A DNA stretch of 64,000 bases from Dehalococcoidia bacterium (GCA_963662615.2 CAXXSR010000002.1:589014-653013), one strand, 5' to 3'. Shown: positions 1 to 64,000, numbered from the stretch's first letter. The notes: generated by a model from the letters alone, not told the origin. Translations and numbers: made by a program.

Positions 1-1288
1 CCTCCACGATGGCGGCAACAGAGAGCGCCAGCGCCAGTCCCTGCACCTCCAGCGGTCTCCACAGGACCGCGGCGAGGACGATGTTCAGCAGCATGGCTCC
101 GAGCGCCAGTGTGACCGGCGTGCGGGTGTCGCCCAGCGCGTAGAAGCCGCGCGACAGGATCTCAATGGCCGAATGCGCGAACAGCGCCAGAGCGTAAAAC
201 AGCAGTGCGTCCGACACCAGATCGCGCGCGGCGGCGTCGAACAGCCCCCGTTCGAACAGCGCCCGCACCAGCGGTTCGCGCAGCAGCATCAGCCCCACGC
301 CGGCCGGGATGGAGAGGAAGAGCGTCAATCGCAGGGCCCGCGCCACCATCTGACGCACTTCCCGTTCACCGCCGCTGGCGGCCCGTTCGGCGAGCGCGGG
401 GAACATGGCTATGCCCAGCGACATCCCAAACATCCCCACAGGAAAGAGGAGGATGAGCCAGGCGAAGTTCAAGGCTGAAATGGCCCCCTCCTGCACGAAG
501 GAGGCGAAGAACGTCAAGACCATGAAGTTGACCTGCGCCGCCGCCAGCCCGATCATTCGCGGCCCCATGAGCCGCAGCACCTCTCGCGCGCCCGGATCCC
601 GCAGGTTGATGGTGGGCATGAGCCGCGCCCGCGCCGCCATCAGCGCCGGCAACTGCACCAGCAGGTGCAGGCCGCTCCCCACCACCACCCCGATCGCCAG
701 CGCCTCCACCCCGAACTCGTCGGAGAGGAGCAGCGCGCCCAGAATGATCGAGAGGTTGTAGAGCATGGGCGCCAGCGCCGGCAGCAGGAAGTGCCGGCGC
801 GCGTTGAGGATGCCGGTGATCATCCCGGAGACGGCGAAGAGGATGGGCGAGATCAGCATCACTCGCGTGAGGAAGATGGCGTCATCGCGGATCTCCGCCT
901 GGATGGCGGTGTCCTCGCCCAGGCCGGGCGCCAGCGCGGGCACAACCCATTGGGCCGTGACCAGCATCACCGCGGCAAGCGCGATCGTCCCCAACAGCAC
1001 CACGTTGAGAACCGTGCTGGCGAGCCGCCAGGCTTCGTCCTCGCCCCGCCGCATGACGTAGCGGGCGTAGACGGGAATGAACGCCGCCGCCAGGGTGGCG
1101 CCCGCGAGCAGTTGGAAGACCAGCTCCGGCAGCCGTTGGGCGACGAAGAAAGCGTCCAGGTCGGCGCTGGCGCCGTACTCATTGGCGATGATGATCGCCC
1201 GGACCGCGCCCAGGATCCGGCTGCCCAGGAAACCCAGCGCCACCAGCGTGGCGGCGCCCGCGATGGTGGTGGTCCTCCCCGTCAGCAC
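1..1288 (-). CDS. murJ: lipid II flippase MurJ (3' end beyond window)
   Basis: Manual translation from GTG 1288: ...ATLVALGFLGSRILGAVRAIIIANEYGASADLDAFFVAQRLPELVFQLLAGATLAAAFIPVY, the MurJ/MviN N-terminus. Absent from the ORF track because it runs off the edge. Confidence 0.93.
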   Translation of the reverse strand, partial: MLTGRTTTIAGAATLVALGFLGSRILGAVRAIIIANEYGASADLDAFFVAQRLPELVFQLLAGATLAAAFIPVYARYVMRRGEDEAWRLASTVLNVVLLGTIALAAVMLVTAQWVVPALAPGLGEDTAIQAEIRDDAIFLTRVMLISPILFAVSGMITGILNARRHFLLPALAPMLYNLSIILGALLLSDEFGVEALAIGVVVGSGLHLLVQLPALMAARARLMPTINLRDPGAREVLRLMGPRMIGLAAAQVNFMVLTFFASFVQEGAISALNFAWLILLFPVGMFGMSLGIAMFPALAERAASGGEREVRQMVARALRLTLFLSIPAGVGLMLLREPLVRALFERGLFDAAARDLVSDALLFYALALFAHSAIEILSRGFYALGDTRTPVTLALGAMLLNIVLAAVLWRPLEVQGLALALSVAAIVE

Positions 1289-1422
1289 CGCGGCTTGAGC
1301 GGCCTCAAGAGGGCGTCGCGGCACTCCGGCGACCGCGTTCGCGACCTAGACACTCCGTCTGTCATGCCCATACGATACCGCCGGTGGGAGCCTGAACGGA
1401 GTCACGCCCGTGGGAGCGCCGG

Positions 1423-1743
1423 ATGCCCAATAAGCCAGCCGCGGCGAAGTACTACCGCGCTTCTCTGCGCCGCCGCCTGGGCAACAAGCCCGTGCGCACC
1501 CGCGCGCGCACCGCCGTCCGCGACGCCATCGATGCCATCGACAGCGCCGACTGGGACGACGCCGAGCAGCTCATCCCCATCGCGGTGCGCGCCCTCGACC
1601 GGGCGGCCCAGCGGCGCATCATCCACCCCAACAACGCGGCCCGACACAAGGCGCGCCTGTTGCGGCGCTACCAGGCGGCGCGGGATCCCCAGCGCAGGGC
1701 CCGCCCCCGGATGCGTCCTCCCCCCCCGGTGGAAGTGCCCTAG
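1423..1743 (+). CDS. rpsT: 30S ribosomal protein S20
   Basis: MPNKPAAAK...N...RTAVR...LDRAAQRRIIHPNNAARHKARL is the S20 signature. Confidence 0.93.
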   Translation: MPNKPAAAKYYRASLRRRLGNKPVRTRARTAVRDAIDAIDSADWDDAEQLIPIAVRALDRAAQRRIIHPNNAARHKARLLRRYQAARDPQRRARPRMRPPPPVEVP

Positions 1744-1926
1744 ACGCCGGCGCCGATCGCGGAGAGCGAAACCGAGCGGGCCACCGCCTGATCTCCGCTA
1801 CGCGCCGGAGCGGCGCTCAGCGGCCAGACTCGTGACCTGCCCGCGGTCGCGCCGCGCCTCCCCTTCGACATTGCGGTGCAGCCTTGTCCGCTGCCGGCGC
1901 CGTTGAGGCGGTAGCATAGGCGGGTA

Positions 1927-3000
1927 ATGCAGGCGCTGGTGTTCCATGAGCCCGGTCGCATCACCGTGGAGTCGGTAGCCGATCCCGTTCCCGGCCCCGG
2001 CGAAGTCGTCCTCCGCATCGGGGCGGGCGGGATCTGCGCCTCCGACCTGCGCGTGTTCCGGGGCGAGAAGCACGCCGCCGCCGGCGTTGTGCCGGGCCAT
2101 GAGTTCGCCGGCGACGTCGTCGAAGTCGGTTCAGGCGTTGACAGTGTCCAGGTCGGCGACCGTGTCGCCGTCTACCCCATCCTGGCCTGCGGCGGTTGCG
2201 ACTTCTGCCGCCGCGGCCTGCGCAACCGCTGCCTGGCGCGCCAGACGCTCGGGTACGACCGCAACGGCGGCCTGGCTGAGTACGTCTTGCTGCCCGAGGC
2301 GATCGTGCGACAGGGCCACCTGGTGCCGCTCCCGCCCGGCCTCCCGATCGAGCGCGGAGCCATGACGGAGCCCACGGCCTGCGTGCTCAACTCGCTCGAA
2401 TCCTGCGACTTGCGCGCCGGGGCGGTGGTGGCCGTGCTCGGCGCGGGCCCCATGGGGCTCTTGCACGTCGTGCTCGCACGCGCCTTGGGCGCTGGACCCA
2501 TCGTCGTGGCCGAGCCCGTTGACTCCCGGCGGGCAATGGCCGCCGAACTGGGCGCAACGGTGGTCGTGGGCGGTGACGCCGAAGAGGTGGAGAGCGCCGT
2601 TCGCACTGCCGGAGCCAGCGGTGGAGCCAGCAGCGGCGCTGGCAGCGGCGCCGACGTGGTGATCGTCAGCGTTGGGTTGGACGGGCTGACGGAGCGGGCG
2701 TTGCGACTGGCGGCGCCGCGGGCGCGGATCAACCTCTTCGCGGGCTTCCCTCCGGATACGGCCGCGACTTTGGACGTGAACCATCTCCACTACAAAGAGA
2801 TCGTCCTCACGGGCACGCAAAACGCCACACCCGACCAGTTCCGTCGCGCGGCGGCGCTGCTGCCCTCGCTGGACGCGCTCGATCGGATCGTCACGCACCG
2901 CTACGCGCTCTCCCGTGGCGATGAAGCCTACGCCGTGCGTAGCGATCCCGACGCGCTCAAGTCGCTGATCCTGCCCCACACGGAGGAGGCCATCGCGTGA
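1927..3000 (+). CDS. Zn-dependent alcohol/polyol dehydrogenase (MDR family)
   Basis: GICASD, GHEFAG, CGGCDFC..C structural Zn site, GAGPMG. Confidence 0.92.
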   Translation: MQALVFHEPGRITVESVADPVPGPGEVVLRIGAGGICASDLRVFRGEKHAAAGVVPGHEFAGDVVEVGSGVDSVQVGDRVAVYPILACGGCDFCRRGLRNRCLARQTLGYDRNGGLAEYVLLPEAIVRQGHLVPLPPGLPIERGAMTEPTACVLNSLESCDLRAGAVVAVLGAGPMGLLHVVLARALGAGPIVVAEPVDSRRAMAAELGATVVVGGDAEEVESAVRTAGASGGASSGAGSGADVVIVSVGLDGLTERALRLAAPRARINLFAGFPPDTAATLDVNHLHYKEIVLTGTQNATPDQFRRAAALLPSLDALDRIVTHRYALSRGDEAYAVRSDPDALKSLILPHTEEAIA

Positions 3001-3866
3001 CGGCCGCGTACGATCCCTCGCCCGACGAGCAGGGGGCGGGCGTGGAGCTTCGCGATGCCCGCCGCGCCCGCGGCCTCTCGCTGGACGACTGCCAGCGCGC
3101 AACGCGCATCTCGCGTCGGTATTTAGAGGCGCTGGAGGAGGACGACTATGCGGCGCTGCCCGCCCCCGTCTTCGCGCGCGGCTTCCTCCGCTCTTACGCG
3201 CAGTATCTCGGCGTGGACGCCACGACCCTGATCTCCCGCTTCCCCGGCGAGGCGCGACCCGGCGACGCCCTGCCCGGCATCGATGTGCTGGGACAGCCAC
3301 CCCGCCGCCGTGAGGCTGCCCGCGACGCCCGCATGAACGCCTACGCCGATGAGCGCGGCTATGACGCCGGCGCGCTCTCGCCGATCCCCACCATTGACAC
3401 CCGCACCCCCGGCGTCTGGCTGGGCCCCTGGCTCATCGCGGCCTTCGTGGCGCTGGTGGTCGTCGCCGTGGTCGTCGCCATCGTCACGCTCAGCGATGAC
3501 GAGGCCAGTCCCGGAGTCCAGGTCACGCCGCCCCCTGGCGTCGCCGTCGGCCCCTCCGAGCTTGAGCGAGAGGGCGAGATCGTTGAGCAGCCCCCCACCA
3601 TCCTGCTCGAGACGATGCCCGACCTGACCCTGGGCACGGTGTCCGACTCCATCCCCGTGCTCCGCCGCTCCAACCTGCCCTTCGTCATCGTTGAGGTCTA
3701 TGACGAGTTCGAGCCCGCCGGCGCCGTGATCGATCAGGTGCCGCTGCCCGACACGCCCCTGGACGACGGCTCCGCCGTCACGCTGGTGGTCAGTCGAGGG
3801 CCCATCCCTACCGCACCGGCCCCGCCGCAAGAGCCGGCCCAGTCCGATGATCTACCCTCGGGCTGA
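2997..3866 (+). CDS. RodZ-like HTH membrane protein with C-terminal PASTA domain
   Basis: TRISRRYLEALEEDDYAALPAPVFARGFLRSYAQYLG; one TM; GAVIDQVPLPDTPL...VTLVVSRG (PASTA-like). Confidence 0.85.
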   Translation: MTAAYDPSPDEQGAGVELRDARRARGLSLDDCQRATRISRRYLEALEEDDYAALPAPVFARGFLRSYAQYLGVDATTLISRFPGEARPGDALPGIDVLGQPPRRREAARDARMNAYADERGYDAGALSPIPTIDTRTPGVWLGPWLIAAFVALVVVAVVVAIVTLSDDEASPGVQVTPPPGVAVGPSELEREGEIVEQPPTILLETMPDLTLGTVSDSIPVLRRSNLPFVIVEVYDEFEPAGAVIDQVPLPDTPLDDGSAVTLVVSRGPIPTAPAPPQEPAQSDDLPSG

Positions 3867-5188
3867 TGCGCTACCACCTCACCACCCTGGGCTGTCCCAA
3901 GAACACCAGCGACTCCGAGCGTCTGGTCCGCGTGCTCGCGGGGGCTGGACATGCCGCCGTGGAGGCCGCCCCCGAGGCCGATGTCCTCATCGTCAATACT
4001 TGCGGCTTCATCGATCAGGCGAAGCAGGAATCGGAGGAGGTCACCACCGCCCTCGCGCGCCGCAAGGCGTCCGACCAGCGGCTGCTCGTCGTGGGCTGCT
4101 GGTCCCAACTGGAGGCGGCCCAGATCCGCGATCGCATCCCAGGGGTGGATGCCACCTTCGGCATCGAGGCCTGGGACGCCATCGCGGCGTACGTCGGTCC
4201 CGGCCGGCCCCCGGACATCCCCGAGACGGGATCGGGACAGCGTCGCCGCGCCAGCGCCTACTTGAAGATCTCGGACGGCTGCGCCCGCCCCTGCACCTTC
4301 TGCAGTATCCCGCTCATCAAGGGCCGGCAGTTCCGCAGCGCCCCGCTGGACGAGCTCGTGGCGGAGGCCCGCCGCCTCGCCGACGAGGGGGTGAAGGAGC
4401 TGGTGCTGGTGGCGCAGGACAGCACTGCCTACGGCGAGGAGGCCGGTCTGCGTGACGGCACCGCAATTTTGTTGGAGCGCTTGGCGCGGGAAGTGCCGCG
4501 GGTGCCCTGGATCCGCCTCATGTACGCCTATCCCGGCATGGTGAGTCAGCGCCTCGTTGAGACCATGGCCGCCCTGCCGCAGGTCTGCCACTACCTCGAC
4601 ATCCCTCTCCAGCACGGCAGCGCCACCGTCCTCCGACGCATGAAGCGTCCCCACAACCTGACCATGGTCCAGGACACCCTCCAACGTCTCCGCCGCGGCA
4701 TGCCGGACATCGCTCTGCGCACCACCTTCATCGTTGGCTTTCCCGGCGAGACCAAGCGCGAGTTCGACGAGCTGCTTGCCTTCGTGCAAGAACAGCGCTT
4801 CGACCGCGCCGGGGCCTTTACCTACTCACCGCAAGCGGGGACGCCGGCCGCCACCATGCCCGCGCAGGTGCCGGAGAAGGTGAAGCGGCGGCGCCTGAAG
4901 CGCTTGATGAACGCGCAGCGACGCGTCTCCGCGGAGATCAATGCGTCGCTGCTGGGCCGCGAACTCGCCGTCCTGGTGGAGTCGGTGGAAGGCCAGACGG
5001 CGCCCGACGGCGCCCCGATCTTCGTGGGGCGCTCCTACCGCGACGCGCCGGAGGTGGACGGCTTGGTCTTCTGCCACGGTCTCGCGCGCCCCGGCACGAT
5101 GCCGCGGGTGCGCGTCACCGGCGCCCTCGAGCACGATCTCCTCGCCGAGCCCGTCGACGCCGACACCTTCGCGCTGCTGGTTCGCTGA
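3866..5188 (+). CDS. rimO: ribosomal protein S12 methylthiotransferase
   Basis: LGCPKN, VNTCGFI, DGCARPCTFC radical SAM motif, GRSYRDAPEVDG. Confidence 0.96.
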   Translation: MRYHLTTLGCPKNTSDSERLVRVLAGAGHAAVEAAPEADVLIVNTCGFIDQAKQESEEVTTALARRKASDQRLLVVGCWSQLEAAQIRDRIPGVDATFGIEAWDAIAAYVGPGRPPDIPETGSGQRRRASAYLKISDGCARPCTFCSIPLIKGRQFRSAPLDELVAEARRLADEGVKELVLVAQDSTAYGEEAGLRDGTAILLERLAREVPRVPWIRLMYAYPGMVSQRLVETMAALPQVCHYLDIPLQHGSATVLRRMKRPHNLTMVQDTLQRLRRGMPDIALRTTFIVGFPGETKREFDELLAFVQEQRFDRAGAFTYSPQAGTPAATMPAQVPEKVKRRRLKRLMNAQRRVSAEINASLLGRELAVLVESVEGQTAPDGAPIFVGRSYRDAPEVDGLVFCHGLARPGTMPRVRVTGALEHDLLAEPVDADTFALLVR

Positions 5189-5208
5189 CTCCGGCGCTCA
5201 GAGGGCGC

Positions 5209-5502
5209 TCAGAGCGCGTGCAGGATCTCCGTCTCCACGTCCGTGAGTTCGGCGTCCACGTGCAGCCCCTCCACGAAGTTGAGCACCTTCATCAGCACCG
5301 CGTGGCAGTGCTTGGCGTCGTTGCTGACGCAGACGATGCCCACCGTCGCGACCTGGAGATCGTCCTGCGTCTCCACCTCGGCTACGGCCACGTTGAACTT
5401 GTGCCCCACGCGGTCCACCAGCCGGCGCAGCACGGCCCGCTTGCCCTTGAGGGAGCGGTTCTCCGCCAGGGTGAGCGTGAGCCGCAGACAGCCCACGACC
5501 AT
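5209..5502 (-). CDS. DUF503 (YlxP-like) protein
   Basis: SLKGKRAVL...KFNVAVAEVETQD...IGIVCVSND. Confidence 0.9.
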   Translation of the reverse strand: MVVGCLRLTLTLAENRSLKGKRAVLRRLVDRVGHKFNVAVAEVETQDDLQVATVGIVCVSNDAKHCHAVLMKVLNFVEGLHVDAELTDVETEILHAL

Positions 5503-5546
5503 GATTCGGCCTCCGTCTGCCGGTCCCGCGGGGCTCGTGCCGGCCG

Positions 5547-6497
5547 CTAGTCGCCCGCGGCGGCTGCCGCCATGCGTTCCGACGGCACAGCTTCCGACGG
5601 CACGGCTGCCGACGGCACAGCTGCCGACGGCACAGCTGCCGACGGCACGGCTTCCGGCGGCACAGCTTCCGACGGCACGGCTTCCGGCGGCACGGCTGCC
5701 GGCGGCGCCTCCCGCTGCGCGGAGTCCCGCCGCAGGGCTTGTTCCAGGGCCAGCACGCCTTGCTCCCCCGCCGGGGCCTCGGGAAGGGGCGGCAGCTCGG
5801 TCACGCGGCTGAGCCCGAAGTGCTCCAGAAAGCGGCCCGTCGTCGCCCAGAGGTGCGGACGGCCCGGCGCCTCCACCTGGCCCGCGTGCCGGATCAGGTC
5901 CCGTTGCCGCAGCGTCCCCAGGGTCCCATCGCAGGCGACACCTCGCACGGCCTCAATCCCCGCTCGGGTGACTGGCTGACGATAGGCGATGATCGCCAGC
6001 GTCTCCAGCGCCGCCTTGGACAGCCGGTTGGGCCGTTCCACGCCCAGGAGCCGCTCCACGAACGGCGCCGCTTCCGGGGCCGTGACCAGCCGCACGCGAG
6101 AGCCGCCGCGCTGCAGGCGAACGCCGCGATGCGCGCTCGCGCGCTCCAGCGCGTCCAGGGCCTCCTCCACCGCGTCCGGCGCGACGTTGGTGGCGTGCGC
6201 CAGTTGGGAGATCGAAGGCGGCTCGTCCGCCGCCAGCAGCAGCGCTTCCAGGACCAGCGGGATGTTCGCCGGCGTCTCGCTCTTCTCATCCGTCTCAATC
6301 ACCGTCAGCACGGCCGGCCCGCGCCCTTCGCCGCCCCCCGGCGGCGCTGCGGGCGCTGGCGCCGACTGGCCCCCCGGAGCCGGGAGAGCCTCTGGCTCAT
6401 CGTCCGCCGATCGGGTCGCAAGACGCAGGAACTCCGGCGGGGGAATGTCTGCTGATGCGGGGTCGGCCAGAGGGAGAGCCGCGGGCAGTGGCTCCAT
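5547..6497 (-). CDS. scpB: SMC-Scp complex subunit ScpB with low-complexity termini
   Basis: LEALLLAADEP, LSKAALETLAIIAYRQPVTRAGIEAVRGV, GRPHLWATTGRFLEHFGL. Confidence 0.95.
   Translation of the reverse strand: MEPLPAALPLADPASADIPPPEFLRLATRSADDEPEALPAPGGQSAPAPAAPPGGGEGRGPAVLTVIETDEKSETPANIPLVLEALLLAADEPPSISQLAHATNVAPDAVEEALDALERASAHRGVRLQRGGSRVRLVTAPEAAPFVERLLGVERPNRLSKAALETLAIIAYRQPVTRAGIEAVRGVACDGTLGTLRQRDLIRHAGQVEAPGRPHLWATTGRFLEHFGLSRVTELPPLPEAPAGEQGVLALEQALRRDSAQREAPPAAVPPEAVPSEAVPPEAVPSAAVPSAAVPSAAVPSEAVPSERMAAAAAGD
5575..5705. repeat. 15-bp coding tandem repeat, ~8 copies, (A/E)AVP(S/P) in the ScpB tail
   Basis: ccgacggcac(a/g)gct-type units directly visible. Confidence 0.92.
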
Positions 6498-6832
6498 CGC
6501 TGCAGTCTTCCTACCCCGTCGCCACCAAGCGGGAGCGCGGCTACCGTAACACGCGACCTTTCAGCGCTCCACCGTTCCCACCATCCCGCCCCAGCCCGGC
6601 GCTCAGGGACCAGACTCGTCCCCAGGCCAGACAGGGAGCAGCGCTCGCGGGCCGCTCGGCAACCCCTACCCCCCCGGCGGCTCCAGATGGCGTTGACATA
6701 TTCTGTGACCCTGGCGTCACGCACCCGCTCCCAACAGGTCTACCGACAGACACCGCGTTTCGATCGAGTGAAGGTGGGGATGCCGCGCCGCGCACGGGAG
6801 CGGCGGTCGTCACTATCCCGGAGGAAGTTCAC

Positions 6833-7453
6833 ATGGTCGAGCGACCGCCCGCGGTCCCGTCGGACGTCGGCGCAGACGCCGACGCTCCCACCGCCGAAGC
6901 CGCGACTCGCGCCACCGTTGGGGCCTGCCAGAGTTGCGGTGCCCTCTGGACCGGCGAGGGACGCTGCCGCAGGTGCGGTGGCTCGGTCGTGAGCTTGCGG
7001 CCCGCGCACCGAGGCTCCAGCGCCTCGATCGACGCCACGCGGCTGGCGCCTCTCACAGCATCCCAGCTTCTCAAGTCCGGCCAGGCCGCCGGCTTCTGGA
7101 TCCGCTTCTTTGCCTCGTTCATCGACTGGATCGCGCTCTCGGCGGCGAGCACCGCGCTGTCGCTGCTACTCGGATCCGGCGCGGGTGCGGTATTCGCCGT
7201 ATTGGGGGTCACCCTCCTCTACTTAATCCTCGCCGGGGCCGGCGGCCAGTCGCTTGGCAAAGCCGTGTTGGGCATCAAGATCGTCACCTTCGACACCGGA
7301 GAGCCGCCCGGTCTTGGCCGCGCCCTGATCCGTCACGTCGTCTCCATCTTCAGCGCGATCGTCCTCTTCCTCGGCTACTTCTCGATGCTCGGGGACTACG
7401 ACAAGCGCACCTGGCACGACAAAGCCGCAGGCGTCCGCGTCGTCTATATCTGA
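6833..7453 (+). CDS. RDD family membrane protein with N-terminal Zn ribbon
   Basis: GGAGG RBS; CQSC..CRRC; AGFWIRFFASFID, QSLGKAVLGIKIV, KRTWHDKAAG. Confidence 0.88.
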   Translation: MVERPPAVPSDVGADADAPTAEAATRATVGACQSCGALWTGEGRCRRCGGSVVSLRPAHRGSSASIDATRLAPLTASQLLKSGQAAGFWIRFFASFIDWIALSAASTALSLLLGSGAGAVFAVLGVTLLYLILAGAGGQSLGKAVLGIKIVTFDTGEPPGLGRALIRHVVSIFSAIVLFLGYFSMLGDYDKRTWHDKAAGVRVVYI

Positions 7454-7601
7454 GAGATCGCCGGCTCCCGGCCGGAGTGCCCGCGTCCGACCGGCCCGCC
7501 CCGGCGGCCGCTATCCGCGCGCTTCTTCCCTGGCGACAACCGGCAGCGTCAGCCCCAGCGGCGGAGCCGCATCAGGGATAGCTCCTCGTCCTCGCGCCCT
7601 C

Positions 7602-7793
7602 ATGGAGCCGCCCACGCTTTCCTGGGGCACGCTGCGCTACTATGCGCTGGGAGGGTGCACCGTGGTCGAACTTGGCTTGGCCATTCTCTTCCTGATCATC
7701 CTCGTGCCCGCCGACCGCCGGCTGCTGCAGGAAGCAACCGACAGGGTCCGCGCCATCCTTGATTGGCTTGAGCGCTCCTCAGCCCAGCGTTGA
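7602..7793 (+). CDS. small single-TM hypothetical protein
   Basis: 63 aa with a hydrophobic segment; fills the gap in a co-oriented run. Confidence 0.5.
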   Translation: MEPPTLSWGTLRYYALGGCTVVELGLAILFLIILVPADRRLLQEATDRVRAILDWLERSSAQR

Positions 7794-7887
7794 GTTCTTC
7801 AGAACGTATGCGCTAAGCTGATCCTGATCGCTGGGCGCCACCGGCTCCCGGCCGGTGCCTCGCCCCGGGCGACACCAGGGACCCCAC

Positions 7888-8094
7888 ATGGCCGTGCCTT
7901 TCACTCGTTCCATCCAGCGGTCCTTCCCTCTGCGACTGCCAATGCCGCGGGCGACCGCCCGGCGCGCCCGGCAACGACGTCCCCTGCCCCTGCGCCTCCC
8001 CGCCCCCACGACCTGCCCGGACTGCCAAGGGCCCACCGCGCACGGTGAGGGCTTCCTCACCTGCGTCGTCTGCGGGTATCGCCGCGCCGCCTAG
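7888..8094 (+). CDS. small Zn-ribbon protein
   Basis: C-terminal CPDCQG...GEGFLTCVVCGY. Confidence 0.6.
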   Translation: MAVPFTRSIQRSFPLRLPMPRATARRARQRRPLPLRLPAPTTCPDCQGPTAHGEGFLTCVVCGYRRAA

Positions 8095-8202
8095 CGGGCG
8101 GGCCCGCATGCTCTTGCCTGGCCCGGCCCCGCCCCACTCCATACGATGGGACCCCTGCCTCGTCGCTTCCGCGGCGAGTCCAAGGGGGGTGCGGGCCACA
8201 TC

Positions 8203-8379
8203 GTGAGCGGCTTCGAACTCCTTCTCGTCCTCTTCGCCGTCCTGGCCGCGCTCTACGCCACCGGCGCCCTGCCCCGAGCGCGGCTCCGGAGCATCTACCG
8301 ACGCGTTCGCCTCTTGGGGCTCCTCTGGGCGTTGGTGATCGTCCTCTTCGCGGCCGGCCGCCTCTTCAACTTTCCCTAG
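8203..8379 (+). CDS. small two-TM hypothetical protein
   Basis: Two hydrophobic helices separated by an Arg-rich loop. Confidence 0.6.
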   Translation: MSGFELLLVLFAVLAALYATGALPRARLRSIYRRVRLLGLLWALVIVLFAAGRLFNFP

Positions 8380-8425
8380 CCCCTCGCGTCGCCCAGCCCG
8401 CTCCGCAAGCGCGTACCCTCTGGCC

Positions 8426-9571
8426 GTGCGCTTTGTGCTTGCGCCCCAAGAGTTCAAGGGCAGCCTCACCGCTGTGGAGGCGGCACAGGCCATGGCCGAC
8501 GGCGTCCGGCGGGCGCTGCCCCACGCCGATCTCGACCTTGCCCCCCTCGCCGACGGCGGCCCCGGCACCGTTGAGGCGGTCGTCACCGCCGCCGGCGGGC
8601 GCTACTCTTACGCGCGCGTTCAGGGGCCCCTCGGAGCGCCCGTCGACGCCCGTTGGGGCCGCATCGACGACGGCGCAACCGCGGTGATCGAGATGGCCGC
8701 CGCCTCGGGACTGCTGCGACTGGATCCCCAACGCCTCGACCCCCGTCGCGCCGGCACACACGGCACCGGCGAGCTGATCGGCGCCGCCCTCGACGCCCGC
8801 GTGCGCCGCATCCTCATCGGTGTGGGCGGCAGCGCCACCAACGATGGCGGCGCCGGCATGGCCGTCGCGCTCGGGGCCCGCCTGCTCGATGACGAGGGCC
8901 GTGCGCTCCCCCCCGGCGGCGCCGCGCTCGCCCGCCTGGCGCGCATTGATTGCTCGCCCAATGACGGCCCCGGGCTGGACCCGCGCTTGCGCGATCTGGA
9001 GGTCGTAGTCCTGGCTGACGTCAGCAACCCGCTGATTGGGCCGGACGGCGCTAGCGCCGTCTACGGGCCGCAGAAGGGCGCCGACCCTGTCGCCGTTGCT
9101 GAGCTGGATCGGGCGCTCCGCCATTACGCCGACATCGTCGCCCGCGATCTCGCCATAGACATCGCTACGTTCCCGGGAGGCGGTGCCGCCGGCGGCCTTG
9201 CGGCGGGCCTGGTCGCCTTCGCCGGCGCGCGCCTGGAACCGGGCGTGAAGCGCGTGGCCGAGGCCGTGCGCCTGCGCCAACGGGTGGGGCGGGCGGACGC
9301 CGTCATCACCGGCGAAGGCCGCTTGGACCGCCAGTCCACCTTCGGCAAGACGGTCGCCGGTGTCGCCGCCATCGCCGCTGACGCCGGTGCGCCCTGCCTC
9401 GCCGTGGCCGGGACCCTCGCCGACGAGGAGAGCGTCCGCGCCCTCCCCGGCCTCACCGACGTCGAAGCCGCGGCGGCGGCGGATGAGCCGCCGGACCGGG
9501 CCATGGCGCAGGCCGCTGCGTCCCTTCGCGCCGCGGTGGAGCGCATCGTCCGCCGCCATTTCCCGACCTGA
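8426..9571 (+). CDS. glycerate kinase (GlxK/GarK family)
   Basis: APQEFKGSL, LADGGPGT, GGSATNDGGAG, YGPQKGA, GAAGGL, TGEGRLD. Confidence 0.95.
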   Translation: MRFVLAPQEFKGSLTAVEAAQAMADGVRRALPHADLDLAPLADGGPGTVEAVVTAAGGRYSYARVQGPLGAPVDARWGRIDDGATAVIEMAAASGLLRLDPQRLDPRRAGTHGTGELIGAALDARVRRILIGVGGSATNDGGAGMAVALGARLLDDEGRALPPGGAALARLARIDCSPNDGPGLDPRLRDLEVVVLADVSNPLIGPDGASAVYGPQKGADPVAVAELDRALRHYADIVARDLAIDIATFPGGGAAGGLAAGLVAFAGARLEPGVKRVAEAVRLRQRVGRADAVITGEGRLDRQSTFGKTVAGVAAIAADAGAPCLAVAGTLADEESVRALPGLTDVEAAAAADEPPDRAMAQAAASLRAAVERIVRRHFPT

Positions 9572-9590
9572 AGCGGGCACTCCCGGCGGG

Positions 9591-9959
9591 TTAGTTCATC
9601 CCCAGCTCGTCCAGCCGCTCGTCGTCAATGCCGAAATGGTGGGCCACTTCGTGCAGGACCGTCTTGCGGACCTGCGTCACCACCTGCGCGTCGGTGCGAC
9701 AGATCGCCTCAATCGCCTCTTGGTAGATCATGATCCGATCCGGCAGCGTATTGCCGTAATAGCTGCTCCGGGCCGTGAGCGGATGACCCTGGTAGAGCCC
9801 CAGCAGCCACCGTCCTGGCCCCATGCCGGTCGCTTCGCGCTCCTGCGCCGTTGGGCGCGCCCGCACAATGATCTCCACGTTCTCTATCCGCGAGGCCAAC
9901 GCCTCCGGGATCGACTCGAGCGCCGCCGCCACCAAGCGGCGAAAGCGGGCGCGATGCAT
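9591..9959 (-). CDS. zincin-like metallopeptidase family protein (DUF1025)
   Basis: LLGLYQGHPL, LPDRIMIYQ, TVLHEVAHHFGIDDERL. Confidence 0.92.
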   Translation of the reverse strand: MHRARFRRLVAAALESIPEALASRIENVEIIVRARPTAQEREATGMGPGRWLLGLYQGHPLTARSSYYGNTLPDRIMIYQEAIEAICRTDAQVVTQVRKTVLHEVAHHFGIDDERLDELGMN

Positions 9960-10107
9960 CCTCGCTCCACCTCCGTCCCGCCATTCTATTCCCCTCGGCC
10001 TCGGCGCCTGCGGCGCGCGCCTACGGCGGCTCCCTTTCCCGTCGATGATCGTGCAGGGCTGCGCGACGGCCGGCCCGTCCTCACGGCCCGCCGCTGGAGG
10101 CCTCGTC

Positions 10108-10566
10108 ATGCGACTGACCCACTTGCTCCGGCGCGCCCTCCGCCGGCCCAGCCGCTTGGAGCGGCTTGTGGAGCAGAGCCTGCGCGAGGGCGTGGGCCTG
10201 CATCGCAACGTCTGGCACCTCACCAACCTGCCCCTGGCGTCTGACGACCTGGGCTCCGTGGCGACTGCGGTCTCGGCCTGGGTGGAACAGCAGATGGGGC
10301 GAACTCGTAAGCCCCACGGCATTGACCACCTTGCGGTCGGCCTCGCCTGCGCGCCGGTCGGCCGGGCGCCCATCGCCAGCGTCTCACTGGGCGTGTTCCG
10401 CCCCGCGGACTACTACGGCGACGGTGGCACCCGCGATCAGATTGAGGAGTTCGTGCGTGATCTGCCGCTGAGCGCCATCAATGAGGGCCGCTCCGCCGTC
10501 CGCATCGCCGCTGCGCTGTTCTCGTGGGGCGATCTCGCCCGCGCCACCGTCTTCCGCGACGACTAG
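10108..10566 (+). CDS. hypothetical protein
   Basis: GGAGG RBS before ATG 10108; protein-like composition; family not recognised. Confidence 0.7.
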   Translation: MRLTHLLRRALRRPSRLERLVEQSLREGVGLHRNVWHLTNLPLASDDLGSVATAVSAWVEQQMGRTRKPHGIDHLAVGLACAPVGRAPIASVSLGVFRPADYYGDGGTRDQIEEFVRDLPLSAINEGRSAVRIAAALFSWGDLARATVFRDD

Positions 10567-10616
10567 CCTGCGCGTCCGCAGCCGCTACGGCACCCCGCCG
10601 CTACGGTATCCAGCCG

Positions 10617-12857
10617 CTATGGCACCCACCCGCTGAGCAGGCTCCGCTCCAGAACGTTGCGGACAATGGGCCCGGCCTCTTTGGCCCCGGACTCGCCGTT
10701 GTCCAGCACTACGGTCGCCACCAGCCGGGGGTTGCTGACGTTGGCGTAGGCCACGAAGAGGACGTGATTCTGCTCGTCTCGGTCCTCGGCGGTCCCGGAC
10801 TTCCCCGCCGCCGCCAGCGGCGTATCCCGGAAGGCGGTCCAGCCCGTGCCGTTCAGGACGACCTGGCGGGTGGCGTTACGGAGGTAGGCGTGCGTGGCGG
10901 CGGAAATCGGCAGGACGCCAATGGGCGTGGCGCTGAACTGCTCCACAATCTCCCCCTCCGGCGTGCGCAGCGAGTGCACGGCGAGCGGCGTGCGCAAGAG
11001 CCCGTCGGTCGCCAGCGCCGCGTACGCGTTGGTGATCTGCAGCGGCGTGGTGAGGAGAAAGCCTTGGCCAATGCTCATGTTGACGGTGTCGCCGGTGTAC
11101 CAGAAGTCGTTCCGATTGATCCGCTTCCATTCCGGGCCGGGATTCACCCCGGCCTCTTCGTGAACGCCAATGGCCCCCGTCTCTTCCCCGAAGCCGAAGC
11201 CGGCGGAGAACTGGGTGAGCGCGTTCTCGTCGCGACGGTGCAACTCCTGGCCGACCTGATAAAAGACCGTGTTGCAGCTCTCCGCCAGCGCCTGGGTCAG
11301 GCTCAGCAAGCCCCGATCCTCCTCCTGCCAGTTCTTCAGCGGCGTCTCGTCCCCTAGCCCTCGCCACACCGCCGGGCAGTCCAGTCGCGCCTGCTCGTCG
11401 AAGCCACCCACCTCCAGCCCCGCCGCCAGCGTCACGACCTTGAAGATGGAGCCGGGCGGGTACAGCCGTTCCGCCGTCCGGTTCACGAACGGTTGGCGCT
11501 CATCTTCAAAGTAGAGTGCGAACTCCTCTTGGGTGAGGCCGCGGATGAACGCGTTCGGATCGAAGCGGGGGTATGAGGCCAGCGCCAGCAATTCGTTCGT
11601 GCGCGGATCCATCACCACCACCGCGCCGGTCTCCTCCCCCAGCGCCGCCTCCGCGACCCGCTGGATGCGGGTGTCCAACGTCAAGTAGACGTCCCGCGAC
11701 GGCAGCAGCGCCTGCGCCGCGATCTCCCGAACCACCTGGCCGTCCGGCGAAATGATCGTCAGCCGGCCGCCGCGCTTCCCGGCCAGCTCCTGCTCAAAGA
11801 TCGCCTCCACGCCGTCGCGACCCACCATGTCGCCCGACTGGTACCCCTCAATCGCCAGCGTCTCCAGCTCCTCCTCATTGATCTCGGCCATGAATCCCAC
11901 CACGTGCGCGGCCAGCTCGCTCTGCGGATAGGTGCGCTGCGTCTCCCGTCGCACCAGGACGCCCAGGTCGGCCAGCTGCTCGAAACTCTCCACCAGCGCC
12001 GGATCCACGTCGTATGGCAGCCGCACAATCGGGATGAAGAAGTAGGAGGGCATGTTCTGGAACATCAGGTCGCGCACTGCCTGGTCGTCCAGCTCCAGCC
12101 GCTCCACGAACAGGTCGATCACGGCATCCTCGTCGCTGATCAGCTCGTGTGAAATGCCAATGACGATGATCTCCCCCTGAGTGGCCAAGGGCTCGCCGTT
12201 GCGATCGAAGATCTCGCCGCGCTCCGGGACGTCAACAAAGCGGTGCACCAAGTAGCCGCGCTCGCCCAGCCCCGCAAAGATGAGATCCGGGCTCCAATCC
12301 ACCACCCAGCCCGGCTGGCGCCGCGTGGGCGCGAAGACCCGTTCCTCAATCTCGCCAAAGAAGACCGTGTCGTAGGAGAGGACCACCTCAATCCCGGCCA
12401 CGTTTTCCCCCGGCGGCGGGACCACTTCCCAGCGAACGCCGCGGATCGTGGCTTCCTCCCAGATGTCGCGGTAGCGCTCGGCGAACTCCTCGGCCGTCGT
12501 TAGCTCTCGCGCCTCCAAGCTGGCCAGCCGGTAGGCGTCTTCAAACCGTTCTGCCGCGACCAGGGCGAAGAACTTCTGCACCGCTTCCAGCGCCGTCAGC
12601 GGCGCCTTCGACAGGTCCAGTAGGTCCTCTTCTGGCGGCGGGGCGACGTCGACCGGGCCCAGGCCGCTCTCGTCCGGCTCGGCCTGCGACTCGATCTCCT
12701 CCGCCGCTGCCGGCTCCTCCGCTGCGTCGAAGAATTCGGAAAGGTCGCGGTCGCCCTCGCCGCCGAAAATGCAGCCGCTGCTGACCAAGAGGGCGTACAG
12801 GAGAACTGCGATGGTGAGAAGCGCCGTGAGAATCGCGTGACGCCGGCGCATGAGCAT
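10617..12857 (-). CDS. mrdA: class B penicillin-binding protein (PBP2-type, NTF2-like N-terminal region)
   Basis: RGEIFDRNG, PGSIFK (SxxK), SCN, GKSGTAE. Confidence 0.9.
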   Translation of the reverse strand: MLMRRRHAILTALLTIAVLLYALLVSSGCIFGGEGDRDLSEFFDAAEEPAAAEEIESQAEPDESGLGPVDVAPPPEEDLLDLSKAPLTALEAVQKFFALVAAERFEDAYRLASLEARELTTAEEFAERYRDIWEEATIRGVRWEVVPPPGENVAGIEVVLSYDTVFFGEIEERVFAPTRRQPGWVVDWSPDLIFAGLGERGYLVHRFVDVPERGEIFDRNGEPLATQGEIIVIGISHELISDEDAVIDLFVERLELDDQAVRDLMFQNMPSYFFIPIVRLPYDVDPALVESFEQLADLGVLVRRETQRTYPQSELAAHVVGFMAEINEEELETLAIEGYQSGDMVGRDGVEAIFEQELAGKRGGRLTIISPDGQVVREIAAQALLPSRDVYLTLDTRIQRVAEAALGEETGAVVVMDPRTNELLALASYPRFDPNAFIRGLTQEEFALYFEDERQPFVNRTAERLYPPGSIFKVVTLAAGLEVGGFDEQARLDCPAVWRGLGDETPLKNWQEEDRGLLSLTQALAESCNTVFYQVGQELHRRDENALTQFSAGFGFGEETGAIGVHEEAGVNPGPEWKRINRNDFWYTGDTVNMSIGQGFLLTTPLQITNAYAALATDGLLRTPLAVHSLRTPEGEIVEQFSATPIGVLPISAATHAYLRNATRQVVLNGTGWTAFRDTPLAAAGKSGTAEDRDEQNHVLFVAYANVSNPRLVATVVLDNGESGAKEAGPIVRNVLERSLLSGWVP

Positions 12858-13003
12858 GCGTCGCCTCAGTGCTCCGCCAGGGCCCGCTGCCAGGCAGTAT
12901 ACGCCGCTTTCGCGCCGCGCGAGCGGACCACCGCCCCGAACCCGTGCCGCGACGCCCTCCCGCCCGTACCGTTGTGCCCCTTGGGAGTCGTAGGATCCAG
13001 AGC

Positions 13004-14266
13004 ATGTTCCCAGGCGCTCTCCGTCCCGTCGTCTTGGCCCTCTTTGCGGGCGCCGCGCTGGCGGCCGCCTGTGGTGGTGGCAGCGGCGAGGACGCCCGCG
13101 CCGACGAGGACGCCCGCAGCGAGGACGCCCCCACCGAGCCGCGTCCGCTGGAACTGGACGCCGTCCCCATCTCCGCCGGCAGCCCGCGGACGTTCGCCAT
13201 GGGCTTCATGGCCATCCCGGCCTCGCTCTCGGAGAGCGCCTACGTGCGGGTCTTCGACGTCGCCGCTGAGCACGGCGACCTGATCATGATCCTGCGTGGC
13301 CTGCCCTGGGCGGAGGTGGGGCCCGGCGCCCACTTGCTGCCGACGACGGAGGCGACGATTCAGCGCGAGACGGCGCTGGTGCGGGAGCGCGATTTGGAGC
13401 TGCTCTTCGCCATCGATCCCTGGGAGCCCACCGACCGCGGCCGCCTCGTCGGCGACGCGCCCGGCGACAACTTCACCGATCCGGCGGTGGTTGAGGCCTA
13501 CCTCGCCTATGTGGAGCTGGTGGTGACCCGCTACCGGCCTCGCTGGCTCGCCCTCGCCGTAGACTTGGACCAGTTCGCCGTCGCCCAACCCGCTGATGTG
13601 CGCGCCTTTCACGCCGCCTACATCCGCGCCTACCGGCGGGTGAAAGAGCTGGCTCCCGAGACGCGTGTCTTCGCGACCTTTCAGTTGGAGGATCTCCAGG
13701 GGCTCCTGCCCTGGGGAGAGCCCCATGCGCCGCAGTGGTCGCTCATCCTTCGCTTCGCGCCTGTCTTGGACGTCTTGGCCTTCAGCACCTTTCCCTCCTT
13801 TCTCTTCCCCTTCCCCAGCGACATCCCCAACCAGTACTACTCTCGCCTCAGCGCCTTCGCCAAGCCGATCGCCTTGGTGCCCGTGGGGTACGCTTCGGAT
13901 GCGGGCAGGGACGGCGTCACCTACGGGACGCCGGGTGGCCAGCGACGCTTCCTCGAACGCCTCCTCGCCGAGACCGGCGCGCCCCCCTGGGCGCTCGTGG
14001 TCTGGTTGGCGCCGGACGATCCGCAATTCGCCACCGCCGGCCCCTACGACTTGCTCAGCCACATGGGCCTGCGCGATGGTCGAGGCACCGCCAAGCCTGC
14101 CTGGTCCGTCTGGGCCGAGCAGGCGCGGCGTCCCTGGGCCCCCCTTCCCTTCGACGCCGGACCCGCCGCCGACGCCGATGGCGGCCTCTCCTCTGACGCG
14201 GAGGCCGGCCCCGTCGGCGCCGCTGGCGACCCGTCGCCCTCACGCGTGTCCCCGGCTGGGGGCTAG
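13004..14266 (+). CDS. predicted lipoprotein, glycoside-hydrolase-like TIM barrel
   Basis: Lipobox-like LAAAC; YRPRWLALAVD, AYRRVKELAPETRVFATFQ, DVLAFSTFP, MGLRDGRGTAKPAWSVW. Confidence 0.65.
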   Translation: MFPGALRPVVLALFAGAALAAACGGGSGEDARADEDARSEDAPTEPRPLELDAVPISAGSPRTFAMGFMAIPASLSESAYVRVFDVAAEHGDLIMILRGLPWAEVGPGAHLLPTTEATIQRETALVRERDLELLFAIDPWEPTDRGRLVGDAPGDNFTDPAVVEAYLAYVELVVTRYRPRWLALAVDLDQFAVAQPADVRAFHAAYIRAYRRVKELAPETRVFATFQLEDLQGLLPWGEPHAPQWSLILRFAPVLDVLAFSTFPSFLFPFPSDIPNQYYSRLSAFAKPIALVPVGYASDAGRDGVTYGTPGGQRRFLERLLAETGAPPWALVVWLAPDDPQFATAGPYDLLSHMGLRDGRGTAKPAWSVWAEQARRPWAPLPFDAGPAADADGGLSSDAEAGPVGAAGDPSPSRVSPAGG

Positions 14267-14393
14267 GGCAGCGCCGGCGTCCGCCCGCAGCCCGGTAACG
14301 CTCTGGCATAACAAGGGGGGTCGCTGATCCGTCCACCAGCCTCCAGAATGGATGGGGTGATCCGGTCAGGCCGGCGCGCCCAGGGAGGGTCGC

Positions 14394-15665
14394 ATGATGC
14401 CGGGACCACGCCTGAGGAAATCGTTGTTCGTTGGGTTCGCTGCCGCTGCGCTCATCGCGCTGGCGCCGGCGCTACACGGCGCTCACGGCCTTCCCCCCGC
14501 GCTCTTCTTCGGCAGCACCGCCGATGTCACCATCGACGGTGCTCCCTACGACGGCGAGACGCCGATCGAGGTTATCGACGGCGACGCCGTCGGCGCCGTC
14601 AACGCTGACGTCGTCCTCAGTCTGGCCACCCAGGCCCTAGCCACGCAGCGCACTTTGGAGCTGGTGCCCGGCTCCAACTTCCTCACCTACAGCGGACCCA
14701 ATGTCAGCATCGCCGGCCTGGTGGAGGGCTTCCCCAACGCGGACGCCATTGAGGCCATCTTCGCCTTCGATTCCTCCACGCAGACCTACCAAACAGCCCG
14801 GCCCGCTGGTCCCGCCTTCCTCGACACGCTGGACGGCCTCGTGCAGAACCAGACCTACGTCTTCAGCATGAGCGCCCCCGTCACTTGGCAGATGCCCATC
14901 GCCCCGCTGCAGAGCGACGGCCCCAATGAGGTCGCGCTCGCTGCGGGATTCACGGCGCTGCCCTGGCTTGAAGCGGACACCGCAGACACCACCGGGATCA
15001 CAACGCGCATCGCCGACGTCGGCGCGGTGCGCGCGATCTTCACGTTCAACAACGCCACGCAGACGTTCGCGGTGCTGCGGCCCGGTCAGCCGGCCTTCCT
15101 GAGCACGCTCACGCAGGTGAGCCGCTATGATTTCCTCTTCCTCCAGGCCGACTCGCCAACCACTTGGACACAGGTCATCGTCCCGCCGCTGGCGGGCGAG
15201 GAGGAGGTCCCCGCGGCGGCCCCGACGATCGTGATGGCGAGCGTTGAGCTGAACGGCGCCGCCGGCGTCGTGACGCTGCGAAACGTCAGCGGCGCCCCGG
15301 TCAGCCTGGACGGCTACTGGTTCTGCCAGCGCCCCAACTACCACCCCTTGCCAGACGTCACGATCGCGCCGGGGGAGGAGCTGGAGGTGCGCCTGGGCAG
15401 CGGCGATGACGCGCCCGGCTTGCATTTCGCCGGCACGGCTCTGGGTTCGTTCAACGCCGCGGGCGGCGAGATCTCTCTTTACCGCGACCAGCAATTCGGC
15501 AGCAGCGAGTCGATCGTGGCATACGCCGCCTGGGGCAGCTTCGATGGCCGCAGCGACGTCGCGCGGGAGGCCGGCATCTGGGGCGCCGCGAATGTGCAGG
15601 CCTCCCAGGGCGACACGCTCGTCTACACGGGCGGCACGGGTGCGAGCGCGTACGAAGTGCAGTGA
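14394..15665 (+). CDS. secreted protein with two internal repeats and a lamin-tail-like C-terminal domain
   Basis: Signal peptide; VTLRNVSGAPVSLDGYWFC...TIAPGEELEV...GGEISLY. Confidence 0.75.
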   Translation: MMPGPRLRKSLFVGFAAAALIALAPALHGAHGLPPALFFGSTADVTIDGAPYDGETPIEVIDGDAVGAVNADVVLSLATQALATQRTLELVPGSNFLTYSGPNVSIAGLVEGFPNADAIEAIFAFDSSTQTYQTARPAGPAFLDTLDGLVQNQTYVFSMSAPVTWQMPIAPLQSDGPNEVALAAGFTALPWLEADTADTTGITTRIADVGAVRAIFTFNNATQTFAVLRPGQPAFLSTLTQVSRYDFLFLQADSPTTWTQVIVPPLAGEEEVPAAAPTIVMASVELNGAAGVVTLRNVSGAPVSLDGYWFCQRPNYHPLPDVTIAPGEELEVRLGSGDDAPGLHFAGTALGSFNAAGGEISLYRDQQFGSSESIVAYAAWGSFDGRSDVAREAGIWGAANVQASQGDTLVYTGGTGASAYEVQ

Positions 15666-15679
15666 CCCCCTCAAACGCC

Positions 15680-15710
15680 ACGGGGCCCGGGCGTTACGCC
15701 CGGGCCCCGT
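15680..15710. terminator. perfect 15-bp inverted repeat between convergent genes
   Basis: acggggcccgggcgt-t-acgcccgggccccgt. Confidence 0.8.
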
Positions 15711-15739
15711 TCCTGCCCCACCCGTGATCGTCGGCCTGC

Positions 15740-18238
15740 TTAGGCCGACATCGCCTCGGGCTCCTTGGCTGTCTCCGCGTCCGGGCGCGTGAACACGTCC
15801 GGCTTGCGCTCGAATCGGAACTCGCCCTTCACGAAGTCCACCGTGATCCGGTCCCCCTCCTCGTAGCGCCCGGCCAGCAGCTCCTTACTCAGCGGATTTT
15901 CCACCCGCCGCTGGATCACCCGCCGCAGCGGGCGCGCGCCGAAGGTGGGGTTGTACCCCTCTTCCACCAGCGCCGCTTTGGCCGCCGCCGTCAGCTCAAA
16001 GGTCAGCCCGTTCTCCTGCAGCCGTTCCCGCTCCTCGGCGGCCATCAAATCGACGATCTGCAGCAGCTCGTCCTGGGTCAGCGGCTCGAAGACGATCACC
16101 TCATCAACCCGGTTCAGGAACTCCGGCCGGAAGAACTCGCGCAGGGCCCGCTCCGCCCGCTCCACCCGCCCCCGCTGTTCGCTCTCACTGGCGGAGCGGG
16201 TCTGGCTGATGAAGCCCAGCCCCCTCTCGGCTTCCCGGCCGGTCCCCAGATTGCTGGTCATGATCAGCACCGTGTTGCGAAAGTCCACCGTGCGCCCGTG
16301 TCCGTCCGTGAGCCGGCCGTCGTCCATGACCTGCAACAGCAGGTTGAATACGTCCGCGTGCGCCTTTTCGATCTCGTCCAGCAGGATCACGCGGAAGGGC
16401 CGCCGCCGCACGAGCTCGGTGAGGCCGCCCCCCTCTTCGTAGCCCACATAGCCCGGCGGCGCGCCCACGATCCGGCTCACGGTGTGCCGCTCTTGATATT
16501 CGGACATGTCCAGCCGGACCAGCGCGTCCTCGCTGTCGAAGAGGTACTCCGCCAGCGCCTTGGCCAGCTCCGTCTTGCCCACGCCCGTGGGCCCCAGGAA
16601 GACGAAGGAGCCAATCGGCCGCTTGGGGTCCTTGAGCCCAGACCGCGCCCGACGGATCGCGTCGGCCAGCACGGTGATCGCCGTGTCCTGGCCGATCACG
16701 CGGTTGTGCAACTCCTCCTCAATGTGGAGGAGCTTCTCCGCCTCGCCCGCCAGCATGCGCTGTACCGGGATGGCCGTGATATCCGCGACCAGCTCGGCGA
16801 TGTCGCGCTCGCCGACTTCGTCGGTGGGCGGGTTCTCCGCCTCCCACTCCGCCTTGCGACGGCGGTAGTCCTCCTGGATCTGTAGTAGCTCCTGCCGGAT
16901 CCCCGCAGCCGCCGCGAAGTCCTGCCGCTGCGCCGCCGCCTCCTGTTGGTCGCTCAACTCTTGGACCCGGCGCTCCAGGTCCGCCACGTCCGGCGGCATG
17001 GACTGGTTGGTGATCACTCGTCGCGACGCCGCCTCATCGATCAGATCGATCGCCTTGTCCGGCAGGCGCCGCTCCGTCAAGTAGCGATGACTGAGCTGCA
17101 CGGCCGCCTCCACGGCGGCGTCGGTGATGGTCACCTTGTGGTGCGCTTCGTAGCGCGGACGCAGCCCCCTGAGAATGGCGACGCTGTCCTCCCGGCTGGG
17201 CTCGTCCAAAAACACGGGCGCGAAGCGCCGCTCCAGCGCCGTGTCCTTCTCCACGTACTGGCGATACTCGTCCAGCGTCGTGGCCCCAATCACGTGCAGC
17301 TCGCCGCGGGCCAGGGCCGGCTTCAGCATGTTCGCCGCGTCAATCGCACCTTCGGCCGCGCCGGCGCCCACCACCTGATGCAGCTCGTCAATGAGGAGGA
17401 GGATCTGCCCCTCCGAGGCCTTGATTTCGTCCATGACCGCGGTCAGCCGCTCCTCGAACTCGCCGCGAAACTTGGCCCCGGCCAGCAGCTGTCCCATGTC
17501 CAGGGCGAGCACGCGCTTGTCACGCAGGTTTTCGGGCACGTCCCCCGAAACGATCTTCTGCGCCAGCCCCTCCACGATGGCCGTCTTGCCCACACCCGCC
17601 TCGCCGATAATCACGGGGTTGTTCTTGCGGCGACGGTTGAGGATCTGCATCACCCGACGCACTTCAACCTCCCGGCCGATCACCGGGTCCAGCTTGCCTT
17701 CCTGCGCCAGGCGCGTGAGGTCCGTGGTGTACTTCTCCAGCGAGCGATAGCGTGACTCGGCGGTAGGCTCCGTCACGCGATGACTGCCGCGGATCTTTTG
17801 CAGCGCCCGGTAGACGCGCTCCTGCGTGACGCCGTGCTGTCCCAGGATGGTGGCGGCGGTCTCGTATGGCTGCGGCCCGTCCGCCACCCCGGCGATGGCG
17901 ATCAGCAGGTGCTCCACTCCCACGTATTCATCCTTGAGCCGCTCCGCTTCGGCATTGGCGCGCTCCAGCATCTTCACCACCCGCGGGGTCGTGTAGACCT
18001 GCACCACGTCTTGGGCGAGCTTGGGCGTGGCCTCCAACGTGGCCTGCGCGTCCGCCGCCAGCTTCCGGGCATCCACGCCCAGCTCCTTGAAGAGGTCGGC
18101 CGCCAGCCCGTCCGCCGTCGCCAGGGCCAAGAGCACGTGCTCCACGTCCCACTGGGCGTGGCGGCTCTGCCGCACCAGCTCCTGGCTGCCCCCTAGCACC
18201 TGCTGCGCCTGCTCGGTAAAGCGGTCTTGTCGCATCAT
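15740..18238 (-). CDS. Clp/Hsp100 AAA+ ATPase (ClpC-type architecture)
   Basis: Clp-N repeats, GEAGVGKT, short UVR-like M domain, [12 protein letters not shown] loop. Confidence 0.93.
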
Positions 18239-18298
18239 CTCGATCTTGTGCTCTCCTCCGCCGGGCCGCGCCCCTGATCGGGGCGGCGCACCGGCGAG

Positions 18299-18628
18299 CT
18301 ACGGCCGCGGCGCCGGCAGCTGCCGGTCGCGCTGCTGTTGCAGCTCTTCCCGCAGGCTCTCGACTTCCGCCTGCAGCCCCTCGATTCGCTCCGTGAGGTT
18401 CAGGATCACGTCCACGCCCGCCAGATTCACCCGCAACTCCTCGACCAGCCGCCGAATCAGCCGCAGCCGCTCGACGTCCTCGTCTGAAAACATCCGCACT
18501 CCGCCGGGCGAACGCGCGGGGGCGATCAGCCCTTCCCGCTCGTAGGCCCGCAACGTTTGCGGATGCACGCTCATCATGCGGGCCACCACGCTGATCACGT
18601 AAAGTGGCTCCTGACGGTCCCGTACCAC
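18299..18628 (-). CDS. hspR: MerR-family heat-shock repressor HspR
   Basis: YVISVVARMMSVHPQTLRAYEREGLIAPARSPGGVRMFS...VNLAGVDVIL; directly after dnaJ. Confidence 0.92.
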   Translation of the reverse strand: MVRDRQEPLYVISVVARMMSVHPQTLRAYEREGLIAPARSPGGVRMFSDEDVERLRLIRRLVEELRVNLAGVDVILNLTERIEGLQAEVESLREELQQQRDRQLPAPRP

Positions 18629-18681
18629 GACTCCCTCTTTCTTGCCTGATGCTCGCTTCGCCCGCGTGCCTCGCGTCCCGA

Positions 18682-19731
18682 TCAGGCGCTGCGACGTTTC
18701 GACTCGGGCCCGTCTCCCCCGCCCTCAAGCTCCCGCAACTGCTCGAAGAGCCGGCGTTCGTCCGCGCTTAACTCCTCCGGGAGGAGCACCTGGACCTTGG
18801 CGAAGAGGTCGCCGCGCTTGTCGCTCCCCATCACCGGCATGCCCTTGCCGGCCAGGCGGAAGACGCGCCCGTTCTGAGTCCGTTCCGGCACGCGCAGCAG
18901 TACCTGTCCCGTGACGGTTGGCACTTCCACCTCGCCGCCCAGCACCGCCGTGGTGAGCGGGATCGCCGCCTCCACGTGCAGCCCCTCCCCCCGACGCTCA
19001 AAGCGCGGGTCCTCCGCCACCGTGACGATCAGGACCACATCGCCGGCGGGACCGCCGTTCCTGCCCGGCGCGCCCTTGCCGCGCAAGCGGATGTTGGTGC
19101 CGCTCTCCACGCCCGCGGGAATCTTCACTTCCAGCCGCCGGCCCGCGGCGCGACGGCCCGCGCCCTGGCAGACGTGGCAGGTGGCGCTGCCAATGCGTCC
19201 GCTGCCGCTGCAACTGGGGCAGCCCTCCTGGGACTGCAGCTGTACCGTGCGCGTGGCGCTCTGGAACGCTTCCGTCAAGGAGACGGTGATCTGCCGGCGG
19301 ATGTCCTGCCCGCGTTGGGGCACGGCGCGGGCGCGGGGACCGCTGCTGCGGAAGAAGCGGTCGAACATCTGGCCGAAGCCGCCGCCCCCCAGGTCATCGA
19401 AGACGCCGGCCTCGCCCAAGGGGACGCCCTCGCCGCCGATGTCGAATCGGACGCCGCCGGCCCCGGGAAAGACCCCGTCCCGCTGCATCTTTTCCAACTG
19501 CTCCGCGTGCATCCACCGCTCGCCCCACTTGTCGAAGGCCGCGCGCTTCTTCTCGTCCGAGAGGACCTCGTAGGCTTCGTTGATCGCCTTGAACTTCTCC
19601 TCTGCGGCTTTGTCTCCGCCCGTGACGTCGGGGTGGTACTTGCGCGCCAGCCGCCGGTAGGCCGACTGGATCTCCTTGCCGGCCGCGCCGCGCTTGACGC
19701 CCAGGATCGAGTAAAAGTCGGGAGTCGCCAT
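18682..19731 (-). CDS. dnaJ: DnaJ/CbpA-like co-chaperone
   Basis: DFYSILGV...YHPD J domain; only two CxxCxGxG motifs; DnaJ C-terminal domain. Confidence 0.9.
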   Translation of the reverse strand: MATPDFYSILGVKRGAAGKEIQSAYRRLARKYHPDVTGGDKAAEEKFKAINEAYEVLSDEKKRAAFDKWGERWMHAEQLEKMQRDGVFPGAGGVRFDIGGEGVPLGEAGVFDDLGGGGFGQMFDRFFRSSGPRARAVPQRGQDIRRQITVSLTEAFQSATRTVQLQSQEGCPSCSGSGRIGSATCHVCQGAGRRAAGRRLEVKIPAGVESGTNIRLRGKGAPGRNGGPAGDVVLIVTVAEDPRFERRGEGLHVEAAIPLTTAVLGGEVEVPTVTGQVLLRVPERTQNGRVFRLAGKGMPVMGSDKRGDLFAKVQVLLPEELSADERRLFEQLRELEGGGDGPESKRRSA

Positions 19732-19800
19732 GTCTGTGCCCTGCCACCAGTATACTGACTCCGCCGAGAATAGGAAAGATGATGGCATCGTCATCTGATA

Positions 19801-19855
19801 GTTGACCGTGATACACTCACCTATATTGACTTATTCTACTCAATCTCACTATATT
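19801..19855. promoter_or_regulatory. two HAIR-like (HspR) operators overlapping a sigma70-type promoter
   Basis: gTTGAcc-N7-ACTCAcc (19801-19821) and aTTGAcT-N6-ACTCAAt (19825-19844) vs CTTGAGT-N7-ACTCAAG; TTGACT-N18-TATATT. Confidence 0.7.
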
Positions 19856-19924
19856 CGAAGCACTGACTCACGAGGCGGCCGTAGCGCCGCCCCCACGCAT
19901 TCCTCGAAAGGAAGAGCTTCCAGA

Positions 19925-20434
19925 ATGTCGCAAATGATCATTCGAGATCCGTTCGCCGAGTTCCGCCCGCTCATGAGATTCGCGACCGCCGACCCCTTCG
20001 TGACGCCGTGGCCCATTGGCGTCCGACGTTATTTCTCGCAGGCGCGCAATGGCGCCGGGCACACGGCGTCCCTGCAGCTCGACGTCTACAAAAACGACGA
20101 CGGGCTCACGGTGGAGGCGCCCCTTCCCGGCTTCAGCGCCAATGAGGTCACGGTCACGCTGGACAAGGGCCGGCTCGCCATCCGCGCCGAGCGAGCCGTC
20201 GAGACCAACGCCGGCAAAGACGACGCCGGGCTCGAAAGCTCGGACGGTGACGCCAACGCACCCGCCTACGTCCTCCGAGAGCGACGGACCGGCGCTCTCG
20301 TCCGCGCCCTGGACATCGGCGACAGCTACGATGCGGCGTCGGTCCAGGGCGCCCTCAAGGACGGCTTGCTGACCTTGACCATCAAGAAGCGGCCGGAGGC
20401 GCAGCCCAAGCGGATCGAGATCCAGAGCGCATAG
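19925..20434 (+). CDS. Hsp20/alpha-crystallin small heat-shock protein
   Basis: LDVYKNDD..VEAPLPG, YVLRERRTG, LKDGLLTLTIKKRPEAQPKRIEI. Confidence 0.92.
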   Translation: MSQMIIRDPFAEFRPLMRFATADPFVTPWPIGVRRYFSQARNGAGHTASLQLDVYKNDDGLTVEAPLPGFSANEVTVTLDKGRLAIRAERAVETNAGKDDAGLESSDGDANAPAYVLRERRTGALVRALDIGDSYDAASVQGALKDGLLTLTIKKRPEAQPKRIEIQSA

Positions 20435-20489
20435 CTCCCGCGGCCGGCGCTGCCAGCGCCGGCCGCCCCAGACGCGCTCTCGAGCGCAG

Positions 20490-20529
20490 CAACGCAGGCC
20501 CCCGCTTCGGCGGGGGGCTGCGTTGTTTT
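20490..20529 (+). terminator. intrinsic terminator after hsp20
   Basis: caacgcaggcccccgc-ttcg-gcggggggctgcgttg followed by tttt. Confidence 0.8.
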
Positions 20530-20634
20530 CGATAGAGCAAGTTATTCTCGATAGAGCATGTGCTCGACAGAGTGCGGTCACGCAATTGAGGGGCGCGGCT
20601 TGACGCGCCTCGCGTCCGTGAGGAGGCTGACGCC

Positions 20635-21198
20635 ATGGTGGTGCGGATGGTGGCTCTGCTGGTCGACGAGGCGGCTCGCCGCGACATCGATCTAGTGCGG
20701 GCCCTTTACGATCGCGAGGCCGTTGAGACCACGCCTCCGCACCTCCCTCTCGTCCCCGCCTTTGAGGAACGGATTGCCACCGGCGACCTGGCCGATCAGG
20801 TTGGTCTGATCGCCGCCGTCTACCAGCCCTTCGTGCTGACCCTGACGCGGCCCCAGCGCTTCTTCGACGGTGAAGAGCACCTGTTGCAACTGGTGACGGC
20901 CAAGGGCGCCGACGAAGCGCAGCGCCTCGCCGCCGCGCTCTATCGCGACGTCTTTCCCCATCACCAGCCCTCCGACCCCGCCGCGAGCCTTCTGCGGCGC
21001 TCCGCTCTCACCCTCGGCCGCTTCCGGACTGAACAAGAAGCTGAGAAGGCGGTGGAGCAATTAGGGGACAAGTCCTACTTCCTGGTGATGAGCCAAGTCG
21101 CCATCCTGGAAGAGGAGAAGCGAGAGGGGCGGTCGCGGGCCGGCTGGAGCGTCCAGCGCACGCTGCCGCTCGGAGCGATGGCCGGAGCCAGCCTGTAG
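20635..21198 (+). CDS. 2H-phosphoesterase/2'-5' RNA ligase-like protein with degenerate motifs
   Basis: RALYD...PPHLPLVPAF...PFVLTL; second site reads SALTLGR. Confidence 0.6.
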   Translation: MVVRMVALLVDEAARRDIDLVRALYDREAVETTPPHLPLVPAFEERIATGDLADQVGLIAAVYQPFVLTLTRPQRFFDGEEHLLQLVTAKGADEAQRLAAALYRDVFPHHQPSDPAASLLRRSALTLGRFRTEQEAEKAVEQLGDKSYFLVMSQVAILEEEKREGRSRAGWSVQRTLPLGAMAGASL

Positions 21199-21304
21199 TC
21201 GGGGCTGGCCCCTAACCGACGCTCCCGCCGCGCCTCTACGCCGCCGCGATGGGGCGGCGTAGAGGCGCGGCGTGGAGGGACGCTGCTCTCGGGGAAGCGA
21301 GCGC

Positions 21305-22276
21305 GTGGCTGAGATTCAGGAGCACGGCCGCCAAGAGGGCGACATCTTCACCGCCATCGGCGCAACGCCGCTGGTGGAGTTGACGCGGCTGCCGCGACCG
21401 CAGGGCATGCGCCTCTTCGCCAAGCTCGAAGGCGACAATCCCACCGGCAGCATCAAGGATCGCATCGTCTACCACATGCTCGCGCACGCCCGCGCCGAGG
21501 GGCGCCTCGCGCCCGGCCAGACGATCATCGAAGCCTCCACCGGCAACACCGGCATCGCTTTGGCCATGATGGCCCGTCGCTACGGCCACCCCGTCGAAGT
21601 GGTTCTGCTGCGCAACAGCTACCCGCCGATCACGCGCCTGCTGGCGATGTACGGCGCCACGCTGACCTGGGCTCCCGCCGAGGCCGGCGTCGCCGGCGCC
21701 ATTGCCGCCGCCGCCGAAAAGGCCAGGGCCGACGGCGCCTACTTCCTGGACCAGTTCCATGACCCCGTCAACTGCGACACGCATTACCAGACCACCGGTC
21801 CCGAGATCTGGCGGCAACTGCCGGAGGTGGACGTCTTCGTCGCCGGAATCGGCACCGGTGGCACCCTCTCCGGCGCCGGACGCTACCTCAAGGAGCGCAG
21901 GCCCGATCTCACGATCGTCGCAGCGGAAGCGCATCCCGCCAGCCAGGTGCAGGGGCTGGCCAGCTTTTCAGAAGGGTTCCTGCCGCCTCTTCTTGACTTC
22001 GCCCTGATGGACGCCAAGATCCTCGTGCGCAGCGTCGACGCGTTTCGCGCCGCGCGCGAACTGGTCGCCACCGAAGGCATCTTCGCCGGCGTCTCCAGTG
22101 GGGCGGTGCTGCACGCGGCCCGCACGTACGGCGAGCGAGCGCCGGCATCGGAGCCCGGCCGCCCCACGCACGTGGTCTGCATCTTCGCCGACGCCGGCTG
22201 GAAGTACCTGGACAGCCATCTCTGGACGCAGGATCCGGCTCCCCACGAGGACTTGGAAGGAACGCTGTGGTGGTGA
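21305..22276 (+). CDS. cysM: PLP-dependent cysteine synthase (CysM-type)
   Basis: IGATPLV, AKLEGDNPTGSIKDR, STGNTG, GIGTGGT, ADAGWKYL. Confidence 0.88.
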   Translation: MAEIQEHGRQEGDIFTAIGATPLVELTRLPRPQGMRLFAKLEGDNPTGSIKDRIVYHMLAHARAEGRLAPGQTIIEASTGNTGIALAMMARRYGHPVEVVLLRNSYPPITRLLAMYGATLTWAPAEAGVAGAIAAAAEKARADGAYFLDQFHDPVNCDTHYQTTGPEIWRQLPEVDVFVAGIGTGGTLSGAGRYLKERRPDLTIVAAEAHPASQVQGLASFSEGFLPPLLDFALMDAKILVRSVDAFRAARELVATEGIFAGVSSGAVLHAARTYGERAPASEPGRPTHVVCIFADAGWKYLDSHLWTQDPAPHEDLEGTLWW

Positions 22277-23451
22277 CGCGACTTCGTTCCGCCCTGGCTC
22301 TTGCCGTCGCTCTGCCCTTCCTTCTTGCCGCCTGCGACGGCGGCTCCCCGCCGCCGCCGGCCCCTGCCTTCGACGCCTCCGTCCTGGAGAGCGACTCCGT
22401 GCAGATCGGCGGCGCCTCGCTGCGTGAGAAGCGCGGCCTCTTTGGCCCAGACTTGAACTTCGTCGTCCGTCTCCCCGCGCAGTGGGACGGCCGCCTCCTG
22501 GTGGCCTTTCCTGGCTCTGCCGCGGACGCTGCCGCTGGCCCCGCCGCGAGCGCCCCGGCCGGCGCCTTCAACCTCGACGCCTTCAACCTCGACGCCTTCG
22601 CCGACGAGCGCGTTCGCGCCGGGACCGCCTACGCCTCCCTCGAGACCCCTGACGGCGCCGACGTCGCCTCCGTCTCCCTGGCGTTCGTGGCCTTCGCGCG
22701 TGACCAAGTCGTCGCCGAGTATGGCCGCCAAGCGGAGCGCACCTACCTCGTGGGCGTCTCGCTCGGTGGCGGCGGCGTGCAGCGGATGATCGAGGGCGAC
22801 GAGCCGCTCGTGGACGGAGCGCTGCTGGTCTCTCCTTGGGGTCGCGCCGACGTCCTGCGCGATTACCCGACACTGCTGCGCACTGTCGCTCTGCTTGAAC
22901 CTGCCTTCCCGCAGCTCAAGGCCGGCAGCCTTGCCCGAGTCCGCGCCGACGAGCTGGCCCTGGTGCAGGCGCTCTTCGCCGACGGGCTGCCGGTGGGCAG
23001 CGAACCATCCTGGCCCGCGCAGGTGGCCGTCTGGAGCGACGCCTTGCAAGCAAGCCTGGCAATGCTCGATCCCTCCTATGCGGCCGCCAATGCCGCGCTG
23101 GACCAGTACGACCTCGGCGCCCGGCCGGCAGCGGTGCAAGCGGCCGTCCATCAGGCTCTGCCCCCCGGCCGGCTGACCGCCCGTACCATCGTCTTGCAAG
23201 GCGGCTGGGATCTGCTCGCGCTGCCAAGCTGGTCGCAGCGATACGCGGAGCGAGCCGCGGAGGAAGATCGCGCCCTCGGCCTGGTCCGTTACGTCTTCCC
23301 CCAGGCGAACCATGCTCTCCTCGCCGACGGCGAGGCCGGCAACTTCCGTCAGGCGCGACTGCAGCGCGCCTGGGAGGTACTTCTTGGCTGGGTGGAGGAC
23401 CGCGTCTCCCCCGGGAGCATCCTTGGCCTGGCGCCGGACGGCGCCGCCTGA
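22273..23451 (+). CDS. predicted lipoprotein, alpha/beta hydrolase fold
   Basis: LLAAC lipobox; GVSLGG nucleophile elbow, GGWD, ANH; GTGA overlap with cysM. Confidence 0.7.
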   Translation: MTRLRSALALAVALPFLLAACDGGSPPPPAPAFDASVLESDSVQIGGASLREKRGLFGPDLNFVVRLPAQWDGRLLVAFPGSAADAAAGPAASAPAGAFNLDAFNLDAFADERVRAGTAYASLETPDGADVASVSLAFVAFARDQVVAEYGRQAERTYLVGVSLGGGGVQRMIEGDEPLVDGALLVSPWGRADVLRDYPTLLRTVALLEPAFPQLKAGSLARVRADELALVQALFADGLPVGSEPSWPAQVAVWSDALQASLAMLDPSYAAANAALDQYDLGARPAAVQAAVHQALPPGRLTARTIVLQGGWDLLALPSWSQRYAERAAEEDRALGLVRYVFPQANHALLADGEAGNFRQARLQRAWEVLLGWVEDRVSPGSILGLAPDGAA

Positions 23452-23526
23452 CACACAGCGCCGGACGGCGCCGCCTGACACACAGCGCCGGACGGCGCCG
23501 CCTGACACACAGCGCCGGACGGCGCC
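23431..23526. repeat. 27-bp tandem repeat x3.5 containing the upstream stop codon
   Basis: gcgccggacggcgccgcctgacacaca at 23431, 23458, 23485, partial copy at 23512. Confidence 0.95.
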
Positions 23527-23583
23527 CCCACACGCTAAGATCGCCGCGGATTGAAGCGACCGCGGCATTCGTGGGGACGGCCC

Positions 23584-24321
23584 ATGCCGGTAGTGACGAT
23601 CTCCAGCCAATTCGGCGCCGGCGCCCGCCACGTGGGCCGTCGCATCGCCGACCGCCTCCAGCTCCAGTACGTGGATCAGGCCGTGCTCGTGGATGCGGCC
23701 CGCCAGCTCGGCGTCAGCCTCACCAGCGTCGCCCGCCACGACGAGCGCACCGATTCATTCCGCGAGCGCCTCGGCCATTTCCTGCAGCGCGCGCTGGAGC
23801 GCTCCGCCACGGGCGGCAGCGTCGATCCGCTCATCGGCGCCGGCCACCTGGAGCTGCTCCTCGCCCAGAGCTTCCAGGAGGTCACGGAAGGGGCCACGCC
23901 GTCCCTGATCGACGATCGCGCCTACCTCGAAACCATCACGCACATCATCACCGATCTCGGCGCCCGCGGTGACGTCGTCATCATCGGACGCGGCGGCCAG
24001 ATGATCCTCCGCGATCATCCCCATACCGCCCACGTCCAGCTCGTCGCGGATGAGGACCTCCGCCTGCAACGGTTCAAGCAGTGGGAAGGGCTAGCCGATG
24101 ATGACGTGGCCCGCCGGCGCATGCGCGACTTCAATCGCAGTCGCACCGCCTTCCACAAGAAGTTCTGGAAGGTCGACGTCTGGGATCCCCGGCTTTACGA
24201 CCTGGTCATCAACACGACGCGTTTGACCTTTGACGAAGCGGTCGAGATCGCCGTGCCGGCCGTGAAGGCCGCGACCGCCAGCGACCGCACTGCCCCCACC
24301 TCCCCCACCGCCGAGGCCTGA
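23584..24321 (+). CDS. cytidylate kinase-like family protein
   Basis: VVTISSQFGAGAR, VVIIGRGGQMIL, YDLVINT. Confidence 0.88.
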   Translation: MPVVTISSQFGAGARHVGRRIADRLQLQYVDQAVLVDAARQLGVSLTSVARHDERTDSFRERLGHFLQRALERSATGGSVDPLIGAGHLELLLAQSFQEVTEGATPSLIDDRAYLETITHIITDLGARGDVVIIGRGGQMILRDHPHTAHVQLVADEDLRLQRFKQWEGLADDDVARRRMRDFNRSRTAFHKKFWKVDVWDPRLYDLVINTTRLTFDEAVEIAVPAVKAATASDRTAPTSPTAEA

Positions 24322-24337
24322 TCTGTTCGGGAGACCG

Positions 24338-24622
24338 CTACCCGGCCGCGCCCAGCAATGCTCGCAGTAGCTCCACCCCGCGCTCAACGCGCACCAGCAT
24401 GCCGTGCTCCCCAGTCACCTGCATCCCCTCCGACTCCGTGGCGGTGAACGGCCCCACGGCCGCCCGGAAGTCCTGGCGCGCCCGGCTCTCGGATCCCGTC
24501 AGGTCGGCCACGAGCTCGTCCGTCTCGTCGCGCCAACGCAGGTACTCGTCGGTGGCCGGACCCATGCCGCGCAGGCGCACGCCTCGGGCGATGCAGAGCC
24601 GGATCGATTCTTCGCGGTCCAT
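24338..24622 (-). CDS. hypothetical protein
   Basis: 94-aa helical-looking ORF co-oriented with rimI. Confidence 0.6.
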   Translation of the reverse strand: MDREESIRLCIARGVRLRGMGPATDEYLRWRDETDELVADLTGSESRARQDFRAAVGPFTATESEGMQVTGEHGMLVRVERGVELLRALLGAAG

Positions 24623-24748
24623 CGCCGTAGGAGTATGGGAGGCCGCCCCTCCCCCCGCAAGCGCGCGCCCGTGCCTCCCCCCGCGGCTCTTCCCTCGACC
24701 TCAGCCCACAGCGCCTTCAGCCGAGCGCGCCCTCAGCCCACAGCGCCC

Positions 24749-25303
24749 TCAGCCCACAGCAACCGTTACCGACAGACCGTGCCGACTCCGGTGCTGGGCG
24801 CGCAGGCGCTCAACGCTCGCACGGTAGTCCGGCCCTGAGATGTCGTGCGCGGTGAGGATGATCGCGTCCTCGTTCGTGTCGCGGTAGTACCGCCGCCGCC
24901 GCCCTACCTGGCGGAACTGGTACTTGCGGTAGAGCGCTTGGGCTGCGGCGTTCGACTCCCGGCATTCCAGCGTGACGCTGTCGGCGCCCGTCTCGTAGCC
25001 CACGTCCAGCGCGTGCTGGACCAGCGCCTCTCCCAGCCCCCCGCGCTGGTCCTCCGGATCGACCGCCACCGTGACGATGTGCAATTCGCCGGGCAGGACC
25101 CAGCAGCCCAAATAGGCGGCCAGGGGGCGCCCTCCCCCGGGATCCAGGACGAAGTAGCGGGCCACCCGGTTGGTCTGCAGCTCGCGCACGAACGCGCGCT
25201 CCGGCCACGCGCCCTGGCCAAAGGCGCGCTTGTCAATCTCCCCCACCCGCGCCACGTCAATGGCGGTCATGGGGCGGATGGCAATGCCCCTGCCCGCGCT
25301 CAT
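24749..25303 (-). CDS. rimI: ribosomal protein S18 alanine N-acetyltransferase
   Basis: ELHIVTVAVDP..GGLG, LECRESNAAAQALYRKY, RRRYYRDTNEDAII. Confidence 0.9.
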   Translation of the reverse strand: MSAGRGIAIRPMTAIDVARVGEIDKRAFGQGAWPERAFVRELQTNRVARYFVLDPGGGRPLAAYLGCWVLPGELHIVTVAVDPEDQRGGLGEALVQHALDVGYETGADSVTLECRESNAAAQALYRKYQFRQVGRRRRYYRDTNEDAIILTAHDISGPDYRASVERLRAQHRSRHGLSVTVAVG

Positions 25304-25423
25304 CTCCCTCCGCTCCCCCTCCGGATTCCCTGCGGCCTAAGCCCCGTCAGTGTACCCACGAGCACGGTGTCGCCGTTGTCGGCCCCGTATACTCCTGACA
25401 CACGAATACATAGCGCGGGCGGA

Positions 25424-27280
25424 ATTGCCGTTCCTACCAGTCACCATGCCCAGGGGGGCGCTGAGACGCATCCCGGCCTGGGCCATTCACTCAAGGTCGT
25501 CTGGCGACTCCTCCGCTTTGCTAGGCCGTACTGGCGAGGGCTGGCGGTCACGCTGATCGCCCTGCTGGCGACCGGCGCCTTCGCCATCGCCGCGCCCCTC
25601 CTGCTGCAATGGGCTATCGACACCGGCCTCGGCTTCGAGGTCGATGGCAGCCGCATCAGCGTCAACGTGGACGAGACGCTGCTGGTCGTGGCGGGGCTGG
25701 CCCTGATCGGTGCCGCCCTCTTTCGCGGCCTCTTCCAGTTCCTGCAGGCCTATCTCGCCGAGTGGGTCGCCCAGGCCGTCGCCTACGACATCCGCAACCA
25801 AATCTACGCGCGGCTTCAGACCCTCTCCTTCTCCTATCACGACGAAGCCGAGACCGGCCAGTTGATGGTGCGCGCCACGCAGGACGTGGAGGTTGTGCGC
25901 ATGTTCCTCAACTTCGGCGGTGTCCGCTTGCTCTTCACCCTCAGCCTGATCATCGCGGTCTTGATCCTCACCCTGTTGACCAGCTGGCAGGTGGCGCTGG
26001 TGGTCTGGGCCTTCATGGCGCTGATCGGCGCCCGTTCGTTCTGGATCTCTCGGCAGTTGCGCCTCGTCTGGACCGATATTCAGGAGGGCCAGGCCCGCCT
26101 CGGCACCATCCTCCAGGAGGCGCTCAGCGGCATTCGCGTGGTCAAGGCCTTCGGGCGCGAAGCGGGGGAGAGCGGCAAGTTCCGCACGGCGGCGGGCTGG
26201 CTGCAGGAGCGCTCCTACCGGGCCAGCTTTATCCAGGCGGTCAACACCCCTCTGATGACGGGGCTCTGGACGGCCGCGCTCATCGCCACCGTTTGGATCG
26301 GCGGCATCCAGGTCGCCCAGGGCGACATGACCGCCGGGGAGCTGGCCAAGTTCCTCTTCTTCATCACCCTTTTGCAGATGCCCGTCCGCAGTCTGGGCTG
26401 GATGGTCACCATGGTCCCCCGCGCGGCGACCGCCGGCGAGCGCATCTTCGAGATCCTGGACCAGGAGTCGGAGGTGCAGGAGCGCCCTGGCGCCCACGAC
26501 CCCACCAGCTCGCGCGGCCACATTCGTTTCGAGCGCGTCTCCTTCGCCTACGACGGGCGCGCGCCCGTGCTGGACGCCGTCGATTTCGATGCGCAGCCCG
26601 GACAGGTAGTGGCGTTGCTCGGCCCCACCGGTTCGGGCAAGAGCACCCTGGTCAATCTCATCGCGCGTTTTTACGACGTCAGCGCCGGCCGCGTCCTCCT
26701 GGACGGCGAGGACATTCGCGACCTGACGTTGGAGGGGCTGCGTCGCCAGGTCGCCGTCGTCCAGCAGGACGTCTTTCTCTTCTCGGCCACGCTGCGCGAC
26801 AACATCGCCTATGGCCGGCCGGACGCGACCGCCGAGGAAGTGGAAGCGGCGGCCCAGCTGGCCCGCATTCACGATTACATCGTCGCGCAGCCGGACGGCT
26901 ACGACAGTTGGGTGGGCGAGCGCGGCATGACGCTCTCGGGTGGGCAGAAGCAACGCGTCGCCATTGCCCGGGCCCTGTTGAAAGACCCCCGCGTCCTGAT
27001 CCTGGACGACTCCACCTCCAGCGTCGACACGCGCACTGAGTACGAGATCCAGCAGGCCCTGGCCGCGCTCATGGCCGGCCGCACGACCTTCATCATCGCG
27101 CATCGCTTGCGCAGCCTCCGCGACGCCGACCTCATCCTCGTTCTCCAGGACGGGCGTATCGTCCAGCGTGGCCGCCACAGCGATCTACTCGCCCAAGGAG
27201 GTCTCTACCGCCGCGTCTATGACCTGGGCCTGGGCGAGCAAGAGCGGGCCTACAGCCAGATCGCCGGAGGGTCCGCCTGA
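25424..27280 (+). CDS. ABC exporter subunit 1 (TMD+NBD); start uncertain
   Basis: GPTGSGKS, LSGGQKQR, degenerate Walker B LDDSTSS. Confidence 0.92.
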   Translation: MAVPTSHHAQGGAETHPGLGHSLKVVWRLLRFARPYWRGLAVTLIALLATGAFAIAAPLLLQWAIDTGLGFEVDGSRISVNVDETLLVVAGLALIGAALFRGLFQFLQAYLAEWVAQAVAYDIRNQIYARLQTLSFSYHDEAETGQLMVRATQDVEVVRMFLNFGGVRLLFTLSLIIAVLILTLLTSWQVALVVWAFMALIGARSFWISRQLRLVWTDIQEGQARLGTILQEALSGIRVVKAFGREAGESGKFRTAAGWLQERSYRASFIQAVNTPLMTGLWTAALIATVWIGGIQVAQGDMTAGELAKFLFFITLLQMPVRSLGWMVTMVPRAATAGERIFEILDQESEVQERPGAHDPTSSRGHIRFERVSFAYDGRAPVLDAVDFDAQPGQVVALLGPTGSGKSTLVNLIARFYDVSAGRVLLDGEDIRDLTLEGLRRQVAVVQQDVFLFSATLRDNIAYGRPDATAEEVEAAAQLARIHDYIVAQPDGYDSWVGERGMTLSGGQKQRVAIARALLKDPRVLILDDSTSSVDTRTEYEIQQALAALMAGRTTFIIAHRLRSLRDADLILVLQDGRIVQRGRHSDLLAQGGLYRRVYDLGLGEQERAYSQIAGGSA

Positions 27281-29277
27281 TGGGCATGTGGGGCACGGGC
27301 ACGGCCGGCGGCTGGTCCACCAACATTGGCGGCCAAGGGTTCGGGCACCGCGGCCACTGGGCCTCTCCCGTCGCGCGCGGCGACGGCTGGGAAGAGTACG
27401 GCTCGCTCTACAACCCCGCCATCATCCGTCGCCTGGCCACGTACCTGGGGCCCCACAAGGGCTATGCCTCGATCGCCCTGATCGCGATGGTGGTCTTCGC
27501 CGCCGCCTCCTACAGCCAGCCGCTGCTGATCACCTTCGCCATCCGCGACTTCATTACGGAGGGCGCTCTGGCCGGGCTCAAGTGGCTCATGATCGCCTTC
27601 ATTGGCGTCGCCGCGGTCGCTTGGGCCGCCGAGTTCGTGCGCCAGTGGGCCACGGCCAAGGTGGGCCACGCCATCCTCTTCCGCCTCCGCACCGATCTCT
27701 TCAAGCACATGCTCTCGCTCTCCCAGAGCTTCTACGACGACGCCCAGGTGGGCCGCGTCATGTCGCGCGTCACCTCGGACGTCCAGGTGCTGCAGGAGCT
27801 GCTCACCACCGGCCTCCTCACCGTCATCGCCGACCTCGTGGGCTTGAGCATCGTCATCCTGGCCATGCTGTTCTTGGAGTGGCAGCTCGCCCTGACCACC
27901 TTCACCGTCCTGCCCGTGCTGCTGATCATCATGCTCGTCTGGAGCCGCTTCGCCCGCCGCGCCTTCCTCGACGTTCGAGCGGCCATCGCGGCCGTCAACG
28001 GCACGCTGAACGAGGACCTCAACGGCGTGCGGGTGGTCCAGGGCCTCAACCGCGAAGGCGAGAACGCAAGGCGTTTCGACAGCATCAACGCCTGGAACCT
28101 GCGCGCCACCCGCCGCGCCGGCCTGCTCTCCGCCTCCGTCATTCCCGTGGTGGAAGTGCTCACGGCCACTGCCACGGCGGCGGTGATCATCGTCGCCGGC
28201 GTCCGCCTCGCCAACGGCAGCTTGGATCCCGCCGTGGGCATCGCCGCCGTCGTCGGCTTCGCCCTCTACATCCAGCGCTTCTTCGATCCCGTCCGCGATC
28301 TCGTCTTGCAGTACACCATGTTCCAGCGCGCGATGGCCGGCGCCCAGCGCATCTTCGAGGTGCTCGATACCAAGCCGGCGATCGTCGACCGGCCATCCGC
28401 ACTCTCGCTCCCGGACATCCAGGGCGAGATCGAATTCGACCACGTCTCGCTGGAGTACGTGCCCAACCTGCCCGCCCTGCGGGACATCAGCCTGCGTGTC
28501 CGGCCGGGGGAGACGGTGGCCCTGGTGGGCGAGACAGGCGCCGGCAAGACTTCCCTCGCCGCGCTGATCAGCCGCGGCTATGACGTGACCGAGGGCGCCG
28601 TCCGCGTCGACGGGCATGACGTCCGCGACGTCGCGCGCCACTCGCTGGTCCGGCGCATCGGAGTGGTGCTGCAGGACCCCTTCCTCTTCTCCGGCTCCGT
28701 GCTGGACAACATCCGCTACGGCCGGCCCGACGCTACCCGTGCCGACGCCGAGAGCGCGGCCCAGATCGTCGGCGCCCATCACTGGATCATGCGCCTGCCC
28801 GACGGCTACGACGCCCACCTCAGCGAGCGCGGGCAGAACCTCTCCGTGGGCCAGCGGCAGCTGCTCGCCTTTGCCCGCGCCATCGTCGCCGAGCCGCGCA
28901 TCCTCATCCTGGACGAGGCGACCGCCAACGTGGATTCGCAGACGGAAGCGCTCATTCAGGAGGCGATTCGCCGCGTCCTGCGCGGCCGCACCGCCATCGT
29001 CATCGCCCACCGCCTCAGCACCATCCGCTCGGTCGATCGCATCATCGTGATGCACGAAGGCCGCATCGCCGAGCAGGGCACGCATGACGAGCTGCTCAGC
29101 GGCAACGGCATCTACGCCGACCTCTACCGCATGACCTACGCCCGCCAGGAGACGAGGCGCTTCGACGAGGAGGGCGCGTTGGCGATCCTCAACGGACTGT
29201 GGGAGCGAACCCGCGCCGCGGACCGCCACCCCGTCTTCGGCGATGCCGTCACGCCCTCGCCGCCTCCGCCCGCCTAG
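27280..29277 (+). CDS. ABC exporter subunit 2 (TMD+NBD)
   Basis: GETGAGKT, LSVGQRQ, LDEATAN; TGATG coupling to subunit 1. Confidence 0.94.
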   Translation: MGMWGTGTAGGWSTNIGGQGFGHRGHWASPVARGDGWEEYGSLYNPAIIRRLATYLGPHKGYASIALIAMVVFAAASYSQPLLITFAIRDFITEGALAGLKWLMIAFIGVAAVAWAAEFVRQWATAKVGHAILFRLRTDLFKHMLSLSQSFYDDAQVGRVMSRVTSDVQVLQELLTTGLLTVIADLVGLSIVILAMLFLEWQLALTTFTVLPVLLIIMLVWSRFARRAFLDVRAAIAAVNGTLNEDLNGVRVVQGLNREGENARRFDSINAWNLRATRRAGLLSASVIPVVEVLTATATAAVIIVAGVRLANGSLDPAVGIAAVVGFALYIQRFFDPVRDLVLQYTMFQRAMAGAQRIFEVLDTKPAIVDRPSALSLPDIQGEIEFDHVSLEYVPNLPALRDISLRVRPGETVALVGETGAGKTSLAALISRGYDVTEGAVRVDGHDVRDVARHSLVRRIGVVLQDPFLFSGSVLDNIRYGRPDATRADAESAAQIVGAHHWIMRLPDGYDAHLSERGQNLSVGQRQLLAFARAIVAEPRILILDEATANVDSQTEALIQEAIRRVLRGRTAIVIAHRLSTIRSVDRIIVMHEGRIAEQGTHDELLSGNGIYADLYRMTYARQETRRFDEEGALAILNGLWERTRAADRHPVFGDAVTPSPPPPA

Positions 29278-29312
29278 CCGCGCGCTCTCATCGCCGCGCC
29301 GCCGCCGCCGAC

Positions 29313-30431
29313 CTACGACTCTGTCTCGTGCGCGCCCCGATCGCGGGCCGCCGCGTCCTGGAACAGCGACGCCTGCTGCGACGCGGAAATCAGCGGCGCA
29401 GGCGCCTCCAGCCCCAGGTGTTCGTAAGCGGCGCGGGTCGCCACGCGTCCCCGCGGGGTGCGCCGGATGAAGCCCAGCTGTAAGAGGAAGGGCTCGTACA
29501 CGTCCATGATCGTGTCGGGCTCCTCCGCGATCGACGCTGCCAGCGTGTCCAATCCCACCGGCCCGCCCTCGAACCGCTCGATCAACGCCCGCAACAGCTC
29601 CCGATCACGATCGTCCAGCCCCGCCGCGTCGATTTGCAGCTGTGCCAGCGCCGCATCCGCCACCGCGCCGTTGATCGCGCCGTCGGCGCGGACCTCCGCG
29701 TAGTCCCGCACCCGCCGCAGCAGTCGGTTGGCAACGCGCGGCGTTCCCCGCGCGCGGCTTCCCAGCGTCGTTGCTCCCTCGGCGTCGATCACCACGCCGA
29801 GCCTGCCGGCGTTGGTGTGGACCAGCCCCACGAGCTCGTCCGCCGCGTAGAAGTCGAGCCGCTCCACCAGGCCGAAGCGATCCCGCAACGGCGAGCTCAA
29901 CATGGCGTAGCGCGTGGTCGCCCCGATTAGCGTGAACGGCTTGATCGCCAGGCGCACGCTGCGCGCCCCCGGCCCCTTGCCGATCATCACCTCCATGGCG
30001 TAATCCTCCATAGCGGGATAGAGGATCTCCTCAACGCCACGCGGCAGCCGGTGAATCTCGTCAATGAAGAGCACGTCATGCTCTTGCAACGTGGTGAGGA
30101 TGCCCGCCAGGTCGCCCGGCCTGGCGATCGCCGGGCCCGACGACGTCCGCAGGCTCACCCCCATCTCCGCCGCTACGATGCGCGCCAGCGTCGTCTTGCC
30201 CAATCCGGGCGGGCCGTAAAAGAGGACGTGGTCCAGGGGCTCGTCCCGCCCCCGCGCGGCGGTGATGGCGATCGCCAGCGAATCCTTGAGCGCCGCCTGC
30301 CCTACGAACTCGCTCAGCTGCCGCGGCCGCAGCGACCGCTCCATCACCTCGTCGGCTGGATCGAGGTCAGGCGCCGTCAGACGGCCGCCAATCGCCGCGT
30401 CGCTGTTGCTGGGAGGGCTGCTCTGCGTCAT
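29313..30431 (-). CDS. ruvB: Holliday junction branch migration helicase RuvB
   Basis: [46 protein letters not shown]. Confidence 0.97.
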
Positions 30432-30494
30432 CCGGCCGCTCGCGCGCCTCGCCTGACCGGCCTGGACACGGCCGGCCACCCCGTCACTATACAC

Positions 30495-30506
30495 GCACAC
30501 GTGTTC
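30495..30506 (-). promoter_or_regulatory. putative LexA box beside the ruvB -10
   Basis: GAAC-ACGT-GTGC on the minus strand, next to TATAGT (30486-30491). Confidence 0.65.
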
Positions 30507-30686
30507 TGGTTGGCGCGGCCTCTTCGCGCTCCCCGCGGGTCCGCCGACCCAATGACCGCGAGCCCATCGCAACCCGCCGCCATGGTGATCCCCAGACTCA
30601 CAGAGGGACGCGCGCCGCGATCGACTGCACGCCGCTCCTGGGCGCGCGGATTCGCGACTCTCCTCACCTCCGTCGTCTTCCGCATA

Positions 30687-30698
30687 AAACATCTGTTC
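30687..30698 (-). promoter_or_regulatory. second putative LexA box
   Basis: GAAC-AGAT-GTTT on the minus strand, preceded by TC. Confidence 0.6.
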
Positions 30699-30738
30699 GA
30701 CATCTACGCCAGCGTGTTACGCTCGCGTTGCTGACGGC

Positions 30739-30780
30739 ATGTTGGCCGTATGTTGGCCGTATGTTGGCCGTATGTTGACC
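30739..30780. repeat. 11-bp tandem repeat x~3.8 upstream of thyX
   Basis: atgttggccgt repeated. Confidence 0.93.
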
Positions 30781-30840
30781 CCATGCTGATGCCCGCTGGC
30801 CCTCCGGAAGCCTAGACCGTCGGCCGGATCGGACCCAGAC

Positions 30841-31668
30841 TTGCCCATCCAAGTCACCCTCATCGACCACACGCGCGACCCCGTTCGCGCCCTCTACATG
30901 GCCTACCGAGTCTGCTACTCGGCGCTCACGCCTCAACAGGTCCTCGCTCGCATCGACGACGACCGCATCACCCAGGCCAAGATGGCCACCTTCGTCGCCG
31001 AGCGCCTGGCCACCGGCCACACGTCGCCCCTGGAGCAGGTCTGGTTCGAGTTCGGCATCAGCGGCGTCTCGCGCGCCTTCAGCCACCAGTTCGTCCGCCA
31101 CCGCATCGGCATCTCCTTCGAGCAGCAGAGTCAGCGCTACGTCACCTACAAGGACGGCTCCTTCCCCTTCACCGTCCCCAAGACCGTCGATCAGGCCGGC
31201 ATGACCGGCGACATGGAGGCCCTCTTCGAGCAGGCCGGGCAGCTCTACCAGAAGATGATCGATAACGGCGTCCCCGCCGAGGACGCCCGCTTCCTCCTGC
31301 CCAACGCCACCAACACCAACTTCAAGATCGCCGTCAACTTCGCCGAGCTGCTGCACATCTGCGACCAACGGCTCTGCACGCGGGCGCAGTGGGAGTTCCG
31401 CCGCGTCGCCGCCCTCATGCGCGCCGAAGTCGTGCGCGCCGTCCCGGAGCTGGGGCGCTACCTCCAGCCCAAGTGCGGCGAGCTTCGCATGGGCTACTGC
31501 GACGAGGACTACGACGCCTGGCTCGCCTGCCCCATCGGCCGCAAGCGCCCGCACAAGCAGGAACTCTTCCGCCTCTACGACGCCTACCGCAAAGGCGACC
31601 TCAACGACCTCGACGCCGCCGACTTCGCCCTCATCGAGCAGCAGCAGATCGAAGGTGCCATTTCATAG
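30841..31668 (+). CDS. thyX: FAD-dependent thymidylate synthase
   Basis: GHTSPLE, VSRAFSHQFVRHRIGISFEQQSQRY, EDARFLLP, RAQWE. Confidence 0.96.
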   Translation: MPIQVTLIDHTRDPVRALYMAYRVCYSALTPQQVLARIDDDRITQAKMATFVAERLATGHTSPLEQVWFEFGISGVSRAFSHQFVRHRIGISFEQQSQRYVTYKDGSFPFTVPKTVDQAGMTGDMEALFEQAGQLYQKMIDNGVPAEDARFLLPNATNTNFKIAVNFAELLHICDQRLCTRAQWEFRRVAALMRAEVVRAVPELGRYLQPKCGELRMGYCDEDYDAWLACPIGRKRPHKQELFRLYDAYRKGDLNDLDAADFALIEQQQIEGAIS

Positions 31669-31826
31669 GCCCATCACGCCAATTGCCCTTGTCTTAGGTC
31701 TTCATCTCCGACGTTGGGAGGAGACGCAGGTCACAGCCAAGTGGCAATTGAGCGCAACTGGAAGCAGCGGCAAGCTGGGTCCGGGCACTGCCCCTGGGTT
31801 CTTTGGCAACAGGTCCCCGAACGGGA

Positions 31827-31868
31827 CTTCCCATTTCTCCACCTCATTTGTGGTAGCGTAATGGGAAG
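31827..31868. promoter_or_regulatory. inverted repeat, candidate operator/promoter of the two-gene module
   Basis: cttcccatt...ccac-ctcattt-gtgg...aatgggaag, 35 bp before ATG 31904. Confidence 0.6.
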
Positions 31869-31903
31869 CGGCGGCTCATCGTAGGGAACTCGGGAGGACT
31901 TCG

Positions 31904-32560
31904 ATGGTAGATAACGCCACTGTCCGCGCGGAGCCTGTTCCTGTTGCGAGCCGGCTCTACGAACTCGGTGTCGGCGAGAACATCTTGCGCGATGCTGTCA
32001 AATCAGGCTCCCAGCACGTCTTCGACTGCACCGCCAACGATCCACCCTGGCTGCCCGGAATGCTTGGATCGGGAAAAATAATTCGCGCTCTTCGAGATTT
32101 GCTTCTGCCCCAAGGTTGGAAGCGGAGCAACGAGCGGAACTATGCGATAACGATTGACCCTACTGGCACCTACGCAATTGCCGTTGCAGCGGGCGATGAT
32201 CACACAGACGAAGCGGACAAAGATCCTTCTACCCGGTCAGAAAAAGGGTCGGCAGCGAAGGATGCCGTCGCTGAAAACCAACTGACCTTCTCGCTGATTG
32301 ACAAAGATTTCCCTCGGGCGGCGGAGCCTGGAAGCAATCCGAAACAAACGTGGATACTTCTCTATTTCATTGACGAGGACGCCGACGAAATTAGGTGTGA
32401 GATCTCGTTGCCGGCGCGACTGAGCGACGATGGACACGTGAATAGCTGGCGAGAGCGGGTCATCCTCCGAGCAATCGAGTTCGCCGAGCCGCCGCCACAG
32501 AAGACAGATCATATGGCGGACGACGAGATCGACGTTCCAGTTGAACGGCGGGCCGTTTAA
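31904..32560 (+). CDS. hypothetical protein, candidate toxin/effector of the adjacent XRE-IrrE gene
   Basis: GGAGG RBS; lower GC; motifs AIAVAAGD, TWILLY, CEISLP, WRERVIL. Confidence 0.8.
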   Translation: MVDNATVRAEPVPVASRLYELGVGENILRDAVKSGSQHVFDCTANDPPWLPGMLGSGKIIRALRDLLLPQGWKRSNERNYAITIDPTGTYAIAVAAGDDHTDEADKDPSTRSEKGSAAKDAVAENQLTFSLIDKDFPRAAEPGSNPKQTWILLYFIDEDADEIRCEISLPARLSDDGHVNSWRERVILRAIEFAEPPPQKTDHMADDEIDVPVERRAV

Positions 32561-32567
32561 ACCTGCG

Positions 32568-33665
32568 ATGTTGGCGTTCAATCCGCAAAGACTCGATCTT
32601 GCACGGAGACGACGCGGGTTAACGAAGATCGAACTCGCGTCGGCGGCGAAAATCTCTCGCCGCATATTGACCGGGTACGAACGCGGCGAATACGAACCCA
32701 GCCCTGGAACCCTGGCGGCGATGGCTGACAAGCTGCGGTTCCCTGTTGAGTTCTTTGGCGGGCCCAATCTCGATCAACCACCAATCGAGGGTTCTAGCTT
32801 CCGCGCCCTCAGCAGGCTTACGGCAAAGCTACGGGACCAATCGCTCGGCGCTGGCGCTCTCGCACTGGCACTGTCTGACTGGATTGATGCACGGTTCGTG
32901 CTCGCTGAGCCGGAAGTTCCACGGCATCAGGGCATCGACCCAGAGACGGCAGCCATGGCTGTCCGCAGCGAGTGGGGGCTAGGGGAACGACCGATTCGGA
33001 ACATGGTGCACTTGCTTGAGGCGCATGGAGTCCGTGTGTACTCCCTCTCCGAGGAGTGCGCAGAGATGGACGCGTTCTCCTTCTGGCGTGGAGAGCTGCC
33101 CTACGTATTTCTAAACGCCATGAAGGCAGCGGAGCGTAGTCGCATGGACGACGCGCATGAACTCGGACACCTTGTGCTTCACTGGCGAGGCGGTGCCCGC
33201 GGTCGTGACGCTGAACGTGAAGCAGACCTGTTCGGTGCGGCATTCCTCATGCCACGTGACAGCGTTATCGCCGGTGTCACGCGCGGCGCAAGACTTCGCG
33301 ACATCATCAAATCGAAGAGCCAATGGAAAGTGTCCGTGACAAACCTGACCTACCGCATGCACACGGTGGGTCTGTTGAGCGACTGGGAGTACCGCAGTCG
33401 TTTCATCGAAATCAGTAAGAAGGGGTACCGAACGAGCGAACCTCGCCCGGTGCAACCGGAGAACTCGCAGGCCCTGGAGAAGGTGTTCAACCAACTACGG
33501 CAGGAAGGCGTCTCTCACGGCGACGTAGCCCGCGAACTCTGCATACCTCCCGACGAACTAAGCAAGCTAATTTTCGGTCTCGTGTTGACGCCAGTTGGCA
33601 CGGAGCCGCGGGGTGATCAGCGCCCGTCTAATCCGCCCACCAGATCAAGGCTGCGACTTGTCTAG
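32568..33665 (+). CDS. XRE-HTH + ImmA/IrrE Zn metallopeptidase
   Basis: FNPQRLDLARRRRGLT...YERGEYEP HTH; AHELGHLVLH; EREADLFGAAFLMP. Confidence 0.93.
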   Translation: MLAFNPQRLDLARRRRGLTKIELASAAKISRRILTGYERGEYEPSPGTLAAMADKLRFPVEFFGGPNLDQPPIEGSSFRALSRLTAKLRDQSLGAGALALALSDWIDARFVLAEPEVPRHQGIDPETAAMAVRSEWGLGERPIRNMVHLLEAHGVRVYSLSEECAEMDAFSFWRGELPYVFLNAMKAAERSRMDDAHELGHLVLHWRGGARGRDAEREADLFGAAFLMPRDSVIAGVTRGARLRDIIKSKSQWKVSVTNLTYRMHTVGLLSDWEYRSRFIEISKKGYRTSEPRPVQPENSQALEKVFNQLRQEGVSHGDVARELCIPPDELSKLIFGLVLTPVGTEPRGDQRPSNPPTRSRLRLV

Positions 33666-33710
33666 GATTACGGCCGCCATGCCCCGGCGTCCTCCCGCTA
33701 CCCTGCCCCC

Positions 33711-34331
33711 GTGACCGCCTCAACCCCCCCCGACGACCCCACCCTCCCCCCCGCCGACCGCTGGGACGCCCGCTACCGCGCCCGCCTCGCCGAGGCCCCG
33801 CCCGACGACGAGCCCCACCCCTTCCTCGTCGAGCAGGCGCACCGCCTTCCCACTTCCGGCCGCGCCCTCGACATCGCCACCGGCCTCGGCCGCAACGCCC
33901 TCTGGCTCGCTCGACGCGGTCTGCGCGTCACCGCCGTCGACGTCTCCCGCGTCGCCTGCGACCATCTCGACGCTCGCGCCCGCGACCTCCACCTCCCTAT
34001 CGACACCGTTTGCCTTGACCTGGAGCGGGCCCCGCTGCCGCCGGGCCCCTTCGACCTCATCGTCAACACCCTCTACCTGCAGCGCTCGCTCGCCCCCCAG
34101 ATCCAGGACCGCCTCGCCCCCGGCGGCCTCCTCCTTTTCCTCACCATGCTCGAGGGCGGCCGCGACCTGGAGCCGCCCGTGCACAAGGAGTACCTCCTCC
34201 AGCGCGGCGACCTGCGTGCCCTCTTCCCCCATCTCGATGTCGTCCTCTACCGCGAGGACCCCGCCGACAGCCCCGTCCGCCCTAACGCCTACCTCCTCGC
34301 GCGCAAGCCCTCTCACACCGTTCAGCATTGA
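33711..34331 (+). CDS. class I SAM-dependent methyltransferase (TehB-like)
   Basis: RWDARY, ALDIATGLGRNALWLA, FDLIVNTLYLQR, LAPGG. Confidence 0.9.
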   Translation: MTASTPPDDPTLPPADRWDARYRARLAEAPPDDEPHPFLVEQAHRLPTSGRALDIATGLGRNALWLARRGLRVTAVDVSRVACDHLDARARDLHLPIDTVCLDLERAPLPPGPFDLIVNTLYLQRSLAPQIQDRLAPGGLLLFLTMLEGGRDLEPPVHKEYLLQRGDLRALFPHLDVVLYREDPADSPVRPNAYLLARKPSHTVQH

Positions 34332-34374
34332 GCCGTACGCCGGCAGTAGCTACCGCGAGCGCCCGCCAGTCGCC

Positions 34375-34505
34375 CCGTTCATCCTGAGCTTGCCCGTCCT
34401 GAGCTTGCCGAAGGGTCGAAGGGCGAACGGCCTGCGGCCCACCCCGTTCGTCCCTCCCCCTCGCCATCGCTCACCGATGGAGAGGGGGCCGGGGGGTGAG
34501 GTTTC
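34375..34505. repeat. compound REP-like palindromic elements
   Basis: Nested tcctgagcttg..cgaaggg unit, then cccctcgccatcg..cgatggagagggggccggggggtgagg; a related copy lies at 39286-39335. Confidence 0.75.
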
Positions 34506-34562
34506 CCACTCCCGCTAGCCTGCCCTCGTGACCGCCGAAAAGTCGAAGGAGCGAGCGATCCC

Positions 34563-34922
34563 TCAACCTCGCGGCTCCTCGATGATCTGCACGTAGTTCC
34601 CGTCCGGGTCCTCCATCGTCGCCACAACGCCCCCCCACTCCTCACGCTCGGGCCGCCGCACGAAGGACACCCCCTGCCGCTCGATCCGCTTCGCTTCCTC
34701 GCGCACGTCCCGCACGAACAGGTTCAGCTGGACGCGGGCCGGGTCCAGATTCCGCCCCGCCACGCGAGAATGGCGGATGATGCGGATGTTGGCCTCGCCC
34801 GCCCGGAACACCGCGTCCTGGTACTGCGACAGCCGCGGCAGCTGCAACACCTCCTCGTAGAACGTCGCCAGCCGCTCCGGCTGCTCGCTGCCCAGCATCA
34901 CCGTCAGCTCCTGCACCTCCAT
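34563..34922 (-). CDS. VOC/glyoxalase family protein
   Basis: LATFYEEVL...EWGGVVATMEDPDGNYVQI. Confidence 0.9.
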   Translation of the reverse strand: MEVQELTVMLGSEQPERLATFYEEVLQLPRLSQYQDAVFRAGEANIRIIRHSRVAGRNLDPARVQLNLFVRDVREEAKRIERQGVSFVRRPEREEWGGVVATMEDPDGNYVQIIEEPRG

Positions 34923-34959
34923 CTGCGCCCCTTCCCCCGGCAGGTCGATCGAGCCGGCG

Positions 34960-35802
34960 TCAGTCGCCCTCTGCTACCTCCAACACCAGCCCGTCCGTCG
35001 CCACGATCAGCTCCCCGTCGAAGTGCGCCCGCGCCTCCGCCCCCATGTGCTCGGCCGACTCCTCCGCCAGCAGATGCGTCAACACCAACCTCCGCGCCCC
35101 CGCCGCCTTGGCCATCTGGGCCACCGCCGGCACGGGGCTGTGCACCCGCTGGAACGCCTCCGCGAACCGCTGCGCCACCTCCGGCGATTTCGCGCTGCCG
35201 AAAAGTTCCACCGCCCGCTCCGTGTAGGCCTCATGGATCAGCACAGCGGCGCTGTCGGCCAGCGGGACCATCACCTCCGGCGCCGGCTTGGTGTCGCCGC
35301 TGTAGACCAGCGATCGCCCCCCGAAGCTGAAGCGGCGGGCCAGGCATTCCAAGTAATCCACGTGAGGGACCGCGCGCGCCTCCATCCGCATTCCGCCCAG
35401 CTCGCGATCATCGCCGGGCCGCGTGATCACCACCTCCACCCGGTCCAGCGCCTCCAGCCGACGGTGCCCTCCCAAGAATCGGTGCTGCGTCCGCGCGAAC
35501 AGCCGCGCGCTCTCCACGTACTCCGCCGTGTCGGCCGGCCCGTAGATCGACGGCAGGGGCGTCTCTTCGAACGCCCAGCGGGTGAGCAGCTCGCCTAGGC
35601 CCATGGCGTGGTCGAAGTGCAGGTGGCTCAGCACAACCGCCTGCAGCTGGCTGGGCTGCAGCCCTGCGCGCAAAAACCGATCCAGCCAGCCCGGGCCGCA
35701 ATCCAGCAGCACGCCCGCCTCACCGTGCTGCACGTAAATCGCCGCGCCGGCCCGCTCGGGATTGAGGCTGACGCCGCCCGTGCCGCAGAAGGTGATGCGC
35801 AC
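34960..35802 (-). CDS. MBL-fold metallo-hydrolase (RNase Z/AtsA-like)
   Basis: FCGTGG, LLDCGPG, SHLHFDH, YSGDT, LIHEA, LVLTH. Confidence 0.9.
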   Translation of the reverse strand: MRITFCGTGGVSLNPERAGAAIYVQHGEAGVLLDCGPGWLDRFLRAGLQPSQLQAVVLSHLHFDHAMGLGELLTRWAFEETPLPSIYGPADTAEYVESARLFARTQHRFLGGHRRLEALDRVEVVITRPGDDRELGGMRMEARAVPHVDYLECLARRFSFGGRSLVYSGDTKPAPEVMVPLADSAAVLIHEAYTERAVELFGSAKSPEVAQRFAEAFQRVHSPVPAVAQMAKAAGARRLVLTHLLAEESAEHMGAEARAHFDGELIVATDGLVLEVAEGD

Positions 35803-35889
35803 GTCCCTGGCTGCCTTGCGGCCCCCTCCACCGATCCCGAAGCGGAGCGCCGACGCCGCGCTGGTCCGCGGCCGCCTTCACCCCTCGCC

Positions 35890-35982
35890 CTGCCGGCGCC
35901 CCAGGCGCAGGGCGCCTTACCGACGCCCCAGGCGCAGCGCGCCTAACCGACGCCCCAGGCGCGGGGCGCCATACCGACGCCG
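35890..35982. repeat. degenerate ~28-bp tandem repeat x3
   Basis: ccg(a/g)cgccccaggcgc units. Confidence 0.8.
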
Positions 35983-36039
35983 ACCTGCCGCATTCAGGGT
36001 AGTGGACGCGCGCCGCCCGTTCTGAGGCCTTGCGCCTGC

Positions 36040-36900
36040 CTAGGCCGTCTCGCGCGCTCTGCCGAAGAGGAGGGTGCTGTCACCCACTGCTTCCCAGCGG
36101 GCGTCATACTCGCGCCGGACCTCCTCGATTCGGCCCGATGCGATGTCCGCGGTGAGCGCTCTGGCGCTTCGCGCCTCGTCCGTCGGCGTCAGGCGCCGCA
36201 TGCACGAGACGCCGTGGCGCTGGCGGCTCTCCAACAGCGCCTCCGCCGGCGCGTGGCGGAGCGCCATGAAGGAGGCGTCCGCGCAGTCTGCATAGTCGAA
36301 GCGCACGGTGCGGACGCCCCGGAAGCCGGCGAGGCTGAGCTGCGCTCGCAGCTCCTCCCTCGTCACGTGCTCCCCGGGGCGGGCGATCTGATGGCTGGGC
36401 AGGTAGTGCAGCGCCCAGTGGGAGTGCAACTGCTCGATCGCGGTGAGGTGGTGCACTGTCGCGCTCCGCGCCACCCGTGCAAACTCGCGGAAGGCAGCCA
36501 CCGGGTCGGGGAGGTGGTGATAGACGTTGATCGTCACCACGCAGTCCACCGACCGGTCCGGCAGCGGCAGCCGCTGGGCATCCGCGATCGCCACCACACC
36601 GCCGATCTTCTCTTGCGCCCTCTCCAACATCTCTCGGCAGATATCCAAGCCGTAGACTCGGAAGCCCGCCTCCGCGAAGGCCTGAGCGTAGTTCCCGGTG
36701 CCGCAACCCACCTCCAGCAACGTGCGCCCCTCAGCGGGCCCCAAAAGCTCCACGATCGCCGCTAGGAGTGAGGGGCTGGCCCCGCGCGTGGAGTCGTAGA
36801 ATTCCGCGGCGGTATCGTAATCGAGATGACTTCGACCGTTCCCGTCGGGTCCCGTGACGGCACTGGCTGGATCCGACGGCATGCTGGCGTTCAGCCCCAT
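36040..36900 (-). CDS. class I SAM-dependent methyltransferase
   Basis: LLEVGCGTGNY, ADAQRLPLPDRSVD; GGAGG RBS. Confidence 0.9.
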   Translation of the reverse strand: MGLNASMPSDPASAVTGPDGNGRSHLDYDTAAEFYDSTRGASPSLLAAIVELLGPAEGRTLLEVGCGTGNYAQAFAEAGFRVYGLDICREMLERAQEKIGGVVAIADAQRLPLPDRSVDCVVTINVYHHLPDPVAAFREFARVARSATVHHLTAIEQLHSHWALHYLPSHQIARPGEHVTREELRAQLSLAGFRGVRTVRFDYADCADASFMALRHAPAEALLESRQRHGVSCMRRLTPTDEARSARALTADIASGRIEEVRREYDARWEAVGDSTLLFGRARETA

Positions 36901-36928
36901 ATTTCCCCTCCGCGAAAGACTCGCCGGA

Positions 36929-36958
36929 GCCTAGCGGCCTGCGATCGATACTGTCAAA
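36929..36958 (-). promoter_or_regulatory. sigma70-type promoter of the methyltransferase gene
   Basis: TTGACA-N18-TAGGCT on the minus strand. Confidence 0.55.
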
Positions 36959-37212
36959 CAGCGGACAACAGCCCGCGCTCCGCCTTGAACACCTTTCTGG
37001 GACCTCCGGCTTTATGATCCTAGCCGACCCCCTCCCCCTCGCCATCCGTCTAAGGAAGGGGGGCGAGGGGGAGGGGGCGAACTCCGGAATCCGCTGCCCC
37101 TGAGCCTGCCTGTCCTGACCAGTCCTTCCGTCCTGGGAAGGAGCCGGTCGCACGGTCGTAGGGCGTACGACCGCCACCTCGACGCGCTCACCGTCTGCCG
37201 CGCCGGCCGCAC

Positions 37213-37365
37213 ACCCCGCCCGCGATCGGCGAAAATCCCGTCACTGTCTCGGTCCCCGCCTCCCCCACGCCCGCCCGCGATCAGCGAAAGACCCGTCGCG
37301 GCCTCGATCCCCGCTCCACCCACCCCCCCGCACGCGATCAGCGAAAGACGATGCCGCGGCCTCAG
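37213..37365. repeat. degenerate ~55-60-bp direct repeats x3
   Basis: cgcgatc(a/g)gcgaaa core repeated three times. Confidence 0.75.
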
Positions 37366-37453
37366 TCGCCGCGCGGTCTGCGCGCCCCGCACGCGATTAT
37401 TAAAAAAGCTATGCTGCGGCGCAGCCACGTCCGCGCTTCCCTGAAAGGCCGCC

Positions 37454-37645
37454 ATGGTCTCCCACGACGAAATCAGCGACCGCCTCCGCGCCGTTGCGGC
37501 CGGCGCCGACCTCGAAATTGACGACGAGCGGCTGCGCGCCCTTGCCCCGCAGGTGCTCGCCCTCCTCTCCCGCCAGCCTCCGATCACGCTGCACGGCCTC
37601 GCCGAGACAGAGCCGGCATTTGGGCTGCGCCTGCGCAAGGAGTAG
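37454..37645 (+). CDS. small GatC/AtzG-like protein
   Basis: 63 aa, ...IDDERLRALAPQV...ETEPAF; immediately upstream of an amidase. Confidence 0.6.
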   Translation: MVSHDEISDRLRAVAAGADLEIDDERLRALAPQVLALLSRQPPITLHGLAETEPAFGLRLRKE

Positions 37646-37733
37646 CGCTCTGCGACTGCGCGCCGCTCCGTCGCTCCGGTACCGGCGGCGGCCCCGCCCG
37701 ACAACAGCTTGCGTCGCGAGTGGAGGGAAGACC

Positions 37734-39119
37734 ATGAGCCCCCCGCCCTCTGACCTCACCATCCGTCAGGCGGCCGACGCCCTCCGCGATGGCAGCCTCA
37801 CCTGCCTGGCCCTCACCGAGTCCGTCCTCCAGCGCATCGCTGCCACGGAGCCCAAGCTCAACGCCTACATAACCGTCACGGCCGATGCGGCGCGGGAAGA
37901 GGCCGCCGCCGCCGACGTCGAGCTGCGCGCCGGTCGCGATCGCGGCCCCCTGCACGGCATCCCCTTCGCGCTCAAGGATCTCATCGACACCGCGGGCGTC
38001 CGCACCACGGCCGGCTCCGCCCTCTTCCGCGATCGCGTGCCACACGAAGACGCCTTCGTGACCGGCAAGCTCAAGCGGGCCGGGATCGTGCTCACGGGGA
38101 AGCTCGGCCTGCACGAGTTCGCCTTCGGAACGACCAGCACCAATCCGCACTTCGGCTCCATCCGCAACCCCTGGAACCTCGACCACGTTCCCGGCGGGAG
38201 CAGCGGCGGCGCCGCTGCCGCCATCGCCGTCGGCTCGACCTTGGGCGCCCTCGGCTCCGACTCCGGCGGCTCCATCCGCATCCCCGCCTCCCTCTGTGGC
38301 GTCGTTGGCCTCATGGCGACCTACGGCCGCGTCAGCCGCAGCGGTGTCCTCCCGCTGTCGTGGTCGTTGGACCACGTCGGCCCCCTCGCCAAGACCGTGG
38401 AGGATGCCGCCCTCATCCTCAACGCCATCGCCGGCCCCGACCCCGCCGACCCCAGCAGCGCCGACGAACCCGTCGACGACTACACCAGCGCCCTCGGCCG
38501 CGATCTCCGCGGCCTCCGTATCGGCCTCCTCCGCGACCCCCTCTGGCACGACTGCGATGACGAGGTCGTCACCGCCTGCGAGACCGCCGTCGACGTCCTG
38601 CGCGAGCAGGGAGCGATCGTCTCTGAGGTCGAACTGCCGCTGCTGGCCCGCGTGCGCAGCGCCCGCACCCTCGACATCCTCACCGCCGAGGCCGCCGCCT
38701 ACCACGCCGAGTGGCTCCGCGCGCAGCCGCAACAGTACAGCGAGGAAGTCCGTCGCAAGCTCGGCCTGGGCGCGCCCGTCCTCGCCACCGACTACATCAA
38801 CCAGCAGCGCTTTCGCCGCCAACTGATCGACGAGACGCGGCAGGCGCTCCGCCGCGTCGACGCCCTCGTCTCCCCCACGACGGCGACCACCGCCCCCACC
38901 ATCGAGGACGGCGACCCGCACGCGGAACTCGCTCGCCTCACCGCGCCCTACGACTTCACCGGCATCCCCGCCATCAGCGTGCCCTGCGGCATCGACGCCA
39001 ACGGCCTGCCCATCGGCCTCATGATCGGCGCCCGCCACTTCGACGAGGTCACCCTCTGCCGCATCGCCCACGCCTACGAGCAGGCGACTCCCTGGCACAC
39101 GAAGCGCCCACCTCTCTGA
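37734..39119 (+). CDS. amidase signature family enzyme (GatA/AtzE-like)
   Basis: GPLHGIPFALKD, PGGSSGG, GSDSGGSIRIPA. Confidence 0.94.
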   Translation: MSPPPSDLTIRQAADALRDGSLTCLALTESVLQRIAATEPKLNAYITVTADAAREEAAAADVELRAGRDRGPLHGIPFALKDLIDTAGVRTTAGSALFRDRVPHEDAFVTGKLKRAGIVLTGKLGLHEFAFGTTSTNPHFGSIRNPWNLDHVPGGSSGGAAAAIAVGSTLGALGSDSGGSIRIPASLCGVVGLMATYGRVSRSGVLPLSWSLDHVGPLAKTVEDAALILNAIAGPDPADPSSADEPVDDYTSALGRDLRGLRIGLLRDPLWHDCDDEVVTACETAVDVLREQGAIVSEVELPLLARVRSARTLDILTAEAAAYHAEWLRAQPQQYSEEVRRKLGLGAPVLATDYINQQRFRRQLIDETRQALRRVDALVSPTTATTAPTIEDGDPHAELARLTAPYDFTGIPAISVPCGIDANGLPIGLMIGARHFDEVTLCRIAHAYEQATPWHTKRPPL

Positions 39120-39285
39120 AGGAAGTGGCGCCGCGGCCCCGGTCGTAGCGGAGGGTACGAACCCGGCGCGCGATCGCGAAAAAGCAGGCAGTGACGACGC
39201 GGGCTCGATCGTGCTGGACGGTGGGCACGTCTCGCGCGCCCGCGAAAAAGGCACACCAGACGCCCGCCGCTTTGAGCCGGTTTGT

Positions 39286-39335
39286 CCCCCCTCTCCATCG
39301 CTCGGCCATGGAGAGGGGGCTAGGGGGTGAGGTGG
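39286..39335. repeat. REP-like palindrome between convergent genes
   Basis: ccccctctccat-cgctcggcc-atggagagggggctagggggtgagg. Confidence 0.75.
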
Positions 39336-39389
39336 CGCGCACGCGCGCAACCCGCGACGCCGTGCCGTCGAATCTCGGCACTGGAACGG

Positions 39390-40223
39390 CTACGAAGACT
39401 GTTCGTCGAGAGCCGCCCGCAGGGCGTCGTGCCACCTGGACACGTCCCGTATGTACAGCTGGAACAGGTAGTCATCCACTTGCGTGGCGCTCACCCCCAC
39501 GGGAATGTGCCGCCCGTCGAGTAGCAGCAGCCGGGCGCTGCGACGAAAGACACCGGTCGCCGTGAGATGGCGGATGCTTTCTCGCCAAGGGGTGATCTCG
39601 TCGCTCAGGAGGAACGCATGAAACGGGCAGCCAAGCAGACTCTCACGCTTCCGGCCGTACAGCTGGCAGAGCGCCTCATTGACGTGGAGATACCGCAGAT
39701 CGGCGTTGCAGATCCCTATCGGATCGAGAGCGAGATCGACCGCGCGGCGATGGCGCTCACTGTTCCAGAGCCCAAGGGGCGCCGCCTCCTCGCCGGGCCG
39801 AACCTCCGACGCAAAGTAGAGCGCCTTGCCCCGGCGGTCCCTCACCAGGCACGTTTGCAGGAGCGCCGGAACCACCGCGCCCTGTTTGCTCACATAACGC
39901 CTCTCAAATTCGCAAGAGCGCCGCTCCCCCGCCAGCATTTGGCGGATGGCAAAACTACCGTGCTCTCGGTCCTCGGGGTGCGTGATGTCGGCGAAGCTGA
40001 CGCCGCGAAGTTCGCCCTCCGTACACCCGAGCATCCGCGCGTAGGCGGCGTTGACCTGGATCAGCCTCCCTTCGAGATTGACCAGGGCGAGGCCTCCGGG
40101 CCACTGATCAAATGTCGCCTCGACGGCTTCTTGTAGCCACGAGGTCTGTGTCGCTGGCAGACACGAGGGGGATCTCTCTTGCAGCCACGACGGTGGCGTT
40201 ACAGCTCCATCTCTCTCGGCCAT
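39390..40223 (-). CDS. stand-alone tandem PAS-domain protein
   Basis: VNAAYARMLGC...ITHPED..ERRYVSKQG; second PAS VNEALCQLYG...DGRHIPV..IRDVS; no output domain. Confidence 0.85.
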   Translation of the reverse strand: MAERDGAVTPPSWLQERSPSCLPATQTSWLQEAVEATFDQWPGGLALVNLEGRLIQVNAAYARMLGCTEGELRGVSFADITHPEDREHGSFAIRQMLAGERRSCEFERRYVSKQGAVVPALLQTCLVRDRRGKALYFASEVRPGEEAAPLGLWNSERHRRAVDLALDPIGICNADLRYLHVNEALCQLYGRKRESLLGCPFHAFLLSDEITPWRESIRHLTATGVFRRSARLLLLDGRHIPVGVSATQVDDYLFQLYIRDVSRWHDALRAALDEQSS

Positions 40224-40290
40224 GGTTCCCGCCCCTCCCCTCGGTTCGCGGTCCTGAGGGAGCCGCGTGGCTTCGCGGAGACTTGTGGAT

Positions 40291-40387
40291 ACAGACCGGT
40301 CGGTCTAGTGCCGAACGGCTAAATACCTGCGAACAGCCCTGGGCTGCGCGAGCTGCTGACAATTATGGAAACAGACCGGTCTGTCTC
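40291..40387. promoter_or_regulatory. two TetR-type (NemR-like) operators 80 bp apart
   Basis: CAGACC-GGTC-GGTCTA (40292-40307) and CAGACC-GGTC-TGTCTC (40372-40387). Confidence 0.72.
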
Positions 40388-40480
40388 GATGGGCCGGGCA
40401 TGGCACTCGCGGACCGCAGGTCTCCCGCGAGATGCGTCTCCTGCGAGATGCATGGGCTCCAGCGGGAGGAACGTGGCCGG

Positions 40481-41092
40481 CTAGGAGCGGTCGCCTTGCC
40501 CACCGTCCAGCGCCGCCGCAATCAACGTCTCGGCGGCCTTCCGCGCCACGCGTGCGGCCGCTGTGTCTCCCGACACGAAGGCGGCGTTGACCGCGCCGTC
40601 CGAGAGGAGCACGAGTTGGGCCCCCAGCAGCTCCGGGTCCCGCGCGCCGGCGCGGCCCGCTAGCTTGCTCATGTACTGCTCAAACCAGCGCTGGTGGTCG
40701 GCTGCCATCTGGTGGATGGCGTCATCGGGGTCGGGAAAATGCGCGGCGGCATTCACGAAGCGGCTGCCTCTGTAGTCGGGCTGGCGAAACAGCTCATCCA
40801 GGAGATCGAAGGCTATCAGGAGCCGCTCTCTCGGTTCCGCGCCGCTGCCCTCGATCCTCTCGCTTATCCGCCGTTGCTCCTCCTGGCTCTGATGCCGGAG
40901 CACTGCCAGCGCCAATTGTTTCTTGGAGCCGAAGTGCTTATACAGCGACATCTTCGCGACGCCCGCTTCGGCTACAATGGCGTTGACACCCGTCGGGTGG
41001 ATTCCGCGCTCGGCAAAGAGACGACCGGCCGCCTCCAGGATCCGTTCAGCCGCCGAAGGTCCACCCTTAGACTCGCCTGTAGCAGCGACCAA
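40481..41092 (-). CDS. TetR/AcrR family regulator
   Basis: ERILEAAGRLFAERGI...AGVAKMSLYKHFGSK; YRGSRFVNAAA; AGGAG RBS before TTG 41092. Confidence 0.92.
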   Translation of the reverse strand: MVAATGESKGGPSAAERILEAAGRLFAERGIHPTGVNAIVAEAGVAKMSLYKHFGSKKQLALAVLRHQSQEEQRRISERIEGSGAEPRERLLIAFDLLDELFRQPDYRGSRFVNAAAHFPDPDDAIHQMAADHQRWFEQYMSKLAGRAGARDPELLGAQLVLLSDGAVNAAFVSGDTAAARVARKAAETLIAAALDGGQGDRS

Positions 41093-41749
41093 CGGCCCGC
41101 TCCTTTTGGTGTACGCTGCCCGCTCCAAGCACCGTAGCTTCGCACGCCGGTTTCCCCATGTGCTCGCATCTGAACTGTCGGCGTATTCATCCCCTCGGAC
41201 AGCCGCTCGCTCCTTCCCAAAAACGCCGACTCGCAATCTTGATACCCGGCCGCCCTGTCCCCCCGCAGTCCGATCCGAGTCCGGCCCGCGTCCCAACCCG
41301 GTCCGAAAGGTGTCCCAGCCTGTCCCCAACCAGTTCCTGTCCCTCCCCTTCTGCCAAGCAGGGCACACTCGCGCCCCTCCCTCCCAGATAGAGAGCCCAC
41401 GTCGAAGGGAGACACAAAAGATCGCGCAGGCCGACGCCCGCCGCCCCGGACCGATCAGCGCCCAGTTGACCGCACACCGCTGTGGCCGGCTCCGCCCAGC
41501 GATGGACGGCGACACTGACCGATGACCCCTCAGCCAACGGCGATCTGGAGCTGCGCCTTGTCATGACGATGTTTCGCCCGCGCGGACGAGTGCCACAACG
41601 GCGCGCGAGCGAGCCACACCCGCCGTGGGTCGTCGCGCCTCGCGAACATAGTGCAGAGGTGAATGATATCCGCGCTCTTCGTGGAGGTGACGCGGGGCCG
41701 TCAACCGGCCGTCGCCGCGCCCGCCGCCACCGCGCCCGCAGCCGACGCG

Positions 41750-41804
41750 CTCCCCTACCCCGTCACCGCCCCCTCCTCCGCCCCCAACACCAGCCGCGCG
41801 TACT
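41750..41804 (-). repeat. duplicate of the ilvD 3' end (other copy 42353-42407)
   Basis: 53/55 identical by manual alignment; encodes [15 protein letters not shown] vs [15 protein letters not shown]. Confidence 0.93.
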
Positions 41805-41848
41805 CCCCGCCACCCTACTCGCCTCGACACCGGCCCTCCGCTAAAATG

Positions 41849-41860
41849 GAACAGATGTTC
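41849..41860. promoter_or_regulatory. consensus LexA-type box
   Basis: GAAC-AGAT-GTTC just downstream of TAAAAT (41842-41847). Confidence 0.65.
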
Positions 41861-42125
41861 TCCATACGCCGTGCCTCTCCCCTTGCAGCCGCCTGCCACG
41901 GTGACGGAAAAGATCGCGCGCGGGTGGCGGACAGGACGGGTCGCGCTTGGACTTCCCCCTCCTTCCCAAACCTTCCCCCCTTGTATCCCCCGACACACGG
42001 AATCCGCCCTCTCCCAGATGGGAGGTGCCACAAACCGCGCAACAAAAACGGAACCAGCGAGATCGCCCATAGCCGACTGCGAGGGCCCCCTATGTATGGC
42101 CTCGTTCGCGGCGGAGAGCAGGGAC

Positions 42126-42347
42126 TTAGCGCGTCGTCTGGTAGATCACCGGCCGGTAGCGCGGCGGCGGAATCGGCTTCTCCTCCGCCCGCGCAGCCTC
42201 CAACCAGGCCGCCTTGGCTTGCTCCAGTTCTACCAGCGCCTCCTCGGGGGTGGCGCCAAGCGCGGAGCACGCTTCGAGGTCTGGGATGTCGGCGACGTAC
42301 GCCCCATCTTCCTCGCCGTAGAAAATGTTGATGTGGTAGTCCCTCAC
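42126..42347 (-). CDS. hicB: HicB-family antitoxin (short, orphan)
   Basis: EEDGAYVADIPDLEACSALGATPEEAL...WLEAARAEEKPIPPP. Confidence 0.9.
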   Translation of the reverse strand: MRDYHINIFYGEEDGAYVADIPDLEACSALGATPEEALVELEQAKAAWLEAARAEEKPIPPPRYRPVIYQTTR

Positions 42348-42357
42348 GCCTTCTCCC

Positions 42358-44031
42358 CTAACCCGTCACCGCCCCCTCCTCCGCCCCCGACACCAGCCGC
42401 GCGTACTTGGCGAACGCGCCCCTGGTGTAGCGCGGCGCCGGCGGCGTCCACTCCGCCAGCCGCCGCTCCATCTCCGCCGCGTCCAGCTCCACGTCCACGC
42501 GACGGTTGACCACGTCGAAGCGGATCACGTCCCCGTCGCGCAGCGCCGCGATGGGCCCGCCCACCGCCGCTTCCGGCGACACGTGCCCCGCCATCAGGCC
42601 GTGCGTCGCGCCGCTGAAGCGGCCGTCGGTGAGGAGCGCCACACTGTCGCCCAGCCCTGCGCCCACCAGCGCCGCCGTCACGCCCAGCATCTCCCGCATC
42701 CCCGGCCCCCCCTTGGGACCTTCATAGCGGATCACCACCACGTCGCCGGCCTTGATCTCTTGCCCCGCCACGGCCGCGAACGCATCCTCCTCCCGGTCGA
42801 ACACGCGCGCCGGCCCCCGATGGCCGACGCGTGCCTCCCCCGCCACCTTCAGCACGCAGCCGTTCGGCGCCAGGTCCCCCTTGAGGATGACCAGCCCGCC
42901 CGACTCGTTCAGCGGCGCCTCCACCGAGCGGACCACGTCCTGTCCGGGCGTCTCCACGGCGGCCTCCGCCTCCTCCGCAATGGTCTTGCCCGTGACCGTC
43001 ATGGCGCCCCCGTGCAGCTTGCCGCCCTCCAGCAGCCGCTTCGCCAGCAACGGCGTCCCCCCGGCCCGGTCCATGTCCAGGGCCACGTAGCGCCCGCCCG
43101 GGCGCAGATCGCCGATCAGCGGCGTCTGGCGGCTGATCCGGTCGAAGTCGTCAATGTCCAGCGCCACGCCCGCTTCCGCCGCGATCGCCAGGAGGTGCAG
43201 CACCACGTTCGTCGATCCGCCCGTCGCCGCCGCGGAGATGATCCCGTTCTCCAGCGCCTCCCGCGTCAGGATCTCGCGCGGCAGGACGCCTCGCGCCAGC
43301 ACGTCCATCACCAGCGCTCCCGCGCGATGCGCCACATCGTTCTTGCGCGGATCGGTCGCGCCCACCGTGGCGCTGCCCATCGGCGAGATCCCCAGGAATT
43401 CCAGCGTCGTTGCCATCGTGTTGGCCGTGTATTGCGCGCCGCAGGCGCCCGCGCCGGGACAGGCCGCCTCTTCAATGGCGCTCAGCTCGCTGGCGCCGAT
43501 CTTGCCCGCCGCCTCCTGTCCCACCCCCTCAAACACGTCCTGGATCGTCAGGTCCCTGCTCCCGTAGCGTCCCGGCGCAATGGAGCCGCTGTAGAGGACC
43601 ACGCCGGGAAGGTTGAGTCGGGCCAGCGCCATCGCCGCCGCCGGGATCGTCTTGTCGCAGCCGACGATGATCGCCGCCGCGTCGAACAGATAGCCCGTCG
43701 CGCACAGCTCAATGGAATCGGCGATCACCTCGCGGCTGATCAGCGACGCCTTCATCCCCTCCGTGCCCATGGAGATGCCGTCGGTGATCGAGATCGTGTT
43801 GACCTCCATCGGCGTCCCGCCCGCTTCACGCACCCCCGCCATCACGTGCTGCGCCAGCTCTCGCTGGCTGAAATTGCACGGCGCCGCTCCGATCCAGGAG
43901 TGCGCCACCATCACCAGCGGCCTCTTCAGGTCGTCTCCCGTGAATCCGACCGAGCGGAACATGGCGCGGGCGGGCGCGCGGTCGGGCCCGTCCACCAGAA
44001 CGCGGCTGCGATGTCGGGGATCGAACGGCAT
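42358..44031 (-). CDS. ilvD: dihydroxy-acid dehydratase
   Basis: [43 protein letters not shown]. Confidence 0.97.
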
Positions 44032-44198
44032 GGCTGAACTCCTTGGCTGTGCCTGGACGGGGAAGGAATCGGGACCCGCCCGGCGTCAGGCCGCCCCGGC
44101 GCGGCGCCGGCCGTGCGCGTCAGGATAGACGACGCTGGGCGCCCCCGTCAGTCGATCGCTCCGCCCGCGCGGCCGCGCTCGGCGGGACGCCGGGCGGA

Positions 44199-45290
44199 TC
44201 AGCGCGCGCGTTGCGGCTGAGCCGGACGCGGAGGCTCTTGCTGCCCCTCCGCTGCAGGCTGCGCCGGCTCCTGCCCTCGCGCCAGGCGGCCCACCGGCAC
44301 GTTGTAGAGCCACAGGAAGAACAGGCCAACGAGCGCTATGGGGATGAGCACCAGGCCGTGCAGCGAAGCGGCGTAGGCAATCGCGACCTCTTCCGCGTTG
44401 TCCGCAAGGAGATAGATCAGGAGCACTTCCTTCGTCGCCCACTCGAACGGCCCCACGCCACCGGCGCTGGAGGGGGCCGCGATGATGATGTTCGCCGCCG
44501 CCGCCACTAGGAGGTACACCGGGAACGCCAGACCCAGCCCGAACGCTTCGCCCACCAGGAAGTACATCAGCGCTTCCAGCCCCCAGGCGACGGCGCTGGT
44601 CCAAACGCCCGCGAGGAGAAGGCGTCGGTCCCGCAGCGCGCTGAACCCCTCCGCCACCGACGTGACCCAGCCGCTGCTGCGTCTCCGCATGAAGGGGATC
44701 CGTTCCATCAGCCCTCGCACCACTCGCTCCGCCGCGTCGGGACGGGTCGCAATGGCGTAGAGGAGGACGAACGCCGCGGACACGCCGAAGACCATAAACG
44801 CCATCACGCCCAGGAAAAGATCGCCTGGGTAGTCAATCAGCCCAACCAGGCCCGCCGCCACGCCAACGCAGAGAAAGGCGGTCAGCATCATTCCGTCGAA
44901 GACGCGCGCCACGAAGACGCTGGCCAGCCCGGCCGGCCGGCTGATCCCGTGGCGGCGGTGGAGCACGTGCGCTCGCACGACCTCGCCGGTCCGCAGCGGC
45001 AGGATGTTGTTCACACCGAAGCCGATCGCCATGATGGGCAGCAGTTTGCGCGGCGGCACCGGCTCCAGCGCGCGCAACAGGTAGTGCCAGCGCACCGCTC
45101 GGAAGTAGATGCCCGCGAAGAAGATCGCCAGGGCGATGAGGATCAGGACGACGTTGGCATCCGTAAACGCATCCGCCACGCCGCCGAAATCGGTGTTGCG
45201 GAGGAACAGGACCACGAAGACGCTACTGACCCCCACGCCCAGCAGTGCCCGGCTCGTTGGTCCCGTCATGGCGCGGATCCCGCGGCGCAT
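44199..45290 (-). CDS. lysylphosphatidylglycerol synthase TM-domain (flippase-like) protein
   Basis: RAVRWHYLL, NNILPLRTGEVVRA, PSSAGGVGPFE. Confidence 0.88.
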   Translation of the reverse strand: MRRGIRAMTGPTSRALLGVGVSSVFVVLFLRNTDFGGVADAFTDANVVLILIALAIFFAGIYFRAVRWHYLLRALEPVPPRKLLPIMAIGFGVNNILPLRTGEVVRAHVLHRRHGISRPAGLASVFVARVFDGMMLTAFLCVGVAAGLVGLIDYPGDLFLGVMAFMVFGVSAAFVLLYAIATRPDAAERVVRGLMERIPFMRRRSSGWVTSVAEGFSALRDRRLLLAGVWTSAVAWGLEALMYFLVGEAFGLGLAFPVYLLVAAAANIIIAAPSSAGGVGPFEWATKEVLLIYLLADNAEEVAIAYAASLHGLVLIPIALVGLFFLWLYNVPVGRLARGQEPAQPAAEGQQEPPRPAQPQRAR

Positions 45291-46375
45291 CAGCGCATCT
45301 CACGCCGCGCCGGCCGCGTTGCCCGATCCGGCAGCGGCGGCTGCCGCAGCGACGGCAGCGTCACCCCGCGAGCTGCCGCCGCGCGCGCCCGGATCCGGCC
45401 CAGCACCCGCGCTCCGGGGCCGTTGCCCAGCGCCGTCTCGGCCAGAAAGACCGCCGTCAGCCCGGATGCCCCGCCCGCCAGAATATCGGCGAAGTAATGC
45501 TCCCCCAGATATATGAGGGCGAAGGCGAGCGCGAGGCAGTACGTGAGGGCGCCCACCAGCAACCGCGGCGAGCGCAGCAGCACCCCCATGATCACCACCG
45601 CGAACGCCGCCGCGAAATGCAGCGAAGGCATCGCGGCCCGCGGGTTGGGCGACGCCACCAGCTCGAACATCTTGTCCGAGAGCGACTGCCCCAACAACGT
45701 CGCCCCTACGTCCTCCACGATGCGGCTGATCCCGGTCGTCGCTCCTTGCTCAACGGCGAGCCAGGGCGGGATGGTCGGGACCAGGTAGTACAGCACCACG
45801 GCGAAGTAGAAGCTCGCCGCCATGATGCAGGCCATGCGAGAGAAAAGGCGCCGTGCGACGAAGAACGTGCCGAACACCACCGCGTGCGGAAAGATGAACC
45901 AGCTCCAGTGGACGATTGTCGAGATGTACGCGAGGACTCCGAGGTTGGCCTCGCCCCCGCCTATCCGATCCTGCAGCCACGCCGAAGGAGTGACGCCGCC
46001 GAACATCCACAGCTCCCAGTCCAGGACGTAGCCGGTACTGGCTTGAATGGACGTCTCGTCGGCGGCGTCGCGGAGCTGCGTGAAGAAAAAAATGGCGGCG
46101 GCGTAGGAAATCCAGGTGCGGAGTTCGTGCGCACGCGGGGCGATCCAGACAATGGCGACCAGGGCGGCCACCAGCGTCACCGGAAAGCCAACGGTGTCGT
46201 AGCCCACCGTCATCCGAATGACCGGAGCCACGAGCCCGTAGGCCGCTACCGCCCAGGCCGCCAGGCGGGCCCAGTCGCGCGGGCGCCGCGGCCGGCGGAA
46301 GTCCGCCCGAATCTCGGCCCGCCACGATTCCGGTCGTCGCGCGGCGACCATCCCCACGCGTCCCTCCTCCGCCAC
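45290..46375 (-). CDS. PAP2 superfamily protein (AUR1/IPC-synthase-like)
   Basis: PTIPPW, AAMPSLHFA, GEHYFADILAG. Confidence 0.87.
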   Translation of the reverse strand: MAEEGRVGMVAARRPESWRAEIRADFRRPRRPRDWARLAAWAVAAYGLVAPVIRMTVGYDTVGFPVTLVAALVAIVWIAPRAHELRTWISYAAAIFFFTQLRDAADETSIQASTGYVLDWELWMFGGVTPSAWLQDRIGGGEANLGVLAYISTIVHWSWFIFPHAVVFGTFFVARRLFSRMACIMAASFYFAVVLYYLVPTIPPWLAVEQGATTGISRIVEDVGATLLGQSLSDKMFELVASPNPRAAMPSLHFAAAFAVVIMGVLLRSPRLLVGALTYCLALAFALIYLGEHYFADILAGGASGLTAVFLAETALGNGPGARVLGRIRARAAAARGVTLPSLRQPPLPDRATRPARREMR

Positions 46376-46485
46376 ATCCTACGAGCGTCGCGGCCCGCCG
46401 GAGAAGCGCCCGCAGGACCGCACCGCCGCGGGCCCCAGCGGCCAGATTCGTGGCCGGTACCCGGCCGGTCCGTACACTAGGGCAC

Positions 46486-48711
46486 GTGCGATTACGACAC
46501 CGCTCCCGAGCGCTGCATTTTCTGCTCGCGGCAGTCGCGCTTGCCGTCGTGACGGGGATGCTCTCCGCCAACCCGCGATCCGCCGCCCCGGCGCCGGACA
46601 CCACCGCCCCGGCGCCGGAAATTGCCGGCGCAACCCCCTTCGCTGCAGGCGAGCTGCTCGTCGCTTTCGCGCCGGCGCTGGAAGCGTCCCTGCCCGCCGA
46701 CCTTGCTCGGCTCGTCGGCGCCGAGCTCGTGGAGTCGTATCCCCGGTCGGGCATCCACCGTGTGCGCATCCGCGATGGCGATGTGCGCGCCGCCGCACGG
46801 CGATTGCGCGCCAGCGGCCTGGTCCGCTTCGCGGAGCCCAACTATCGCTTCCGGCTCGCCGGCCTCATTCCCAATGACCCCGGCTACGCGGATCAGGCGG
46901 ACTACTGGGACTTGGTGGGCGCGCCCGACGCCTGGGAGTTCACCACCGGCAGCCGCTCCGTGGTCGTGGCGATGCTCGACGGCGCCGTTGACTTGGACCA
47001 CCCCGATCTCGCCGCCAACATCTGGACCAACCCCGGCGAGATCCCCGACAACGGTATCGACGACGACGGCAACGGCTTCGTCGACGACCTCCACGGCTAC
47101 GACTTCGTCGGCGCTTTTCCCGGCAGCGGCGGGGGCCGCCTGGGCGAGGACGGCGATCCCGATGCCAAGCCCGGCGATCCCGCCCTGGGCGACGGGCTGG
47201 ACCAGGACGGCGACGGCAAAGCGGACGGCGCCGTGGGACACGGCACACTCGTCGCCGGCATTCTCGCCGCGGTAGGGAACAACGGCCTGGGCGCTGCCGG
47301 CGCCGCCTGGCAGCTCTCGGTCATGCCCCTGCGCATCACCGATCCCGAAGGCAACGGCTTTTTCTCCTCCTTCGTCCGCGGCCTCGAATATGCGGTCGCC
47401 AACGACGCCGACATTGTCAACATCTCCCTCGCCTCGCCGTTTCTGCCCGAATCGGCGCGACTGGCCGTGGAAACCGCGCTGGACGCCGGACTGATCATCG
47501 TCGTGGCCGCCGGCAACGGCGGGCTCAACGTGGACTTCCCGGCGGCGATCCCCGGGGTCGTGGCGGTGGGCACCCACGGCGCCCTCGACGATCCGGACGC
47601 GCGCGCGCTGTTCTCACCGCGAAACGCCGGCGTCGACTTCGTGGCGCCGGGCATCGACGTCTACTCCACGGACGTGGCGCCTCTCACCGGCGCGCCGACC
47701 TACGGCGTGGGCACCGGGACCTCCTTCTCCGCCCCCTTCGTCACCGGCGCCATCGCCCTGATCCTGGCCACCAGTCCCACCGCCACTCCGGCCGACGTCC
47801 TCGCCCTCCTCCAAGAAGGCGCCGTCGATCTGCCGGACGCGGACGCGCCGAATTGGGACGGCGCCGGCCGCGTCCATCTTGGCCGCACCTTGGCCGCCCT
47901 GCTGGCGCGCCCGCCTGCCGCGCCAATCATTGATGGAGTGGACGTCACGGACGCCCGCATCATCGTGAGCGGGCGCGCCGTCCCAGGCAGCGCGGTCCGG
48001 ATCAGCGACGGCGGCGCTGAGGAGCCGCCGCTCGGCGTCGTCACCGCCGCGCCGGATGGAACCTTCGCGTTGGAGCTGGCGCGCCGGGCGCTCCCGGAGA
48101 CCGTCGCGGTGCTCTCCCTCGTCGCCGTCGCCGAGACGAGCGCAGGCCCGTCGCCGCCGTCGACGCCGCTGCCCTTCGCCTTGCCACGCACCGTCCCGCT
48201 CCAGCCGGGATGGAACTTGGTTGCGTGGGCCGGCGTCACCGGGCCCGGCCACGAGGCGCTGGCGGCTCTTCCTCCCCGCGTGACTCGCGTCTTCGCCTGG
48301 GACGGCGCGCACTGGGAAATCGCTGTCCCGGCCAGCCCAGTACTGACGATCAGTCAAATTCACACGGGGCAAGGCCTCTGGCTGTTCGTTGAGGGCGCCG
48401 CACCCGTCGAGTGGCAGCAGACCCGAGCCGAGTTTGCTGCCGTCGCCCTCGCACCCGGCTGGCGCCTCGTCGCCTGGGCCGGCGCCCGGACGGACGTGGC
48501 CGGCGCCGTCGCCGCGACTGACGCCGACATCCGTGCCGTCTTCGCCTGGGACGCCGCCGCCGGCCGCTTTCGCTCCTTCCGCGCCGCGCTGCCCTTGGCT
48601 CCCGGCGGTCCACCGGGGACGCTCAGCCGCCTGGGGCACCTTGACGCGGTCTGGGTCGTCGTGGGCGAGCGCGGCGGCAATTGGCCTGCGCTGGAGCCGG
48701 CCGCTCCCTAG
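46486..48711 (+). CDS. secreted S8 subtilase with Ig-like and repeated C-terminal domains
   Basis: VAMLDG, HGTLVAGI, GTSFSAP triad; DDDGNGFVDD Ca-binding loop. Confidence 0.93.
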   Translation: MRLRHRSRALHFLLAAVALAVVTGMLSANPRSAAPAPDTTAPAPEIAGATPFAAGELLVAFAPALEASLPADLARLVGAELVESYPRSGIHRVRIRDGDVRAAARRLRASGLVRFAEPNYRFRLAGLIPNDPGYADQADYWDLVGAPDAWEFTTGSRSVVVAMLDGAVDLDHPDLAANIWTNPGEIPDNGIDDDGNGFVDDLHGYDFVGAFPGSGGGRLGEDGDPDAKPGDPALGDGLDQDGDGKADGAVGHGTLVAGILAAVGNNGLGAAGAAWQLSVMPLRITDPEGNGFFSSFVRGLEYAVANDADIVNISLASPFLPESARLAVETALDAGLIIVVAAGNGGLNVDFPAAIPGVVAVGTHGALDDPDARALFSPRNAGVDFVAPGIDVYSTDVAPLTGAPTYGVGTGTSFSAPFVTGAIALILATSPTATPADVLALLQEGAVDLPDADAPNWDGAGRVHLGRTLAALLARPPAAPIIDGVDVTDARIIVSGRAVPGSAVRISDGGAEEPPLGVVTAAPDGTFALELARRALPETVAVLSLVAVAETSAGPSPPSTPLPFALPRTVPLQPGWNLVAWAGVTGPGHEALAALPPRVTRVFAWDGAHWEIAVPASPVLTISQIHTGQGLWLFVEGAAPVEWQQTRAEFAAVALAPGWRLVAWAGARTDVAGAVAATDADIRAVFAWDAAAGRFRSFRAALPLAPGGPPGTLSRLGHLDAVWVVVGERGGNWPALEPAAP

Positions 48712-48722
48712 CCGGCCCTGCC

Positions 48723-49523
48723 CTATCCGGCGGCAGCCTCCACCGAGGCCCGCGCTTCCGCCATCCGCTCGCTCATGATCCGCCCCAGCCCCTCCACCTC
48801 AAAGGTGGGCGCCGGGGGACCGCGCTCCTCGGTCAGGCTGACGGATCGCAGGACGAAGATCACACTCGCGCCGTCGGCGAAGACCACGAGGTCGGTGACC
48901 ACGTCGCGCAGTCGCCGGCCATCCTCCTCCACGCCGTAGCGAAGAAAGTACTGCACCGCCCTGTCCCCCAGCGGTGGATCGGGGTGCCTCTGTTCCTCGA
49001 AGAGCGTCTCGTCCGGGCTGATGAACTCCAAAATGCGCTCGACCGGCTGCGCGTCGATGTGGGCGACGATGGCCTCCGCCTCCGCCGCTGTATCCAGCAG
49101 GATCGTGATCGTGAAGACCAGTTCGCCCGTCTCGCTGTTGGCGAATCCCTGCCCTTCGTACTGTTCCGCTTCCCGCGCCCGCGCGCCCAGGTCGGAGAGG
49201 ACGTCGTCTTCCAGGTCGCGCAGGAGGCCGGGGATGTCGTGGTAGAAGGAGATCGCTTCGAAGCCTGGCGGCAGGTCGTCGATCGAGACGTCCACAATCA
49301 CGCCGGCGGGAGCCGCCGGCGCGGGCGCTTCGGGCGGATCGGACGCTTCGGGCGGATCAGGCGGATCGGGAAGTACGGTCGTCGTGGGGTCCGGCGCTGC
49401 CGGCGAGGGCGGCTCGTCCACCTCCGCTCCGTTGCCGCCGCAGCTGGCCGCTACGGCCGCCGCCACGGTCACCGCCACGAACAGCGTGAGCACGGCGCTC
49501 CCGCCCCCGAGCCACCGTGTCAT
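48723..49523 (-). CDS. predicted lipoprotein, hypothetical
   Basis: VAASC lipobox, Pro-rich linker; ATGA overlap with the kinase gene. Confidence 0.7.
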   Translation of the reverse strand: MTRWLGGGSAVLTLFVAVTVAAAVAASCGGNGAEVDEPPSPAAPDPTTTVLPDPPDPPEASDPPEAPAPAAPAGVIVDVSIDDLPPGFEAISFYHDIPGLLRDLEDDVLSDLGARAREAEQYEGQGFANSETGELVFTITILLDTAAEAEAIVAHIDAQPVERILEFISPDETLFEEQRHPDPPLGDRAVQYFLRYGVEEDGRRLRDVVTDLVVFADGASVIFVLRSVSLTEERGPPAPTFEVEGLGRIMSERMAEARASVEAAAG

Positions 49524-51049
49524 GCGAATTCCTGCGCCGGCCGGGTCCTCTCTCGCCGTTGGTGCGTGCGCAGCAGAATGCGGAAGGTGGTGCCCACGTT
49601 CTCCCGGCTCTCAACTTGGATCTCGCCCTTCTGTGCGCGCACCAGCTCGCGGGCGATCGCCAGTCCCAGTCCGGTCCCCCCCTGCGAGCCGGGCCGGTCC
49701 GCCCGGTAGTAGCGATCGAACAGGTGAGCCAGATCCGCCGCCGCAATGCCCGAGCCCGTGTCGGCCACGGCCAGGCCGACCGTCGTCTCACTCTCTCGCT
49801 GCGCGCTGAGAACCACATTGCCGCCCGGCGGCGTGTGGCGCAGTGCGTTGTCCACGAGATTGGCCAGCACCTGCTCCAGCCGCTCCACGTCACCGGAGAC
49901 GTCCGGGACCTCGGCGGGCAGCCGTTCCAGCCGAACGTCCAGGTCCTTCGCCCGCAGCGTGAACAGCTCTGCAACATGGCGGAGCAGATTCTCCACGTTC
50001 ACTGGGTCTCTGCGCACCTCCACCTGCCCGGCCTCCATGCGCGAGAGGTCCAGAAGCCCTTCCACCAGACGCAGCAGCCGGCGCGATTCCTCCTCAATGA
50101 TGCGGTAGGCGTTCCGCTGCGAGTCCGGCTCGTCCACGGTGCCGTCCAACAGCGCCTGCGAGAAGCCGTTGATTGAGGTCAGGGGCGTCTGCAGGTCGTG
50201 CGAGACATTGGCCAGGAAATCACGCAGCGCCGCCTGCTGCCTCTGCACCTCCCCCGTCATCTGATTGAACGCTTCCGCCAGCGCCCGGGCCTCGCGCGTC
50301 CCGCTCACGTCCACCTTGTGGTCGAAGCGCCCCCGTGACACGCTCCGCGCCGCCTCCGTCGTGGCCTGCAGCGGCCGGTAGATGGAGCGGGAGAGGAACA
50401 GCCCCACGATGATCGCCGCTGCCAAGGCCAAGCCGCTGGCGAGCAAGAGCCGGGGCGTCAGGTCGCCCAGCACCGTCTGGCGGTTCTCCGCCGGCAGGGC
50501 GAGCACCACGAACTCTCCATTGAAACGGCTCGCCGCCTCGGGCGAGAGACGCGCCGCCAGATAGTTCAAGCGTGTGCCATCGCTCGCGCGCAGCTCCCCT
50601 TCCAAGAAGCTGTCCAAGGTGGCGCCGGCCAGGGTCAGGTCAATGTCAAGTTGCGCGCCGCGGAAGCGCGGCGTCTCGCTCGCTTCGCTGACCACGGTGC
50701 CGTCACCGCGCACGAAGAGGATCGCCACGTCCGGCGCTTCGGCGGTGGCACCCGAAAGCTGCGAGCTCACCTCGAATGCTTGAAAGTCCGCCCCCGGCGG
50801 CGTCACGATGGACGTGTAGACGGGCGCACCGATCTGGCGCAACGTCGACGTGGCCAGCCGGTCCTGATACCCGCCCAGCAGGAAGGAGAAGACCACCCCC
50901 ACAATCGTCAGAGTCAAGACAATGATGGCGCCCAGCGTGAGGTAAATGCGCCCCCGCACGCCCTCAAAGAACTGGGGCGGGCGCAGCGGCAGCCGCCGCC
51001 TGGACGTGCGGGGCCGCTGGCGCGCGAGCGGGTAGCTATCCGTCGCCAT
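49520..51049 (-). CDS. HAMP sensor histidine kinase
   Basis: ANVSHDLQTPL, NLVDNALRHT, DTGSGI, GTGLGL. Confidence 0.95.
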   Translation of the reverse strand: MATDSYPLARQRPRTSRRRLPLRPPQFFEGVRGRIYLTLGAIIVLTLTIVGVVFSFLLGGYQDRLATSTLRQIGAPVYTSIVTPPGADFQAFEVSSQLSGATAEAPDVAILFVRGDGTVVSEASETPRFRGAQLDIDLTLAGATLDSFLEGELRASDGTRLNYLAARLSPEAASRFNGEFVVLALPAENRQTVLGDLTPRLLLASGLALAAAIIVGLFLSRSIYRPLQATTEAARSVSRGRFDHKVDVSGTREARALAEAFNQMTGEVQRQQAALRDFLANVSHDLQTPLTSINGFSQALLDGTVDEPDSQRNAYRIIEEESRRLLRLVEGLLDLSRMEAGQVEVRRDPVNVENLLRHVAELFTLRAKDLDVRLERLPAEVPDVSGDVERLEQVLANLVDNALRHTPPGGNVVLSAQRESETTVGLAVADTGSGIAAADLAHLFDRYYRADRPGSQGGTGLGLAIARELVRAQKGEIQVESRENVGTTFRILLRTHQRRERTRPAQEFA

Positions 51050-51719
51050 TGCTGTCGGTGGTCAGCTTGTACCCCACCCCTCGCAGCGTCTCGATCCGCA
51101 CGTCGCTGCCTCGAAGGTGCTGACGGAGATGATTGATATGCACGTCCACGGTGCGCGTCTCCCCGCTGAAGCTGTAGCCCCACACCAGACTCAGAAGTTG
51201 CTCGCGGGACATCGCCATGCCCAAGTTCTGGCCCAGCGCGAAGAGGAGGTCGAACTCCTTGGTGCGCAGATCCAGCGTCTGGCCCTGGAGCAACGCCTCG
51301 CGCCGCCGCCGGTCCAGCGCCAGGTCGCCCACGACCACCTGCGTGCCGAAGCGTTGGATGCCGTCGGCCCGACGCAGGATCGCCTTCACCCGCGCAACCA
51401 ACTCCTTGGGGTTGAACGGCTTGGTCAGATAGTCATCCGCCCCCAGCTCCAGCCCCGCCACCTTGACCGCATCTTCCTTGCGTACCGTCAGCATGAGGAT
51501 GGGCACGCTGGACTCCTGCCGGATGCCCTTCGTCACCTCAAAGCCGTCCAGCTTCGGCATCATCAGGTCCAGCACCACCAGTTCCGGCTTCAGACCAATC
51601 GCCTTCTCCAGCGCCTCCGGCCCGTTGCTGGCGAAATCAACGTCGTACCCCTCCTTCGAAAGGTAGAGTCGGACCAGTTCGCGAATATGTGGTTCGTCGT
51701 CGGCGACAAGAATCCGCAC
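51036..51719 (-). CDS. OmpR-family response regulator
   Basis: ILVADDE, LDLMMP, GADDYLTKPF, RTVDVHI, RGVGY. Confidence 0.95.
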   Translation of the reverse strand: MRILVADDEPHIRELVRLYLSKEGYDVDFASNGPEALEKAIGLKPELVVLDLMMPKLDGFEVTKGIRQESSVPILMLTVRKEDAVKVAGLELGADDYLTKPFNPKELVARVKAILRRADGIQRFGTQVVVGDLALDRRRREALLQGQTLDLRTKEFDLLFALGQNLGMAMSREQLLSLVWGYSFSGETRTVDVHINHLRQHLRGSDVRIETLRGVGYKLTTDSNGDG

Positions 51720-52130
51720 CGGAGTAGCCTCCGCTCCCGCCTTGCCGCAGTATAGCCGTCGCCTGCGCTCCGTTCGTCGACGGCGACCGGCCACCGTTCA
51801 GGGTCCGCGAGACGCCCGCGCGCTGTCTTCCTACGCTCTCCTCGACGCAGTGCGGACTCGCGCTGACCATGGCGCCATGCGACGACCGCGTCGGCTCTAC
51901 CTCACGACCGCGACGGGTGCACTCAGCGCGGGCCCCGCACCGGTGGGTGGCGGCGCCGCCTATCGCCGAACGATCGTCCCAGAAGCGGCGCGGCTGAGCA
52001 GGGTCCTGGTCCGCTCTTCAGACTGCGTCCGCGGCGCCGCGCAATGGGACCTGCTGGCGGCCGAGGGCCGCGCCAGCGAGCGCGCAGATCGACGGCGGGG
52101 CGCCCGCCCATAAATCCCCGGCAGGTCCCG

Positions 52131-52898
52131 TCATTCAGGGTCCTCAGCCTCGCCGCAAAGGACGTTGACGGCGATCTCATTCGCGTCCGCCAGCTCTTGG
52201 AGCGCAAAGCACCGCTCGTATGCCTCGAAGTCAAGCTCCACCGAACGTTGTTGCACCGCACCCGCTTCCTCAGCGGCATCGGGGTCGTTGGCCTCAATGA
52301 GAGCCGCGGCTTCCAGCGCGATGTCCTGCCGGTCGCGGCTGTTGGCCAGCAGCGCGCTGTGGGACGCGACGACCGCCGCCGGCGGCGACAGCTCGCTAAG
52401 CCGTTCGATGAGATTTTCCGCCAGGATCGCAGCAGCCCGGTAGAAGTCCGCCACGTACACAGCCGAGACCTCTGGGTCCGGATTATTCATGATGTTCGAG
52501 AAGGTCAAGCCCTTCATTATGGCCTTCTGCCCTTCAAACTCCCGGACCAGCGCCTCCACCTGAACGAAGTAACCCTCCAAGGGGGGGAGCACGGACTCCC
52601 CGCTCGCGGCGTCGTCAACGACGTCCGCGACGTCGCCATCATCGCGAGTGTCGGCTGCCTCTGTCGTGCCTCCGTCATCGGCGACGACGGGCTGAGCAAC
52701 AGCGGGCTCGGCGGCGACGGGCTCAGCGGCGACATCGCCGCCGTCGCGGTCCCCGGGACCAGCGTCCTCGCTCGCAACGGCGGCGCTGGCGGGCTCACCC
52801 TCAACGCTCTCGGCGCCGTCGTCGTCCCCGCCACAGGCCCCGGCGGCGATCAGGCCCACGCCCAACAGCGTGGCAGCCACCATCAATGGTCGTTTCAT
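52131..52898 (-). CDS. predicted acidic lipoprotein, hypothetical
   Basis: MKRPL...AAGAC lipobox, acidic linker, helical C-terminus. Confidence 0.7.
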   Translation of the reverse strand: MKRPLMVAATLLGVGLIAAGACGGDDDGAESVEGEPASAAVASEDAGPGDRDGGDVAAEPVAAEPAVAQPVVADDGGTTEAADTRDDGDVADVVDDAASGESVLPPLEGYFVQVEALVREFEGQKAIMKGLTFSNIMNNPDPEVSAVYVADFYRAAAILAENLIERLSELSPPAAVVASHSALLANSRDRQDIALEAAALIEANDPDAAEEAGAVQQRSVELDFEAYERCFALQELADANEIAVNVLCGEAEDPE

Positions 52899-53269
52899 GT
52901 TGGCGCTCCCGGCCTAGTCATCGGCCCTCTGCAGCGTACCTTCCAGGCCTTCCACTGTGCGCCATCCTCGCATGCTCAACAGGTCGCCCAGTTCGGAGGC
53001 GGCTCGACGCCGCGTCCCGACCAGGGGTCGCGAGTCAACGAGCGCCGTGGATTCTACGAGGCTATACGTCCCGCTCGTCGCTCTTGGCTCACTCTCAGCG
53101 AGGCGCATGGGCCAAATCAATGAACCGGGCGCGTTCAATGGTGCGACCGGACTTGTGCGGCCGCGGCAGGATCACGCGGACTGATACCCTGCCGCCAAGC
53201 CACCCTGTCGCCAAGCCACCGCGTTCGCCGCGCGGTCGATCCCCCCGGCCTTGGCTGTGAGAGAGGACC

Positions 53270-55369
<2,100 letters not shown>

Positions 55370-55409
55370 GCCCGCGCCGCGCCGGCGTCGCTTCGCCTGC
55401 AGACGCCCG

Positions 55410-56198
55410 TCAGGAAGCCGCGTCCAAGAAGCGGGACACTCTGTCTAGGGTGGCTTCCGCCTGCTCCACCTGCGGCATGTGGCCGGCTCCTTCCACGATC
55501 TCCGCACGGCTGCCCGGGATCAGTCGTTGGAAGTCATCGGCATAGCGGACCGGGGCCAGCCGGTCGGACCGCCCCCACAGGATCAGCGTCGGCGCCTGAA
55601 TACGATGGATCCGCTTCTTCAGCCCCCTATCGGGGATGGGCCAGAGAAATCGTGCGGCGGCGGAGAAGTTCTTGGCGCGCTCAATGGCGGCGAGCTTCAC
55701 GGCCTCCTGATCCGGAGGCGGTTGCGACATCTTCTGCGCCGCCGGGTGGTTGAGGTCGTGAAAGGCCGCCTCCGCGATCTCGTCCGGCGCCATCGCCAAG
55801 AAGTCCAGGACCGGGTAACCGTCATTCCAAAGCCCCAGGGGGTTGATGAGGACCAGCTTGGCGACGCGTTTCGGTTCCAGCGCCGCAAGCTCCGCCGCAA
55901 TCCAGCCGCCCACGGAGTGGCCCATCAGGGCGAGACGGTCGAGCCCCAATTCGTCTAGGAGTTCCAGATAGAAAAAGAAGAGGTCATGATGGTCCGCCAG
56001 GTGCTGCAGGCCGCTGGAGTTGCCCGTTCCTGGCATTCGCGGCGCAATGACGTGATGCTGCCGCGAGAGGGCCTCCAAGAACGGATCCCAACTGAGGCCC
56101 CAGGCCCCGGGAAGGAAGAGGATGTCGTCGCCGGTCCCCGCCTCCAGCAGCTCCACGGCGAACTTCCCGCCGCGCAGGGAGACGGTGCGCTCGTTCAT
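55410..56198 (-). CDS. alpha/beta hydrolase
   Basis: GHSVGG, ILWGRSD, AGHMP. Confidence 0.9.
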   Translation of the reverse strand: MNERTVSLRGGKFAVELLEAGTGDDILFLPGAWGLSWDPFLEALSRQHHVIAPRMPGTGNSSGLQHLADHHDLFFFYLELLDELGLDRLALMGHSVGGWIAAELAALEPKRVAKLVLINPLGLWNDGYPVLDFLAMAPDEIAEAAFHDLNHPAAQKMSQPPPDQEAVKLAAIERAKNFSAAARFLWPIPDRGLKKRIHRIQAPTLILWGRSDRLAPVRYADDFQRLIPGSRAEIVEGAGHMPQVEQAEATLDRVSRFLDAAS

Positions 56199-56499
56199 CG
56201 GGCTCCCTCGTCCTTCGCATCGCCGGCCGCCCCGCGGCCCTGGGGGACGGGACCCCCGAGCGGGATGCAGCGCGCGCCGTGAATCGACAGCATAGGGGTT
56301 GGCAGGGCATGGGGGTTGGCACTGAGCGCCTACCAGGCAACCGCCGGCAAGCGCCTTGATGATGCCGCCAGCCACTGAAGGCTATGCGGTCACACCACGC
56401 ACGGGGGCAGGATGCCTTGCGTGATACTCGGGCGCTACTCTCCTCGGCACGATTCGCTGCCGCCACCGGCACGAGCGACAAGCGCGCAAGGAGCCCCTG

Positions 56500-57399
56500 A
56501 TGCCTGATGCTGTCTCGCCGGTCCGAACATTGGCCGTGATCGGCGCCGGCGCCATGGGTCATGGCATCGCCCAGACGGCGCTTGTGGCCGGTATCGCCAC
56601 CACCCTCCACGACGTCGATGAGCAGGCGCTGCGGTCCGCCCGCGCCGCGATCGACACTGGCCTCGCGCGCTTGGTGGAGCGGGAGCGAATGGATGCGGCG
56701 GCGAAGGACGCGGCCATGATGCGGCTGCATCTGACAACGGATCTCTCCCGCCTGGCGCACGCCGACGCAGTCATTGAAGCGGTGCCGGAACGGCTGGAGC
56801 TTAAGCGCGCCCTGTTCAGGGAAGTCGATGCGATCTGTGCAACGGCCGTCTTCCTGGCCAGTAACACCTCGTCGCTCGCCATCAAGAGCATCGCGGAGGT
56901 GGTCAGGCGCAAAGAGCGCGTGCTGGGCTTGCACTACTTCAACCCGGCGCAGGTGCTCCCTCTGGTGGAAGTGGTGACGCCGCCCACGGTTGCGGCGGAA
57001 GTCGTGGAGGCCGCGGAAGCGTTCTGCCGCGCCACCGGCAAGACGACGGTTCGCGTCAAGGACACGCCCGGGTTTGTCGTCAATCGCCTGTTCATCCCCT
57101 TTGCGCTCCAGGCCATGCAGCTCCTGGAGGACGGAGTCGCATCGGCGGACGAGATCGACCAGGCATGCAAGCTTGGCTTGGGCCATTCCCAGGGACCGCT
57201 CAGCACCAGCGATCTCGTGGGCCTGGACGTCATGCTGGACATCGCCCAGAGCCTCTCCGCGGAGCTCCGCGACCCCTCCGTCGCCGCCCCCGCTATCTTG
57301 CGCCGCTGGGTCGCCGACGGCCGTCTGGGACGCAAGACCGGCCGGGGCATCTTTGACTACCCTTCGCGCGAACCGCCTCGGGGCGAGCCGTCGGACTGA
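56500..57399 (+). CDS. 3-hydroxyacyl-CoA dehydrogenase
   Basis: GAGAMGHGIA, IEAVPE, SNTSS, LHYFNPA, GFVVNR, LGRKTGRG. Confidence 0.95.
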   Translation: MPDAVSPVRTLAVIGAGAMGHGIAQTALVAGIATTLHDVDEQALRSARAAIDTGLARLVERERMDAAAKDAAMMRLHLTTDLSRLAHADAVIEAVPERLELKRALFREVDAICATAVFLASNTSSLAIKSIAEVVRRKERVLGLHYFNPAQVLPLVEVVTPPTVAAEVVEAAEAFCRATGKTTVRVKDTPGFVVNRLFIPFALQAMQLLEDGVASADEIDQACKLGLGHSQGPLSTSDLVGLDVMLDIAQSLSAELRDPSVAAPAILRRWVADGRLGRKTGRGIFDYPSREPPRGEPSD

Positions 57400-57430
57400 T
57401 CGCCGTGGGGGCGCGGAAAGGATCGGCGCC

Positions 57431-58204
57431 ATGACCGTGACCTATGCAACGGACGGCTACGTCTGCACCATCACGCTCAACCGGCCGGACGCGCTCAACG
57501 CGTTCAATCGCCAGATGGTTCAGGAGTTCAGTGACGCCTGTGCGCGCTTCCGCGACGACGCAGATCTCCGGGTCGCCATCGTCACCGGCGCGGGGGATCG
57601 CGCCTTCTCGGTCGGCGCGGACCTCACGGACCTCATCCCCGCCATGATGGACGACCCCGCCAAGGGGGGCTATCGAGCGCCGCCCACCATCATGCGCGGG
57701 CAGGTCATTCGCAAACCGTTCCTCGCCGCGATTAACGGCTTCGCTCTGGGCGGGGGATTCGAGTGCGCGCTTGCCTGCGATCTGCGCATCGCTTCCAACA
57801 ACGCGCGTCTGGGCGCCCCAGAGGTGGGTCTAGGCCTCATCCCGGGCTGGGGTGGCACGCAGCGACTTCCCCGTGTGCTGGGCGCGACGCACGCCATGCA
57901 ACTCCTCCTCACCGGAGAGCCCGTGGACGCGGACACGGCGCTCCGCATCGGCCTGCTGAGCGCTGTCGTGGAGCCCGCCGACCTCCTCCCCACGGCGCGC
58001 CGCTACGCCGAGCGGATCTGCCGCAACGGGCCGCTCGCCGTCCAGGCCGCCAAGGAGGCGACCCTCCGTGGCGCCGAAACTTCGCTGGAGGCGGGCCTGC
58101 GGATCGAGGAGTTGCTGCTCGATCGCCTGGCCTACACCCAGGACGTGCGGGAGGGACTGGCCGCCTTCGCCGAGCGGCGCAGCGCCAACTTTACCGGCTC
58201 TTAG
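57431..58204 (+). CDS. enoyl-CoA hydratase/isomerase
   Basis: LNRPDALNA, FSVGADL, ALGGGFECALACD, PGWGGTQRL. Confidence 0.95.
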   Translation: MTVTYATDGYVCTITLNRPDALNAFNRQMVQEFSDACARFRDDADLRVAIVTGAGDRAFSVGADLTDLIPAMMDDPAKGGYRAPPTIMRGQVIRKPFLAAINGFALGGGFECALACDLRIASNNARLGAPEVGLGLIPGWGGTQRLPRVLGATHAMQLLLTGEPVDADTALRIGLLSAVVEPADLLPTARRYAERICRNGPLAVQAAKEATLRGAETSLEAGLRIEELLLDRLAYTQDVREGLAAFAERRSANFTGS

Positions 58205-58316
58205 CGGCGCTGCTCGCGCCGACCGCCGACGCGCGCTCCCCGACTCGAGCGGCGGTCGCAGTAGTCGGGTCGCAGTAGTATGGGTCCTTTGGCTGGAGCG
58301 TTGCGAAAGGTTGACC

Positions 58317-59501
58317 ATGCCCGGCGCACTCGACGGGATCCGCATCCTGGATTTCAGCCGCTATCAGCAGGGGCCGTTCGCCACGGTCATGCTCTCCGAC
58401 CTGGGCGCCGACGTGATCAAGGTGGAGGAGCGCGGCGACGGGGACGTGGGGCGGAGGATTGGCCTGCGTCCGGACGGCTGGTGCGCCTACTTCGAGGCCC
58501 ACAATCGCAATAAGCGCTCCATCACCATCGACGTCCGTAAGCCCCAAGGGCGCGAGATCATCTACAAGCTGGTCCCGGAGTTGGACGTCATTGTTGACAA
58601 CTTCCGCCCCGGCGTCATGGAGCGTCTACAGCTCGACTTGGAGACCCTCCGCCGTTACAACGCCGCCATCATCACCGCCAGCGCCACCGGCTTCGGCGAG
58701 CGGGGCACGGAGCGCGAGCGCCCTGCCTTCGACTCCGTTAGCCAGGCGATCGGCGGGATCATGGTCAACCAGGGCGGCGGCCCCGGCCGGCCGCCGCTCA
58801 GCATGATGGGGGGCGCAGCCGACCAGATCGGCGCCATGGTCCTCGCCCTCGGCATCGCCGCCGCCATCATTGCCCGCGAACGGCAGGGCCTGGGCCAGCA
58901 CGTGGAAGCGTCCTTGCTCGGGTCGCAGCTCGCTCTGCAGGCGTTCCAGATCACCGACTTCCTCCACGACGGCTTCCAGCACCCAACGCCGCAGCGGCAG
59001 ATCCCCACCTTCGCCTACTACCCTACCGCCGACGGCAAGTGGCTCTCCCTTGGCATCATCGGCTCGAATAAATGGTGGCCCGAACTCTGCGACGCTCTGG
59101 GCCGGCCCGACCTCCGCGACGACCCGCGCTTCGCCGACCCCTTCGCCCGCGACGACAATCGCGAGGCGCTGCTGGCGGAGCTCGACGCCATCTTCGCCCG
59201 ACGGCCTCGCGACGAATGGATCCGCGTGCTGGAAGCGGCGGGCGTCCCCTGCGGTCCCGTCAATGACTACGCCGCCGTCGTCAAGGAGCCGCAGGTGCTC
59301 GCCAACGACTACGTCACCACGTTGGACCATCCGGCGCTGGGCACGGTGGGGGTGATCGGGTCGCCCATCACCATGTCGGAGACGCCCGCCGGACCGCGCC
59401 ACACCGGCCCGGAGTTGGGACAGCACACGGAGGAGATCCTCCTGGAGTTGGGCTACTCCTGGGATGACATCGTCCGCCTCAAGGATGGGGAGGTCATCTA
59501 G
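58317..59501 (+). CDS. family III CoA-transferase (CaiB/BaiF)
   Basis: LDGIRILD, LGADVIKVE, NRNKRSI, NFRPG, GPELGQHTEEIL. Confidence 0.95.
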   Translation: MPGALDGIRILDFSRYQQGPFATVMLSDLGADVIKVEERGDGDVGRRIGLRPDGWCAYFEAHNRNKRSITIDVRKPQGREIIYKLVPELDVIVDNFRPGVMERLQLDLETLRRYNAAIITASATGFGERGTERERPAFDSVSQAIGGIMVNQGGGPGRPPLSMMGGAADQIGAMVLALGIAAAIIARERQGLGQHVEASLLGSQLALQAFQITDFLHDGFQHPTPQRQIPTFAYYPTADGKWLSLGIIGSNKWWPELCDALGRPDLRDDPRFADPFARDDNREALLAELDAIFARRPRDEWIRVLEAAGVPCGPVNDYAAVVKEPQVLANDYVTTLDHPALGTVGVIGSPITMSETPAGPRHTGPELGQHTEEILLELGYSWDDIVRLKDGEVI

Positions 59502-59666
59502 GGCTCGACCGCCTCCGCCACGCAATCAGGCGGGCTGGTCCGCGGCCTGGCGAAACGCCCCCTGGGGCGTTGGGCCCATGGGGAATTGGGTTCGTTTCGT
59601 AATTCCGCTCTGGCTTCCGGCTCCTCAGATTTTGATGGGCGTGAATTCAACTCGGCTCGGTCGGTG

Positions 59667-59763
59667 CTACGCTCAAGATGATCGCCGACCTGGGGGCCGC
59701 TGCTGGACCTGGACGGCTATCGACTCGGACACCAAGCTGATCGTGTCCTGGCAGGTGGGCGGC
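59667..59763 (+). pseudogene. internally deleted IS1-like transposase fragment
   Basis: ATLKMIADLGAA joined out of frame to WTWTAIDSDTKLIVSWQVG. Confidence 0.7.
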
Positions 59764-59844
59764 GTGGGGTGGGTGATCCCCACGCCGGTGTGATTGGCGC
59801 CGCCGTATCGACCCTCGATCGCGCCAGGATCGGGAGGGGGGATC

Positions 59845-60309
59845 ATGATGATCGGCAACCTGCGAGGCCGCGCACAGGCCTGGCGATCCTGGCTCTTCGC
59901 GCTCGGGCTGGCCAGCGTGGCGTTCCTGTTCTGGCTGATCATCGGCGGCGGCTCTGGCTCGATCGCCGTCGCGGTGGGCGGCACCGCGCCGACCGGGGCC
60001 GACCGGTACCTGACCACCAGCCAGCTCGAGGCCGCGCTTGATGCCAGCCCGTGGCCGCCGCGTCTCCATGACGAGGTCACCAGGCTGGCGATCTGTGAAT
60101 CCGGGCTGTGGGGTCTATCGACAGTCTGGCTTGATACGCGAGCTGAGCGGATCACGGCCCGGGAGCACTCCCTGGGTGTGCTGCAACTCAACGTCCGCGC
60201 TCGCCCGTGGCTGGACGCCCTCGATCTCTTTGACGTCAGGCAGAATCTCATCGCGGGCTACACCATCTGGTTGGAGCGGCGGGGGTTCGACGATTGGAGC
60301 TGTGGATGA
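59845..60309 (+). CDS. membrane-anchored lysozyme-like/SLT transglycosylase
   Basis: GGAGG RBS; TM; AICES, LGVLQLN, LFDVRQNLIAGYTIW...DDWSC. Confidence 0.72.
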   Translation: MMIGNLRGRAQAWRSWLFALGLASVAFLFWLIIGGGSGSIAVAVGGTAPTGADRYLTTSQLEAALDASPWPPRLHDEVTRLAICESGLWGLSTVWLDTRAERITAREHSLGVLQLNVRARPWLDALDLFDVRQNLIAGYTIWLERRGFDDWSCG

Positions 60310-60519
60310 GGGCCGCGTCCACACACCGGAGAGGCCACCTCCAGTGCAGGCACCCTATTTTGGCACGCCCGCGTCGCGGAGGCCGGTGACTTGCCCACCG
60401 TGCGACACTGCACGCGGCAGGTCGCAGAACCGATGATGAAAGCGACGATGTAGTCAGCTCTGGCGCGTTCTATTCGGTTGGCTCCACTTATTCAGCGGGA
60501 TAGCGGCAGAGGTGCGATC

Positions 60520-60814
60520 ATGCCTGGTGAATCGTTCGCTCCTGTGCGGAGAGAGTTGATGAGCGAGACGATTCGCAGGCTGGAGACACGCATCCGACGG
60601 TACGAGCGTCGATACGAATGCACCTCCGCCGACAAGTCGGGTGCGGTGCGGCGACGCAAAAGAGACCGCTGCAATCAGCCGATGATTGATGGACTACCGG
60701 ACCCTCCACCGGCTCCGCGACAAGTCCGCCGCTGGAGCCACGATTGGTACTCGTACGAGGGGTATCGGACGATCCACGATCGGCGGCAGCGAGACCTCAA
60801 AGACGCTGGGATAA
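60520..60814 (+). pseudogene. disrupted antitoxin-like gene
   Basis: RLETRIRRYERRYECTSA continues in another frame as KETAAISR*LMDYRTLHRL (frameshift plus TGA at 60683). Confidence 0.55.
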
Positions 60815-61194
60815 TCCTTGACAACCGCATCGCCTTCCGCGAGTCCGTCGACGCCTCAGGGGACCTAGTTGAGGTTCGCGTCAAAGGGCGAGTGCACTGT
60901 GCCGAGGGCGCGATTGTCGGTGTCTACAAGGGCCTGGAGGTTCGCCGAGACGTCTCCAAACGCTACGAGGTTCGTGGCATCGACTATGTCTATCATGCCT
61001 GGTTGCACGGGAGCGAGATTGCCCTGATTCGGTACTGGGCAGCCCACGGAATGGACGATCTTCACGTCCATCGCTTTGATCCAGCCACCGGGTTGGATGA
61101 AAAGCGATCGATATCCTTCGAAGAGCCTCCGACCCTCGACGCCATCCTCATTGAGGCAGTTGAGCTGGCGCAGCAGACCCAAGTGTTGCGTTAG
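60682..61194 (+). CDS. DUF6516/TumE-like putative toxin; start uncertain
   Basis: YVYHAW...LIRYWAAHG...LHVHRFD...PTLDAILIE. Confidence 0.55.
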   Translation: MIDGLPDPPPAPRQVRRWSHDWYSYEGYRTIHDRRQRDLKDAGIILDNRIAFRESVDASGDLVEVRVKGRVHCAEGAIVGVYKGLEVRRDVSKRYEVRGIDYVYHAWLHGSEIALIRYWAAHGMDDLHVHRFDPATGLDEKRSISFEEPPTLDAILIEAVELAQQTQVLR

Positions 61195-61378
61195 AGAGTT
61201 TTGCACTTCCCTCAGATCTTGGTGGGAGTGAATGCAACGTAGCGCTGTCGGAGCTGCAGCTCCGAGGGCACAAGGTGTTCCCTGAATCGCCGGACGATCC
61301 ACGCGGGTCCATGCGGCCGGTCCATGCAGCGGGTCCATGCGACGGCGCCGCGGGGGAGCGCTGCAGCGGGGTTGCGCC

Positions 61379-62083
61379 TCATTCGGGGTCGACCGCGCCG
61401 TCGATTGCTTTCACATCGATGACTTTGGGCACGTCGAGGACTGGGGCCGCGTCGAGGACTGGAGCCGCAGCGGCGTCGGGATTCCTTCGCAGCTCGCGCA
61501 GTCGCTCGAGCTCACGGAGCGCGCGGTAGAGCGCACGCTCGATCGCGGTTTCGTAGCGCGAGAGCTTTGAGATCGTGTCGCCCCGACGCGTATTCGCGCG
61601 AAATGCTGCAGCAAGAACCGTGGCGTCGGAATCCCGCCAGGCCTCCGCCTTTTCGGCCAGCGCGACGGCCTTCCGATGCGCTTCCTCGTCGACGATGCGA
61701 CTGGCCCCGCGTACCAGCTCCTCGAGAGGATCAGCCTCATGCCTCTTCGCGTCTCGCCTCCTTCGCGCCGCCAGGATTTCGTACTTGTCGAGTGCAAGGA
61801 GTCCCGCCTCAATCCGGCCGCAGCGGCGCAGCCGCCAGAGCGCGGACACGATCCGCTCGACGAGTGCGTCCTCCAGCTCCCCGTCCGGTTGGAGATCGTT
61901 CCGAAGCCCGTCCGTCAGCGCTTGGAGCTCGGCGGCGTCTTCGTCGTCGAGGAGGAGATCCCGTGCCAAGAGCCCGTGCTTGGCGGCGTTTCGGCCTGCC
62001 CGCCGCTTGCCGTTAGCGGTCCGGGGCCCCGTGCTCTGGAGCGCGTTGCGCTGATTGGCCTGCCGCTGGTGGGCGCTGGTCAC
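61379..62083 (-). CDS. hypothetical protein with the ANQRNALQSTGPRT...NAAKHGL motif
   Basis: Also LVERIVSALWRLRR and SRYETAIERALYRALRELERL. Confidence 0.8.
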   Translation of the reverse strand: MTSAHQRQANQRNALQSTGPRTANGKRRAGRNAAKHGLLARDLLLDDEDAAELQALTDGLRNDLQPDGELEDALVERIVSALWRLRRCGRIEAGLLALDKYEILAARRRRDAKRHEADPLEELVRGASRIVDEEAHRKAVALAEKAEAWRDSDATVLAAAFRANTRRGDTISKLSRYETAIERALYRALRELERLRELRRNPDAAAAPVLDAAPVLDVPKVIDVKAIDGAVDPE

Positions 62084-62354
62084 GACAGCAGCCTCCGTTC
62101 GTCCCTTCGCCCGCACATGGGTGGGCCAGTATTGATCAAGCGATTATCTCATTAACTGATTATCAAAAGTGTTCACCTAGCCGCAGTGAGAGGTTGCGCG
62201 GCAAGCGCCTCCACAGGAGCGCCTCCACATGAGTAGCCCACGCTGTGACTTGTCGTTTCGTCGCTGCTTCATACTCACCAGCGCGAAAGAAGTCGTTGGC
62301 GATCGCCTGCAATTGTTCGAAGCTGTAGATGCGCGACACGGCAAACCTCTTCGA

Positions 62355-63497
62355 TTAGTTCAAGACGGGGAGTCTGTGGCCCCAACCGTCCGTAAGTGCC
62401 GACTGTGTGACGATGTCACGAACCCTGACGAGCATTTCGCGACTGTGCGACCACTGGATCACCTCGCGGTGTTGTAACTGTCCAACGACGATCCCGGGAT
62501 TCACCCCTAGCATGGCCGCAAACTCTCGAATTTTCTTCTTGCTGAACAGAGGCCCGACGCGCGCGATGAAGGCCTCCAGATCGCCCTGTGAGATCAGAGC
62601 CGCCTCCGCCCATTCGTCTGCTCGTGCCTCGAACTTTGGCCTATCGTGATCCTTGCCTTCCCCAATGAGGTTCACATCAAGCGGCGGACGCGCTGCTAAT
62701 CCGTCTTGGTGAAACACGTGCGCTAGCTCGTGCATCAACGTGTACCAGAAGGCGTCAATCCGGTCGTACCGTAGGGACACAACTACGACCGGCGAAGCGG
62801 CGTCAAGCCATAGGCAAGCACCGTCGATCTGCGTCCCCAGTAATGGCTCAAGTATCAGGAGCCTCACGCCGGCCTCCGCGAGGGTTGTCGGCACTCGACG
62901 GAGATCCTCGGGATCTTCCATGAATGCCTTCAACTGCGGCATCAAGTGAGCGAAGCTCTTTTTAGAATGCGGCGCTACGTGAATGCTCGAAGCCAAGTGG
63001 CGCGCCCGAATGTGCCAGGCGATTTGTGCCGGGCTCGGCTCGAAGTGGGGGCCGCCCTGTCGTGCTGCGTAAGGCAACACCGCCGGTGTTTCGTCCAGAT
63101 TGTTGATACCTAGAAATCGGCAAACATGCTGCTCCAGCACATCGGGATTGGCCGACGGCTCAAGCCAGCCACGCTTGATTATTTCGCGAACCGGTGCCTT
63201 CGCGTAGAGACGGGCGCGCTTTTTGACACCGGAGTCCTTCTTCGAGCGCGATAAAGCGAGACGGTATGATGATTCCATGTTGAGCCACGATTGGGCACTC
63301 GTCTCGAACGCATCGGCGAGCGCCTGGGCGGTTTCAAGCGTGATCCCGCGCTTACCAGCGATAATCTCACTGACGAATGCCGGAGTGCGGCCAAGAATCT
63401 CGGCGAAGTCGGACTGCGACCAACCGCGAGCCCCTAGCTCCTCACGAATCAAGTCGCCTGGCGGGAAAGGCTCGATTGGTACACGCTCGTTGGCCAT
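62355..63497 (-). CDS. higA: HigA-type XRE antitoxin fused to an ImmA/IrrE peptidase
   Basis: PPGDLIREELGARGWSQSDFAEILG..GKRGIT..WLNMES; RIDAFWYTLMHELAH. Confidence 0.9.
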   Translation of the reverse strand: MANERVPIEPFPPGDLIREELGARGWSQSDFAEILGRTPAFVSEIIAGKRGITLETAQALADAFETSAQSWLNMESSYRLALSRSKKDSGVKKRARLYAKAPVREIIKRGWLEPSANPDVLEQHVCRFLGINNLDETPAVLPYAARQGGPHFEPSPAQIAWHIRARHLASSIHVAPHSKKSFAHLMPQLKAFMEDPEDLRRVPTTLAEAGVRLLILEPLLGTQIDGACLWLDAASPVVVVSLRYDRIDAFWYTLMHELAHVFHQDGLAARPPLDVNLIGEGKDHDRPKFEARADEWAEAALISQGDLEAFIARVGPLFSKKKIREFAAMLGVNPGIVVGQLQHREVIQWSHSREMLVRVRDIVTQSALTDGWGHRLPVLN

Positions 63498-63512
63498 CCG
63501 ACTCCCCTCCTT

Positions 63513-63814
63513 CTAGTGGCAGTCAGCGATCTCAACGACGTAGATGGCCTTTGTCGCGCCTTTCTTCTTTTCGAACTCCACGATCAAGCGCCACTGGTCG
63601 TTGAGTCGTATCGAATGCTGGCCCCCCCCGATTTCCTGACAACTTCTCGAACCGATACGAGCGCATCGTGTAAAAATCGCGTTCGTCCGGCGCTTGCCTG
63701 ATCTGGTCTACGCGACGACGGAACATCCTCACGACTTCCGGGGGGGAAATTTGAGCGAGCACGAGCGTCGCGCTCCAGCTCCTCCAAATCACCATCCCTG
63801 AATCGCACTTCCAT
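63513..63814 (-). pseudogene. higB: HigB/RelE-family toxin with two +1 homopolymer frameshifts
   Basis: Reconstructed MEVRFRDGDLEELE..NFPPEVVRMFRRRVDQIRQAPDERDF..FEKLSGNRGGQHSIRLNDQWRLIVEF..VVEIADCH*. Confidence 0.88.
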
Positions 63815-63917
63815 CGCTCGCGGCCACATCCTAGTCGATATAGGTTAATTATGCAAGTATCGTTATATCATACTGCGACACATAGGCATATTGATGAGAT
63901 CTCCTGATCGATCAAGC

Positions 63918-64000
63918 ATGATGGTCGCTCTGAGGCGGCTAGACCCAGAGCAGCACGCCCGTATCGTCGCGGCGTTGTTAGTGGAGGAAAGCTCCGCCTG
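63918..64000 (+). other. possible start of an IS1-like transposase (truncated by window)
   Basis: LRRLDPEQHARIVAALLVEESS resembles the N-terminus of the family seen at 59667. Confidence 0.4.

Follow-up and report, generated by a model that had tools for sequence, protein, structure and literature searches.

A RosmerTA-type operon in a Dehalococcoidia bacterium and a predicted sliding-clamp-binding loop in its toxin

The two-gene block and its composition

The window analysed in this study is a stretch of 64,000 nucleotides from a Dehalococcoidia bacterium (GCA_963662615.2, CAXXSR010000002.1:589014-653013). It carries two genes on the + strand, flanked by thyX and a SAM methyltransferase gene and referred to below as rmrT (ORF1) and rmrA (ORF2), with the ATG of ORF2 at 32568 located 7 bases past the stop of ORF1. 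The ORF1 protein terminates in DDEIDVPVERRAV, and the ORF2 protein contains the stretch RMDDAHELGHLVLH. The genes and the features discussed in the following sections, in coordinates of the window, are:

31827-31868, no strand assigned: 42-bp imperfect palindrome, 35 bases upstream of rmrT, candidate RmrA operator
31854-31859, + strand: -10-like hexamer TAGCGT with TG before it, inside the palindrome; the -35 position is a poor match
31904-32560, + strand: rmrT toxin gene (ORF1), 218 aa, matching PADLOC RmrT PDLC03935
32207-32209, + strand: toxin residue D102, a position held by G in 142 of 146 homologues
32255-32257, + strand: toxin residue A118, a position held by T in 126 homologues
32279-32290, + strand: Q126-L127-T128-F129, clamp-binding-type motif of the QLxLF/QLxF-type pattern in a variable loop of the toxin
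32519-32557, + strand: conserved C-terminal tail DDEIDVPVERRAV of RmrT, candidate for a ClpXP degradation tag or for a strand that binds a partner
32568-33665, + strand: rmrA antitoxin gene (ORF2), 365 aa, in which an XRE HTH (about residues 7-62) is joined to a zinc peptidase of the M78/ImmA-IrrE type
32799-32804, + strand: F78-R79 in the linker between HTH and peptidase, candidate self-cleavage site, present in 120/120 aligned proteins and 25/25 loci
33150-33152, + strand: antitoxin residue D195, two residues before HExxH
33156-33170, + strand: HExxH zinc motif (H197, E198, H201), intact and invariant in 120/120
33213-33215, + strand: E216, likely third zinc ligand, invariant in 120/120

The block has a GC content of 58.7% compared with 68.6% for the window, and a two-state scan placed the low-GC segment at 31631-33670. 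Third-position GC is 0.60 in ORF1 and 0.66 in ORF2 vs. 0.86-0.94 in nine neighbouring genes, and, among 2-kb intervals, an equally low GC was otherwise seen only between about 59 and 64 kb, at the window's right end. Because both overall and third-position GC are low relative to the window and the neighbouring genes, the two-gene block is likely of foreign origin and horizontally acquired. An earlier note on this DNA had described a low-GC block that starts right after thyX and recovers near 33670, containing a 218-aa ORF and, after a 7 bp gap, an HTH + HExxH protein; the scan, the gene coordinates and the Pfam matches of ORF2 (HTH_3 and Peptidase_M78) agree with this description. The same note had reported no integrase, and a scan at E 1e-6 likewise detected no integrase or transposase families among the 69 further ORFs of the window. 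Its term "inserted" is carried by the deviant composition; the two flanks have no direct repeat of at least 9 bp in common that could be a target-site repeat. No terminator was found at the operon end. The genes surrounding rmrTA in the window are housekeeping genes without defence neighbours, and the setting is not a defence island.

Family membership and distribution

ORF1 matched the PADLOC RmrT profile PDLC03935 with an E value of 6.7e-56 (profile positions 5-206 of 207), and ORF2 matched the RmrA profile PDLC03949 over nearly its full length with an E value of 5.6e-144. By these profile matches, the ORF1-ORF2 pair is almost certainly a member of RosmerTA. This is the family that the earlier note had proposed, adding that a strong RmrT match would confirm the system and remove its novelty; the match to PDLC03935 did both, so system-level novelty is gone. 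RosmerTA as reported by Millman et al. 2022 has the same toxin-first order with the HTH-zinc peptidase second, and there is no system-level difference here; it is a known bacterial toxin-antitoxin system linked to defence against viruses, and in the Millman preprint its antitoxin is a zinc peptidase while the function of its toxin is given as unknown. In the literature searched by the names of RosmerTA, its two genes and related pairs, mostly open-access main texts, no fold, clamp motif or operator was found for this RmrT clade.

All 147 aligned toxin homologues matched both PDLC03935 and PDLC03932. The neighbourhood survey that had been suggested alongside the original reading showed that the two genes co-occur, with an HTH-peptidase containing HExxH encoded directly after the toxin at 25 of the 25 loci examined. 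These loci comprise 4/4 loci from a GTDB scan, 20/29 plasmid records and 1/2 phage-collection records, the nine plasmid records left out being mostly close kin of included ones; at one locus the toxin gene is split (L012) and at one the antitoxin breaks off (L001). The GTDB scan was run with a narrow alignment and yielded only 4 loci out of 96 candidate stretches, and the genome range is therefore under-sampled. Toxin relatives fall into 1855 clusters at 50% identity. Relatives in E. coli include three toxins with E values of 6.5e-45 to 1.8e-28 against the toxin family profile, and one E. coli relative (L026, 1486-3275) directly follows prophage tail-fibre genes.

Defence or toxin-antitoxin genes are frequent neighbours of the related pairs at L005, L009, L010, L011, L013, L017 and L001, and include DNA methylases, a restriction endonuclease, RES-Xre, AbiEii, NACHT, HipA and a possible nuclease ORF that we take to be of the SRA-HNH type. 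No methyltransferase partner is kept across the loci examined. A search for longer fused forms gave a single protein (P0288), which looks like a toxin-antitoxin read-through produced by a frameshift and was disregarded.

Two previously described pairs can be likened to rmrTA from their published descriptions. Vmi480-Vmi470 of Vibrio mimicus has the same gene order, sizes of 198 + 362 aa, a 5-bp gap and an upstream promoter, and is toxic in E. coli (PMC4671572). E101_02645-02644 of E. coli has the same order, spacing and sizes and makes clpP essential (bioRxiv 2020.05.25.114553). The E101 accessions occur in none of six E. coli loci examined.

The toxin fold and its clamp-binding-type loop

ORF1 has no match in Pfam or NCBIfam, in line with the initial statement that it holds no nameable domain. 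Across the 147 toxin homologues no Pfam family was matched by more than one protein, sequence searches of solved structures with the toxin returned chance matches only, and a viral fold library gave no match at E 0.001. Toxin relatives in the Atlas are hypothetical clusters, with one set carrying DUF5986 on 14% of its members. The AlphaFold model of the toxin (pLDDT 92.5) is a soluble alpha/beta protein, and no transmembrane or hydrophobic segment was found in the sequence (highest 19-residue hydropathy 0.82).

In the aligned toxins, a variable loop of 12-33 residues follows the conserved N125 and opens with Q-L-[S/G/T/E/D]-(L)-F. Among its forms are QLSLF (8 times), QLDLF (twice) and QLSF (12 times), with QLSF and QLSLF the commonest; the window toxin carries the short form QLTF. 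The consensus of clamp-binding peptides is of the QL[SD]LF type, and we take QLSF and QLSLF to be the textbook sliding-clamp-binding motif. A strict QLxLF/QLxF-type pattern is located in the loop of 72/147 homologues and outside the loop in 0/147, compared with a mean of 3.5 and a maximum of 10 for shuffled loops and with 12 of 1814 segments of equal size taken from RmrA proteins; the other 75/147 homologues do not have it. A looser pattern, which was chosen after seeing the data, is found in 122/147 (shuffles: mean 28.6, maximum 43). When scored in the toxins of the collected loci, the motif was seen in 11/26, three of the segments having been mis-extracted, and six Streptomyces plasmid toxins (L014, L019, L021-L024) showed no clear clamp motif. 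These six Streptomyces toxins make up a subgroup whose loop differs and whose palindrome is a variant; they may act on another target or carry a variant of the motif.

A complex model of RmrT with E. coli DnaN as a stand-in clamp scored 0.64 vs. 0.26 for the best of three controls, a score that may reflect likeness to the many clamp-peptide complexes already solved. The mark used for such scores is reached by 116/157 solved pairs and 2/215 mismatched pairs. Contact agreement between model runs was at least 86%, with a partner pLDDT of 72, and the predicted interface places toxin residues 125-133, 135-137 and 139-140 on DnaN residues 172-177, 240-247 and 360-366, which presumably constitute the known peptide pocket. 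Combined, the loop pattern and the complex model suggest, with fair confidence, that RmrT targets or docks on DnaN.

The SocAB toxin of Caulobacter crescentus is reportedly removed by ClpXP, and the SocAB antitoxin is said to be a proteolytic adaptor, not an HTH-peptidase. According to PMC12795458, the SocAB toxin blocks the DnaN pocket predicted here for RmrT, and suppressors of RipA, a Rosmer toxin of Streptococcus pneumoniae, map to the same DnaN pocket. RipAB (Spr1630-Spr1629) is, like the present pair, a Rosmer pair with an XRE + ImmA-type antitoxin; its toxin acts on the DnaN pocket, where RmrT is only predicted to bind, and the pair makes clpX essential (PMC12795458). It differs in subfamily, as ORF2 scored 100.6 bits against the 335 cut-off of the spr1629 model NF052239. 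The main text of PMC12795458 contains none of the terms "binding motif", "QLS" and "AlphaFold".

The structural matches of the toxin bear on a second reading. Here RmrT would have the restriction-endonuclease fold and be catalytically active through a rewired site (T43, K114, E166, R185), with the clamp motif serving only to recruit this nuclease to the DNA it cuts, at replication forks or nicks. Only 9 of 48161 solved chains reach Z 5 against the toxin model, and eight of the nine, led by NaeI, are restriction endonucleases or resolvases of that fold, with the superfamily labels of Hjc and 1y1o presumed. The best Foldseek row is EcoRV (E 0.046), and the comparison with NaeI gave Z 7.4-7.7 and an rmsd of 3.8-4.0 over 135-138 aligned residues at 5-11% identity. 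No match has Z of at least 8; values below 8 may, by the tool's own warning, reflect a common arrangement, and models without a true match fall in the same range. Thus, the structure prediction that had been suggested for 31904-32560 delivered a confident model but a weak fold match, and the toxin is possibly a derived restriction-endonuclease fold.

Conservation is also compatible with an active site, with G115, E166 and R185 invariant in the 147 homologues, K114 being K or R in 145/147, and T43, K114, N125 and W182 near-invariant. In the Rousset preprint, the mild substitution T46S in the E101 toxin abolishes its clpP dependence, which would suit a catalytic residue if T46 corresponds to T43. 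NaeI/EcoRV-type PD-(D/E)xK enzymes are the top structural matches, yet their canonical catalytic motif is absent from the RmrT sequence: in column counts over residues 70-127, neither an acidic residue nor a lysine is conserved on the two core strands, the strand that apparently matches (D/E)xK reads A-I-A-V-A, and the strand before it has no conserved acidic residue. A nuclease activity of RmrT is thus an unlikely though not negligible alternative to clamp binding as such. Equally tentative is its extension to the whole clade, in which the toxins would dock through QLxLF and destroy DNA at the fork after release by ssDNA-triggered self-cleavage of the antitoxin, with ClpXP keeping their levels low.

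Regulation by RmrA and state of this copy

The 42-bp palindrome upstream of rmrT consists of two arms (31827-31846 and 31849-31868) that are 80% complementary. A fixed-arm count gave 16/21 pairs, and 0/60 shuffles were as good; an inverted-repeat score that stopped at mismatches had failed to set the element apart (188/200 shuffles as good). In a leave-one-out profile the palindrome scored 34.5 compared with -5.9 for the next best + strand site of the window, and profile matches above 8 were obtained in 22/26 regions from Proteobacteria to Actinobacteria, with the profile seeded by 8 hand-picked elements and with several of the Streptomyces loci being close kin. At a few loci, the fixed-arm count and the profile picked different repeats. 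The position of the -10-like hexamer begins with TA in 15/22 elements, and TTG is present 17 bases upstream in 8/22; the window copy has 0/6 matches at its -35, and a stock promoter scan of this copy gave no site. A reading of the palindrome as an RNA hairpin was set aside because the mismatches have no strong G-U bias (37 G-U vs. 24 A-C) and because the element overlaps the likely promoter. From its sequence and conservation, the palindrome is probably the operator of RmrA, that is, a site of the autorepression type.

The RmrA model (pLDDT 91.1) has CapP as its best fold match (E 2.4e-5). Its best sequence match among solved structures is 9vzy (E 2.9e-8), which has the domain plan HTH + IrrE-type peptidase and which we take to be VapB52. 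VapB52 cuts itself when given ssDNA, probably at its "FR motif" F75-R76, the proposed self-cleavage site, as described in PMC13273310; self- or repressor cleavage had been proposed earlier for the HTH-peptidase family (PMC2701414, PMC10440598). VapBC52 (Rv2514c-Rv2515c) and CapP/CapH resemble the present pair in that the antitoxin joins an HTH to an IrrE-type peptidase and carries an FR motif in the linker (PMC13273310). They differ in that the VapBC52 toxin is a PIN tRNase and not of the RmrT family, and in that the cysteine-switch loop of CapP/VapB52 is absent in RmrA. The stretch that connects the second His with the third zinc ligand has no Cys in the window or in 24/25 loci (present in 1/25), and the trigger of RmrA may therefore differ from that of CapP/VapB52. 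The RmrA C-terminus at 33651-33662 reads L-R-L-V and is conserved after a disordered stretch; it is a possible docking strand or protease tag.

The toxin tail is not part of the folded core in the model and is conserved, with an I-D-V-x-V-x-R-R-like pattern in 100/147 toxin homologues and a pair of neighbouring basic residues among the final six positions in 122/147, such that the tail ends in basic plus small residues. We take it to resemble ClpX tags, and it may fit a ClpXP degradation tag about as well as a peptidase site. A ClpXP tag is plausible because pairs of this kind make clpP or clpX essential in the strains that carry them (Rousset preprint; PMC13566846; PMC12795458).

The earlier note had suggested that the acidic C-terminal tail could be the recognition or cleavage site of the peptidase; on this model, RmrA would neutralise RmrT by recognising and cutting the tail, and a phage signal would block the protease. 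The conservation of the tail, its position beyond the core and the intact HExxH and E216 would all permit such a reaction, but the invariant Phe-Arg pair sits in the linker of RmrA itself, which makes F78-R79 the better candidate site. Furthermore, VapB52 cleaves itself and can dispense with its zinc motif for toxin binding (PMC13273310), and HTH repressors are cut by ImmA-type proteases (PMC10440598, PMC2701414). Cutting of the tail by RmrA is accordingly improbable. Self-cleavage of RmrA is favoured over it because the invariant linker resembles the VapB52 site, and by this analogy a cut at F78-R79 is somewhat more likely than not.

Overall, the preferred reading, which is held by a small margin of confidence when taken as a whole, is that of a horizontally acquired RosmerTA operon in which RmrA is repressor and self-cleaver and RmrT a clamp binder. 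The HTH of RmrA would bind the upstream palindrome and repress the operon, while RmrA would restrain RmrT by binding it and not by cutting it; ClpXP may assist by degrading RmrT from its C-terminal tail. Upon DNA damage or a phage signal, probably single-stranded DNA, the RmrA peptidase would cut its own linker at F78-R79, lifting repression and freeing the toxin. The QLxF loop of RmrT would then enter the peptide pocket of DnaN and compete with polymerases and other clamp partners, so that replication stalls. The resulting cell arrest would serve as narrow-range abortive phage defence or as plain addiction, and the chances that this particular copy defends against some phage are evenly balanced.

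The locus itself is one more copy of RosmerTA, and what is new is a testable clamp-binding prediction for the toxin. The clade is widespread and includes E. coli relatives; this prediction turns its "toxin of unknown function" into a subject for specific tests, and the conserved palindrome and FR linker are ready probes of how RosmerTA is switched on. If the clamp model is true, a named motif would account for both the finding on RipA and the recurrent dependence on ClpXP, a large natural family of DnaN-pocket binders would be added, and reviews that name RmrT a membrane toxin would be over-generalising.

The copy in the window has several odd residues at conserved sites and may therefore be weakened. 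Toxin D102 and A118 are off-consensus, and a 99% identical toxin relative (P0001) keeps G and T at these positions; on the antitoxin, A184, D195 and T238 each occur in 0/119 homologues. Together with the missing defence neighbours, these changes would suit a pair that was acquired once and is now a decaying or weakened passenger, losing function and without a defensive role in its host. Against this, both reading frames, the palindrome, the FR pair, HExxH and the clamp motif are all intact, and the load of changes is not extreme, since an equal number of private changes at highly conserved sites is found in 26/146 toxins and 11/119 antitoxins. Decay or sequencing error is thus possible but not indicated, and a passenger in decay is a quite improbable account of the locus.

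A membrane action of RmrT is highly improbable, as the membrane-depolarising RmrT of Gordonia phage Kita has predicted membrane helices (PMC10440598), whereas the window RmrT is a soluble alpha/beta model without a transmembrane segment, even though reviews extend depolarisation to RmrT generally (bioRxiv 2024.10.26.620412; PMC13566846).

The low-GC right end of the window encodes a second HTH + HExxH (HELAH) protein of 380 aa (62355-63497, - strand), which a tblastn search with RmrA did not pick up at E 0.01. Upstream of its gene, two overlapping frames at about 63532-63829 (- strand) look like a frameshifted small toxin gene, presumably of the HigB/RelE type. Within 59000-64000, GC drops to 0.55-0.63 near the end and several ORFs are without a Pfam match; this segment is possibly the edge of another island.
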